Positions 1 through 64,000 of a stretch of DNA of 64,000 bases are shown here, in pieces. The stretch comes from Hypanus sabinus. Its lineage: Eukaryota. The notes beneath the pieces were generated by a model. It did not search any database. It saw nothing but the letters and a program-made list of their open reading frames with translations, and was not told where the DNA came from. Both the position numbers and the translations under genes were made by a program. The stretch spans positions 176,390,001 to 176,454,000 of the forward strand of contig NC_082707.1 of assembly GCF_030144855.1 (NCBI RefSeq), in the 5' to 3' direction. Positions within the stretch are counted from its first letter, which is position 1; every line of letters begins with the position of its first letter.

Positions 1-2924
1 ATTCTAGTACTTTGAGAACTGGCTTGGTGATTGGGGTATTTCACTCAGCCAGAGCTTTTTGATGAAGTTCAGTTCTTACAACCTCTATTGGTCTGACCAC
101 TGCATGGTGCAAGATAATATCATGGCTGTCCCATGAATGTGATCATCTAGTCCTGGTTCGGTGGATGGACCAAAAGGGGAGAAAGGCCAGTCTGAACTCC
201 AGCATTTCAACATGTTGTCGATTTACTCGTGTATTATAAAATGCAAACATAATATCCATCTTCGCTATTATACTTCAGAGAGGGACATTTCACGCCCCCA
301 TCCCCAACCATTTCTAGCCTGCTTGTGGTTTCAGACCCATTAGTCTTGTTGAAAAAGTAATCTTGGTTGAACTCAGTGGGTCAAGCAGCATCTGTGGTGA
401 GAAATGGATAGGCAACATTTTTGGTTGAGACCCGTCATTTGAACCCAGAATGTTGATGGTGCATTCCACAGTCCTTTTCGGCCCCTCCCAACAACAAACG
501 CACACTGCCCTGTTGAGCTCCTCCAGTGTTTTTTTTGCCACAGATTTCAGTATCTGCAGTCTCCTGTGTCCATTACGGTGGTTCTTTACTGCCTCCTCTG
601 TTCAGGGCAGTTATTATAAAGGGTCAGTTGATGCCAACGTTGACAGGAACATCCTCATCCTGGGAAGGAATACATAAAATTCACTTAACTTTAAATTGCA
701 GCAAAGCCATCATAATCTGTTGTTTCCATTGATGTGAAGTTGTTGGAATGAGTGGTAAGATTTTTAAAATACCGTAGATTTGCTTATGGGACTACAGTGC
801 TGCGGAGCAGAATGTGAATTAGTATCTAGGATTGCCTTCCTTTGAACTCCTGGTTTTGTATGGATTGATCAAAGCCATGGGAGATGGTGCCAATGTTGTC
901 TGTTTAATACTGAAGCTTGATAATTCACAGCCAGGGAAGCAGAGTCAATGAACTGTTTCCTCTTCCAGACAGCATTTTAGAGCTTATGGCAGATTTGAAG
1001 ATGCGATGTTTTGTTGTGGGATAGAGGAGGTGGATTTAATAATGTCAACATGCACACTTGGCTGACAGACCACAGTTACTTCAAGTCTGATCTGAGTGAG
1101 TACTAACAGGGAAAAGCCGACAGAATTTGATGGGAGAATGGTGCACAGTGACTGTCCTTTAATGTTCTAGTGAAGTTACAAGGTAAAGTGCTTTGAAATT
1201 CTTCGCTGCTGCTTTGAAGGGGGAATCCCTGGCCTCAAAATGAGTGGGCTCGCACTTTCCTCTGCAGTGCTGCTGAGAAGTTGTGCAATTAGCATTTGAA
1301 CGCAGAGTTTTAAAAGCAAGCTAAATTGAAGAGTGGTGGTTTGGATGATGGCAGTAGATGGAGCTGTAACACAGCCATTTCCAGGTACAGATATCTGTAG
1401 CAGAGTAGGTGGTGTGGTGATTTTATGCCATGTTCTATAGATATTTAACTGGATGATTGTCAAACACAAAAAATCAAACACAAATTCTTAACATTTCTAT
1501 TAGACGTGAAATATGGAAAGCGACGGTGAACAGAGCTACACCATGCTTCTAAGTTTTGGTTGACTTTGCAATCTATGTCTATAGGCTTCCAAGGAGCTTG
1601 CAGTTCAATCTTCCTCTCGTGCTGTCTCTGTGGAAGGAACAACTTGGGCAAAGATAGCTGGAGGCAAAGTGATAAGCTTCCAGTTGCCCAGTCCTTTATT
1701 GTATCTCCTGGACACCCTGTCAAAAGAGGGAGCGTTAGCTGAGGTTGGAGGAGCCTGCCTTTGCGTCTCCACTGGTGGTGTCATGGCTGGTGGGCATGCA
1801 GCTTAAAGTGAAGGGATCAGCTCAATTGTGCCTCTTTCGGATTGTACACCAATATCCCAGGGCTTGAGACAAAATAGATGGGAATTTTTTCATGGAATGC
1901 CATGCAGTTTCATTGGAAAGATGAAATAAAATTAAATTATCATTCTGTTCCATTTTCTAATATTCTAATATATTAAAATGCAATGCAAATCTCACAATTC
2001 CTTTGCATTGCATAGGAAAGGAGTAGTGGGATAAGAGTGTAATGCACCCAAATAGGATTCGTGTAGATATGTATCACAGGTGCCATCAAGATGTTGAGCT
2101 GAAGAGTGTTTCTCTGCTGTGCAACTATATGGCTGTATGAATGTACATCTGCAAAACAACTCAACATAGCAGCTTTAACAGGTAGAGTTGTCTCAGGGTG
2201 ATCTACAGGGGTGTTAACAAATAAAATGTGACATCTGAACCACATGGATAGGTTTGCGTTGTAGAGTGAGCTCGAGCCTCCACCTTCCTTCTTCAGGAGA
2301 TTAGCGTCACAACTACAAGCTAAGGTTGACGTTTAAAGTCCAATTATACTTGCTGGTCAGTACTTGGAAGACCTCAGTAAATCTGGGGTATAGTCCCTGG
2401 AGGTAGCATGCGTCTGCACATAACCATGCTTGCATTTAGCCAGCCCAGTTTATACGTAAACCTCAACTTGTCCATGTAACATGCTGAACCCATATGAACT
2501 TAGCCGAGCGTGCACATGCTGGCTTCATTTTGACCTTTAGAGGTGTGTGTAGATCTGACTGGGCTCATGCCAGATCCAACGTGTTATACAATGCCACTCA
2601 ATCATGAAGGAGATAACCTGGGTGATGGTTTTAAATGTCGCACTGAGTGTGAGGTGAAAGACAGTGGTACGATTACTAAAACAAAGTAGTACAAATTAGA
2701 AAATAAAGGAATGATGGAAACATACTCTGTGCATTTATAAACGAATTTTCTTCCTGTTTCCAAGGGAACTGTTTGTTTTCTTGGTTGCCTGGCAATTTGT
2801 AATACACTTATTTTCAAGGTCATTATTTTTTAAAGGAATTATGACAATCTTATTTGCTGTTTCAAAAGAGAACACATTACAGTGTTTTACCAAGATCTAT
2901 CTTGGCAGTTCTATCATTCACTTT

Positions 2925-4945
2925 GCAGAAACGATGATTGAAAACATGGACTGCAACATGTTCAGAAAGGCAGATCCCTACAACCATCACATTTACATCG
3001 ATAAACAGGTGAGATCTGTGACTGGGAATGTAGAGAATTGCACAGAGGTTATCACTGTTGTTAAGCACATCTATGTGAGGGCAAATCAGAAGCCATGGCT
3101 GACAGCAGAGTTCTGGGCTTGGCTGAGAGATTGGGACGTTGCCGTCAGATTGAGGGGCAAGACAGCTCTCAGGTCTGCAAAACCATCAGGAAGACAGACG
3201 GGATTGCTCACAGAGCCACTTCTGTGACACCAGGGACATGGGGCTGCATGTGGCAGGGCATTCAGGCCAGAATGAACTGCAAGTCCACCCTGCGGCCTAG
3301 TGACAGTGACACTTCACTTCCTAACAGGCTGACTGTCATTTGCTCTCGGTTTTATGCACAGAACGGTGTGCAGGTGAGGAAGGCCCCTCATTCTCCCCCC
3401 AGTGGGCAGGCACACCAATGGACCACAGCTTTTGTGAGGATTGATCCATGTACAACTGTGGGGCCTGATAACATACCACATTGGGTGCTGGGAAACTGTG
3501 CGGTCCAGTTAACTGAGGTTTTAATTGATTCTTCAACATTTCTCTAGAACAGTCCACTGTTCTCTCAGGCTTCAAGGCGGCCATATCATCTCAAGGGGGC
3601 GACAGTAACTTGCTTCAACGGCAACTGTCCAGTGGCTTCAAAAATGAAGCAGCTGGTTGTGGACGGCATCAAATCCCATCTTCCTGCTCCATTGGACTCT
3701 TTCCAGTTTGCTTATCGCACAAATTGTTCCATTGGTAATACCATAGCCTCTGAGCTCCATTCCGTCCTGTTCTCCTGGAGAATGGTTCCTCACGTGCCAT
3801 GTTTCTGTTTATTGCCTTCATCTTGGTGTTTGATATGATCACCCTCAGAAGCTGGAGGGTGAAATGTCCGCGTTGGGTCTCGGCACCTCCATTTTTAACT
3901 GGACCCTGGACTTCTTGACAGAAAGGCCAGGGTCATTCCCCGTTGGCAGAAACACCTGTAGCTCCCCAGTGCTGTGTGCTCAGCTGGCTGCTGCTTGCGC
4001 GGCTGATGCACGACTGCACTGCTAGATCCGGTTCAAACTGGATCATCGAGTTCACTGCTGACACAACAGTGGCTGGCCTTTTCAATAACGATGATGAGAC
4101 AGCATGCAGAGAGGAGGTAGAGCAGCTAGTAGAATGACACAAGCATAACAACTCGAGTCTCAACGTGGATGTGACCAAGGAGACTTCAGGAAGATGAAGG
4201 TTGACCACTTCCCACTGTGCAAGCACGCCTCCTTGGTGGAGGCAGTTAAGAGCAGCATTTTTCTGGGAATGCACATAACGACCGGTCTCACCTGGACCCT
4301 CAACACGACTTCTTTGATCGAGAAAGCACAGCAGCATCTCCATTTCCTGATGAGATTGAGGCGAATGAGACTCTTTCCCTCCCCCCCAATCTCGACTAGT
4401 GTTTTCAGGAGTACCGTTGAGAGTGCCCTGACCAGTTGCATCACCATCCGGTGAAGAACGGCATCTGACCATGAGTCCTTACAAAGGATTACGAGGACTG
4501 CTGAGACGATTGTCGATGTCTCCCTTGCTTGCTAGAGATATTTATCAGGAGGGTTGTGTACACAGGCCCTCAGCGTTGTCAGTGATCCTTCCTATCTGTC
4601 CAACAATCTCTCTGACACCCCCCCATCCCTCCCCCCCCCCACCCTCAGGCAGGATGTACCATAGCATTAGGACAAAAACTTTCAGGATGGGTATCAGCTT
4701 CTTCCCCCTGGTCACAAGACTAATGAATTCCCTCCCACCACCCAGGTCCCATCACGTATGAAGTGTCAGTAATGTTATATATTCACTTTTAACATGTATT
4801 ATATACGTACCTTATTATTTGTAATTTTATTTGTGGTAATGTTAATTTATTTGTGTGTGTGAGTTATATGTACTGTGTTCAGAGGGATGTTGTCTCATCT
4901 GGTGGCACACAAGTTTATGGTTGAACGACAATAAACTTGAACTTA
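2925..4945 (+). mobile_element. Degenerate Rex1/Babar-type LINE (RT region and 3' end)
   Basis: Broken frames with NQKPWLT, GPDNIP, LDSFQFAYR, APQCCVLS, EFTADTTV and KAQQHLHFL; 3' tail AATAAACTTGAACTT. Confidence 0.85.
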
Positions 4946-5760
4946 ATAGGCTGGTCTTCCCTGACACCCTCCCTCAATTAAGCTGAGTAATTGTCTTTCA
5001 CGATCATTTATAGCAGAACCCTTGGCAGAGTCAAAACCATTCAGCCCAGCGTAACTGGGATGAGTCTCTGAAAAGCTTGTCCATGTCTGTCCACTCTCTC
5101 CCCTCTCCTCACCTAGTTTTTCTTATTCAGCTGTTAACTCAGTTCTCCTTAAAATGAATATGGGTGTTGGATCCTGAAGCCCCTGGCTTAGAAAGGTAAA
5201 AGTTTATTATCATTTTAAAACTCCCCAATAACTCTCCAAAAAATAACATTTAAAGACAGTTCAAACAGTTAAATAGTTAATTTTACTTAAAACCCTAGAA
5301 GTTAATTAAAAACATGAAGGGAAACTATCAAGGTTGGAAAATGGGGTTGTTTATCTGGTTTCAGCCATCGTGACAGTCACCAGCAGTTAGTGTATCTGTG
5401 GAGCCACTGACCACTGGTATGGAAGTTTTAACCCACAGCAAGTTCAAGCATCAATGGTGAAATGACCAAGTGAAAAAGCAAAACTAAAATGCTTTTTCAA
5501 GTTAAAAGTATACAGCATTCAGAACACAGAAGGATTTGTGGCTTTGTGAGAGGCATCACAATTTGCACAATAGCCGAAGATCAATGAAGAAAAGTAAGAT
5601 TCATCTTTCACATCTTTTAACACAGCCTTAAGCGCTTTACAGTCAATGAAATGTTTCTAAATCATAGTCACTGTTCTGCAGAAGAACATAACAGATAATT
5701 ACAGCAGGAATAATAATAATGTTAGTTGTCCAAGAGGAATTGGGTAGGGCAGTTGAAGAG

Positions 5761-5955
5761 CAAACACGAGGAAACCTGCAGATGCTGGAAATTCAAACAA
5801 CACACACACAATGCTGGTGGAACACAGCAGGCCAGGCAGCATCTATAGGGAGAAACACTGACAAAGGGTCTCGGCCTGAAACGTCGACAGCGCTTCTCCC
5901 TATAGATGCTGCCTGGCCTGCTGTGTTCCACCAGCATTTCGTGTGTGTTGTTGAG
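5761..5955. mobile_element. Penelope-derived palindromic repeat with a hammerhead-like core
   Basis: Perfect 45-bp inverted arms at 5810-5854 and 5894-5938; the loop contains CTGACAA-AGGGTCTCGGCCT-GAAAC-GTC. Confidence 0.75.
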
Positions 5956-6029
5956 GGCATTTGAAGGATTATTTATGATGGAATCAGATGATGAAGAGGA
6001 TTCCAATAACTGTTGTGAATTTTGACTTG

Positions 6030-6590
6030 TCTCTCTGGGTGCCAGCATCTCAAAGGGTCTATTCTGGGCTCAACACATTGATAAAATCGCGAGGAAGGAA
6101 TGCCAACAGCTGTGTATCATTAGCTGTTTGAGGAGATTCAATTTGTCACCAAGGACTGTCTCAAGTTTTTACAGAAAGCTTTCTGACTGGGTGCATCACC
6201 ATCTGGTACGAGAGGTTCCAATGCACAGTACTGAAAGAGGCTGCAGAACTCCGACAGCTCTGTCACAGGCACAAGCCTCCCCACCATTGAGGACATCTTC
6301 AGAAGGCGGAGGCTCAAGAAGCCGGCTCCATCATTAAGGACCCTCACTGTCTGGATATGCCCCTGTCCCATTACTACCATCATGGAGGAGGTGTAGAGAT
6401 GTACATTTTAGGAACAGCTTCTTCCCTTCTCCAGTCATTCTGAATGGTCCATGAACACTACCTTGCTATCCCTCTTCTGCTCTATTTATTTGTCGTAATT
6501 TCTTATTTTTTTATGTCTTGCACTGTACTGGCTTTGCAAAACAACAGATTTCATGACATATGCCAATGATAATAAACCTCATTATGATTA
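6030..6590 (+). mobile_element. Rex1/Babar LINE 3' fragment
   Basis: Similar to the 3' parts of 2925-4945 and 19900-20390; tail ATAATAAACC. Confidence 0.7.
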
Positions 6591-7452
6591 ATCTAGGTGC
6601 ATCAGACTTTGCTCTCTAAATGCCACAGGGATCTACTACGTCCTGTAGAGGGACCCATGAAACAGAACGGACTGGTGGAGTTCACTCAAAACTCGCTCAG
6701 TGAGCTTCTCGTCGGCATATCTAGCAGATGGCTCAGGTTAGAGATTGTTCCTTCGGTACAAAGGGAGCGTCACTTCGTACTAATATTTAAAAAGGATCAA
6801 GAGTCAGGAAACAGGCAATTACAGCGGTAGTGTGATTGTAGACAAGTTGCCAGGAGCACTCATTAGTGACGCTCTGTAGCACCAGTGTAACAAACATTTT
6901 CCTAGTAATGTTCAGTGTGCGTGCAGGGGAAAGGTCCATGTCATACCAGACTGGTCAGCACTTATTTAGAGACAGCTAGGCTGGTGGCTGAAGTGGAAAA
7001 AGGGAATAAAATCTTAACAAAATATGTTTTTGACATTTCTATTAAATTAACAAGTTATCTGTCTTTTAAGATTGTTTCAAAATATACCTCAGATATTCAA
7101 AGTGTAGGCTGTTCTCAGAACAAAAAAGCAGAAACTGGAAGAACTCAGGGAGCCAAGCAGCATCTGTGTTTCAGATTCAGATTTATGTGTGTCATTTGCG
7201 TTAACAACCAGCACAGTCCAGGATGCACTGGGGGCAGCCCACAAGTGCTTCCTTACATTCCAGCTTTGTCACAGGATGCCTACTGTGTTCAGCAAAGCAA
7301 CACGAGCAGGTGCAACAGCATAAAACAAGACAGGAACAGTAAAACAGGCCCCTTTCCCACTCTCTCATACATCCAGACAAGCCTCCCAACCTCAGGACAG
7401 GCTGTCTCCAAGCCTCCAGTCTTTGACCCCGGACTCTCAGACTTGCAGACTC

Positions 7453-8085
7453 TAGAATACTACAGCACAGTAAAGACCCTTCAGCCCTCGATGTTGTGCT
7501 GACCCATATGTTCCTTAAAAAAATACTTAACCCACACTACCCTGTAACCATATATTTTTCTTTCATCCATGTACCTGTCCAAGAGGCTCTTAAATTCCCC
7601 TAATGTTTTAGCCTCCACCACCATCCCTGGCAAGTCATTCCAGACACTCACAACCCTCTGTGTAAAAAACTTACCCCTGATGTCTCCCCTAAACTTCCCT
7701 CCCTTAATTTTGTACATATGCCCTCTGGTGTTTGCATCAGGTACTGACTATCCACCCTATGTATGCCTCTCATAATCTTGTAGACCTCTATCAAGTCCCC
7801 TCTCGTTCTTCTACGCACCAAAGAGAAAAGTCCCAGCTCTGCTAACCTTGCTTCATATGACTTGTTCTCCAAACCAGGCAACATCCTGGTAAATCTCCTC
7901 TGCACCCTCTCCATAGCTTCCACATCCTTCCTATAATGAGGCAACCAGAATTGGACACAATATTCTAAGAGTGGTCTCACCAGAGATTTGTAGAGTTGCA
8001 ACATGATCTCTCTACTCTTGAACTCAATCCCCCTATTATTGAAGCCTAGCATCCCATAAGCCTTCTTAACTACCCTATCAACCTG
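7453..8085 (-). mobile_element. CR1 LINE 3' fragment
   Basis: LYKSLVRPLLEYCVQFW...RVQRRFTRM...RGDLIEVYKI; FFTQRVVSVWN. Confidence 0.92.
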
Positions 8086-9464
8086 GTCCTCCACCTCTGG
8101 ACTTGCTAACTTCTGACTTCGTTCTTCAGGCTTCTACTTCCTGACTCATTGAGCTCCCGGCTTCAATCTTCGGCTTTTCCGAATTAATATCTTGGGTCAA
8201 GACCCTGCATCAGGACAGGCTATTTTCCCTTTTAATCCTCCAATCATCGGTAGCAATTTAGCTGGTTATTCACCTCCGTTTTGTCTGTGGGACAATGAAG
8301 TAAGCGAAGTAATTTGTAATGTCAGAGAATGTTGGACAATTTCAGCAGGTCAGGCAGCATCTGTGGAAAGAGAAACCATCAGCATTCTGGATTTGCAACC
8401 CTCCAGCAAAAAGTCAACTGTGTGTCTTTCAAAGATCTTGAAAATCTCCAGCATTTTCTGATATTTTGATTTTCAATTAGCGGCCAATGTTGCCTATGGA
8501 ATAATATTTTAGAACAAATCTGCCAGCTTTAGAAATTTCTAGATATTTCTTAAAAGAGCACCATCCTGCTAAAGATTGGAAACGATGAACTCTTGCAGGA
8601 TTCAGTCTACACTTTGCCAGAATTTTAAACCAGCGAGTCCTGTATCGGGCCAGCACTGGCATTCGCCAACTGTGCAAATTGCCATTCTAGTAGCTGTGTG
8701 TTGGCACTCCTTGTCAGAATACTCGCCTTTTTAACTAAGGTAATGCCACAGGCTGATTTGGCCATGTGGCAGAATGGCGCTTGCAACCATATGATAGGAT
8801 GAGAGATTTACAAGTTGCTCAACAGTATACCAGAGGTCAGTATCAATTACAGTGGCCGCGTAATTAAACATGCTCCCTTTAATCCACCCCAGGAAGAACA
8901 AATCTGGCAGAAGTGAATTGCAGACAGACTCAGAACAGGAAATTAAGTCAGACAGACAATTACACCATGTTTCCTCCCTCAGCGTCTGAAATCACAGACA
9001 CCATTTTATTCACTAACTAAAAATTTTACAGGTAGAATTCTGAGTGCCCAGTTATCCAACTATCATCAGACTCTCAGTTCCTCTTGCTAGCTCCTGTGTT
9101 TTCAGTTTTCTCTTGGTTTGCTGACTGCTTACACAGCTATCGCCCTGTCTTGTGCACACAGTACTTCTATGGACTGAGTGGATCCTCCCCAGAGTAATAT
9201 TCCTGCTCTCAGTCTCCATTTTCAATGGTCAACCTTGGCCCGGTAATTGCATCCTCAGTTTGGGAAAGAGAATGATTTGACTTTGTTATAAAATATCACA
9301 AGGTGCCTACACCTGTTTTTGAAGCTTTAGAAGAGCAGTAGCTGTTGTAATGAGGAAAACACAACAGGTAAATGTGTGTTCAGACAGAGTTGCTGAATAG
9401 GTAAACCCAGCTCAAGAGACTGAAGATACTGGAAGCTGGAGGGAAAACAAACAGCTGGAGGAAT

Positions 9465-10010
9465 TTCTATAGATGTGTGGTGGAGATCAATGGCTGCATC
9501 ACAGTCTGGTATGGAAACACGAATGCCCTTGAACGGAAAATCCTACAAAGAATAATGGATACTACCCAGTCCACACAGGTAAAGCTGCTCCCACCATTGA
9601 ACACATCTACACCACCACCCAGGACATGCTCTCCTCTCACTGCTGCCATCAGGAAGAAGACAGAGGAGCCTCAGGACTCACACCACTAGATTCTGGGAAA
9701 GTTAATACCCCTCAGTCATCAGACCCTTAAACCAAAGGGGATAACTTCACTTGCTCCATCACTGAAATACTCCCATAACCTATGGACTCACTTTCACGGG
9801 CACTTCGTCCCATGTTTCCGATCTCTGTCTATCTGTATTTGAACAGCTTGTAGTCTTTTGCACACTCGTTGTATGCCCGATTTGTTACAATCATTCATTG
9901 ATTCTATTATAGTAATTCTATTAAGGATTTGAGTATGTCTGCAAGAAAATGAATCAATGTTGTATATGGTTATGTATATGCACTTTGATAATCAACTTAC
10001 TTTGAATTCA
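9465..10010 (+). mobile_element. Rex1/Babar LINE 3' fragment
   Basis: GCITVWYGNTNALERKILQR peptide; characteristic 3' UTR and tail. Confidence 0.75.
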
Positions 10011-10749
10011 GCAAGTCAAGCAGCATCTATGGAAAGAAATAGATGGTTGCTATTTTATCCTGATTAAAGAAATAATCCTGTTCTATTTGTTCTATAGGAG
10101 AACACATATTGATCAGAACTTTGGGGATCAGTTCTTTATATTGGCCGTTCAATCTAAATAATAGCGTAGGACTGTGAGAGATTGGCGTAATGGCTCTTCT
10201 GAAAGACAGCACTTCAGGAAGTGCAACACCCCCTCAATGATTGGACTTAAATAAGAAATAAAATGAAGAAATATTCAATTTGGCAACCAATGACTAGACA
10301 ATCGATTCCCACAGCATTCTTCAGCATCTGCACTGTTCCTCAGAGAAGTGAAGCCAAATGAAAAGGCAAGGAATATTTGACTTAATCCTTGGTAAATTAA
10401 ATTCTGGGAGATCTCATTGCCTCGCCAGAAAAATGACCAGAAGCCTGGTGACAAGAATAGCCATAAACTAAGTTCTCAACTAACTTTTGTATGTCATGAT
10501 ATCAGCTTTCTTCAATGGCTAGTTGGTTTCCTGCACACTTGCAGTGAATCTGCGCTTACTGCAAGATCCAGGACATTTCTGAAGGCTGGTGATCCTCTGA
10601 AAAGTGAAACTGCATTCGTATTACTGGTATAGCTGTCACTCCCTTATTTCAAACTTACTTAATTTAAATAATCAATTCACAATTATTTCCGTAATACAAA
10701 TAGCTCAACAAGTTCTCTGAAAATCTATATTTTTGTAAAATAAAAAAGT

Positions 10750-11640
10750 CAAAGTTGAGTTTCTTGTTATATGTACAAGTACATGTATGCACAATTTTCT
10801 TTACAAGAAAACAATTCGAACAGAAAAATGTCCATTTTAGTGCAAAGAGCTCAAAGTGTTCTGTTTTGTTGAACTGTAGAAGTTAAGGCTTTGCTGGTTA
10901 GTTCAAGAACTGCTTTTCAAACTGGTGGTATGGGACTAAAGGCTTCTGTACCTCCTGTCCGATGGTAGCTATGAAAAGATGGCATGGCTCGGATGGTGGG
11001 GATCTTTGTTGATCGATGTTTCCTGCATGAGGCAGCACCTAGTGTGGATACTACCAATGGTGGGGAGGGATGTACCCTTGATGTATTGAGTAGAGTGCAC
11101 TACGTTCTTTATCTTCTTACATTCCTGCACATTCACATTGTTATACTAGATCGTTCAGTATACTTTGAACAGTACATCAGTTGAAGTTTATTAGAGTGTT
11201 TGATGATAAACCGGACCTCCTAAGAAAGTAAAGACAATGGCATGTAAAGACCAGGTGATATATGAAAGCCTAGGAATTTAAAGCTGCTGACTCTCTCCAC
11301 CCCCGATTTCCCCAGTGTAGTCTGACTCACGTTTGCACTCTTTCCCCTTCTTGAAGTCAACAGCAAGCTCATTAGTTTTGCTGACATTGATCAAGAAGTT
11401 GTTCTTATAGCATCATACATCCAGGTGCCCCCTCTCATTCCGATAAGCTGACTCACACAGTCATATATAGAGGATAGGGAGGGGGGTTGTACAGCTTTAA
11501 GGTGCATCTGTCCTGATGGCCAGTGAGAGGGGGACGTTGTTACCAATCCTCACATAATGAGTCTGCTGATGAGGATGTCCAGTATCCATTTGCAGAGGGA
11601 GGTACAGAAGTCCAGGCATTGATGTTTAGTTATCGTTAAG
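10750..11640 (-). mobile_element. Rex1/Babar LINE 3' fragment (antisense)
   Basis: Reverse-complement similarity to the other Rex1-type fragments. Confidence 0.65.
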
Positions 11641-12709
11641 GAAGATCTGGGAAACCCAGGTTGAGAGGAGAACTAATCCATTCAGTGGTGGTAATATTCA
11701 ATTCAATGAGTAGTTTAAAACTGGTAATAATAATCTAGCTGTTCATTATCCATTTCTTCATGGAACCGAAAATAAAGAGCATGGGAAACCTGTAGATGAA
11801 CTGCTGATACGGAAATTTCAGTGAGAATAGTGGTAGCCTAATACCCCTCACTGTTATAAGAGATAAGATCAGGCAACAGTGTCCAAAGTCATCCCAGGAA
11901 TCCTGAAACCACTGTCTGTGATACCTTGCGCCTCCACAGAGGGCCTTGTTCTGCAGCCTTCTCCAACAGAAACTACGGAAAACAATGCAAAATAAGTTTT
12001 AATAATCAATTATTTAAGGATGCTTACCACAGAAATCGACCTCCTGAAAATGTTACACTTCACCTTTTTTAAGTTTGGAACTGAGTTTTGCATCCTTTTG
12101 ATTAGCAGCCTGTGTGGCTAAAAATGTCAATTTAATAAGCGTGATTCCCTCAGGAAATTATTTTTGAATAATCTTTATTTCATTTACAATATGCCTGTTT
12201 TAGCATTCACCCATCTGGTGTTGACTTCTGACTGTAAGCTAGTTAATACTTATGCTTTTATTTCCTGCTTTCCTGTCTGTGAGAATTCCTTAACATGATT
12301 GGCTGACACCCTGGCCAACTACCCAGTAAATCGGATATCTCTGATGTGGGAAAAGAATTCTTTGCAGAGAGAGTGCCAAATCCTTGTGAGATGGTTTCTA
12401 TGAGATAAGTGGTGACTACTGTTTTTCTGGCACTCACTGCAAAATCCAGGTGGTTTTTCTCTGTACCCACAAAGTTACTTGTCTTCAAAAGGCTGAGTAA
12501 CTGTAATTCACTTCTCTGACCATTACTCAAGTATATTCCTCCTCCCGCACCCAGCAATCCCCCTCATCACGATGTCTTGTTCTCTCCTCTACCCTCTCAA
12601 TCTTCCCATCACCCACACTCCTCCCACTAATACCCCTCAATACAAATTCCTTCTGCCCACTTCACCTCTATCCATGTGCCTCCGACCACATTTCATTATC
12701 CTCTGCCCG

Positions 12710-14080
12710 TAATATAAGAACATAAGAAAAAGCAGGAGTAGGCTTCGAGTCCGCTCCACCATTTAATGAGATCATGGCGGATCTGACTGTGGACTCCGTT
12801 CCACCTACCTGCCTTTTCCCCAAAACCCTTAATTCCCCTTTTATGCAAAAATCCATATCTGTGTTGTAAATATATTTATTGTGGTAGTAGCTGTGGCTTA
12901 TCTGGGCATAGAATTCAACTAAAAACGTTACTAATAACACCTTTTCTGAAGTAAATTGTGGTAAATTATCACTGCAAGCATTGAAGAGACGAGCGAAGGT
13001 GTAGCGAATTCGAGAGATGAACCGTGCTGGTATTTTGCAGAATCGGCGCAGATGGAGTGAGCCAATTGGAGAGGGGAAGCTGAGCCAGAGTTTTGCTGCC
13101 CGTACAACTGACCCGGTATGAGGTTGGATTGCTCTGGGCACCAAGCCAATTTGGAGAAATCGAGAGTAGTTTTGGACTGGGCAGCGTGGTCCAGGCCCAG
13201 AGCCTTTCACGGCTGCAGTGCCTGCGTCCTGGTATGAGGTACGACATGCAGTTTGGACAATGTAAGTGCCGGCTCTGATAGACTGAAAAGACCTGGTGTC
13301 AGGGTTGGAGGCAACAGCCGATTTTGCTCGCTCTCCCCCGTTGTTTACTCCTCTCTCCATGGCACTGAAGCTATGAAGACTGCCCCTGGCTGCTGTGGTC
13401 CATGATGGCCTACACCGGGATCTGGATCTAAGGACTCAGTTTGGTTCGGAATGTTGTTGCTCACTTCTATTGTTTGCATGATTTGTGTTTTACCCCCTTT
13501 CCCTGCTCATCCGAAGTTGTCCTTTCTTTTATTATTTTTTAAAATGGGTTCTTTTTGGGTTTCTTGCTTTATGGTTGCCTGTAAGGAAGCAAGTTTCAAG
13601 GCTTAATAGATTATACATTCTTTAATAATAAATGTACTTTGAAACTTTGAGAATTCCAGATTCACAACTTTCTGGGGAAATCAACTTCCACTCATCGCTA
13701 TCTTAAGTCTGTTCCCTCGAAGCTATGTCACCTGGTTCATCTCATACACCAGTGGAAACAAATTTTCTGCTTCTGTCTTAATTTTATGTTTCTGTAAGGT
13801 CCCTTTTATTGTTCTAAATTCAGTGAGTATAGTTCCAGACAACTCAATGACTCCTCATAGGCTAACTCTTTCATCACTGGAATCAACATGGCGAACCTCC
13901 GCTCCACTGCCTCGAAAGCTAGCGAATCTTTTCTAAAGAGACCAGAACTGCACACTCTAGTCCAAGTGTGCCTGTACAGTTACAGCAAAACCTCTTTGCT
14001 CTTAAATTCAATCCCTCTAGCAACGAAGCCCACCATTCCATTTGCCTTCTTGATAACCTGTTGCACCTGCAAACCAACCT
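12710..14080 (-). mobile_element. CR1 LINE 3' fragment, interrupted by an insertion at 12917-13649
   Basis: CR1 tail ATAAGAACATAAGA at 12713. The CR1 sequence resumes after 13650; AGAATTC is duplicated at 12910-12916 and 13650-13656. Confidence 0.8.
12917..13649 (+). mobile_element. Non-autonomous retroelement with a Rex1-like 3' tail
   Basis: 7-bp TSD AGAATTC; ends AATAAATGTACTTTGAAACTTTG; no credible ORF. Confidence 0.6.
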
Positions 14081-15574
14081 TACTTTATTGTCACCAAACA
14101 ATTGATACTAGAGTGTACAATCATCACAGCGATATTTGATTTTGTGCTTTGAGCTCCCTGGAGTACAAATCACCTTTTGTGATTCCTCCTCTTGTGCCTA
14201 TTACCTCCCAGCTGCTGGAGGCAGTCCCACTATCCCCTCCCCCCTCCGTCTATCAGCATTCCCCTTCCCCCAGTTCCACCTATCACCTGCCAGCTCCAGC
14301 TCCACACCTTCCCCCCACTTTTTCATATTGCCTATCTTCCATTGTTCTTTCAGACCAGATGAAAGGCCCCGATCCCAAAGTTGACTGTCAAATGGATAAA
14401 TAGACCACAAATGGATTAGATGTTCTTAGACTGTTGAAAAGCTTGCTGTCAACTAGATCGCTGGGTTCATAAATCAATCTATCAATAATTTAGTACCACG
14501 TGGATGACCTAATTCAAGGGGCCCTTGGGCTACATAGAAAAGAGCTGATGTGACATGTTCAGAACGTCGGAAAGTTGCTGAAATTTGGCGACAGAAGTTT
14601 TGAGCCCTGTCAAGATGCATACTACTTAAATACTGAACCTTTGCACTGCTGACTTGTGTCCATTACTGCATTATAACCTTGGAGGGAAGTGTTACACGTG
14701 GCAAGCATCAAAGCAACTGTGTGTCACAGATTCATTTGTTGTTTGTTAAACTGGTATCAAAATGGAGTAACCAGGGGATTACTATGAGCTGTCAGTCAGC
14801 AATTTAACAAGATCTAAACATCTTGGGGCACCTGGCAACTCACATAATACTGCTTTGTGCTCCTGAGAGGAACATGAAACTGATATTTGCCAGGTTTTTC
14901 TCTTGTGGAACAGCATTATGCTTTCTGGTACCTTTGCAAGTGGTGCGGTGGAGGGGAGGAGCCACTCTATTTAAGATCACCTCCATAAAACTTTCCTGAA
15001 ATGGTAGAGTTTAACCTTAAGGTGTGAATTCATTGTTCACCAAATTTAAAGGAGAGATTTTCTCTCCTGAATCTTAGTGTAAATTAGGATTGATCCCATA
15101 CTTACACAAAGTAAAGCAGATAAATAATTAATTATTGAATAACTTAATTGATTTTGATTGAAGGGATTATTAGAGATTCTCATTTAACTTTGCTGAATTA
15201 GGTAAATTATCAAAGCAGTTGTAGTTAAATCTCCCTGGTTTGGATTGGGGCTATTAATCAGAGTAACAATCAAATTCTTCGTGTCTCTAACCTTCATTGT
15301 TGTCATGATGGTTGTATCAATCTGCCTTTACTAAAAGTCACAGTGAGTCAAAGAAGCACAGATTTTAGGAGAGCTTTTATCAAGGTCTGATAATGAGAAG
15401 CCTGCATTTGATGAAGCTCCCAGTAAATTGAGTTCACAGTTCCATAACAACTCAAAACTGAGTCCACTCAAGGTGCGTATTCTAAAAGCATGAGGTGCAT
15501 AACCTTTATCTCCCAAAGGATTGTTTTAGAAGGAAATGAGGTCTGGCGATTTGTTTAGCTCATCTTTACTATTG

Positions 15575-15985
15575 TTGTGTCACTGTAACCTCAGTGATCA
15601 CATACTCATTTCTCACTCAGAAGATTTTGTGTTCAAGTCCTCTCCAGGTTCTTGGAAAGTATTCAGTGTGACACTAAGGGGTTGCACCTTTGTTGCAGGT
15701 CCTACGTTTTGAATCTCTTGTTAAATGAAAGGCCTTTCCACCCTCTCAGCCAGAATTATGAGTCATCATTGATACTAATTCAGATGAGAATATCTGAGTT
15801 ATTCCTCTTTCAACATAACTGAAACAGATTTTCTGCTCATTATCACATTCTTGGGAGCTTGCTCTTTGCAGATTGGCTGCCAGGTTTCCCACATTTGACT
15901 GCACTTGAAAAATGTACTTAATTGACTTAGAAGTTCTTTAACACATCCTGAAGGTATGACATTGATAGAAGTTTTTATTTTTTGT
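15575..15985 (+). mobile_element. Ancient Deu-domain SINE (SacSINE1/AmnSINE1-like)
   Basis: GGGAGCTTGCT...ATTGGCTGCC...TTTCCCACATT...GTACTTAATTG...CATCCTGA is a Deu/tail pattern. Related fragments occur at ~5600-5700 (-), ~10190-10240 (-) and ~54040-54270 (+). Confidence 0.6.
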
Positions 15986-16850
15986 GCAGAACAGCTATTA
16001 AACCAGGAGATCAGTCCAATATGCTCTGAAACACTGTTTTTGATCATTAGAGAACATATTCTGATGAACTGAGATAAGCATTTTGCAGGAGCCTGTACCA
16101 AGGTGGTGCTGGCGAAACAGAGACATTTTGCAGACAGCTTAAAACTTCTAGATATATTTTTCCTGAACTACTATTGCTGCAATCTGCAGCCAGTAAATTC
16201 CCTTTAAGTAATGTACATTTAATCCATGTAAACAAGCTGGTGATTTTACAATATCCTGAATGACTCAGCTGACTCGAATCTTAGGAATGTAGGTACGGCA
16301 CTTTTAGGTGGGCAAAGGTAATCAACATGGTTGGAGGATGGGAGGACTCTAAGCTGGACTGAAACAGATGTAAACATTCCTCCACCCAGTATCTTGTTAG
16401 CAAATATATAGTCACTGATTGACAAGATGGATGATTGTTGTATCAGAGGGAAACGAGATATTGCTGCATTCTTTCTTACTCCACAGAAGGACCGATCTAC
16501 AGAACATTGGTGCAGGGTGGGGGTTTGTGTTTCATGATAAACTCCGACAAGCCCGGATGTAGTAGTCTTGTCACACTCTTTGTTCTCCTGATCTGGAAGA
16601 TCTAATGATTAAGTGCTGTCCATTCTCCTCTCTGGTCCTGACCGCAGTTTACATACCGCCAAGGACAGATATTAAACCAGCACTTGATAGATTAAGTGCT
16701 GTGCTTAACAAATGAGAAATAGCCTACCCTAGTCTTTCAAATCGTTGCTGGGACTTCCATCAGCCTTGGTGGAAGAAATCTTGATCCAAATGTGGCGGAG
16801 AGCGCTCAGTAAATGATCTCCATACACATGCACATTTACTTACTATTTAC

Positions 16851-16852
<2 letters not shown>

Positions 16853-16916
<64 letters not shown>
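16853..16916 (+). repeat. (AC)32 microsatellite
   Basis: Perfect dinucleotide run. Confidence 0.98.
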
Positions 16917-16920
<4 letters not shown>

Positions 16921-17199
16921 TGTTGCATGGAATGTACACACTTCAATGTCTTCTGGTATTTCTAGTATATTGTTATAATGGGTTGGCTTGATGGTGCTTT
17001 CCTGCCATACCTGGTGGAATATTCCGCTTCTTTAGTGATGAGGATGTGTATATATCGTTTGTATACTGTATTCAAGGTAGATACTTCTGTTTCTTGTGTA
17101 ATATGACTGCAACTAAATTGTGGGTGCATCATATTTGTAATTCATGTGTAGTTTTAAGTTAACTGTGGGTAATTAAAGATAGAATGTCCTGGTGCCCAA

Positions 17200-18084
17200 G
17201 GCTACGTCTACACTACGCCAGATAAATCCATAACTGAAGCTTTTTCTCTTTGTTTTTACCCTCCGTCCACACTAAAATGGCGTTTTCGTCCCCTGAAACC
17301 GGAGCTTTTTGGAAATGCTTTCTAGGGTGGGTATTTTTGAAAATGCTACTCGGGCAGATCAGTGTGGACGGGGTAACTGGAGACTTCTGAAAACGCTGTC
17401 AGACAGCAGTGCGCTATTTCATTGTTTTCTTGAATGCAACCAAACAATTTTAGAACAGACGCCAACGAGACTGAAGCCAGAAGAGTTAGAAATGTACTCA
17501 CCAAATACTTTGATCCATAACTTACTGAATAAATAAGTATATTCACTTTGCCCTGTTTCCTGTACTTGTCTGTATGAAGGTGGTTTATCTATTTATGCAA
17601 GTACTTCTCTGACAATAGATGTGTAACAGCCTAATGTAACGTTGTATGGAAATACAAGATAACACTAATGCAGACATGTTTTACACATTTAACGAGGTGC
17701 TTTATTAATGCAACAGAGATTGTCAGTTTTTCAATGTTTGTCGTCAGCCGGGTCAATCTGTCCGTGAACTCCGTCGGTTGCCTCCGTACGCTCCAGTATT
17801 TGTTTTTTTTTACTTTTAAGTTCTCCTGCGTGAGAGCCAACAGCTGCCCGCCATTTTAAGTTTTTCTAGTCTGTAACTACACAAATGTGCACTTTTACGG
17901 CGAGATTCGACACCAAACAAGTTGTTTGTTTTCAGTAGATGTGTCCTGCGCATGCCCAGTAGGAGGAGATTCGCTGAAAACTCCGTTTCAAGGTGGATAG
18001 AGATATTTTCAAAAACGCATAGTGTGGACGTTTTTACGCGAAACCAGTGTTTTCAAAATTATCCGGTCTAGTGTGGATGCATCC
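17200..18084. mobile_element. Non-autonomous PIF/Harbinger-type DNA transposon
   Basis: Imperfect TIRs GGCTACGTCTACACTA... and ...TAGTGTGGATGCATCC; flanks CAA and TAA (TAA-type TSD, one mismatch); no ORF. Confidence 0.7.
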
Positions 18085-20391
18085 TAAAAAGAATGGGGGC
18101 GGATTGCTCTCAATAGGGAGGGGAGAGAGAGATATCGAGCTGCCAGCTGTTCATGCTAGACATGGTATATTTGTGCTTTCTGGTAAATATCTTTTTCTAA
18201 ACATTGGCAGTTTTATTTTTGCTTATTTTTGTAAGTTTGACTTTTTGATGCACTGAATAAAACGCTTGCATGAAAGTGCTAAATGAATCTAGCCATTTCC
18301 CTTCAGCCATAACCCGCACATCATAACACCAAATATCATCAACATATCACCTGCCAAACCTGGGATCCCAATTCACTTGTGCATTACTGTACTATCATCA
18401 GGAATGCTGAACGTTCCATTGCGAGACCAGATTTTGGGAAATCTGATCGTTTGACCCCCTTCCTCCTACCTGCAGGCAGCCAGAGGATAAAGAGCAAATC
18501 TCCAGAGGTAAGGACAATGAAGAGGTGGTCACGGGAGGAGGAGGAGTGGCTATAGGATTGCTTCGAGTCAGTGGACTGTGCCATATTCAAAGACTCACCA
18601 GAGGATCTGAACAAATATGCCATGGTTGTCATGGACTTAATAAAGACAGTTGTGTATGAGTGTGTCCCCAAAAAATGATTCTGACTCTTCCCCAACCAGA
18701 AAGCCTGGATGAACCAAGAGATCCACAATTTGCCGAGGGCCCGATCAATGACGTTCAGGTCTGGCAAAAGTAAGGTACAAGAGGTCCAGCTATGATGTCT
18801 GTGAAGTGGCAATTCTGGACCAAACTTGAATCACTGAAGGATGCCCGACAGCTGTGGCAGGGCTTGAATGCTGTCACCTCCTACAAAGTAAAACCAAGTG
18901 ACATCTGACTTGAAATTTTCATGCCCAGATGAGCTCAATGCTTTTCTGCTGGCTTTTTGCAAGAAAACAAGGAGGCATCTTCATGAACTCCCACAGCCCC
19001 CAGTCACCCTCTGATTTCAGTCTCTAAAGCTGATGGGAGAGCATCGTTTGGGAGGGTGAACTCATTGAAAACATCTGGCCCACACAGCATGCTTGGCTAA
19101 GCTCTGAAGATCTGTGCTGTTCAACTGGCTGGAGTGTTCACCGAGGTCTTCGGCAGTCTGAAGTACCCACCTACCTCGAGTAGGCTTCAGGGCCTAAGAA
19201 GAACATGGCAACCTATCTCAATGACTATCATCCAGTAGCACTTACATCCATGTGATGAAGTGCTTTGAGAAGTTGGTGATGAAGTATATCAACTTCAGCC
19301 TGAGAAGTGACTTGGATCCACTCCAATTTGCCTGTTGTTGCAACAGTTCAACAGCAGATGGTATTTCATTGGCTCTTCACTCAACCCTGGAACGTCTAGA
19401 CAGTGAAGATGCATACTGTACGTCAAAATGCTCTTCATTGACTACAGGTCACCATTCAATGCTATCATTTCTTCAAAACTGGTCAATAAGCACCAAGACC
19501 TAGGCATCGATACCTCTTTGTGCAATTGGATCATAGAGATTTTCACTTGCAGACTCCAGTCAGTTCAAATTCACAACAACATCTCCTCCACAATCTCCAT
19601 CAGCACAGGTACACTGCAAGGCTGCATGTTTAAACCCTACTGCAACCCCCCCACCCCCCACTCGCTCTATGCTAATGACTGCAAGGCTAAGTACAGTTCC
19701 AATGTCATACTGAAATTTGTTAGCCGGATCAAAGATGGTGATGAATTAGCATATAGAAGGGGGATTGAAAATCGAGCTGTCACAACAACAAACTGTCACT
19801 CAACGTCAGCAAAGCCAAATAGCTGATAATTGACTACAGCAAGAGGAAACCAGAGGTCCACAAGTCAGTCCTCATCAGGGGATGAGAGGCAGAGAGGGTC
19901 AGCAACTTTAAATTTCTTGGCATTATCACTTCAGAGGGTTTGTCCTGGGTCCTGCAGGTCAGTGCCATTACAATGAAAGCATGGCAACATCTCCACTTTC
20001 TGAGAAGTTTGCACAGATTCAGCGTGTCATCTAAATGTTTGACAGACCTATATGGATATGCAGTGCACAGTATACTCACTGGTATGGGAACACCAATGCA
20101 CTCGAACAGAAAAGCCAAAAAGTAGCGGATTCAGTCCAGACCATCATAGGCAAAGCCCTCCCCACCATTGAGCACATCTACAAGGAGCACTGTCGCAGGA
20201 AATCAGCATCCGTCATCAAGGACCCCCGCCATTCAGGCCATGCCCTCTTTTCACTGCTATTATCCTCAGGATCCACACCACCAGGTTCAGGAACAGTTAT
20301 TACCCCTGAAATATCAGGCTCTTGAACCAGAGGGGTAACTACACTCACCCCAGCGCTGAAATGATCCACAACCTATGAATTTACTTTTAAG

Positions 20392-21545
20392 TGTGATGGC
20401 ATTGGGTTTGCTTATCGTGAAGTTATAAACTCAAGCGAAGATCATAAGCCCTGTTCGATATAGATAGCTCTGGGCACCATCATTAAAGGGAAGTTATACT
20501 GTAACCGCCTTCTTGTCAAAGGCTAGATCACTTTCCTGTTCATCATCCGTGGTGAGTTTAGCTGCCAATGCCTACTGTTTTAGTGGTGGGTCGTTCCCCA
20601 CCCTCCCCACCCCACCAAGAAGGAGATACTTCAAGCTAACAAAGTAGTTTAACCACAGTTAATTTATTTTTAGTGATGCAAGTTTAAATCCAGACAAAAT
20701 CCTTAAAACACATTTAATACTCAGAGGTTTGCTATCTTATAAAATTGTCAAATTATAAACAATTTCTAAAATCAAAAGATTTCCAAAACACAGGTACAAT
20801 TCCCATAATCTAAAAAGACATACCAGCAAGTTGCAGAAGAATGAGTTGTCCATCACCGAAATCAAAGGTAGGGGAATTCTGATTCTAATTCCCTCCGTCG
20901 TTCTGTCATTTTTCTTCCTGATATTTGACCATTCTTAACAAACGTGGCTGCTCTCTTACATTTATACTTTCTTTTGCCACTTGGGTGACTTCACATAAAC
21001 GTAATTTTTTTTCAGATACCTTTTCACACAGATGGTCAAAAAGCTGGAGACAGATCTTCCAAATACCCACAATTAATGCCATGAATGCTGACCTTTTGAG
21101 TACACCAACCTTCAAACTATTGATAGATCAGCTATTTGATGTGCTAAGTGATAGTATCAATCTGGTCTGCAAGCTTCATTAAACTAAATAACTTAATCAG
21201 TGTTGTCTCATTTGATGCAAGCCCAATTAACATAACAACATTCTCTTACACTGCACCTCTTGAGCACTCAGCCTTGTGGTGTAGGCCGGCAATCTGGGCT
21301 CTATAGACAGTGCTGTTTGATGCAAAGCTGTCCTTTTAACTGCAAGCTGATTTTTACTTGTCGTTTACATTAAGTACTGAAGGCTGGCTCCATTTACGAA
21401 AGGAAGCTGTACAAAGAATATCGTTGGGAGTTTAACTTACGCAAAAACAGCATTTTGATCTCTGCAAGTGTTAGCTGCTATGTTAGAAAGCTGAGCATGT
21501 CAAAAAGGCATGCCCCTTGGCTCTGGAGACTGAAGATCTGTCATG
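20392..21545. mobile_element. Solo-LTR-like insertion within a Rex1/Babar LINE 3' region
   Basis: 4-bp TSD TAAG (20388-20391 and 21546-21549); ends TGTGATGG...CTGTCATG. The LINE sequence resumes on both sides. Confidence 0.6.
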
Positions 21546-22549
21546 TAAGAACTCTACAACATGTTCTAGATACTTATTGCTTATTTATTTATTATTATTG
21601 GTAATTTCACTCTTTTTCTGTATTAGCACAGTTTGTTATTTGCACATTGGTTGCCTATATTTGTTGAATGCGTTTTCATTGACTCTGTTGTGTTTCTTTG
21701 TATTTACTGCGAACACCTGCAGGAAAATGAATCTCAGGGTTGTGTGTGGTGACATATATGCACTTTGATAATAAATTTACTTTGAGCCTTTTGAAATGAA
21801 GAGCCATGCTCATTGATTAAGAAGCAATGTCTTTTCCTCTGCCATCTGATTTCTGAACAGTCATGAACAGAACCACATTATTCTTTTTAATTGTACTATT
21901 TGTGATTTTACGTCTATGTGTTGTACTGTTGGCACAACACAACACATTCCACACCATGTAAGGCAGTGAGATTGAACATGATTCTGATTCTGGGGGTAAA
22001 AAGCACTCTTGTTGTCTACCTTGGAGACCTCCTTTAACCAGGGAAAGGTGTAAAACTTCACACAGAATTCATGAATGCCCTAACATTAGTTTGAGCCTTT
22101 GCGAGCTTTATGTTGCCAAAGCAACGGAGTATTTTGCAGTCAGCTGTTGCAGGATTTCTGTGATAGGCCTCTGTGTCACACACACTCGCAGAGCAACCAT
22201 GGTGGGTTGGTATTTCCAGAAATAAAAGACATCATGCACCCTGTGTCTTCAAACAAAACTGAAATGAAGGTAGTTTCAAGGGAGTGCCTGTAAATTTCAT
22301 AGCTGAGTGTTCTGATCAGAGCAATGCAAAGAAACTCTGAACTAGCACTGCTTGTTGAAGATTTTATGCCCCGTTTATATAAGAACCCATTGTTTACAAC
22401 CAGGAGTGGCCTTGTACCATTTGAGGCAAGCGTATTGTGCAAACTTAAACTGGTTTCAGAAACAAAGCTAGTGCAATTTCTCATTTTATCTTCTCATCCA
22501 GTGACTGCACTGGTACAATTAAGAAGAAATCAGATCAGGAGTAAGTCAT

Positions 22550-22763
22550 TGATGCACCATCAATAACTCACACTGAGACGTAAGGCGAGATATCGGCTTT
22601 TATTGACTGGAAGAAGGAACCAGGAGTGAGTGTCCATCATACTATGTCCTGGAGACTGAGGCCGAGCGTCAGGCCTCAGATCGCCTTTATACAGGGGCCT
22701 GTGGGAGGAGCCACAGGAGCAGTCAGCAGGGGGCGTGTCCAGACAGGCACATAGTTCACCACA
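22550..22763 (-). repeat. 3' LTR of the Gypsy element (214 bp)
   Basis: Direct repeat of 26952-27165; preceded on the minus strand by the polypurine tract. Confidence 0.96.
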
Positions 22764-22777
22764 TTCACCCCCCCTTT
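22764..22777 (-). promoter_or_regulatory. Polypurine tract (PPT)
   Basis: Minus strand AAAGGGGGGGTGAA abuts the 3' LTR. Confidence 0.85.
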
Positions 22778-22808
22778 GTTTGAAAGAGTCCCCATGTGGC
22801 GAAGTTTC

Positions 22809-23960
22809 TTACAAGTCAAGTCTATCAGGTGGTCGAATCTGTCGCTGCGACCTACGTAGCACCGGCTGTGATCGCATGGATGCCGGCGACATTGGTGATT
22901 GCACAGGGGACGGAGGTTGCGCTTGTTCCTGCCCACTAGGCGCCGGTGATCCCTCACGCATGTGCGAGGCGCCTGGTATAAATGCGTACGAAACGCCCGG
23001 TATACAAGTGTCGTGAAGAGTCTGTGTTGGGCCTGGTGAGTACGGTGTCACCTCTGGTGCAGGGTTCATAGTTACCGGAGAGCCTTCAGGGTAGTGGTCT
23101 GCTGCACCTGCGGGTGCCAGGTCGCGGATGGAGACCGTGTCCTCCCGCCCATCAGGTAAGACCACGTAAGCATGCTGGGGGTTCGCATGTAGAAGGTGAA
23201 CCCTCTCTACCAGCGGGGAGTATTTATTGCTCCTCACATGTTTCCGGAGCAGCACTGGCCCCGGGGACGTCAGCCAAACTGGTAGGGTGGTCCCAGTGAC
23301 AGACTTCCTGGGAAAAGAGAATAGGCGTTCGTGAGGGGTGGCATTGGTGGACGTACATAACAGAGAGCGGATAGAGTGCAGTGCCTCAGGGAGGACCTCC
23401 TGCCATCGAGAGACCGGCAACCCTTTTGACTTAAGGGCTAAAAGTATGGCCTTCCACACTGTGGCATTCTCCCGCTCCACCTGGCCATTACCTCGGGGAT
23501 TATAACTCGTGGTCCGACTGGTAGCAATGCCCCTAGCTAGCAAGTACTGGCGCAGCTCCTCACTCATAAAGGAGGACCCTCTATCGCTGTGGATATAGCA
23601 GGGATACCCGAACAGAGTGAAGAGCTGGCGCAGGGCTTTTATGACGGACGTGGCAGTGGTGTCGGGGCAGGGGATGGCAAAGGGGAACCGTGAGTACTCG
23701 TCGATAACACTGAGAAAATAGACATTGTGGTCAGTGGAGGGAAGGGGGCCCTTAAAGTCAACACTCAGTCGTTCAAAAGGGCGGGTGGCCTTGACAAGTT
23801 GTGCCGTGTCAGGACGGTAGAAGTGCGGTTTGCACTCAGCGCAAATTTGGCAGTCCCTGGTCATCGTCCTGATGTCCTCCAGGGAGTACGGCAGGTTCCG
23901 AGCTTTCACAAAATGGTAAAATCGGGTGACCCCCGGATGGCAAAGTTGTGCATGAAGCAC
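22809..23960 (-). CDS. Gypsy integrase domain (open frame, separated from upstream pol by a frameshift)
   Basis: HHCC motif (LHAQLCHPG...CQIC), DDE motifs (SVDFKG, HSDRG, QVER), then a Pro/Ser-rich tail ending LRRSQRQIRPPDRLDL. No chromodomain. Confidence 0.92.
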   Translation of the reverse strand: MLHAQLCHPGVTRFYHFVKARNLPYSLEDIRTMTRDCQICAECKPHFYRPDTAQLVKATRPFERLSVDFKGPLPSTDHNVYFLSVIDEYSRFPFAIPCPDTTATSVIKALRQLFTLFGYPCYIHSDRGSSFMSEELRQYLLARGIATSRTTSYNPRGNGQVERENATVWKAILLALKSKGLPVSRWQEVLPEALHSIRSLLCTSTNATPHERLFSFPRKSVTGTTLPVWLTSPGPVLLRKHVRSNKYSPLVERVHLLHANPQHAYVVLPDGREDTVSIRDLAPAGAADHYPEGSPVTMNPAPEVTPYSPGPTQTLHDTCIPGVSYAFIPGASHMREGSPAPSGQEQAQPPSPVQSPMSPASMRSQPVLRRSQRQIRPPDRLDL

Positions 23961-26518
23961 AGCTGGTCGAGCTGTGTGCTAGCACATGTTCCCCGGGATA
24001 GGGCATCAGGGGGCTCATTGAGTCTGCCAGGCCGGTACAGGATATCATAGGTGTAGGTGGAGAGTTCTATTCTCCACCGCAAAATCTTATCATTTTTGAT
24101 TTTGCCCCGCTGTTGGTTGCTGAACAGGAACGCAACCGAGCGCTGGTCAGTCAGCAGGGTGAACCTTTTGCCAGCAAGATAGTGCCTCCAGTGCCTAACA
24201 GCCTCCACGATGGCCTGGGCTTCTTTCTCCACCGCGGAGTGCCGAATTTCGGAGCCTTGGAGGGTGCGAGAAAAGAATGCTACTGGTCTGCCTTCCTGAT
24301 TGAGGGTAGCAGCCAGAGCAAAATCGGAGGCGTCACACTCCACTTGGAAGGGAGCGGTCTCGTCCACCGCATGCATCGTAGCTTTGGCAATGTCCTCTTT
24401 AATGCAGCTGAAGGCCACGCGGGCCTCGGCAGAGAGGGGAAACGAGGTAGACTTGACCAGGGGGCGAGCCTTGTCTGCGTAATGGGGGACCCATTGGGCG
24501 TAATAGGAAAAAAAACCCAGGCACCGTCTGAGGGCCTTGAGAGTGGTGGGAAGAGGGAGTTCTAACAGGGGGCGCATACGTTCGGGATCAGGGCCAATAA
24601 CCCCGTTTTCCACGACATACCCAAGTATAGCAAGGCGGGTGGTTCCAAACACACACTTGTCCCTGTTATAAGTAAGGTTCAGAGCTGCGGCCACTTGGAG
24701 AAATCGTTGGAGGTTGGCGTCCTGATCTGGCCTGTCGTGACCACAGATGGTGATGTTATCCAGATAGGGAAATGTGGCCTTCAGTTGGTACTGGTCCACC
24801 ATCCGGTCCATTTCCCTCTGGAAGACAGAGACACCATTCGTGACACCGAAAGGGACGTGCAAGAAGTGATAGAGCCTGCTGCCTGCCTCGAAGGCGGTGT
24901 AGGGGCGGTCCTCTGGGCAGATGGGGTGCTGGTGATAAGCGGATTTCAGATCTATTGTCGAGTACACCATGTACTGAGCAATCTGGTTGACCATATCCGC
25001 GATGCGGGGTAGGGGGTACGCGTCAAGCTGCGTGAACCTATTGATGGTTTGACTATAGTCCACCACCATCCTATTTTTCTGCCCAGTCCGAACAACAACC
25101 ACCTGGGCCCTCCAAGGGCTTGTGCTTGGCTCAATGATCCCCTCCCTGAGCAGCCGCTGCACCTCCGACTGAATGAAGGCCCTGTCCCCCGCGCTGTACC
25201 TCCTGCTTTTAGTTGCCACAGGTTTACAGTCAGGGGTCAGGTTGGCGAACAGCGGTGGGGGAGGGACCTTGAGAGTGGAGAGGCTGCAAGTGGTGTCGGT
25301 AGCACAGCTGTCGGCATGGTTCTGGATGGGATGTGTGTGCCCGTGTGTGTGTGTGGTCAGTAGCGGGGTATGTGAAGAAGTCCCACAAAACTGAGGATTC
25401 CTGACAGTGAGCGGTGGGAGGGGCCCGTCATACACCATAGTCACACTTTCGAGATGGCTCTGGAAGTCCAGCCCCAATAGCACAGGGGCGCACAGATTAG
25501 GCATGACCAGTAGCTCAAAGTTCCGATATTCTGTGCCTTGCACCACCAAAGTCGTTACACAACCCGCCCGGATGTCTGTGGACTGCGACCCAGAAGCCAA
25601 ATGGAACCTCCGACTTACCGGCCGCGTTGCAAGTCCACAGCGTTGCACTGTGTCCGGGTGAATAAAACTCCCAGTGCTGCCCATGTCAAACAGGCATCTA
25701 GTCCGGTGCCCCTCCACCAGGATGTCCATCATGGACCTTGCAAGCTGGTGTGGGGCGCTTTGGTCGAGAGTTACAGTGGCCAGAGTTGAATCGCCGTCGG
25801 GGTACCCGGTAAGCATTGGAGGGTCGGGGGCGGGGCATGCTGACGTCGACAAAGATGGCCGCCCACATCCGGGGTACCCGGTCAGCATTCGAGGGTCGGG
25901 GGCGGGGCATGCTGACGTCGACAAAGATGGCCGCTCACATCCGGGGTACCCGGTCAGCATTCGAGGGTCGGGGGCGGGGCATGCTGACGTCGACAAAGAT
26001 GGCCGCTCACATCCGGGGTACCCGGTAAGCATCGGAGGGTCGGGGGCGGGGCGTGCTGACGCCGACAAAGATGGCCGCCCACATCCGGGCATGCAAGATG
26101 GCGGCCCCCACGTTTCACCCGCAGCACTGCACTCCGCTCGAGGTTGAGACTTACAGACCTTGGCGAAATGGCCCTGCTTTCCGCAGCTGGAGCAGGTCGC
26201 TTCTCGCGCTGGACAGCGTTGTCGAGAGTGTTTTTTATGGCCACAGAAAGAACAAAGCACAGGCTTCCGACGGGCTGCCGCTGTGGTCGGGTTCGGGGAG
26301 CTCGTGGAATCGCGACTGGCAGCGGCGTTGGCGAATTTGCTCCCGGGAGCCGGCAGTGGCAGGGTCTGAGGAGTCCACGGAACCAGCGGGGAATCGCGCG
26401 ACTGGACAGCGTCGGCGTAGTGCAGCGCAGCTTCCAGAGCGTTGGCCGTCTCCATCGCCGAGCTTAAGGTAAGGTTGGCATTTTCCAGCAGTCGCTGGCA
26501 CATGTACACAAAAGCGTC
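23960..26518 (-). pseudogene. Gypsy gag C-terminus (2 zinc knuckles), protease, reverse transcriptase and RNase H
   Basis: ORF 23906..26581 contains CSFCGHKKHSRQRC and CSSCGKQGHFAKVC knuckles, protease LFDMGS (DTG/DSG expected), RT motifs SPWRAQ, VDY, DLKSAYHQ, PFG and YLDN, and RNase H motifs CDAS, EKE and TDQ. It frameshifts near 23960. Confidence 0.93.
25798..26085 (-). repeat. In-frame 72-bp x4 tandem repeat (24 aa) between the gag knuckles and the protease
   Basis: Units start at 25798, 25870, 25942 and 26014; peptide GCERPSLSTSACPAPDPRMLTGYP. Confidence 0.95.
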
Positions 26519-26925
26519 ACAAAAGCGTCTCGCATCAGCAGCTCCGCATGTTGTTCTGCCGTGAGCGTCTTGCAGTCGCAAGCTCGGACGAGTGTCTGTA
26601 GTGCTCGGAGAAACTCAGCGCACGATTCACCAGGCCGCTGTTGCCGGGTAGCTAAACGATGTCTTGCGTAGACGGTGTTCACCGGCTGCAGGTACTGTCT
26701 TTTGAGGGCGTCCAGTGCCTCATCGTAGGTCGGCAGGTCCCGGATAATGGAGTAAACTTTGGGGGTGACCCTCGAGAGTAGAATTCTGTGCATAACGGCG
26801 GGTTCAGTTGCACGAACCTCCTCCAAGTACGATTGGAAGCATGCAAGCCAGTGTTCAAAAGCGAGAGCTGCGTCAGGGTCTTGAGGGTCCAAATCCAACC
26901 GGTCCGGACGCAAAACGGTTTCCGT
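26507..26925 (-). pseudogene. Gypsy gag, N-terminal part (ACG at the expected start; frameshift at ~26507-26529)
   Basis: The frame reads ACG GAA ACC GTT TTG CGT = (M)ETVLRPDRLDLDPQ...FEHWLACF...RHRLATRQQRPGES...LMRDAFV, then an 11-bp tandem duplication shifts the frame. Confidence 0.8.
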
Positions 26926-26934
26926 GTTTTAAAA

Positions 26935-26950
26935 CTTCCAGTCAATAAAA
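26935..26950 (-). promoter_or_regulatory. Non-tRNA primer-binding site complementary to the element's own LTR
   Basis: Minus strand TTTTATTGACTGGAAG starts 1 nt after the 5' LTR end and has no TGG start. It is the exact reverse complement of LTR positions 27000-27015 on the same strand. Confidence 0.8.
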
Positions 26951-26951
26951 T

Positions 26952-27165
26952 TGATGCACCATCAATAACTCACACTGAGACGTAAGGCGAGATATCGGCT
27001 TTTATTGACTGGAAGAAGGAACCAGGAGTGAGTGTCCATCATACTATGTCCTGGAGACTGAGGCCGAGCGTCAGGCCTCAGATCGCCTTTATACAGGGGC
27101 CTGTGGGAGGAGCCACAGGAGCATTCAGCAGGGGGCGTGTCCAGACGGGCACATAGTTCACCACA
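26952..27165 (-). repeat. 5' LTR of the Gypsy element (214 bp)
   Basis: Direct repeat of 22550-22763 with 2 substitutions. The minus strand has TATAAA (~27087-27092), an Inr-like TCAGTC about 30 nt downstream, and AATAAA (27001-27006). Confidence 0.96.
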
Positions 27166-27229
27166 GTCATCCATCCTTTGAGTCTTCTCCACCGTTCATC
27201 AAGCTGAAGCTGATAATGGCGTTTAATGA

Positions 27230-27675
27230 TGGTCAGACTACTTTCCTTCTGAAATCCATATAAAGGGATATTCTCTAACTGAGATTGTGTCCTCTGGCCT
27301 TCAACTCTGCCACTAATGACAAACTTCAACTCATTCAGAACGCTGCTGCTAGACTTTTTAGCTAAAACCAGGATAAGCAAGCATATCCCTCCCATCCTAG
27401 CTAATCCGTATCTTTTAGAATTAATTTCAAAGTTCTCTTCCTTGTTTTTAAAGCTCTCAGTAGTCTGGGACCGGAGTACACGACAGAATTGCTTTCATTT
27501 TATAATCCTGCTCAAGTTTGCAGGTCTTCGTCCACCACTCTCTCAAATTTAAACCATCCCCCTCAAAAGATAATTGGCAGGTCATCCTTTTTGAACTATG
27601 GTCCAAAGCTGTGGAATTCAGTAATATCTAAAACCAAAAGGGATGCAGACGCAGTTGACACTTTTTAACACCAGC
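27230..27675 (+). mobile_element. L2-type LINE 3' fragment (continues at 28776-28880)
   Basis: KLQLIQNAAARLLAKTRISKHIPPILA signature. Confidence 0.7.
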
Positions 27676-28774
27676 TCCCTTCTTGGTAGAAGTCAGCATC
27701 TTGGACCTCCAGAAGTGGTCCACAGGATGGGGTGATTGATAAATTCATGGCCTAAGGTAGAAGGAGTCAATTTTAGAAAACCTAGCACATTTATTTTTCA
27801 ACATAGTCCCCTCCTACATTTACACACTCAGTCCAGTGGTCTTCGAGCATACGGACCTTGGACTCCAGAAAGTGTCCACAGCAGGGGTGATTGATAAGTT
27901 CGTGGCCTAAGGTAGAAGGAGATGAGTTATACAGCTCTCGTTACATGCACATGCAGTTCAACTCTTTGACTGATTATGCAGTAAGTGAAATTAATAACTC
28001 ATCTCCTTCTACCTTAGGCTATGAACTTCTCAATCACCCCATCCTGTGGACCACTTCTGGAGGTCCAAGATGCTGACTTCTACCAAGAAGGGATCCATAT
28101 GCTCCACGACGGCTGGACTAAAGGCTGATTTATACTTCTGCATAGGCTCTACGCCGTAGCCTACGCAAATGGCCTACGCCATTGTGAGCATAGTTGTGTG
28201 TTGGTGTGTCTGCTTCACTCTGCAATTCACCGCCAAAACGCTAGTTTTGTGCCACTGTGTTGAGTTCCTTTGTGTACTTCAAACAATGGCGACTAAAACT
28301 GAGTGCATCATGTTGGAGTTGGAGCTAATAAATGTTGAACAAGGGTTTCTTTTATTGAAATTACTGCAATGCAGAAAAGAGAGAAGAAGTTGGACGAAGA
28401 GTCATACAAATGTACATATTTTCAGATTTCCTCAATTAACCTCTCCTCGATTTGGTCTATTTTCCAACTCACGTTCAACTCACGTTCTTCTTCCCTCTTC
28501 TCTCTCAATTCGAAAATAGTGGAGAAGAAGAAGCAACTGGAAATGCGATGCTACCAAGCAGACCAATCACAGTTGTTGCGGTCTGCATCGCCACGACGCG
28601 TAGTTACATTTTTCGGGAGGTGCACGTCAGGCTATAGCGTAGATTCGACACAGAAGTATAAATTGGCCTTAAGTGTGTAAATGTAGGAGGGGACTATGTT
28701 GAAAAATAAATGTGCTAGGTTTTCTAAAATTGACTCCTTCTACCTTAGGCCTCGAACTTATCAATCACCCCTCA
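27676..28774. mobile_element. Palindromic mariner-like MITE with a rearranged left end, interrupted by a Harbinger MITE
   Basis: Same family as 52892-53487 (GGGGTGATTGATAAGTTCGTGGCCTAAGGTAGAAGG modules); right end ...TCACCCCTCA followed by TA. Confidence 0.8.
28122..28669. mobile_element. Non-autonomous PIF/Harbinger MITE nested in a mariner MITE
   Basis: TIRs AGGCTGATTTATACTTCTG and CAGAAGTATAAATTGGCCT; TAA TSD at 28119-28121 and 28670-28672. The host sequence rejoins as GCTGGACTAA|GTGTGTAAATG. Confidence 0.85.
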
Positions 28775-28879
28775 TATTTAACCTTGCTTTTAACTAACAT
28801 CTTTTTGTCTCTAATTGTCATGTTTGAAATTTATCCCATTGTAAAGAACTTTGAATTACATTGTCTGTATGAAAGGTAC

Positions 28880-30205
28880 TCTATGAAACATCCACTCCGT
28901 CTAGGCTTTTCAGTGTTCGGTAGGTTTCAATGAGATCCCCCACCCCCCCAAACTCCAAAAAGTACAGGTCCGGAGCCATGAAACTCTCCTCATACATGAT
29001 TCAATTCCTGGGATTATTCTTGTAAACTTCCTCTGGACCGTCTCCAATGTCAGCACATCCTTTCTTAGACACGGTGCCTACCACCTAGGACATTTTCTCT
29101 TCTCATCTTTTCCGTTGGGCGGGGGACATAAAACCCTGAAAGCACTACCATTTGGCTCAGGAACAGCTTCTACTTTGCTGTTAGCAGACTATTGAATGGA
29201 ACTCTTGTATGTTAAGATTCAAGATTCAAGTTTATTTATCATGTGTACATTGAAGCATAGAGTGAAATGCACCATTTGAATTAGCAACCAGTGCACCCAA
29301 GGGTGTGCTGCGAGCAGCCCACAAGTATTGCCACACATTCTGGTCTCAACATAGCATGTCCACAGTTTTCAGCAGAACAAAACAAAGTACAACAAGCAAC
29401 AGGAAAACAAGCCCCCGTTCCCTGTTCTTTACTTGGCTGTGTGGAGAGGGGAAGCCTGCAGCAAAGGTAATAGCATGCTCTCCATATTGCACTGGCCTGG
29501 CTTGCATACTGGCTGGCATGAGACCATAAGATATAGGAGCAGAATTAGGCCATTTGGCCAATCGAGTCTGCTCCATCATAGCTTATCCAAATTTCCTCTC
29601 AGCCCCAATCTCCTGCCTTCTTCCCAGATCCCTTCTATCAAGAATCTATCAACCTCTGCCTTAAACATCCATAAAGAATTGGCATCCACAGCTGCTTGTG
29701 GCAAAGAATTCCACAGATTCACCACTCTCTGGCTAAAGAAGTTCCTCGTCATCTCAGTTCTAAAAGGACACTCCTCTATTCTGAGGCTGTGACTCTCCCA
29801 CGATAGGAAACATCCTCTCCCCATCCATGTCATGAATTCCATCATCCAAATCATTGACATATAACATAAAAAGAATTGGCCCTGACACAGACATCACTAG
29901 AACACCAATAGTCACCAATAGCCAGTCAAAAAGGCTCCCTTCTTTCCCACTCTTTGCCTCCTGCCGATCAGCCACTGCTTTATCCATGCTAGTCTCTTTC
30001 CTGTAAAACCATGGGCTTATAGCTTGTTCAGCAGCCTCATGTGTGGCACCCTGTCAAAGGCCTTCTGAAAATTCAAGTACTGTACACAACACCAACCAAT
30101 TCTCCTTTGTCTATCCTGTTTGTTACTTCTTCAACGAATTCCACCAGACTTGTTAGGCAAGATTTTACCTTGAGGAAACCGTGCTGACTACGGCCTATTT
30201 TTATC
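28880..30205 (-). mobile_element. CR1 LINE fragments with interspersed SINE/LINE tails
   Basis: FFSQRVVNLWNSLPQAAVDA and GPILFMLYVNDLD peptides; CR1 tail at ~29520. Confidence 0.8.
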
Positions 30206-31419
30206 ATGTGCATATCAGGTAGACATTTAGGAGGTGGTAACCATGGTTGACCTCAACCAGTGGTGGGCCTCAACTTTGTTCTACCTTCAAGCACTGTGTA
30301 ATGACCTTATCTGTACGAATAGTATGCAACACAAGCTTTTCACTGTATCTCAGCACATGTGACAATAATACATAAATTCCAATTCCAATTTTAATGCATT
30401 ACCAGAGACCACAGCAGTGAACTTCTATCTTCTCATAAGCTGGAGCTGAAAGTATTGGAAAGTATTCGTATAAAGAGGTTATTGAGTCTCTTTGTTCAAA
30501 CAATGCTGTTGTCCCTGAGTGGTTATAGGCACATGTGTATATCTGGACTGCAAGAACCCAGCATCTTCCCTCTTCTCCATCTCCTTCCCCAAAACCTGTA
30601 TCATAAGGCCAGAAGAGTCTATGCACTTCATCAGTGCTTCCTGCTCGAGCCACAACCCACACTCTAAATAGGAGAGGAAGTCCTCACATACAAACCCCTT
30701 GGCATATTGATCTAGTACTTCCAGTGTGGCTTCCTTTACAGCTGTGAAACTGGATACAAACCACTCCATATGTCACGGCCATTTGGATCTCTCGGTTATC
30801 ATCCATTTTAATACACGTCTCCATTCCCATGCCAGTGTCCGTCCTCTGCTTCTTGTCTGCCTCCTACTGCCAATTTGAGGCTAAATGCAAACTAGAGCAG
30901 CAGCTTGTTATGTTCTGCCCAGGTAGCCTCTACCCTAGCAACATGAATATTGAAATCCCCAACTTATGTTAACTGCTCCTCGTCTGTCTTCTTCCTTTTC
31001 TCTCCCTCCTCCTGAGTCAGCTGACCAGCCCTCAAAATGGCATCTCTTTCCCTCCTCTCCATCTGTGCATCATCTACACTCCCACTCTGCTCTCGCCATC
31101 TCCCTTCCTTTGTTCCACACCATCTTCTTTCTCCTGTCAGATTCCATTATCTTCACCCCTTTCCTCTTCCTCTATCACTCCTCTGCTTCTGATCTCATTG
31201 CTGCACCCCTCTCCTCCATCTGCCTATCAGCCACCCCTCCCTCGACTGGATCAACCTATTGTCTGATAGTTCTTGCTCCATCCATTCCCTCCAACATCTT
31301 ATACTGGCTAACTCTGAATCTCAATCAGGTTTATTATCACAGAAATTTGTTGTTTTGTGGCAGCATTACAGTGCAATACAGTAAATAAAATATACTATGT
31401 GCTGAATGTAATGTGTGTG

Positions 31420-31635
31420 TGATGCACCATTAATAACTCACTCTGAGAAGTAAGGCGAGATATCGGCTTTTATTGACTGGAAGAAGGAACCAGAAGTGAG
31501 TGACCATCATACTATGACCTGGAGACTGAGGCCGAGCGTCAGGCCTCCAATCGCCTTTATACCGGGGTCTGTGGGAGGAGCCACAGGAGCAGTCAGCAGA
31601 GGGCGTGTCCAGACAGGCACACGTAGTTCACCACA
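31420..31635 (-). mobile_element. Solo LTR of the same Gypsy family
   Basis: About 94% identical by eye to the 214-bp LTRs, with a 2-bp insertion; TG...CA ends; TSD GTGTG (31415-31419 and 31636-31640) inside a (TG)n tract. Confidence 0.95.
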
Positions 31636-31664
31636 GTGTGTGTGTCTATAAGTACATCTAAAGG

Positions 31665-32144
31665 GTTGAACTGAGTGCATGTTCATGATCTTCTGCTGCT
31701 GTAGCTCATTCACTTCAAGGCTCGACCTTTTGGGCATTCAGAGATGCTCTTCTGCACACCACTGTTTTAACGTGTGGTTATTTGAGTCCCTGCTGCTTTT
31801 CTGTCAGCTTAAACCAGTTAGGCCTTTTCCTTTGACTTCTCTCATTAACAAGGCTTTTTCACCCACAGAGCTGCCGCTCACTGGATTTTTTTTTGTTTTT
31901 CAAACTGTTACCTGTAAACTCTAGAGTCTGTTGTGTGGGAAAATCCCAGGAGATCAGCAGTTTCTGAGATACTCTAACCACCCTGTCTGGCACCAACAAT
32001 CATTCCATGGTCTTCCCCAATCTGGTGTTTGCTGTGAACGGAATCTCTTGATGCCTGAGTTGTTGCTGTCACATGATTGGCTGATAAGATATTTACATTA
32101 ATGAGCAGGTGTGCATGTGTACCTAATAAAGTGGCCACTGTGTG
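31665..32144. mobile_element. Tc1-like non-autonomous fragment
   Basis: Right TIR GTACCTAATAAAGTGGCCACTG; left TIR not seen. Confidence 0.6.
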
Positions 32145-32887
32145 CATGTGCGCGTGTGTGTGTGTGTGTGTGTATATAAAATAAGTAATGCAGAAACGGG
32201 TGAAAAAATAGCAAAGTAGTCTTTATGGATTCAGGGCCCGTTCACAAATCTGATGGCAGAGTAGAAGAAGCTGTTAGTAAAATGTTGAGTGTGTGTCTTA
32301 AGGTTTTTTCTCCTCTTTATCTTTCAGTCAAGATGAAGGGTTTTAACTCAAGACACCGCCTGTTCATTTCTCTCCATAGATGGCTCTGAATTTAGTGTGT
32401 TGCTGCAGATTCCAGCACCTACTGTCTCTTGTATCTCCATGACATAGGGATAAATGAGAGAGGCATTCAAATGAAGAGGCAATACCAAGTAGGAAATGTT
32501 TCTGTTGGAGTCGGGCCCCAAAGGGTAATTCCATTTCACTGTATTGGGGGGAAGTTAGTGATTGTTTTGGCCTCTGAAATGTTTGCACAACTTCTTTTTC
32601 ACAGTCGGTGTTCCTCCTGCTGCTCCAGCATGAACATAAAGATGAACGATGAACAGAAAATTCCACCTGACAGGATAAATAAGTCACCGGGGGGGGGGGG
32701 GGGTTACAATATGGATTTTGAATTGGATCAACTGGAGAGTGTTGCCCAGGTTTTCTGCATTTTGGATGTGGACTTGGACTGTAGACTTTTTTCAGTCCTA
32801 TAGTTTTTGATATTCTGTGTTTTTTGCCCAATCCTTCTCGGATTTTTTCAGTGGGCGGAGGGGGATGTGCCTGTTCCATTTTGCTCG

Positions 32888-34516
32888 GTTTTTGTGAGGG
32901 AGGCGGGATTTGGGGTCGATGTGCCTGTTCAGTTTTTGTGAGGGAGGAGGGATTTGGGGTTGATGTGCCTGTTCAGTTTTTGTGAGGGAGGAGGGATTTG
33001 GGGTCAATGTGCCTGTTCAGTTTTTGTGAGGGAGGAGGGATTTGGGGTCGATGTGCCTGTTCAGTTTTTGTGAGGGAGGAGGGATTTGGGGTCGAGGTGC
33101 CTGTTCAGTTTTTGTGAGGGAGGAGGGATTTGGGGTCGAGGTGCCTGTTCAGTTTTTGTGAGGGAGGAGGGATTTGGGGGTCGAGGTGCCTGTTCAGTTT
33201 TTGTGAGGGAGGAGGGATTTGGGGTCAATGTGCCTGTTCAGTTTTTGTGAGGGAGGAGGGATTTGGGGTCGATGTGCCTGTTCAGTTTTTGTGAGGGAGG
33301 AGAGATTTGGGGTCGAGGTGCCTGTTCAGTTTTTGTGAGGGAGGAGGGATTTGGGGTCGAGGTGCCTGTTCAGTTTTTGTGAGGGAGGAGGGATTTGGGG
33401 TCGAGGTGTCTGTTCAGTTTTTGTGCTGGAGGAGGGATTTGGGGTCGAGGTGCCTGTTCAGTTTTTGTGAGGGAGGAGGGATTTGGGGTCGATGTGCCTG
33501 TTCAGTTTTTGTACTGGAGGAGGGATTTGGGGTCGAGGTGCCTGTTCAGTTTTTGTGCTGGAGGAGGGATTTGGGGATCGAGGTGCCTGTTCAGTTTTTG
33601 TGAGGGAGGAGGGATTTGGGGTCGAGGTGCCTGTTCAGTTTTTGTGAGGGAGGAGGGATATGGGGTCGAGGTGCCTGTTCAGTTTTTGTGAGGGAGGAGG
33701 GATTTGGGGTCGAGGTGCCTGTTCAGTTTTTGTGAGGGAGGAAGGATTTGGGGTCGAGGTGCCTGTTCAGTTTTTGTGAGGGAGGAGGGATTTGGGGTCG
33801 AGGTGCCTGTTCAGTTTTTGTGCTGGAGGAGGGATTTGGGGTCGATGTGCCTGTTCAGTTTTTGTACTGGAGGAGGGATTTGGGGTCGATGTGCCTGTTC
33901 AGTTTTTGTGAGGGAGGAGGGATTTGGGGTCGAGGTGCCTGTTCAGTTTTTGTGAGGGAGGAGGGATTTGGGGTCGAGGTGCCTGTTCAGTTTTTGTGAG
34001 GGAGGAGGGATTTGGGGTCGAGGTGCCTGTTCAGTTTTTGTGAGGGAGGAGGGATTTGGGGTCGAGGTGCCTGTTCAGTTTTTGTGAGGGAGGAGGGATT
34101 TGGGGTCGAGGTGCCTGTTCAGTTTTTGTGAGGGAGGAGGGATTTGGGGTCGAGGTGACTGTTCAGTTTTTGTGAGGGAGGAGGGATTTGGGGTCGAGGT
34201 GCCTGTTCAGTTTTTGTGAGGGAGGAGGGATTTGGGGTCGAGGTGTCTGTTCAGTTTTTGTGAGGGAGGAGGGAGTTGGGGTCGAGGTGACTGTTCAGTT
34301 TTTGTGAGGGAGGAGGGATTTGGGGTCGAGGTGACTGTTCAGTTTTTGTGCTGGAGGAGGGATTTGGGGTCGATGTGCCTGTTCAGTTTTTGTGAGGGAG
34401 GAGGGATTTGGGGTCGAGGTGACTGTTCAGTTTTTGTGAGGGAGGAGGGATTTGGGGTCGAGGTGACTGTTCAGTTTTTGTGAGGGAGGAGGGATTTGGG
34501 GTCGAGGTGCCTGTTC
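32888..34516 (+). repeat. 44-bp minisatellite, ~37 copies
   Basis: Unit GTGCCTGTTCAGTTTTTGTGAGGGAGGAGGGATTTGGGGTCGA(G/T), head-to-tail with no spacers. Confidence 0.97.
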
Positions 34517-34944
34517 CCATTTTGTTTGCTGTTTTGTGTGGGGAGGGGGGATTTGTGGAAGATTGACGATCGTGCTGCCTTTCTTTTCTTTCTTGGTTTA
34601 ATGGCTACCCAGAAAAGAAGAATTTCCAGAGTTGTATACTTTGATAACAAATGAGCCTTTAAACCTTTTTTAGCAGAGAAAACCTTTTCACCTTTTCAGC
34701 CTCATCAGCTTATCTAACTTCACAGTAATCTATCCATTCTGTTCCCTTTTAACCTCTTCCAAATTGAATGAGTTCCACAGCTAAACTTTCTTTGGCAAAG
34801 TTTAGCTATTAACCCAATGTCATTCAATACAGTAAACAACAAATAAGTACATTTGATGTTCTGCTTTGGTCTTAAGTGCTAAAACGATTGTCTTGTGTCA
34901 AGTATTCACAACCGTTTTCAGAAAAGACATGTATTCTTAGCTCA

Positions 34945-35250
34945 AGAGCAGCATGTGCGAATAACAGTTAGTGTCACAGCTGAAAAGACCAGGAACCCAG
35001 GGTTGATCCCAATGTTGTATGCTGTCAACGTGGAGTTTGCACACTCTCCTGGAGACTGTGCGAGCTTCCTCTTGGTGCTTTAGTTTCTTCTACTTTCCGA
35101 AGATGTTCTGGTAGGTTAATTAGCTGTTGGAAAGGTGGGGGGTCGGAGTATCAGAATGGAGCTGCTGTGCACGTGAAAAAGAGCAGGTTACCAGAAAATA
35201 AGTGAGGTTTTATTCTGAGAGCTACAGTGGACCTAATGGGCTGAATGGCC
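34945..35250 (+). mobile_element. Degenerate V-SINE
   Basis: GGGTTGATCCC B-box remnant; GTGGAGTTTGCACACTCTCC V-domain. Confidence 0.65.
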
Positions 35251-35839
35251 TCATTGTAAGTTACAAGAAATTAACTGCTGATATTTCTCAGAGTAAGTTG
35301 ATAAATGACTGCTCTATTAAGTTAAGTGCATTTTGTAGGGTATATTCTGCTATGGGTAACCTGAGCAATTCAAGGTTCTTTGCTACAATTAAAGATATCT
35401 TCGTGTTGGAAGCAAATGTATCCAGTACATTCTGAGGTTAATTTTCAATCATTGATTCCACTTCCTGGAATCACTGCAAATAGCATGTTTTCTTCTAATA
35501 AACATCTCGCTATTATTGAGTACCATTGTGAGAAATCTGTCAGTTTCCTACGGACACTTGTTTGTTCTATCTGTGTTAGAGCCTATGTTTACTGTTGCCC
35601 TGGAAAGTTAAATAATTTTTATTTGTTCATAAGTATTTCATTTCAACTAGAGAAAAATGTGGACTGATCGGTCTGCCTGTTGGAAGCCAGGAGGGATGTA
35701 CATTTTGTAATCAGGGCTCCTGTGCAAACCCTTTCTTTCAGCAAGTGAGGGAAAGCTACAAAGTAACTGAACCACACCTAAAGTTTCAGGAAGTTTTCAG
35801 AGATAAGAAAATCTCTTTGAGCTGGAAGCAAATCCCACC

Positions 35840-36560
35840 AGAACGCATAAAGAGAAATCATGTTTTATTACGCTGCTCTCAGAGAATTCTCTGTGAGCTG
35901 AAGTGAAAGGGGCCGTACAAATGGAGTTCAGAGTTACTGGAAGGTAGGGTTTTAAACTCCTAGGTCCGCAATGCAGCGCGGGTGTTTTGTCAAAAGGATT
36001 TTTTGCATAGTAAGTACAGGCAGTGCAGTATACTGACACTGTGCTTTGCTTCATTTAAACAGCCTCGGCTCATGTACGAAGTAAGATTTCCCTTTCAAGT
36101 TTGTATAGATAACGAGAGTTGGTGTTTTCCATCTGTACGAACCTCAGGACCATGTTTTGAAGTATCGAAAAATGTGTTGTCGCATTGCTTTGTGTGTTTT
36201 GTGCTTGGGAAAATTAGGCGTGCTGTCCGTTCAAAAAGTTTTCACTAATTTTTTTTTGTAATTACGAAAGGCGAGGAATGCTACAGACTTCTTTCCTGCG
36301 ATGAATCCTGCGGGTCTGTATTGATTACGGTCAAATTTTATGAATCCTCTTTTTTTTAAAATGGCATTCCTAGAAGTATGTTTGGTTTTTGACACCCGGG
36401 GCAGGCAGGGGAGATGTGTTTTTTTGTTGAAGTGTTGGGCTCAGTCAGACTTGTCCAGTTTATTGTCTCGTTCAGAACTACAGTAAGGTACAACACTTTG
36501 AAAAACTTACTTGCAGCTACGTTGCACTGAGGCACGTCATTCGACGTCCCTGACAGCACT
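35840..36560 (+). promoter_or_regulatory. CpG-enriched non-repeat patch; candidate promoter or non-coding first exon of the SYT16 gene
   Basis: About 25 CpGs by hand count in ~720 bp of moderate-GC unique sequence, versus CpG-depleted flanks. Donor-like AAG|GTAGGG at 35943/35944; CRE-like CACGTCA near 36533. Confidence 0.4.
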
Positions 36561-37369
36561 GTCAACAAAGAGTAATCAGGTCATCAGTTGCTACTTATAG
36601 TTCAATGCCTGGGTGCAGTTGAAATAATTCTTTCACTGTTTCGTAAGCTACCAGAAGCTTTGAAATGTTGTTCACAAAGCCTGGTGGAATTTAAATATTT
36701 CAGGGTGTGGTTTTTGTATTTAATAAAGCCATGAGATGGAGTCATGGTTCAAGGGAGCAGCTAACTAAAACAAGTTTATTTCCATGCAGGGTGTGATCAG
36801 CTAAATTACTAAAGCTGAGGCTACTTTTTAATGTGTAGACAAATTGTAGGAGAATGCCTGTCTGTCTAAGTTTAAGTTATTTACCACTAATCAAAGTTTT
36901 CTAATGAGATCATTTCCCGCAACAGTAGGGAAGCTAAACAATGTGCATCATCTGCAACTTGGTCATTCAATGGAGTTCTGTGATTCGGATCCCTATATCT
37001 CGTCTGACATTACAGGCTCGTATTAATGGACATACTAGTTGTTGACCACAGATGTGTATGGTTCCCAGCTTTATCATGCCCTTCCTTTCCTGTTTTGTAT
37101 TTCTGATCCAGTACCCTCACTATGAATAGCAACTCACAGCTTGTTAACTTGATAAGCTTGTTAAATGTGGTGCAAGGCACCTTTTATTCTGTACTCAGTT
37201 TTCAGAATGTGGGCACTGCTGGGAAAGCCAGCAGTTATTGCCCACCCACAATCACCAAAGGTCAGTGTTGATCTATCTTCTTGAATCCTACAGTCCCACA
37301 GCTGAAAGGATACCCAGCCTGCGTTTGGGTGAGGAGCTCCAGGTTTAGCACTAGCAACTGTGATGGAGA

Positions 37370-37655
37370 AAGATTTATTTGTCACAGGTGCATTGAGACA
37401 CACAGAGAAATGCATCACTTGTGTCAAACCAAATCAGTGAGGATTGTGTTGGGTAGCCCGCAAGTATCACCATGCTGTTGGTGCCAGCATAGCACACCCA
37501 CTACGCACAAACCTTAGCTGTACATCTTCGTGGGAGGAAACCAGAGCACCCAGAGGAAACCCACATGGTCAAAGAGAGAACATGCAAACTCCTTACAGAC
37601 AGCAGTGGGGATTGAACCCTGAATGGTGACCACAGGTTACACTGCCTGCTACACT
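37370..37655 (-). mobile_element. V-SINE (antisense)
   Basis: GGGAGGAAACCAGAGCACCCAGAGGAAACCCAC...CAAACTCC...GGGATTGAACC is the reverse complement of the V-domain and B-box. Confidence 0.75.
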
Positions 37656-37754
37656 CGATGTTCCTCTATGACTGTCCTTTGCTTTCAAATGTGTTTGCAA
37701 CCCAAGTTTTAATTGAAGATTATTCTGCTGACCAATATAATAATGGGTTTAAAA

Positions 37755-38215
37755 GGGGCAGCATGGTAACGCGGTGGCTAGCACAACACTTTATAGTACA
37801 GGTGACACGGGTTCAATTCCCGCTGCTGCCTGTAAGGAGTTTGTACGTTCTCCCCGTGACAGTGTGGGTTTCCTCCAGGTGCTCCGGTTTCCTCCCACAG
37901 TTCAAAGACATACTGGTTGGTAGGTTAATTGGTCATTGCAAATTCCTGTGTGATTAGACCAGAGTTGGTGCATGGCCAAGTGGTTAAGGCTGTGGGCTGG
38001 CGATCTGAAGGTTGTTAGTTCGAGCCTCAGCCGAGGCAGCGTGTGTGTCCTTGAGCAAGGCATTTAACCACACACTGCTCCTGCACGTTTATAGCCCAGT
38101 GGCGGCGGTCGGTGTAGTGTGGACAGGACAGGAGTTAAATTGAGGGATTGCTGAGCGGTGAGGCCGGAAGCGCCAGAGGGACCTATTCTGTATTGTATCT
38201 CAATAAATAAATAAA
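37755..38215 (+). mobile_element. tRNA-derived V-SINE (HE1-like), interrupted by a second SINE
   Basis: B-box GGGTTCAATTCC; V-domain GGAGTTTGTACGTTCTCCCCGTG...GTGCTCCGGTTTCCTCCCAC; (AATA)n tail. Confidence 0.8.
37967..38131 (+). mobile_element. tRNA-derived CORE-type SINE nested in the V-SINE
   Basis: A-box TGGCCAAGTGG, B-box GTTCGAGCC, CORE-like GTGTCCTTGAGCAAGGCATTTAACC; TSD GAGTT (37962-37966 and 38132-38136). Confidence 0.7.
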
Positions 38216-39319
38216 AGTAATTATACCTATAAGGTTTGTTCTCAGGCTAATAAACAATAGAATATCTTATAAGTAGGCACTGTGTCCTACATGAATTGAT
38301 GGGAATATGTGGAGCAGGTTCGGCAGGGCCAAGAAAACCCTTTGTCAGTCCAATGCCAGCATCAGCACAAACAGCATGATGAGCGAAGTAGCCAGACATC
38401 TGAATGCTGTGCTGCTTAAACCCCCAGTATTAGTCTGGCTCCCTGCATCAATTTTCCATGTTCCTATGGGCATACATTTCAGAATTTGCTCACCTAGCCA
38501 CCACGTTCCCATTTCTTGTTCCTGGACATTTTAACTTGTTACTAGCATGTAAAGGTACCGGAACTTGCTGCGTCTACGAGCATTCGGAACACTCTCCCAC
38601 CTGCTGCAGTGTTGACCTTTTCATAATATTCATCTCAATAAGTTGGGCATGACTTTATCATGTTAGTTATGTATGTAGCACTTGTCTAGAATAAAACAAC
38701 TGACTTTCTATGATACCAGAGCTGACGAGATGAGTTCTTACGGTACACAGTATATGGCTGATGAAACATCAGCAGAAGTGCATTGTGCACTGAATGATAT
38801 GTAGTGCTTTCAGATCTATAATTACCTTGTTATCTTCTGTGCTCCACTTGATCTTTCATACTTTATATTTTTATCTTTTCAGACTTATACTTCATCTTTC
38901 TACTTTATCTTTCATAATAATTATGCAATATTATCTTCCTTTTCTCAGAAATGGTACATGTGTGTGGTCAGGAAAAATTAGACAACAGACTTCTCCAATT
39001 TTTCTGTTGAAGTAGTGGTGCGGACAAAGACGCCAGTTAGCCTTTGCATCCAATCTCCATTTCTCTTGTACCCAATCCCAAACTGATTAATCAATTAGTT
39101 CATTGGATCTTGCTGAATATGAATTGGACATTGGGTTCGCCAACAAATCTGAAGAAGTTCAGGAACAAGTATATTGATTTTGAAGGCTGGTTGAAGTCTC
39201 GGAGGAGTGCTTCTGGGTTGTGGTAATTGGAGAAGTTTTCTCCGAGGATCATGAACTTGTGGTGGAGTGGCTTGTGAGTTTCTGAGATCCTGAGCATGGT
39301 GCTATCTAGAGTTTAGCCT

Positions 39320-39700
39320 TAAATCCTGGTAGGGTCGCCAGTGGTGGTAAGGTCAAGGAAGAGGTTCCAGAAAAAGAGTGATCCAACCAAGGCCTCAGTG
39401 CTGAAGCTGACAGAAGATGATGGCACATCACAATGGCAGTGAAGGTGGTAGTAGGCTGCAACAGTAAAGGGCCCTCAGTTGTCTTGCATTCCATGCCACT
39501 GGACCCTGACCCGGATCTGTCAAGGACCATGTGATGGCTGCCCATGCATCAGCTTCCCCATATTAAACAAAGTCATGAGCAGTCATTCTCCATTAAGGAA
39601 ATCCATCGTAACATTCTGGATTAAGTCACATAGCGATGAGCAAGTGGCAAAGCAGGCAGGATTGTGAGATCTCGCCAGAATATGTGGATCCCAAATTGGC
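39320..39700 (+). mobile_element. Probable RTE/Expander-type LINE 5' fragment
   Basis: GGTAGGGTC...GGTCAAGG...CCAGA..AAGAG.GATCCAA pattern, recalled from RTE 5' UTRs; weak. Confidence 0.35.
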
Positions 39701-40600
39701 CTGTGCAGACACCTTAGGTCCCACCAATAGACAACCTCTTAGAGGAACATCATACTGACTTGAATGATCGCACTACTATAAATCGGAGGAGTGATTGAAT
39801 GTACATTGTGGAAGATGTCATGAGAAGAAGAGATATCATGCAACCACACTGGGGCCACAAGCTCCAGATGTAAATTGAGGAGACATTGGGAGGGGATACT
39901 GATGACCATTAGCACCAGGACTGAGGTGCTAATGATAAGTGCAGGAGAAAATTTGACAACTTGACCAGTTCTGAATGAATTCATCATTAAATGGCACATT
40001 CTAACAATTGTTTCATCCACTTGCTAAATTTCCACCTTATAATTCAAACAATGTACAGCTTTCAAAGGCTGGCAGCTGTTTACTATGAAAGCTGCATTAA
40101 TTAGGCATATTGCAGGTTATTGACTGGTAGGTTCCTCTCTCTCAAAGACATGGCACATGATAGTAAGAGCTGGGAGATTGCAGCTAGATTTACCCTCTTA
40201 TCAGAGAGAGAGTGCTAGCTCAAAATTTTCCATTGATGTTACACTAAATTGAATTCTTTGAGGCCCAAACTGAAATGGTCCTTATTTCTTATAAGTAAAA
40301 GTGTGAAATGACAGAGATTGAAAGCATTAATACCCATCAGGCATGAAATTGTTCAGTAAAATGTATATTAGTTTGAAGTTCCTTTCTCAGCTCTTTTAGA
40401 AAAGATGTCAACCCACTTTTAAATCAAATTAGTTCCCTGCTAAAGGAATTCAAGACAAATATGTTGAAGATTATTTGTACCAGTATCCCATGGTGTATCT
40501 CCAGGGTCCAATGCTGTTTTTTTTGGTCATGAGAGAGTGTATGGCTTAGCGACAATTGAAAAACAAGTTTTGTATGAAATTTCACTGACGAGCAGTGATT

Positions 40601-40990
40601 TCGCTGTCACTGAAATGTTACCAGAACCTGCTGAGTGATTTTAGATGTCTGAAGAGTCATTAAATGTTCTAGCATGTCCTGTTTTGTTTATCTTCAACCC
40701 AGTTTCTATTTAAAGTTTTAAACTTACACAACAAATTATAGTTCAAACTACTAGTTCCCGATAAGTGGTCTGGAACCTGAGTAGCGGAGCTGGTTTTATA
40801 GAACTCTTGGTTCTGCAGAGGACTTGCAATCTGTATCTATCCTCAGTGCCCTTTTGTAACCTCCAGCTAATGCCTGCTGAAAAATACACAAAGCTTCAGT
40901 TGATTGCAAGACGAGAAATAAGAACATTTAATGACTCTTCAGACATCTAAAATCACTCAGCAGGTTCTGGTACAATTTCAGTGACAGTGA
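40601..40990. repeat. 70-bp inverted repeat (52 bp perfect) with a 250-bp spacer
   Basis: 40619-40670 is the exact reverse complement of 40921-40972. It extends to 40601 and 40990 with 3 mismatches. Confidence 0.92.
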
Positions 40991-41249
40991 GAACAGTAGA
41001 GTTAATGTAATAGACCAGGACCTTTCTTCTTATTTCCAGCATCTGTGATTTTTTTTTATTGTTGTCTGGATAGAATTGCATGCCTGACTTTAAACAAGAA
41101 AAAACAAATTGCTGGAGGAAGCAGCGTCTGTGGGGGGCGGGGGGGGGAGCGGATGTATTGATGTTTTTAGTCGAGATCTTGCACCAGGATGAAAACTGGA
41201 GAGTGAAGATAACGAGTATAGAGGGTGAGAGGCATGAAGTCTGATTTCA

Positions 41250-41860
41250 AGGTCTGAATCAGAATCAGATTTATTAATATTATAATGTGAAATTTGCTGT
41301 TTTGTATCAACATTTCGGTGGAAAGACATAAAATTACTTTAAACTACAAAAATAAATAAAATAGTACAATAAAAACGGAATAAAGAGATTGTGTTCATAA
41401 GTTTATGGACCATTCAGAAATCTGGTAGCATTAAGGAAGAAGAAGTTCCTAAAATGTTGAGTGTGGGTCTTTACGCTTCTGTACCTCCTCCCTAATGGAG
41501 AGGGCATGTCCCAGGTGGTGAAGGTCTGTAGCGATGGAAATTGCCTTTTCGAAGCACAGCCTCTTGAAAATGTCCTCGATGGTGGTTAGGGTTGGGTCCC
41601 TGGTGGAGAGGAGTCTACAACCGTTTACAGCCTCTTTCGATCCTATACATTTGAGCCTCCATACCAGGCTGTGATGTAATCAGTCTGAATGTTCTTTCAC
41701 CATACATCTCTAGAAATTTGTGAGAGGTTTTGGTAACGCTCCAAATCTCCTCAAACTTCTAACAAAGTAGAGATGCTGGCATGCCTTCTTCATGCTTGCA
41801 TCAATATGTTTGTCCCAGGACAGATCTGCTGACCTGTCAGTGACGATTGGTATGTGTTCT
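41250..41860 (-). mobile_element. Rex1/Babar LINE 3' fragment (antisense)
   Basis: DLSWDKHIDASMKKACQHLYFVRSLRRFG in ORF 41710..41919. Confidence 0.75.
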
Positions 41861-41864
41861 TCTG

Positions 41865-43832
41865 GACAGGAGGGTCTGTGAGCAAGAACGAGATTCCTGG
41901 ATGGTATGTTGCCTCCCAAGTGCCAGGGTGTGGGATGTCTCAGATCGAATCCTCAGCATTCTTATGTGGTAGGGAGAAGGCATGGTCATTGACATGGGTA
42001 GGACGAGTGATGGAGGTTCTGCATGGGGAGTTCAGGGAGTTAGGTGCTAAGTTAAAGGGCAGGGACTCCAGGGTTGTGATCTCAGGATTGCTACCCCGTG
42101 CCATGTGCTAGTGAGGCTAGAATTAGGAAGATTATACAATTTAATATGTGGCTAAGGAGCTGGTGTAGGAGGGAGGGCATAAGCTTTTTAGATCATTGGG
42201 ATCTCTTCCAGGGAAGATGGGACCTGTACAGACGGGACAGTTTGCACCTGAACTGGAAGGGGACTAAATCCTAGTGGGAAGGTTTGTTAATGCGGCACGG
42301 TGGGGTTTAAACTAGAGTTGCAGGACGATGGGAGCCAGCGTGCCAGGACAGTTACTGGAAAGGTTGTGGAGGCAGATGGTAAGAGCTCAGACAGTTATGA
42401 ATCAAAAGGTTGAGCATGGTGCGACTAGTGTCCTGAGCTGTCTGTATTTCAGCAAGAAGTATTGCAGGAAAGGTGGATAATAGTGCTGAAGATGAGGTAG
42501 CTGGCTTACAAACAGAGGCAATGTGTAGTGAGGAGAGGCTATTGATAGGGCAACATTGCAGACAACAGGGTGAGTTACAATGTAAAAGGCGGGCAAAATG
42601 AAAAGGGTGAAAACAGGACTGAAGGTGTTGTATCTGAATGCTTCAGCTTATGGACTAGTTGCAGATTGTTGTTCTAGCCTCACTGAATCATGGCTGAAAG
42701 ATTATAGCTGCAAGCTTAATATCCTAGGATACACAATGTATCAAAAGGACAGGCAGGAAGGCAGAGGGCGTGGCGTTGCTCCGTTGGTAAAAAATTAAAT
42801 CATTAGAAAGAGGTCGGAAGGTGTTGAATTATCATGGATAGAGCTAAGGAACTGCAAGGGTAAAAAGACCCTGATGAGAGTTACATACAGACTCCCAAAC
42901 AGTAGTAAGGATGTGACCTACATAATACAGCAGGAGATAGAAAATGCGTGCCAAAAGGGCAATGTTATAATAATACATGGGGGATTTTGATATGCAGGTA
43001 GATTGGGGAAATCAGGATGGTGCTAGATTCCAGAATGTTATGAGATTACTTAAAAGAGCAGCTCATAGTTGAGTCCACTGAAGGATCAGCTATTCTAGAT
43101 TTGGTGTTGTACAATGATCCATAATTGATTAGAGAGCTTAAGGTAAAAGTACCCTTTGGGGAAGTTATCAAATTATGATCGAATTGCACTGAAGTTTGAG
43201 GCGAAGTTAAATTCAAGTATTTCAGTTTTATAGTGGAGTAAAAGGAATTACAGAGGCACGAGAGAGGAGCTGGCCAGAAATGATTGGAAAAGAACACTGG
43301 CAGGGATGACAGCAGAAAAACAGTGGCTGGAATTTCTGGAAGCAATTCAGAGGCACAGAATATATACATCCCAAAGAGGAAGAAGTATTCAAAAGGAAAG
43401 ATGGCACATTCATAGTTAACAAGATGGCACATTCATGGTTAACAAGTCAAAACCAACATAAAAGTCAAAGAGAGGGCATATAATAGATCAAAAATTAGTG
43501 GGAAGTTAGATTGGGAAGCTTTTAAAAACCAACAGAAGGCAACTAAAAAAGGCATTAAGAAGGTAAAGATAGAATACAAAAGTAAGCTAGCCAACAATAA
43601 TAAAGAGGATACCAAAAGTTTCTTCAGATACATAAAGTGTAAAAAAGAAGTGTAAGTGGATATTGGACTGCTGGAAAATGACGCTGCAGAGGTAGTAATG
43701 GGGGACAACAAAATGGCAGACAAATTGAATAAGTATTTTGGATCAGTCTTCACTGTGGAAGACACTAGCAGTGTGGTGGGAGTTCCAGGTGTCAGGGGCC
43801 ATGAACTTGTGTAAAGTTACCATAACCAGAGA
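41865..43832 (+). mobile_element. Degenerate CR1 LINE 5'/middle part (ORF1 esterase remnant and ORF2 endonuclease region)
   Basis: GEFRELGAKLKGRDSRVVISGLLP (ORF1); LKVLYLNA, LTESWL and KDRQEGRGRGVA (APE endonuclease). Confidence 0.85.
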
Positions 43833-46128
43833 AAATAGAGTCTTATTGTCTAATTTCTACTTTCTGAAGTCACAGTCAGTTCCTTGGTCTTGTTGATGTT
43901 GAGTGTGAGGTTGTTGTTGCGGAACCACTCAAAAGCTAATCCTGTCTGCCTCCGCATCATCCTCTGAGATACTATAATGACAATGGTGTCACTGGTGAAT
44001 GTACTGATGGCATTTGATATGCTTCCTAGCCACATAGTATTGAGGACAGAGAGAGTAGATTCATCAGATAAGCACACACCTTTGAGGTGGTTGTCAGTGA
44101 GGAGGTATTACTGATCTGCACTGACTGTGTTTGTCAATAAGTTGTCAATAAATTTCGTTGGCATTGGTTCAATCATTTATTTGGCAGAAAAGATTTAAAT
44201 TTCAATCTATTTGATTTGAAATTTCAGAACGCGCAACATAATTTTGATTAATCCTTTGGGATTTTGTGTTGAATATTGGACCACATGGAAGTGACGTACA
44301 GGAAAATGGATGACTGAGTAACAGCAGACTTCCAACTGCCAGATAGTCTTATATTGCAGTACAAGGGATTGTACTTGTATTAAAGGGATTAATTTTCTTC
44401 TGAAGCTGTAGTGAAATAAAAGGAATGTTTGCTTTTGTTAAACAGCTTAAACATTCTTTTAAGATGAGAAATTCCATTGTTCACCATCTTGTCCTGGAAC
44501 TGGGCTTGACTCCAAAAATGTGATCTCTAAACAGCATTATTTCAAAGTTACAATCATATAGTCTTTAAGTTTCATATTAGAATCATAGCTGACATTAATG
44601 GCTATTTGAATTCATTCCACTTTCCAGTTCTTGTCTAGCAATCGTGTGCTTTTTGCAATTTTGAGTTCATAACAGGAATTTGTAAATGTGATGGGCATTC
44701 CAGACCTAATCTCCTTTCATGCAGTGAGCTCCAGATATTGCACAAACATTGGGTTGAATTCTTTTTCCTCAGTAAAACCTGCCTCTAACATACTACCTCT
44801 ATTCAGCAAATGGCTTAAATACATGTTTCTTAGTTGATAAAATCTCTGCAAAAATGGAAATAAGCCCTTCATGTTCACCCTGGCAAGGCTTCTAATTTTA
44901 TACATGGCAATACAATGTCCTCTGAATTACTTTTGTTCCATAGAAAGCAATCTAGTCTAGCCAATTTCTCCTTAAACTCAAAAACTGGTTAAATTTTCAT
45001 TACTCTTCTTGAACCCTCTCAGGTCCTATCACATCTTTCCTGTAGAGGGGTGACCACACATGTACATAGCAATCCAGCTGCGATTTAACCATTGTTTTGT
45101 GTACATCCAACATGTGTTGGTATTGGTTTATTGTCACCATGTACTGAGATTCAGTGAAAAGCTTGTCTTGTTTACTATTCATACAAATCAAATCATGACA
45201 TAGTGTATTGAGGTAGAACAATAAAAAATGCAGAATAAAGTGTGAAAGTGCAGTGCAGGTAAACAATAAAATGCATGACCATAGCATGGTAGATTATGAG
45301 GTCAAGACTCAATCTCAATGTACAAGAGTCTGATGACACTGGGGTAGAGTCGGTACCTGAGCCCAATGGTATGTGCTTTTAGGCGTTTGTTTCTGTTCGA
45401 TGGGAGAAGGGAGAGGACAGAATATCTGGTGGGTGGGGTGTTTGATTATGCTGGCTTCTTACTGAGACAGTGAGAGATATAGCCACAATCATAGAGAGGA
45501 GGCTGGTTTCTATAATGTGCTGAGTTGTGTCAATAACTCTTTACGGGCTCTTTGGTTTACAGAGCAGTTGCCAAATCACGTTCTTATGTATCCAGAAGGA
45601 ATGCATTGGTAAAAAGTGTAAAGGTTGACAGGAACAGGCTATATTTCTTTAGCCTACTCATCTTACATGCTATAGCCAATTAATACTGTTATCCCAAATG
45701 ACAGCTTAGCCACCTTATCTGCTGTCTTGCTGACTTCATGGAGTTGTGGATGTACACTTGTTCTTCTGGAGTTCTTCATATTGTACCATTAATTGTGATG
45801 GAAATGAAAGAAATGATGAAGAAAGAAATAAGTTGAATTAGTGTCAAATCAACTACAGAAAAAAATTGAAAGGGAAAGATAGATTAGGCTGAGAAAGAGT
45901 GAGGAGAACCAGGAGAGTTTAACTTCTTATAATTTAATTTCTTTAAATCTGTAGCAACAATTTGTTACCAGCAGAAATGAAACTTGATAGTTTCAATTAC
46001 TTTTTAGTTGGGGGTGGGTGAGGTGCATATACAGTGGTGCAGCTGAGTTGCATGACATTGTAGAAACCTAAATCTCTTTATTAAGAAGCTGCCTTCACTA
46101 CTAAGTACTGCCCTTATCATGTGCTAAG

Positions 46129-46164
46129 AGTCCTGCCGAAGGGTCTCAGCCGGAAACGTTGACT
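46129..46164 (+). ncRNA. Degenerate minimal type-I hammerhead ribozyme motif in a Penelope-derived repeat
   Basis: AGTC-CTGCCGA-AGGGTCTCAGCCG-GAAAC-GTT-GACT: stem I AGTC/GACT and a palindromic ACGT stem III. The core carries substitutions. Confidence 0.55.
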
Positions 46165-46559
46165 GTATTCTTTTCCATAGATATTGTCTGGCCTGCTGGG
46201 TTTTGTGTGTGTTGCAAAGCCACGAAGTGGTTGAGTCGAGCTAATCTTTGTGTCAGACTAATATTGGAGGGATGCTGCTTGTGAATAACATTTTGTCTTA
46301 ATGAGTTGTTGGACTGCTTAATCATTACAGTGGCTCAATAAGCTGGGTGCAAATTTGGGAAGACCAATTAGACCAATATATCCAAGCTCCTGGCAAATCA
46401 TAAGTGAGTGACAAAGAATGGGGCTTTATTTCCGTATCAGGAATGTGTCTGAATTGGAAGGGAAGCTGCAGGTGGTGGTGGATTCCCATGTGCCCTTTGC
46501 CCTTTCATTTAAGGTTGGAGAGCAGGAATTAAGACTGTGTATATCATAAAGACTTGTTT

Positions 46560-48595
46560 CAAACATAGTACAGCACAGGAACAGGCCCTACAGCCCACAA
46601 TGTTGTGCCACACCAAATAAATTAGAAATCAGATGGCCAACTAAACTAATCCCTTGTGCCTACGCATATCTGTCCATATCCTTCCATTTTTCTCACATTC
46701 ATGTGTCTATCTAAATGTCTCTTAAAAGCCTCAGTTTATCTGCCTTTACCACCACCCCAGGTAGTACATGCCAGGCACCCATGATTCTCTGTGTAAAAAA
46801 AAAACGGCCCTCACATCTAGTTTGAAATGAACCCTTCTCATCTTAAGTGCATGCCCTTTGGTATTAGATATTTCAACCTGGGAGAAAGACACCATCTATC
46901 TATGTCTCTCATAATCTTATAAAGCTCCATCAGGTCTCCCCACAGCCTCTGCCATTCTCAAGAAAACAGCGCAAGTTTGTGCAACCTCGTGTTATAGCAC
47001 TTGGCTCTAATCCAGGCAGCATCCTGGTAAACCTCTTCTGCACCCTCTCTAAAGCCTCAGCATCCTTCCTACAACGGGGACCAAACTGTATCTAATACTC
47101 CAGATGTGGCCTAACTAAGATTTTATAAAGTTGCCAACTTTTGAACTTAATTATCTCAAATAATAAAGGCAAGCATGCCATATGCCTTCTTAACCACCCT
47201 ATCAAACTCTATAGTTATGTTCAGGGAGCTAAGACTTCAACCCCAAGATCCCTCTGCTCATCAACACTATAGAGGATCTTACTCTTAACAGTATATTTTC
47301 TCTTTACATTTGACTTACCAGGCTGCAACACCACATTTGGTTGGGTTAAACTCCATTTGCCATTTCTCTGCCCATATCAGCAATTGATCTATATCCTGCT
47401 GTATGCTTTGCCAGTATCCACAACACCATCAATCTCATATCATCTGCAAATCACCCATCTACATTTTCATCCAGGTCATTAATATACATTACGAACAGCG
47501 GAGGTCCCAGTACAGATCCCTGCAGAACGTCACTAATCACACACCTCCGGTTAGAATAAGTCCCTTCCACCACTTTTCTCTACCTTCTACCGGCAGACCA
47601 GCTGAATCCAAATGGTCAAGTCACCATTGATCCCATGCACCTTAATCTTCTGGATGAGCCTTCCATGAGGGACCTTATCAAACAGCTTACTAAAATCCAC
47701 GTGGATGAAATCCATAGCTCTGTCTTCATCAGTCGCGCTCGTCACCTCATCAAGTTAGCAAGACACAACCTGGCAGACACAAAACCTTAATTAGGTCATG
47801 GTTTTCAAATGCTCAGAAATCCTATCCCTAAGAATTCACACCAGTAACTTCCCAACCACTGGCATGAGATTCACTCGTCTACATAAGACCATAAGACATA
47901 GAAGCAGAATTTGGCCATTCAGTCCATCGAGTCTGCTCCACCATTCCATCATGGCTGATCCCAGATCCCACTCAACCCCATACACCTGCCTTCTCGTCGT
48001 ATCCTTTGATGCCCAGAATGATTAAGAAACAATCAACTTCCACCTTAAATGTACCCATGGACTTGGTCTCCACTGCAGTCTCCACTGTGGCAGAGCATTC
48101 CACAGACTCACTAGTCTCTAGCTAAAAAAAATCCTCCTTGCCTGTATTCTAAAAAGTCACCCCTCAATTTTGAGGCTGTGCCCTCTAGTTCTGGATACAG
48201 CCACCATAGGAAACATCCTCTCCATATACCCTACCTAGTCCTTTCAACATTCGGTGGGTTTCAATGAGATCCCCCCCCCACATTCTTCTAAGTTTCAGTG
48301 AGTACAGGCCCAAAGCTGCCAAGCACTCCTCATATGTTAATCCCTTCATTCCCAGAATCATGCTCGTGAACCTCCTCTGGACTCTCTATAGTTCCATTCT
48401 TGAGCTATAGAACAACATTAGCTACTTACCAGTCCTCCAGGACCTCGCCCGTGGCTAGAGAACACTCAAAGATATTGGTCAAGGCCTCAGCAGTCTCTTT
48501 ACTTGTATCTCTCAATATCTCATCATGCCACCTTAATGCTCTTTAAGTGAACCAACACTACCTCCTCCTTTACTTTGAAAGCCCCTAAGGTATCA
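46560..48595 (-). mobile_element. Degenerate CR1 LINE with a second CR1 3' end nested at ~47880-48390
   Basis: CR1 3' tails at ~46560 and ~47880; RT-region similarity to 57190-58400. Confidence 0.8.
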
Positions 48596-48599
48596 GTAC

Positions 48600-48901
48600 T
48601 GTTATGTACCCCGTAACAGGGTGTCTTACCAGCAAAAATAGAAATATCCGTTGGAGTTTGGTACTATTTTCAAAACAGTGTTTATTAGTAAAATATACAA
48701 ATCAATATCAACAATGCAAATATACAGATAATACACATTAGCAATACTAAACCTAAAAGTGTGGGTATAATAATAATCAATAATAAACAAGCTCTATCGT
48801 TGTCTAGGGGATAAGGAATTATCATGGGAAAGTATAAAGTTCAGTTCAGTTCATGTAGGCTGACGTAGTTGTTGGTTCTTTTGTTGTAACTGTTGGAGGG
48901 G

Positions 48902-48940
<39 letters not shown>

Positions 48941-49600
48941 GAGCAAACAGTGACAGCTACAGTCATTCAAACCTTCCTTTACATTCTTGATCCGTCGATG
49001 TGTTGTTGTGGCCATTCAGGTATGACCCCTCTGTCCTTTAGCTAGACCTTTCTTCCGTGGTGGACTCATCACCCAGGCAAGGGTGGACACACACACAAGC
49101 CCCCACCGGTCTCGCTAAACACTGTGAGTTAAAATTGACTGATCCTTCGTTCGGTCTCCAATGCCCCACACCTTCTCGTGGGTTCCAACACTTAAGCAGT
49201 GCTCACTAGTGTGTCTCTTGGTGCGTCTCCAGGTTTGTCTGAGGGGTGTCTCCCCAGACCTCACTTTTATCCTTACTCACGGGGTCTCAGGTGTCAATCA
49301 GTTTTGAATGGCTTAGCCCATCAAACCAGCCCACTCCAGCTGTCCACTGAGGAATTTTAATGAACAGAATAGTACCAAGTAAACAGCCCTCTCCGGAACC
49401 ATGAGTCTTACAAGAGTCATAATATGATCTCTCTCTCCCGGTGTTATCAGCAGCAGATGTTCCAGTTTGTTTTCCTCTTATCTGTGTGTCTCTCTCATGA
49501 GCAGCATGGTAACAGTAACAATCTGTGATTCTCCCAGGGGTGGGGGACATGGGCAACCTTGCACCCTTCTGCCCATCAGAGCTGTTCATTCTTCGTAACG
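48600..49600. mobile_element. Solo-LTR-like insertion within a CR1 fragment
   Basis: 4-bp TSD GTAC (48596-48599 and 49601-49604); ends TGTTATG...CGTAACG; contains (GA)17 and a minus-strand AATAAA. Confidence 0.7.
48905..48938 (+). repeat. (GA)17 microsatellite
   Basis: Perfect dinucleotide run. Confidence 0.95.
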
Positions 49601-50907
49601 GTACTCTTGGCACTGATCTCCCTATTCTTCATGTCGTTCCCCTTGGTAAATACTCATGTAAAATGTTTCACACATTTAAATTGTAATAAAGAAAAGTGAC
49701 TATATTTCTTGCAAACAATATCCACTAATGAATGGTTTTTGCACATATTGTACAATTTTTTTCTGGTTGATTGTAAAACTGACATCTGCATGAGGTTAAC
49801 AGTAAAAAAAAACTCATGGTTTATGCCATTTCACTAATTACCTAGGTTTTCATGTAGAAGATTTATGTCAATTTATCTTTGAATTTTATCCAAAAAAATC
49901 ATTGGACTAATTCAATCCTTTTCTTCTATCAGACAGGAGGGGAAAATATGATGATAACAAGCTCCCTTAGATAACTTGATGCAGGAAACATTTCCCAAGC
50001 TGAAAAGGACCAATGACAGCAAGTAAATAACCACTCACGTGTCAACACTGTTAGTTATCATTGGCTATTGAGAAATGAGGGTGGTCTTTAAGCAGTGCCC
50101 AAGAATGTTGATTTTAAAGGTTATATAAAATCATTTACTTAATATATAGCAGTTGCTCATCCTAACTTGAACTGCAGCTACTCCCATATGAATTCTCTAG
50201 GACTGAATCATAGTTTTACTGAATGCAGATCATTTGAAATCCATGCAGATGTTGCAAAAGCAGCTCTACTTGCATTTCATGTTCGTTGCCTGATGGCTAA
50301 TCAAAAGTACATCGTTTCTTCCCTACTGCTAATGAAGCTGGTTTTGTCTTTATGATTTAGTAACAGTTACTGGAGAAACTGTGCTTTGGGATATCATTCC
50401 AGTAAAACTGTGACTAGTCAACCCAAGGAACCGGAGCAATAAATTGCTTATTGATTGCAACAATACTGAACTCCCCTGAATTTCTTTCTAATTATGTAAT
50501 AGCACTGAACATGTTACTGAATTATTGTTCAGGGAAATTGGAAGGTGGGCTGTAGGGAATGGTAAAATCTTAAGAAATACTCAGAAATTAATATTTTGTA
50601 AACATATAAAACATTTTCCTTAAGTTTTCATTGGTCCTTAGTGTTTAACATTTAGATTATAGAAACTTTTTAAGTATTGATGTTGCTTCTTCCCTCCAAG
50701 AAGTTAATTTTTAGTTTCTCATGCACCTTCTCATCATTTCTCACACAACAGATCTGTGCCTCAAGGAAGTCAAGCATGGTGCAGATACTGGAAATCTGAA
50801 ATAGAAACAGAAAATGTTGGAGGAACTCTGCAGGTCAGGCAGAAAGAGAACAAGGGGTGAAGATCCTCGGTGTGCACTAGGAGGGAAGGAAATAAAATAA
50901 CTTAGTA

Positions 50908-51515
50908 CAGTGGATTTGGTTAATTGGGACACCTCGAGACCAGTACATTTTACCCCAATTAGCCGAAGTTTCATGGATATAGTTAAAAAGATTTTTTTTT
51001 GAACTACCATTTAACTGAATAGCAATTTATGCATTTAAATGAAATACAGAACAAGTTAGAACACTACTAAAACTACTACATTACTACAAAAGTGTATATT
51101 AGGTGTATAGTTATTGACGGAGATGTGATGCCACGTTCTTTTGACTGACGGTAAATTGACTGTAAGTCAGCGTAGATGCCAAGTGCAGATAAAGGACTGC
51201 CTTCATACAATACTTTTGATGATTGCATCCCCCAAATCTTCATTTTCACTGCAGCTTTCAAGATGATTGTCGGTACCTTCAAATTCTCCATAATGCCTAA
51301 CTTGTTGAAGTGGTGAAATCATTTCATTTTCAATCCTGGCCATTTTCTGGCATCTTCAAATTTGAGTGCTTGAAGCTGCAGAAGGCAAAGCAGTTCGGAA
51401 TTGTCTTACCAACTACCAGTGGCAAAAATCACTGCTTTTTGAACACAAACACATGCAAGTGATGCTATTTAAAAGCTTCACTCTAAGCACAGTGTAATGT
51501 CTAACAACACAACAA
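50908..51515. mobile_element. Tigger/pogo-like DNA transposon fragment
   Basis: TA|CAGTGGATT...GGTTAATTGGGACA terminus with an internal CCCCAATTAGCCGA inverted subrepeat; cut off by the CR1 at 51517. Confidence 0.5.
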
Positions 51516-51516
51516 G

Positions 51517-52160
51517 ATGAATGCAATGCTGGTATTCATTTCTAGAGGTATAGAATATAAGAGCAGGGATGTGATGTGGAGGCTCTATAAGGCACTCGTG
51601 AGACCACACTTGGAGTATTGTGTACAGGTTTGGGCTCCTTATTTTAGAAAGTTTATACTGACATCGGAGAGGGTTCAGAGAAGATTCACAAGAATTATTC
51701 CAGGAATGAAAGGGTTACTGTATGAGGAACATCTGGCAGCTCTTAGGCTGTATTCCCTGGAGCTCAGGAGAATGAGGGGGGATCTCATAGAAACATTCCG
51801 AATGTTAAAAGGCCTGAACAGATTAGATGTGGCAAAGTTATTTCCCATGGTAGGGGAGTCTAGGACAAGAGGGCACAACTTCAGGATTGAAGGACATCCA
51901 TTTAGAACTGAGATGCAGAGAAATTACTTTAGTCAGAGGGTGGTAAATCTGTGGACTTTGTTACCATGAACGGCTGTGGAGGCCAAGTCATTGGTTGTAT
52001 ATAAGGCAGAGACAGATAGGTTCTTCATTAGCCAAAGCATCAAAGGGTATGGGGAGAAGGCAGAGGAGTGGGAGTGACTGGAAGAATTGAATCAGCCCAT
52101 GTTTGAATGGCGGATGAGACTTAATGGGCCAAATAGCCTACTTCTGCTCCCGTATCTTAT
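51517..52160 (+). mobile_element. CR1 LINE 3' fragment
   Basis: LYKALVRPHLEYCVQVWAP...RGDLIETFRMLKG...FSQRVVNLW; tail TCTTATG. Confidence 0.93.
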
Positions 52161-52891
52161 GCTTATGGACTGAGTAAAACACACATAGATGATGGACATT
52201 AAAATGTAGGAATAAAATTATCTTACAAGCTCCACTTCCCTAGTTCCCTATTGATATTAGGGGATCAGGAGTGTAACTCAGAGACTGAAAGATTCTTTAT
52301 CAGTGAGCATGTCAAAGGTTACGGAGAGAAGACCTGAGAGTGGGTTTGAGAGCGATTATCAGTCAGCCATGATGGAATGGCGGAGCGGGCTTGAAGGGCT
52401 GAATGGCCCAGTTCTGCTCCTGTGTCTTACGGGTTTATACCCAGGCTAGGGGTTTGTTGGCTAAATGCCTTTGTGAGGGTATGGGCCTCTGAAACTGCTG
52501 CAATTATGACATTACCACCACTGATAAACAAGGAACTCCAGGTCTTTAAGCCATTGATGTTGGAATGGTAATATCTTTCCATTTCCAGGTGCTCAGTGAC
52601 TTGGTGGCATCCGTGTGTTCAGCCATCCTATGTCCAAGTACTTGGCTGCACTGTTAATGGGGCAAGTTGCTGTACTGCCTCTTTTAGATGCTACGATAGA
52701 GGGAGTGAATGTTTCAGGTTGGGGATAGATGACTATAAGAAAATTAAAGCCTTACAACTTGTACTTCAGCAAGGCATGGTCTAACCTCAAGCATTTTAAG
52801 GCTGTTGCAACATCTCAATCATCACCTTGGCTTACGTGAGCCACTTAACCACTTTTAGTTTATTGATATTGAGATGCATGTTTTGTACATA

Positions 52892-53487
52892 CGAGGGGTG
52901 ATTGATATGTTCGTGGCCTAAAGTAGAAGGGGTCAATTTTAGAAAACCGAGCACATTTATTTTTCAACACAGTCCCCTCCTACCTTTACACACTTAGCCC
53001 AGCGGTCATGGAGCATACGGATCTTGGACCTCCTGAAAGTGTCCACAGCAGGGGTGATTGATAACTTTGTGGCCCAAGGTAGAAGGAGATGAGTTATACA
53101 GCTCTAGTTACATGCACATGCAGGTCAACTCTTTGAGTGATTATGCAGAAAGTTTGAAGTTAATAATTAATCTTCTTCTACCTTAGGCCACAAACTTATC
53201 AATCACCCGGATGAGTTATTAACTTCAGACTTTCTGCATAATCACTCAAAGAGTTGACCTGCTTGTGCATGTAACGAGAGCTGTATAACTCATCGCCTTC
53301 TACCTTAGGCCACAAACTTATCAATCACCCTTGCTGTGGACATTTTCTGGAGGTTCAAGATCCGTATGCTCCACGACCGCTGGACTAATTCTGTAAATGT
53401 AGGAGGGGACTATGTTGAAAAATAAATGTGCTACGTTTTCTAAAATTGACTACTATTTTAGGCCACTAACTTATCACTCACCCCTCG
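52892..53487. mobile_element. Palindromic Tc1/mariner MITE
   Basis: TA|CGAGGGGTGA...TCACCCCTCG|TA; long inverted arms with internal repeats; TA TSD. Confidence 0.88.
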
Positions 53488-56400
53488 TACACTGTCTTGA
53501 CATGACTGAAACAACCATAATGCAGTTTGCCTGGTTTAGGGAAGGTCCTGATACCTTTAGCAGTCCAACCTCCAGCATTCGAAAGGGTTAAACTACTCAC
53601 ACTTTAAGCAGCAACAAGTATAATGCCAAGGTTCTCATATAATTGGAAACTCAAGTGAGCAATTAATCATTTCATAATCATTATCAGGATGCACAATATA
53701 ATTTAAATTTCCACCCACACATCAGTCTACAAGATAATCCTAAATCTGGCAGGTTAGTATTTAACAATTAACTATAACGTTGAGTGCCTGATGAGTAAAT
53801 AATAGTTTAGCATGAAAGAGAAAATGTCATCAGTCTTTTGGGGAGCTGGAGGGGCGTGGAAACATTTGAAGAGCGTACTATGGGAGGGAAGGGCAATTTC
53901 ACTCCCACGCTGTTCTCATTTCGCACAGGTGAAAATTTAGATTGCCAGCGATCAGATTGAAATCGAAGACATGTTTTATATTCAACCTTTTGCTTCAGAA
54001 CTAAGTAATCAGACATATTAACTAGCCATGCTTTTCACCGGTGTTTGAGTTCAGTCACCTGTCAGAAAGTCACAGGCTCACGCTCCACTCAACACAGATG
54101 AACATGATATCCAGGCTAACTGTTCAGGGTGGGGGAGAGAGAGAGGGTGGCCCTCGCAGAAAGGAGGTACTAAACTGGAACCATCTGTCTTTACAAAAAT
54201 TATGTCAAATTGTATGAGCAAAGGCATATCTTGTGGCCACCATTTTTCCTTATCTGTTTATTTATTTTGTCATTACTGTGGGGTGTTAGAACACAGAACA
54301 CAGAAATTTACAGCACATTACAGGCCCTTCGGCCCACAATATTGCGCCAACCATGTAACCTACTCTGGAGACTGCCTAGAATTTCCCTAGCACATAGCTT
54401 TCTATTTTTCTAAACTCCATGTACCTACCTAAGAGACCCCATTGTATCCGCTTCCACCAGCACCCCCACTGGTGTTGCTGTGCATAAATAGCATATTTGG
54501 CATTGGAAAGGAAAGGAAGGTGGAATGACTGTACGTATACACATGTCATTATGAATGGAAAAGGCAGGTGGCGGCTGTGCCAGTTAGGCAAGATGTCACA
54601 CTGAGGAGATTATCAGAGTGAAGGGGAATTACTTTTGCCAATTTTAGTTCATAGGGATCATTTCCGGGACCTGAACTACTTACAAGTTAAATAATGACTT
54701 GTGTGAAGGCGCTGAAGATGTGGTTACAAAATTTACTAAAGGCATTAAGAAAGATGAGAAAGTAAGAGGATATATGTTGGGGACAAAGGGATATGGATAG
54801 GATAAGTGAATGGGCAACAATCCAGCAAAATGTGACATCAGCCATTTGGACAAGAAAAGTAAAAGTATGTTGTCTAAATGGAGAAAGGTTGTAGAGCACA
54901 TTGATCTGGAGAGATTTAGTTGTTCTGGTGTGTGATGCTCAAAAGGATAGTATGTCTGCACAAGTAATTGGGAAGGCCATTTGAATGTAATTGTTTAGTG
55001 TGAGGGGATACAAAAACAACAGTAGAGAGTTTATTTGTGTTACATGGGGCATTGTAACAGCACACCTGGAGAGCTGTATACAGTATTTCTTACTTCATCA
55101 CCCCGTCACTCACCCATCCACCTTCCCCCCTCACTTGGTCTCACCTATCACCTGCAACCTTGTATTTCTTCCCCTCCCCTCACTTTCTTACTCTGGCATC
55201 TGGCCCCCTTCCTTTCCAGTGCAGATGAACAGTCTGCACACAAAACATCAGCTTTTAATTCCTCGCCATGGATGCTTCCTGACTTGCTGAATTCCTCCAC
55301 TGTTTTGTGGGTGTTGCATAAGAGGCTCTGCACTTGCTGAAAATCTTGAGCAACACACACAAAATGCTGGAGGAACTCAGCAAGTCAGGAAGATTTTCAG
55401 CATCTGCAGAACCTCTTGTGCTTATAATATTGGTTTAAGAAAGAATGTTAATGTGTTGGAAACAATTCAGAGAAGGTTACTTGTGCACATGACTTGACTG
55501 TTTGTTACCTGGAGTGCATAGGCTGCATAGATCAAACAGGCAAAGTGTTTATCCACTGGAGGTTAAAATAGGAAAGATCTTGGTAGGATCAGAAGGATGT
55601 TTACTCTTGTGTGAGAATTCATAAGTAAGAATCACTGATTAAAAATAAGGGGTCAGCTATTTAAGACAGAAATGTAAGGAAACCTTTTACTGTGTCTTTG
55701 GAAGACTTTACGTTAAATGGTGGTGGAAACGAAAATTTTGAAACATTTTGAAGCAGCAGTAGATGAATTCTGAAGCTGGAATCAGATCAGTCTGATCTTG
55801 TTAGAAACAAGAGGCATGGACTGAAACAGCATGGATATGGTCCCGTGGGCCCGATGACTCTATACACACCACAGTGCCCACCCAGCTAGTCCCAATATTT
55901 TGTTTGACCTCTCAGCTTTAGCCCACCATGTACATATCCAAGTGTTTCTTAAATGATGCTCTGGCACCTGTCTCAAACACTTCTGACAGCTTGTTCCATA
56001 CACTCACCACCTTCCACATAAAACAATGTTGCCCCTCAGATCCCTTTTAAAATCTTTCCCATCTCATGGTTAACTTGTGCCCCTAGTTTGGAACTCTCCA
56101 TTCTAGGGGAAAAGACTGTGAACCCATCCACCTTATCTATGCCTCTCATAATCGTGAACTTTTTTATAATATCACCCCTCGTTATCCTATGTTCCAAGGA
56201 ATAAAGACTTAGCCTGGCCCACCTCTTGCTATATCTCGGCATTACTATTCCTGACAACATCCTTCTAACAATGCCCTGTCTGATGGTCATTGTGCTAACT
56301 GCCTTTTCCAGCATTCTGTCTACTCGTGACGCCACTCTGAATGAATTGCACACCTGTACTCTCTGTCCTATTACACTCCCTAGTGCCCTACCATTCATAG

Positions 56401-57188
56401 TACCAGTCCTACACTGGTTTGACTCTCCAAAATCCATTTGATACACCTCTGCCCACTTCAGTATCTGATCATGAGCCCTTATAGAAACATAGAAAATAGG
56501 TGCAGGAGTAGGCCATTCGACCCTTCGAGCCTGCACCGCCACTCAGTATGATCATGGCTGATCATCCAACTCAGAACCCTGTGCCTGCTTTCTCTCCATA
56601 CCCCCTGATCCCTTTAGCCACAAGGTCCATATCTAACTTCCTCTTAAATATAGCCTATGAACCGGCCTCAACTGTTTCCTGTGGCAGAGAATTCCACAGA
56701 TTCAGCACTCTCTGTATGAAGAAGTTTTTCCTCATCTCGGTCCTAAAAGGCTTCCCCTTTATCCTTAAACTGTGACCCCTCGTTCTGGACTTCCCCAACA
56801 TTGGGAACAATCTTCCTGCATCTAGCCTGTCTAATCCCTTTAGAATTTTGTATGTTTCAATAAGATCCCCCCTCTACCTTCTAAATTCCAGTGAGTATAA
56901 GCCTAGTCGATCCAGTCTTTCTTCATATGAAAGTCCTGCCATCCCAGGAATCAATCTGGTGAACCTTCTCTGTACTCCCTCTATGGCAAGAATGTCTTTC
57001 CTCAGATTAGGGGACCAAAACTGCACACAATACTCCAGGTGCGGTCTCACCAAGGCCTTGTACATTTGCAGTAGAACCTCCCCGCTCCTGAACTCAAATC
57101 CTTTTGTTATGAATGCCAACATACCATTTGCCTTTTTCACTGCCTGCTGTACCTGCATGCCCACCTTCAATGACTGGTGTACAATGAC

Positions 57189-58406
57189 AATAGACAATAG
57201 GTGCAGGAGTAAGCCCTTCAGCCCTTCTAGCCAGCACCACCATTCACTGTGATCATGGCTGATCATACACAATCAGTACCCCATTCCTGCCCTCTCCCCA
57301 TATCCCTTGACCCCGCTATCTATAAGAGCTCTATCTAACTCACTGTTGAATGCATCCAGAGACTTGGCCTCCACTGCCTTCTGGGACAGAGCATTCCACA
57401 TATCCACCACGCTCTGAGTGAAAAAGTTTTTCCGCATCTCAGTTCTAAATGGCCTACCCCTTATTCTTAAACTGTGGCCTCTAGTTCTGGACTCACCCAT
57501 CAGCGGGAACATGCTTCCTGCCTCCAGCATGTCCAATCACTTAATAATCTTATATATTTCAATCAGATCCCCTCTCATCCTTCTAAATTCCAGTGTATAC
57601 AAGCCCAGTCGCTCCAATCTTTCAACATATGACGGTCCCGCCATTCCGGGAATTAACCTTGTGAACCTACGCTGCACCCCATCAATAGCAAGAATGTCCT
57701 TCCTCAAATTTGGATACCAAAACTGCACACAATACTCCAAGTGGGGTCTCACCAGGGCACTGCAGAAGGACCTCTTTACTCCTATACTCAATTCGTCTTG
57801 TTATAAAGACCAGCATGCCATTAGCTTTCTTCACTGCCTGCTGTACCTGCATGCTTGCTTTCATTGACTGATGTACAAGAACACCTAGATCTTGTTGTAC
57901 TTCCCCTTTTCCTAACTTGACTCCATTTAGATAGTAATCTGCCTTCCTGTTCTTGCCACCAATGTGGATAACCTCACATTTATCTACATTAAACTACATC
58001 TGCCATACATTTGCCCACTCACCCAACCTGTCCAAGTCACCCTGCATTCTCATAACATCTTCCTGACATTTCACACTGCCACCCAGCTTTGAGTCATCAG
58101 CAAATTTGCTAATGTTACTTTTAATCCCTTCATCTAAATCATTAATGTATATTGTAAACAGCTGCGGTCCCAGCACCGAACCTTGCGGTACCCCACTGGT
58201 CACAGCCTGCCATTCCGAAAGGGACCTGTTAATCGCTACTCTTTGTTTCCTGTCAGCCAGCCAATTTTCAATCCATGTCAGTACTCTGCCACAATACCAT
58301 GTGCCCTAATTTTGCCCACTAATCTCCTATGTGGGACTTTATCAAAAGCTTTCTGGAAGTCCAGGTACACTATATCCACTGGCTCTCCCTTGTCCATTTT
58401 CATAGT
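57189..58406 (-). mobile_element. CR1 LINE 3' fragment (CR1-B) inserted into the RT region of CR1-A
   Basis: Has its own tail (CTATTGT)n at ~57189 and its own SGVPQGSVLGP...KFADDSKL. CR1-A rejoins as TACAATGACA|CCCAGGTCTC. Confidence 0.88.
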
Positions 58407-58407
58407 C

Positions 58408-59785
58408 ACCCAGGTCTCGTTGCACCTCCCCTTTTCCTAATCGGTCACTGTTCAGATAATAATCTGTTTTCCTGTACTTGTAATCGAAGTGGATAACCTC
58501 ACATTTATCCACATTAAATTGCATCTGCCATGAATTTGCCCACTCACCTAACCTATCCAAGTCACCCTGCATCCTCTTAGCATTCGCCTCACAGCTAACA
58601 CCACCACCCAGCTTCGTGTCATCCGCAAACTTGGAGATGCTGCATTTAATTTCCTCATCTAAATCATTAATATATATTGTAAACAACTGGGGTCCCAACA
58701 CTGAGCCTTGCGGTACCCCACTAGTCACTGCCTGCCATTCTGAAAAGGTCCCGTTTACTCCAACTCTTTGCTTCCTGTCTGCCAACCAATCCTCTATCCA
58801 CATCAATACCATACCCCAAATACCGTGTGCTTTAAGTTTGCATACTAATCTCCTGTGTGGGACCTTGTCAAAAGCCTTTTGAAAATCTAAATATACCACA
58901 TCAACTGGCTCTCCCCTATCCACTCTACTAGTTACATCTTCAAAAAATTCTATAAGATTCGTCAGACATGGTTTTCCTTTCACAAATCCATGCTGACTTT
59001 GTCCGATGATTTCACCTCTTTCTAAATGTGCTGTTATCACATCTTTGATAACCAACTCTAGCATTTTCCCCACCACCGATGTCAGACTAACCAGTCTATA
59101 GTTCCCCGGTTTCTCTCTCCCTCCTTTTTTAAAAAGTGGGGTTACATTAGCCACCCTCCAATCCTCAGGAACTAATCCAGAATCTAAGGAGTTTTGAAAA
59201 ATTATCACTAACGCATCCACTATTTCTTGGGCTACTTCCTTCAGCACTCTGGGATGCAGACCATCTGGCCCTGGGGATTTATCTGCCTTTAATCCCTTCA
59301 ATTTACCTAACACCACTTCCCTACTAACATGTATTTCCCTCAGTTCCTCCATCTCACTAGACCCTCGGTCCCTTACTATTTCCGGAAGATTATTTCTGTC
59401 CTCCTCAGCGAAGACAGAACCAAAGTAGTTATTCAATTGGTCTGCCATGTCTTTGTTCACTATGATCAATTCACCTGTTTCTGACTGTAAAGGATCTACG
59501 TTTGTCTTGACCAATCTTTTTCTTTTCACATATCTATAAAAGCTTTTACAGTCAGTTTTTATGTTCCCTGCCAGCTTTCTCTCATAATCTTTTTTCCCTT
59601 TCCTAATTAAGCCCTTTGCCCTCCTCTGCTGGTCTCTGAATTTCTCCCAGTCCTCAGGTGTGCCACTTTCTTTTGCTAATTTATATGTTTCTTCTTTGGA
59701 CTTGATATTCTTTGGAATTTCCCTTGTCAGCCACAGGTGAACTACCTTCCCTAGTTTATTCTTTTGCCAAACTGGGATGAACAAT
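58408..59785 (-). CDS. CR1 ORF2p reverse transcriptase domain (open fragment)
   Basis: KSPGPDGLHPRVLKE, PGNYRLVSLTS, YLDFQKAFDKV, GVPQGSVLGP and SKFADDTKL. Confidence 0.93.
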
Positions 59786-60234
59786 ATCCCATATCGATTC
59801 CACATCCTCCAGGCTAATGTCCTTCCTTTCTATTGCGTTAATCTCCTCTCTAACCAGCAATGCTACCCCACCTCCTTTTCTTTCCTGTCTATCCCTCCTG
59901 AATATTGAATATCCCTGGATGTTGAGCTCCCATCCTTGGTCACCCTAGAGCCATGTCTCTGTGATCCCAACTATATCATATTCATTAATAACTATCTGCA
60001 CATTCACTTCATCCACCTTGTTACGAATGCTCCTCGCATTGACATACAAAGCCTTCAGGCTTGTTTTTACAACACTCTTAGCCCTGATACAATTATGTTG
60101 AAAAGTGGCCCTTTTTGCTTTTTGCCCTGGATTTGCCTGCCTGCCACTTTTACTTTTCACCTTACTACTTTTTGCTTCTACCCTCATTTTACACCCCTCT
60201 GTCTCTCTGCACGTGTTCCCATCCCCCTGACACA

Positions 60235-60795
60235 TTAGTTTAAAGCCTCCTGAACAGCAGTAGCAAATGTTCCCCCTAGGACATTGGTTACAGTCCAGCC
60301 CAAGTGCAGACCGTCCTGTTTATACCAGTCCCACCTCTCCCAGAACTGGTTCCAATGCCCCAGAAATTTGAATCCCTCCCCCTTGCACCATTTTTCAAGC
60401 CACGTATTCATCTGAAATATCCTCCTATTTCTACTCTGACTAGCACGTGGCACTGGTAGTAATCCAGAGATTATTACCTTTGTGGTCCTACTTTTTAGTT
60501 TATCTCCTAACTCCCTAAATTCACCTTGTAGAATCTCATCCCGTTTTTTACCTATATCGTTGGTACCTATGTGCACCACGACCACTGGCTGTTCACCCTC
60601 CCATTCCAGAATGGCCTGCAGCCGCTCAGAGACATCCTTGACCCTTGCACCAGGGAGGCAACATACCATCCTGGAGTCTCGTTTGCGGCCGCAGAAACGC
60701 CTATCTATTCCCTTTACAATCGAATCCCCTATGACTATAGCTCTCCCACTCCTTTTCCTTCCCTCCTGTGCCGCAGAGCCACCCATGGTGCAATG
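60235..60795 (-). CDS. CR1 ORF1p, SGNH esterase domain (5'-truncated)
   Basis: IVIGDSIV, PGARVKDV, HIGTNDIG and DGLHL are SGNH hydrolase blocks. Confidence 0.88.
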   Translation of the reverse strand, partial: HCTMGGSAAQEGRKRSGRAIVIGDSIVKGIDRRFCGRKRDSRMVCCLPGARVKDVSERLQAILEWEGEQPVVVVHIGTNDIGKKRDEILQGEFRELGDKLKSRTTKVIISGLLPVPRASQSRNRRIFQMNTWLEKWCKGEGFKFLGHWNQFWERWDWYKQDGLHLGWTVTNVLGGTFATAVQEALN

Positions 60796-63622
60796 AACTA
60801 TAATTTGTGATAACCTCACCTTTCATTTTCATGTCATCTGCAAACTTGCTGATGAAGCCTAGTGCATTTGCATCCAAATCATGGATATAAATACTGAATA
60901 ACAAGGGTCCTAGCACTGACTCCTGTGGCCTCCGTTCTGAGAAATGACTGCCAACCACTGACCTCTGTCTCCTATCTCTGAGCTAATTTTGAATCCACCT
61001 AACTGGCTCCCCTGGATTCCACAGGACCCAACCTTCCAGACCGGCCTATCATCTGGGACCTTGTCAAAGGCCTTACTGAAGTTCAAATAGACAATATCCA
61101 GTGCCCCACCCTCTACCTTTTTGGCAACTTTAGAAAAAAACTAAAAGGTTAGTCAAGCTCAAATTCCCACACACAAGGCCACGCTGGCTCCTCCTAATCA
61201 ATGTCTGCCTATCTAAATGCTGGATGCCCTCCCTCAGGATCCCCTCCAGTAAATTCCCTCTACTGATATCAAGCAGATTGGTCTGTAGTTTTCTGGTTTG
61301 TCCTTGCAACCCTTTTAAAGAATGGAACATCATCAGCTATCTTTCTGTCATTTGGAATTTCACCAGTGGTTAACAATTATTGGATGAAAGAGGAGGCTTA
61401 GAGGCCTAATCCCATTTCTAATTCATATGCACATGGGATTTAATCTCAGATCCAACACACACATTCACAATTTCACCACTTTATATTAGGGAACATGCTT
61501 TCCTTTATTGCCAAACAACTGAGATCAGTGTGGTGATATGTTCTGGACTGAAATTCAGGGATGTTATTGAGCAGTCAGCTCAGTGGTATTTTGAAGCTTT
61601 TTATACTTTTCTGTGGTTGTTGGGTAAGCAGGATTTATCAGGAAGTGAGAAGTAGACATCGCTTAACTTGTAGCATCTATATTCATTAAAGTACTTGCTT
61701 CAAAGGGTGAGATGTAGCTTTTGCGATCCCCATGGAGTGTTTCACTGAAAAGAAACTACGTCATTGGGGTTTAACTTTCTTTCCACAGATGTTGCTGGAC
61801 ACTTCATGATATATTAACTTGTGTCTTTTTCCTGGTTAACTCCTGGAGTTTAAAGTACTATTTACCCTGTCAGCTTTGGTCTGCACCCTATCACAGCTAT
61901 CCCTTCTTTTCTCTCCCTGCCCCCAACCCTTCCACTCTCTGCAACTTAAAAAGTTCAAAGTTCAAATAAATTTTTCTATCGAAGAATGAATATTTCACCA
62001 TATGCTACTTTGAGATTCATTTTCTTGCAGGCATTCACAGTAGAACAGAGAAATAAATTAAAGCTGTTAAAATGTACTTGTTTTTTCACTTTTCCAGACT
62101 AGTTGAAGGGTTCTTGACCTGAAACATTAACACATTTTCTCTTTGCATGCACATTGAATTTTTCGTCATATTTATGGTTTGGATTTCCAGCATCTCCAGT
62201 TTTATTACAAACCCTTTCAATCAACCTGTGCCTTCCAACTTGACGATTCTACATGGCAATGAGTCACAGATTCTTTCCCCTATTAGGTAGTAAGTTTTTT
62301 CATGAAATTCTTAAGAGAATCCATTTGTGACTATCACCTACTTTTGACTCCTTTGAGTTTCTCCATCTCCTCATCTTCCTTCGTCAAGCCTAATTCACAA
62401 CGTTAAATTCCTCCCAAGAAGCACCCCACTAATCACTACATTTTAGCAACCCTTTGATCACTTTGCTCTACAATGGACCTTGTGTTTTTTAAAATGTTTT
62501 AATTGTGATCTTTCCTGTACAAATTGTGTGTAATTTATGTTTTTTTGGTGAATGCTGTTTATCTGATGCTCTGTGCCTGTGATGTTGCTGTGATGTTTTT
62601 CATTACATCTGTGCACAAGTGTACTTGTGCATATGACGATAAACTGGACTTTGTCTCTCCCGCTGGGTTCTGATAAATGTATTTAATCATTTTAGTTATG
62701 GTGCTTGTAAATCTCTTTTATACCTTTGCCAATAGCTCCAGATTATTGTCAGAACATGGATACCATAACTTTACACAGTGTTCCAAATACGGTATAAACA
62801 AAATTCAATTTATTCATTTATTATTGATCCCTACAGTTTATTTGAAAGATTTATGGATTTCTGGGTTTTTTTTTGGTTGATCACTGGGGAAAGAACAGGA
62901 AGCAGCTACAAACCCAAATCACTATTTTCCACCCAAAATTTCTTTCTCTGCAATGGTCAGAATGAAAGAGAAAATGTCTTTGAGATCTGGAAAAGGAAAT
63001 TTCATTAACTCCCAATTCAGGAACGTTTCCCTGGTAACGCACAAGACTGCAGATGCTGGAATCCGAGCAACAAGCAATTTGCTAGAGGAACGCCTGTGGA
63101 GGAAAAGAAATTATCGATATTGTTGGTCAAAATTCTGCAAAAGGTTCCCGGATTTTGCTTGTGCCAAACCAATTTTACTTTATATAAATGACTGATTTCT
63201 TTTCCCATGCTGGACTAAGCATAAATAAGTTAAAAATTCCATGAAGAATATTTAGTCTGATTTTGATTTTAAAATCCAAAATATTAAGGTATTTAGAATT
63301 GTTATGTTTGCTACATGCAGTTTCAGGGTCTGGGCAAGAAAAAATGTCAACACATGAGTTATTGCTCCTAATTCCTGATACTTTGCTTTTGTTGTTAGAG
63401 CGAGTTGCCAGTCAGAGGAAAACCCACCTAGAAAATTGAACAACTCTGGGTAATGTACATCCAAATTGTCAGCTGTCAGACTCCAGTGGGCTAGGCTAGG
63501 TGAAGATAATTTAGAGAATGAGGAAAGAATAAGGCTGTAGATGAGGAAAAGCAGCATATGCAGTAACGTGGTGAGATATATTCATCCCCAATTGATTCAT
63601 TTTACTCTTGTTCTCTCTGTAG

Positions 63623-63802
63623 TCACTCCAGAGGCCATTGGGTTTTTGTCTGCAGTTGGAGTCTTTGTTATCTTGTTGGTAGTTCTATTCCTCTTCATCA
63701 ACAAGAAATTGTGCTTTGGGAAAATTGGTGGCCTCCCATGCCTTGAACTGAAGCGAGAAAAGAAGCGGGCACGGGATAAAGCTGGAATCCACAAGGGCCT
63801 CG
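63623..63802 (+). CDS. SYT16: Internal coding exon of a synaptotagmin-16 (SYT14/16 family) gene, encoding the N-terminal transmembrane segment
   Basis: Polypyrimidine tract and AG acceptor at 63621-63622; G|GTGAGT donor at 63803. The exon is 180 nt, phase 1-1, and translates xTPEAIGFLSAVGVFVILLVVLFLFINKKLCFGKIGGLPCLELKREKKRARDKAGIHKGL. It is homologous to SYT14 VSPEAVGFLSAVGVF..INKKFCF, but TPEAIG, KKLCF and GGLPCLE match my recollection of non-mammalian SYT16. Confidence 0.85.
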
Positions 63803-64000
63803 GTGAGTGCTGCATTTATCTTTTCACAGAGTGCTGAATATCTGCGGGCTTTGTCTTATCTGGAGGACATACAGGAGGTGTAAGGTGAAAGGGCAAATAA
63901 CTGTAGGAGATCTGATGGGCAAATTCCTCCACAGAGAGTGTGGTAGGTATACCAAGCAAACTGCTAGAGGAGGTGGCAGTTGCAAGTTGAACTTCAAGTT

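Follow-up and report, generated by a model that had tools for sequence, protein, structure and literature searches.

Probable self-priming in an animal lineage of Gypsy elements without a chromodomain, with the LTR poly(A) signal as candidate primer end

Introduction

In the literature found, self-priming among Gypsy elements is tied to the Tf1/sushi chromoviruses. In Tf1/Tf2, Tj1 and the Tf1/sushi elements, the site behind the 5' LTR is complementary to the element's own LTR and no tRNA is used; in Tf1 itself, RNase H cuts between bases 11 and 12 of an RNA folded into three duplexes, and the first 11 bases then prime (PMC7175516, PMC10085805, PMC4600332, PMC5341516). Self-priming can be predicted from a complement of at least 10 nt starting 0 to 5 nt past the LTR, and is also predicted for the TAR (Houba/Osr-1) lineage of Ty1/copia and for the plant Tcn1 clade (PMC6317226).

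Here we describe a Gypsy element found in a stretch of 64,000 nucleotides of the Hypanus sabinus genome (contig NC_082707.1, positions 176,390,001 to 176,454,000, below called the window). Like the Tf1/sushi elements, it carries behind its 5' LTR a complement of that LTR, and as in Tf1 the predicted cut lies directly 3' of the paired segment. Unlike them, it has no chromodomain, the RT of its lineage is mostly of the YxDN form and forms a separate clade in the best tree, and its paired segment, 10-18 nt long in the lineage, is a poly(A) hexamer near the LTR end. The complement falls within the limits used for TAR and Tcn1, and it covaries; TAR however belongs to another superfamily and Tcn1 to the chromoviruses, both are from plants, and the available text of PMC6317226 reports no link with a poly(A) signal.

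Results

Anatomy of the element

The element is a Ty3/Gypsy retrotransposon of the minus strand, running from 27165 to 22550. It has TG..CA LTRs that differ at 2 positions in 214 nt, a target-site duplication (TSD), a polypurine tract, and the domain order gag, protease, RT, RNase H, integrase. The top PDB match of its RT is Ty3 RT (E 6e-48). The reading frame of this copy is disrupted at at least two places, near 26460-26610 in gag-pol and near 23906-23978. The features are, all on the minus strand:

27166..27170, left TSD, ATGAC (5 bp)
26952..27165, 5' LTR, 214 nt, TG..CA, LTR nt 1 being 27165
27086..27093, TATA-like box TATAAAGG (27093), LTR nt 73, not conserved in related families
27056..27061, initiator-like TCAGTC, from which a start at LTR nt 107 (A at 27059) is predicted
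27000..27015, LTR nt 151-166, candidate self-primer with the AATAAA hexamer (27006-27001)
Between 27000 and 26999, plus or minus 1, predicted cut
26958..26999, stem of the predicted fold, adjoining the predicted cut on its 3' side, GCC (26999-26997) paired with GGT (26960-26958)
26950..26966, 7-bp hairpin across the LTR end, alternative fold
26935..26950, putative primer-binding site 1 nt past the LTR, complementary to LTR nt 151-166 over 16 nt
26464..26928, 5' part of gag, weak PNMA and Retrotrans_gag matches
25798..26089, 72-bp tandem repeat, 4.1 copies, in the gag/protease interval
23906..26614, frame of protease, RT (YLDN at 24766-24755) and RNase H
22809..23978, integrase frame, with neither a chromodomain nor a Tf2-type SH3 match
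22768..22781, polypurine tract, 4 nt ahead of the 3' LTR
22550..22763, 3' LTR
22545..22549, right TSD, ATGAC (5 bp)
31420..31635, solo LTR of the same family, 216 nt, sitting in a CA repeat

TCAGTC follows the form of the initiator motif, the Drosophila version of which is quoted elsewhere. That quotation is in PMC3601003.

The 72-bp tandem repeat is in frame, and open frames of other copies measure 1303, 1327 and 1351 aa, steps of 24 codons that suggest variation in its copy number. Elsewhere in the window lie a 44-bp tandem array of 37 copies with a strong G/T skew (32888-34516) and a minus-strand RT frame with a GDSL-lipase-like frame upstream (58342-60822), which we take to be a LINE with an esterase-type ORF1.

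A site complementary to the LTR

The original prediction had pointed to a perfect self-complementarity of 16 nt in place of a tRNA site, and this pairing is exact: TTTTATTGACTGGAAG (26950-26935) is the complement of CTTCCAGTCAATAAAA (27015-27000), with a loop of 49 nt, a single spacer base (26951) separating the site from the 5' LTR. Dinucleotide shuffling of the region, repeated 300 times, gave best complements of 6.4 nt on average and of 10 nt at most. The paired segment does lie 45-60 nt behind the TATA/initiator start, as had been noted, that start itself being only predicted. The 7-bp hairpin described at 26950-26966 exists, but a competing fold of the same bases has the lowest energy. 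A stem at its place occurs in 8 of 18 related families, not above chance (5.3 expected on average, and 100 of 1000 shuffles reaching that count), and the hairpin was dropped as a conserved element of the lineage.

The best tRNA match to the site was 6 nt in a comparison of 22 sequences of 8 anticodon types that missed the two positive controls. The genome does not contain the 16-mer directly followed by CCA, but as tRNAs gain CCA post-transcriptionally this test is weak. Rfam returned nothing at E<=1 for 26800-27300. Splicing inside the LTR was considered, since a CAG comes after a pyrimidine run, and ruled out: the complement spans the CAG, and the sole donor-like GT would leave an intron of about 35 nt.

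Copies in the host genome

A DNA search of the host genome gave 1571 candidate loci of the family, and the exact pattern of LTR end plus site occurs 2519 times. We compared the 30 copies closest to the query and 30 further ones chosen by their Gag protein. As predicted for a site of non-tRNA type, none of the 59 readable junctions among these 60 loci begins with TGG; other Gypsy lineages of the same genome, here called Gmr1-order and Mag-like, have TGG sites in 15 of 18 LTR pairs. The 16/16 site is kept in 27 of the 30 closest copies; of the remaining three, two show a single change and one went unparsed. In a second subfamily, the LTR is one C shorter and position 13 of the site reads A instead of G, bringing the pairing back to 14 nt. 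LTR base -13 and site base 13 thus covary, being C/G in 30, T/A in 19 and mixed in 7 of the 56 loci parsed among the 60. This is one evolutionary event, the copies not being independent.

Protein searches of the host genome for further families of the lineage returned only the family of the element and its subfamilies. Three copies spaced by about 4255 bp (G000:C1:64884444-64895160) are probably a tandem array with common LTRs.

Pairing covaries across related families

Relatives by RT were found in rays, a catshark, cnidarians, a sea slug, flukes, tapeworms, nematodes and a spider; none was found in the viral contigs searched. Among 89 foreign loci, the gag start was located in 44 and sufficient upstream DNA in 40, which together with the window makes 41 loci. 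A self-complement of at least 10 nt is present in 34 of these 41, and in 22 of 25 families, against 10 of 1025 shuffles (about 1%) and 1 of 38 internal controls. The complements are 10-18 nt long and their letters differ between families. The duplex is absent in three families and its inner bases are missing in 4 of the 22, likely through old damage in both cases. One relative, L105, has a typical T-rich site whose LTR arm is now unmatched (best 7 nt), which is either damage or an exception. Loci L141-L149 are animal Gypsy elements in contigs filed as bacterial genome bins, and are probably host contamination.

Positions were counted in the 18 families with an intact inner end, the 4 of 22 lacking the inner bases being excluded. 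In all 18, the site begins 1 nt after the CA of the LTR. The LTR arm ends in AAA, mostly followed by RCC (..AAA|RCC), and this end is AATAAA or ATTAAA in 13 families, the other five having no canonical hexamer. A stem right after the AAA is found in 17 (null mean 9.0, 0 of 2000 as high); in the exception, L142, both of its arms are altered. G stands at -10 in 17 families and A or T at -11 (A in 11), which look like a start motif and would fit a cap-near primer. TATAWA occurs within 200 nt upstream in only 5 of the 18, at -75 to -175, its distance not fixed. TGG-start sites are absent among the relatives listed.

The covariation of site and LTR that the original prediction implied is present among these relatives: pairing is family-specific, and a single compensatory change distinguishes L032 from L037 and L041. 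At positions 4-9, the pairing score is 1.00 within families versus 0.55 across them, and at positions 12-16 it is 0.74 versus 0.37 (0 of 5000 permutations). At positions 17-21, 0.23 versus 0.26 is background. The duplex is usually 13 nt long and fades by 16.

The helices of the 'pretzel' fold were also looked for. The stem after the cut is conserved, and the stem adjacent to the site is not above chance. On inspection by eye, the bases 3' of the site pair upstream of the core in the lineage, whereas those of the pretzel, as published, pair with the LTR downstream of the primer. Loops also differ, with 21-61 nt in the lineage and 259-308 nt in chromodomain elements of the same genome. These chromodomain Gypsy elements have a self-complement of 10-11 nt in 4 of 11 LTR pairs (L227, L229, L230, L236), so that two self-priming geometries seem to stand side by side in one host.

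Placement of the lineage

As predicted, the element has no chromodomain: its integrase frame gave no Chromo or PF24626 match at E<=10, and both are present in most chromovirus controls. In an RT-RNase H tree of 49 rows, 28 rows of the lineage stand on their own long branch (100/100) and 13 chromovirus rows stand apart (100/97). A tree constrained to group the lineage with 9 vertebrate chromovirus rows could not be rejected (AU p=0.13); long branches meet in the analysis, and the named references Tf1, sushi-ichi and Ty3 are absent from it. Five rows with short segments were left out (L083, L090, L095, L231, L160). RT-RNase H of the lineage is 26-31% identical to that of same-genome elements that we take to be Mag-like, which are on a separate branch of a tree without a named Mag reference.

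Compared with CsRn1 by its LTR-end motifs alone, as listed in Table 3 of PMC3601003 and without a reference sequence, the element matches the 5' motif TGTGGYG and not the 3' motif MSYYAMA. The Saci2/lennie clade of flatworms shares with it a single Gag-Pol frame, a similar size and variable primer sites, but has a 4-bp TSD, against 5 bp here, and assigned tRNA primers (PMC12471100). Identity with this clade was rejected on the TSD, and the cluster of the tapeworm homologue VZI48276.1 is absent from the proteins of Table S1 of that article.

The RT motif YLDN (24766-24755) aligns with YLDD of Ty3. Among 120 homologues, 80 have DN and 36 have DD. Residue D211 of Ty1 RT is said to be the second aspartate of YxDD. 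The Ty1 mutant D211N, in which one of the three active-site aspartates is likewise replaced by Asn, has lost transposition, and RNase H mutations rescue it partly (PMC2148107). Unlike in that mutant, the Asn is natural here, being found in two thirds of these homologues and in a family of thousands of copies.

Aberrant insertions map the end of strong-stop DNA

At 278 of the 2519 exact junctions (11%), the sequence runs on past the 16 nt as inverted LTR, a continuation to be expected in some insertions if plus-strand DNA copied a self-primer. We read 59 of these 278 fossils (L240-L298, genome G000), parsed by BLAST; L250 and L255 have a junction in common and are perhaps not independent. Among 39 with long flanks, the inverted arm reaches back to LTR nt 1 in 25, continues beyond the LTR start by 10-519 nt of the 3' internal region in 6, ends after 19-27 nt in 7 and ends inside in one. 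A primer made of a 5' piece would give the six longest arms only with an extra template switch. The 5-bp TSD is present in 10 of the 12 fossils with both ends visible, so the insertions were made by integrase and do not come from faulty assembly. L247, L250, L255 and L269 are examples of mini-elements among them, 240-400 nt long, which carry two integrase ends as well as a TSD.

A long primer would account for the inverted arms, but so would snap-back or re-annealing at the 16-nt repeat, so that the arms alone do not tell where the primer comes from. In 36 fossils with a partial left LTR, the junction lies in nt 151-167 in 16 (p about 1e-5 under a uniform spread over nt 104-214), in 168-214 in 11, in 105-131 in 7 and further upstream in 2. 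Nine insertions start with antisense U5, which on its sequence would be a minus strong-stop copy that never jumped. Rereading their sequences placed the template exit at nt 167/166 in L255, L260, L269, L274 and L281, at 164 in L275 and at 158-167, ambiguously, in L295; the aligner value of 154 for L260 and L295 stems from a subsequent sense piece. The two others end at 177 (L250, whose junction may derive from that of L255 by a deletion) and at 189 (L253). Six of the nine strong-stop-like inserts therefore end at nt 164-167, the predicted cut, and none of the nine ends near nt 107. Such ends point to an RNA template whose 5' end lies directly behind the paired segment. Transcription starting at nt 167 would produce this stop as well.

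Discussion

The original proposal of self-priming in a non-chromovirus Gypsy lineage is well supported by the covariation, the lack of TGG sites and of a chromodomain, the tree, and the strong-stop ends at the predicted cut. Judged on these, the elements very probably prime themselves in one form or another. For the primer we favour, as the likely form, the copy of the segment in the 5' LTR. The segment ending in the poly(A) hexamer would fold onto the site behind the LTR, and the RNA would be cut directly 3' of the helix, at LTR nt 166/167 plus or minus 1, at the AAA|GCC step to the short conserved stem. By analogy with Tf1, the cutting enzyme would be the RNase H of the RT. The upstream RNA piece would then serve as primer, and RT would copy the remaining 48 nt and stop at nt 167, after which the DNA would jump to the 3' R, which may extend some 20 nt beyond the hexamer. 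Such a primer would exceed 11 nt, with a minimum of 13 and a length of about 60 should transcription start at nt 107 as the TATA/initiator motifs predict. Within this form, the start at nt 107 is a tentative choice, and one just upstream of the duplex is possible, with a somewhat smaller probability.

During plus-strand synthesis, about 13-16 nt of the primer may be copied until RNase H removes it, which would renew the complementarity of site and LTR. This view comes from the length of the duplex, usually 13 nt and fading by 16, set against the spacing of about 13 bp between the two active sites of Ty3 RT; in Ty3, the copied tRNA is reportedly not the transferred strand (PMC5371799). A primer longer than the duplex, as such renewal entails, weakens a strict 11-nt model. 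It is also plausible that the duplex has a second use in hiding the 5' poly(A) signal.

The main alternative places the start at about nt 167, so that only the LTR copy at the 3' end carries the hexamer segment; this copy would pair with the site and circularise the RNA, giving the same cut junction, and the second RNA of the particle would provide R. The stop at nt 167 then needs no 5' cut, arms covering all of U3 (25/39) or passing it (6/39) come from direct copying, and the problem of a 5' poly(A) signal disappears. However, the 25 arms ending at LTR nt 1, with TSDs where testable, better fit a polypurine-primed DNA template, no TATA lies about 30 nt upstream of nt 167, AAA|G makes a poor initiator, and the cut would take R off that RNA. 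We regard this form as unlikely. Less probable still is a strict Tf1-type start at LTR nt 156, the purine 10-11 nt ahead of the cut, with the first 11 nt as primer and TATA and initiator irrelevant, although the purines at -10 and -11, the shortest duplexes (10-11 nt), four fossil junctions at nt 153-156 and the example of Tf1 itself (PMC7175516) speak for it. Family-specific pairing at -12 to -16 and the compensation at -13 require a primer that reaches upstream of -11, and they led us to downgrade the AG 11 nt before the cut as start site. The 7 of 36 partial-LTR junctions at nt 105-131, with only 2 beyond, hint at longer RNAs, DNA templates being possible there too. The earlier suggestion that an internal cut or the R copy at the 3' end supplies the primer starts from a TATA/initiator prediction that is not conserved (TATAWA in 5/18 families). 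A strict cap-proximal primer of 11 nt is disfavoured, pairing covarying to about 16 nt.

The two remaining explanations dispense with self-priming. The duplex might only mask the poly(A) signal of the 5' LTR while another RNA primes, as the hexamer at the 3' end of the paired segment in 13/18 families and a pairing that is possible at the 5' LTR alone would allow; we hold this to be very improbable. It requires neither the 1-nt spacer, fixed in 18/18 families, nor DNA ends at nt 167, five of the families have no canonical hexamer, and no other primer site is visible. Instead, the primer might be a host small RNA, for instance a piece of tRNA, and the LTR match a by-product. Half-tRNA priming is reported in Copia lineages (PMC6317226), and our tRNA comparison was confined to 8 anticodon types and 22 sequences. 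A conserved host RNA nevertheless cannot follow a site that shifts with the LTR from family to family, and the tRNA match stopped at 6 nt, with the weak test of the 16-mer plus CCA negative as well; this explanation has the smallest probability of all. Neither masking alone nor a host primer explains jointly the spacer, the covariation and the DNA ends.

In its full extent, our proposal has an even chance of being right: a clade of non-chromovirus Gypsy elements, spread across animals and with a mostly YxDN RT, would have evolved self-priming independently, with the poly(A) signal as the 3' end of a primer released by an internal cut, or supplied by the copy at the RNA 3' end, rather than the first 11 bases; one helix would both hide the poly(A) signal and start synthesis, and aberrant insertions would map the cut. 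In the open literature (including the accessible text of PMC6934838, PMC3286476 and PMC13524379; subscription journals and Repbase Reports were outside the scope), we found no report of self-priming in such a clade; as the original prediction suggested, self-primed fish elements of this kind may already be described in repeat databases. The use of aberrant inverted-LTR insertions as a record of intermediates is new here. They give a readout of strong-stop ends from DNA only, usable for any high-copy self-priming family, and their frequency, 11% of exact junctions, indicates that the duplex is retained despite a cost. The natural occurrence of a YxDN RT in so successful a family is relevant to the role of the second aspartate. 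If true, a second, animal-wide lineage would mean that tRNA-free priming arose repeatedly; it would account for elements annotated as having no PBS, and such elements may escape silencing by tRNA 3' fragments.
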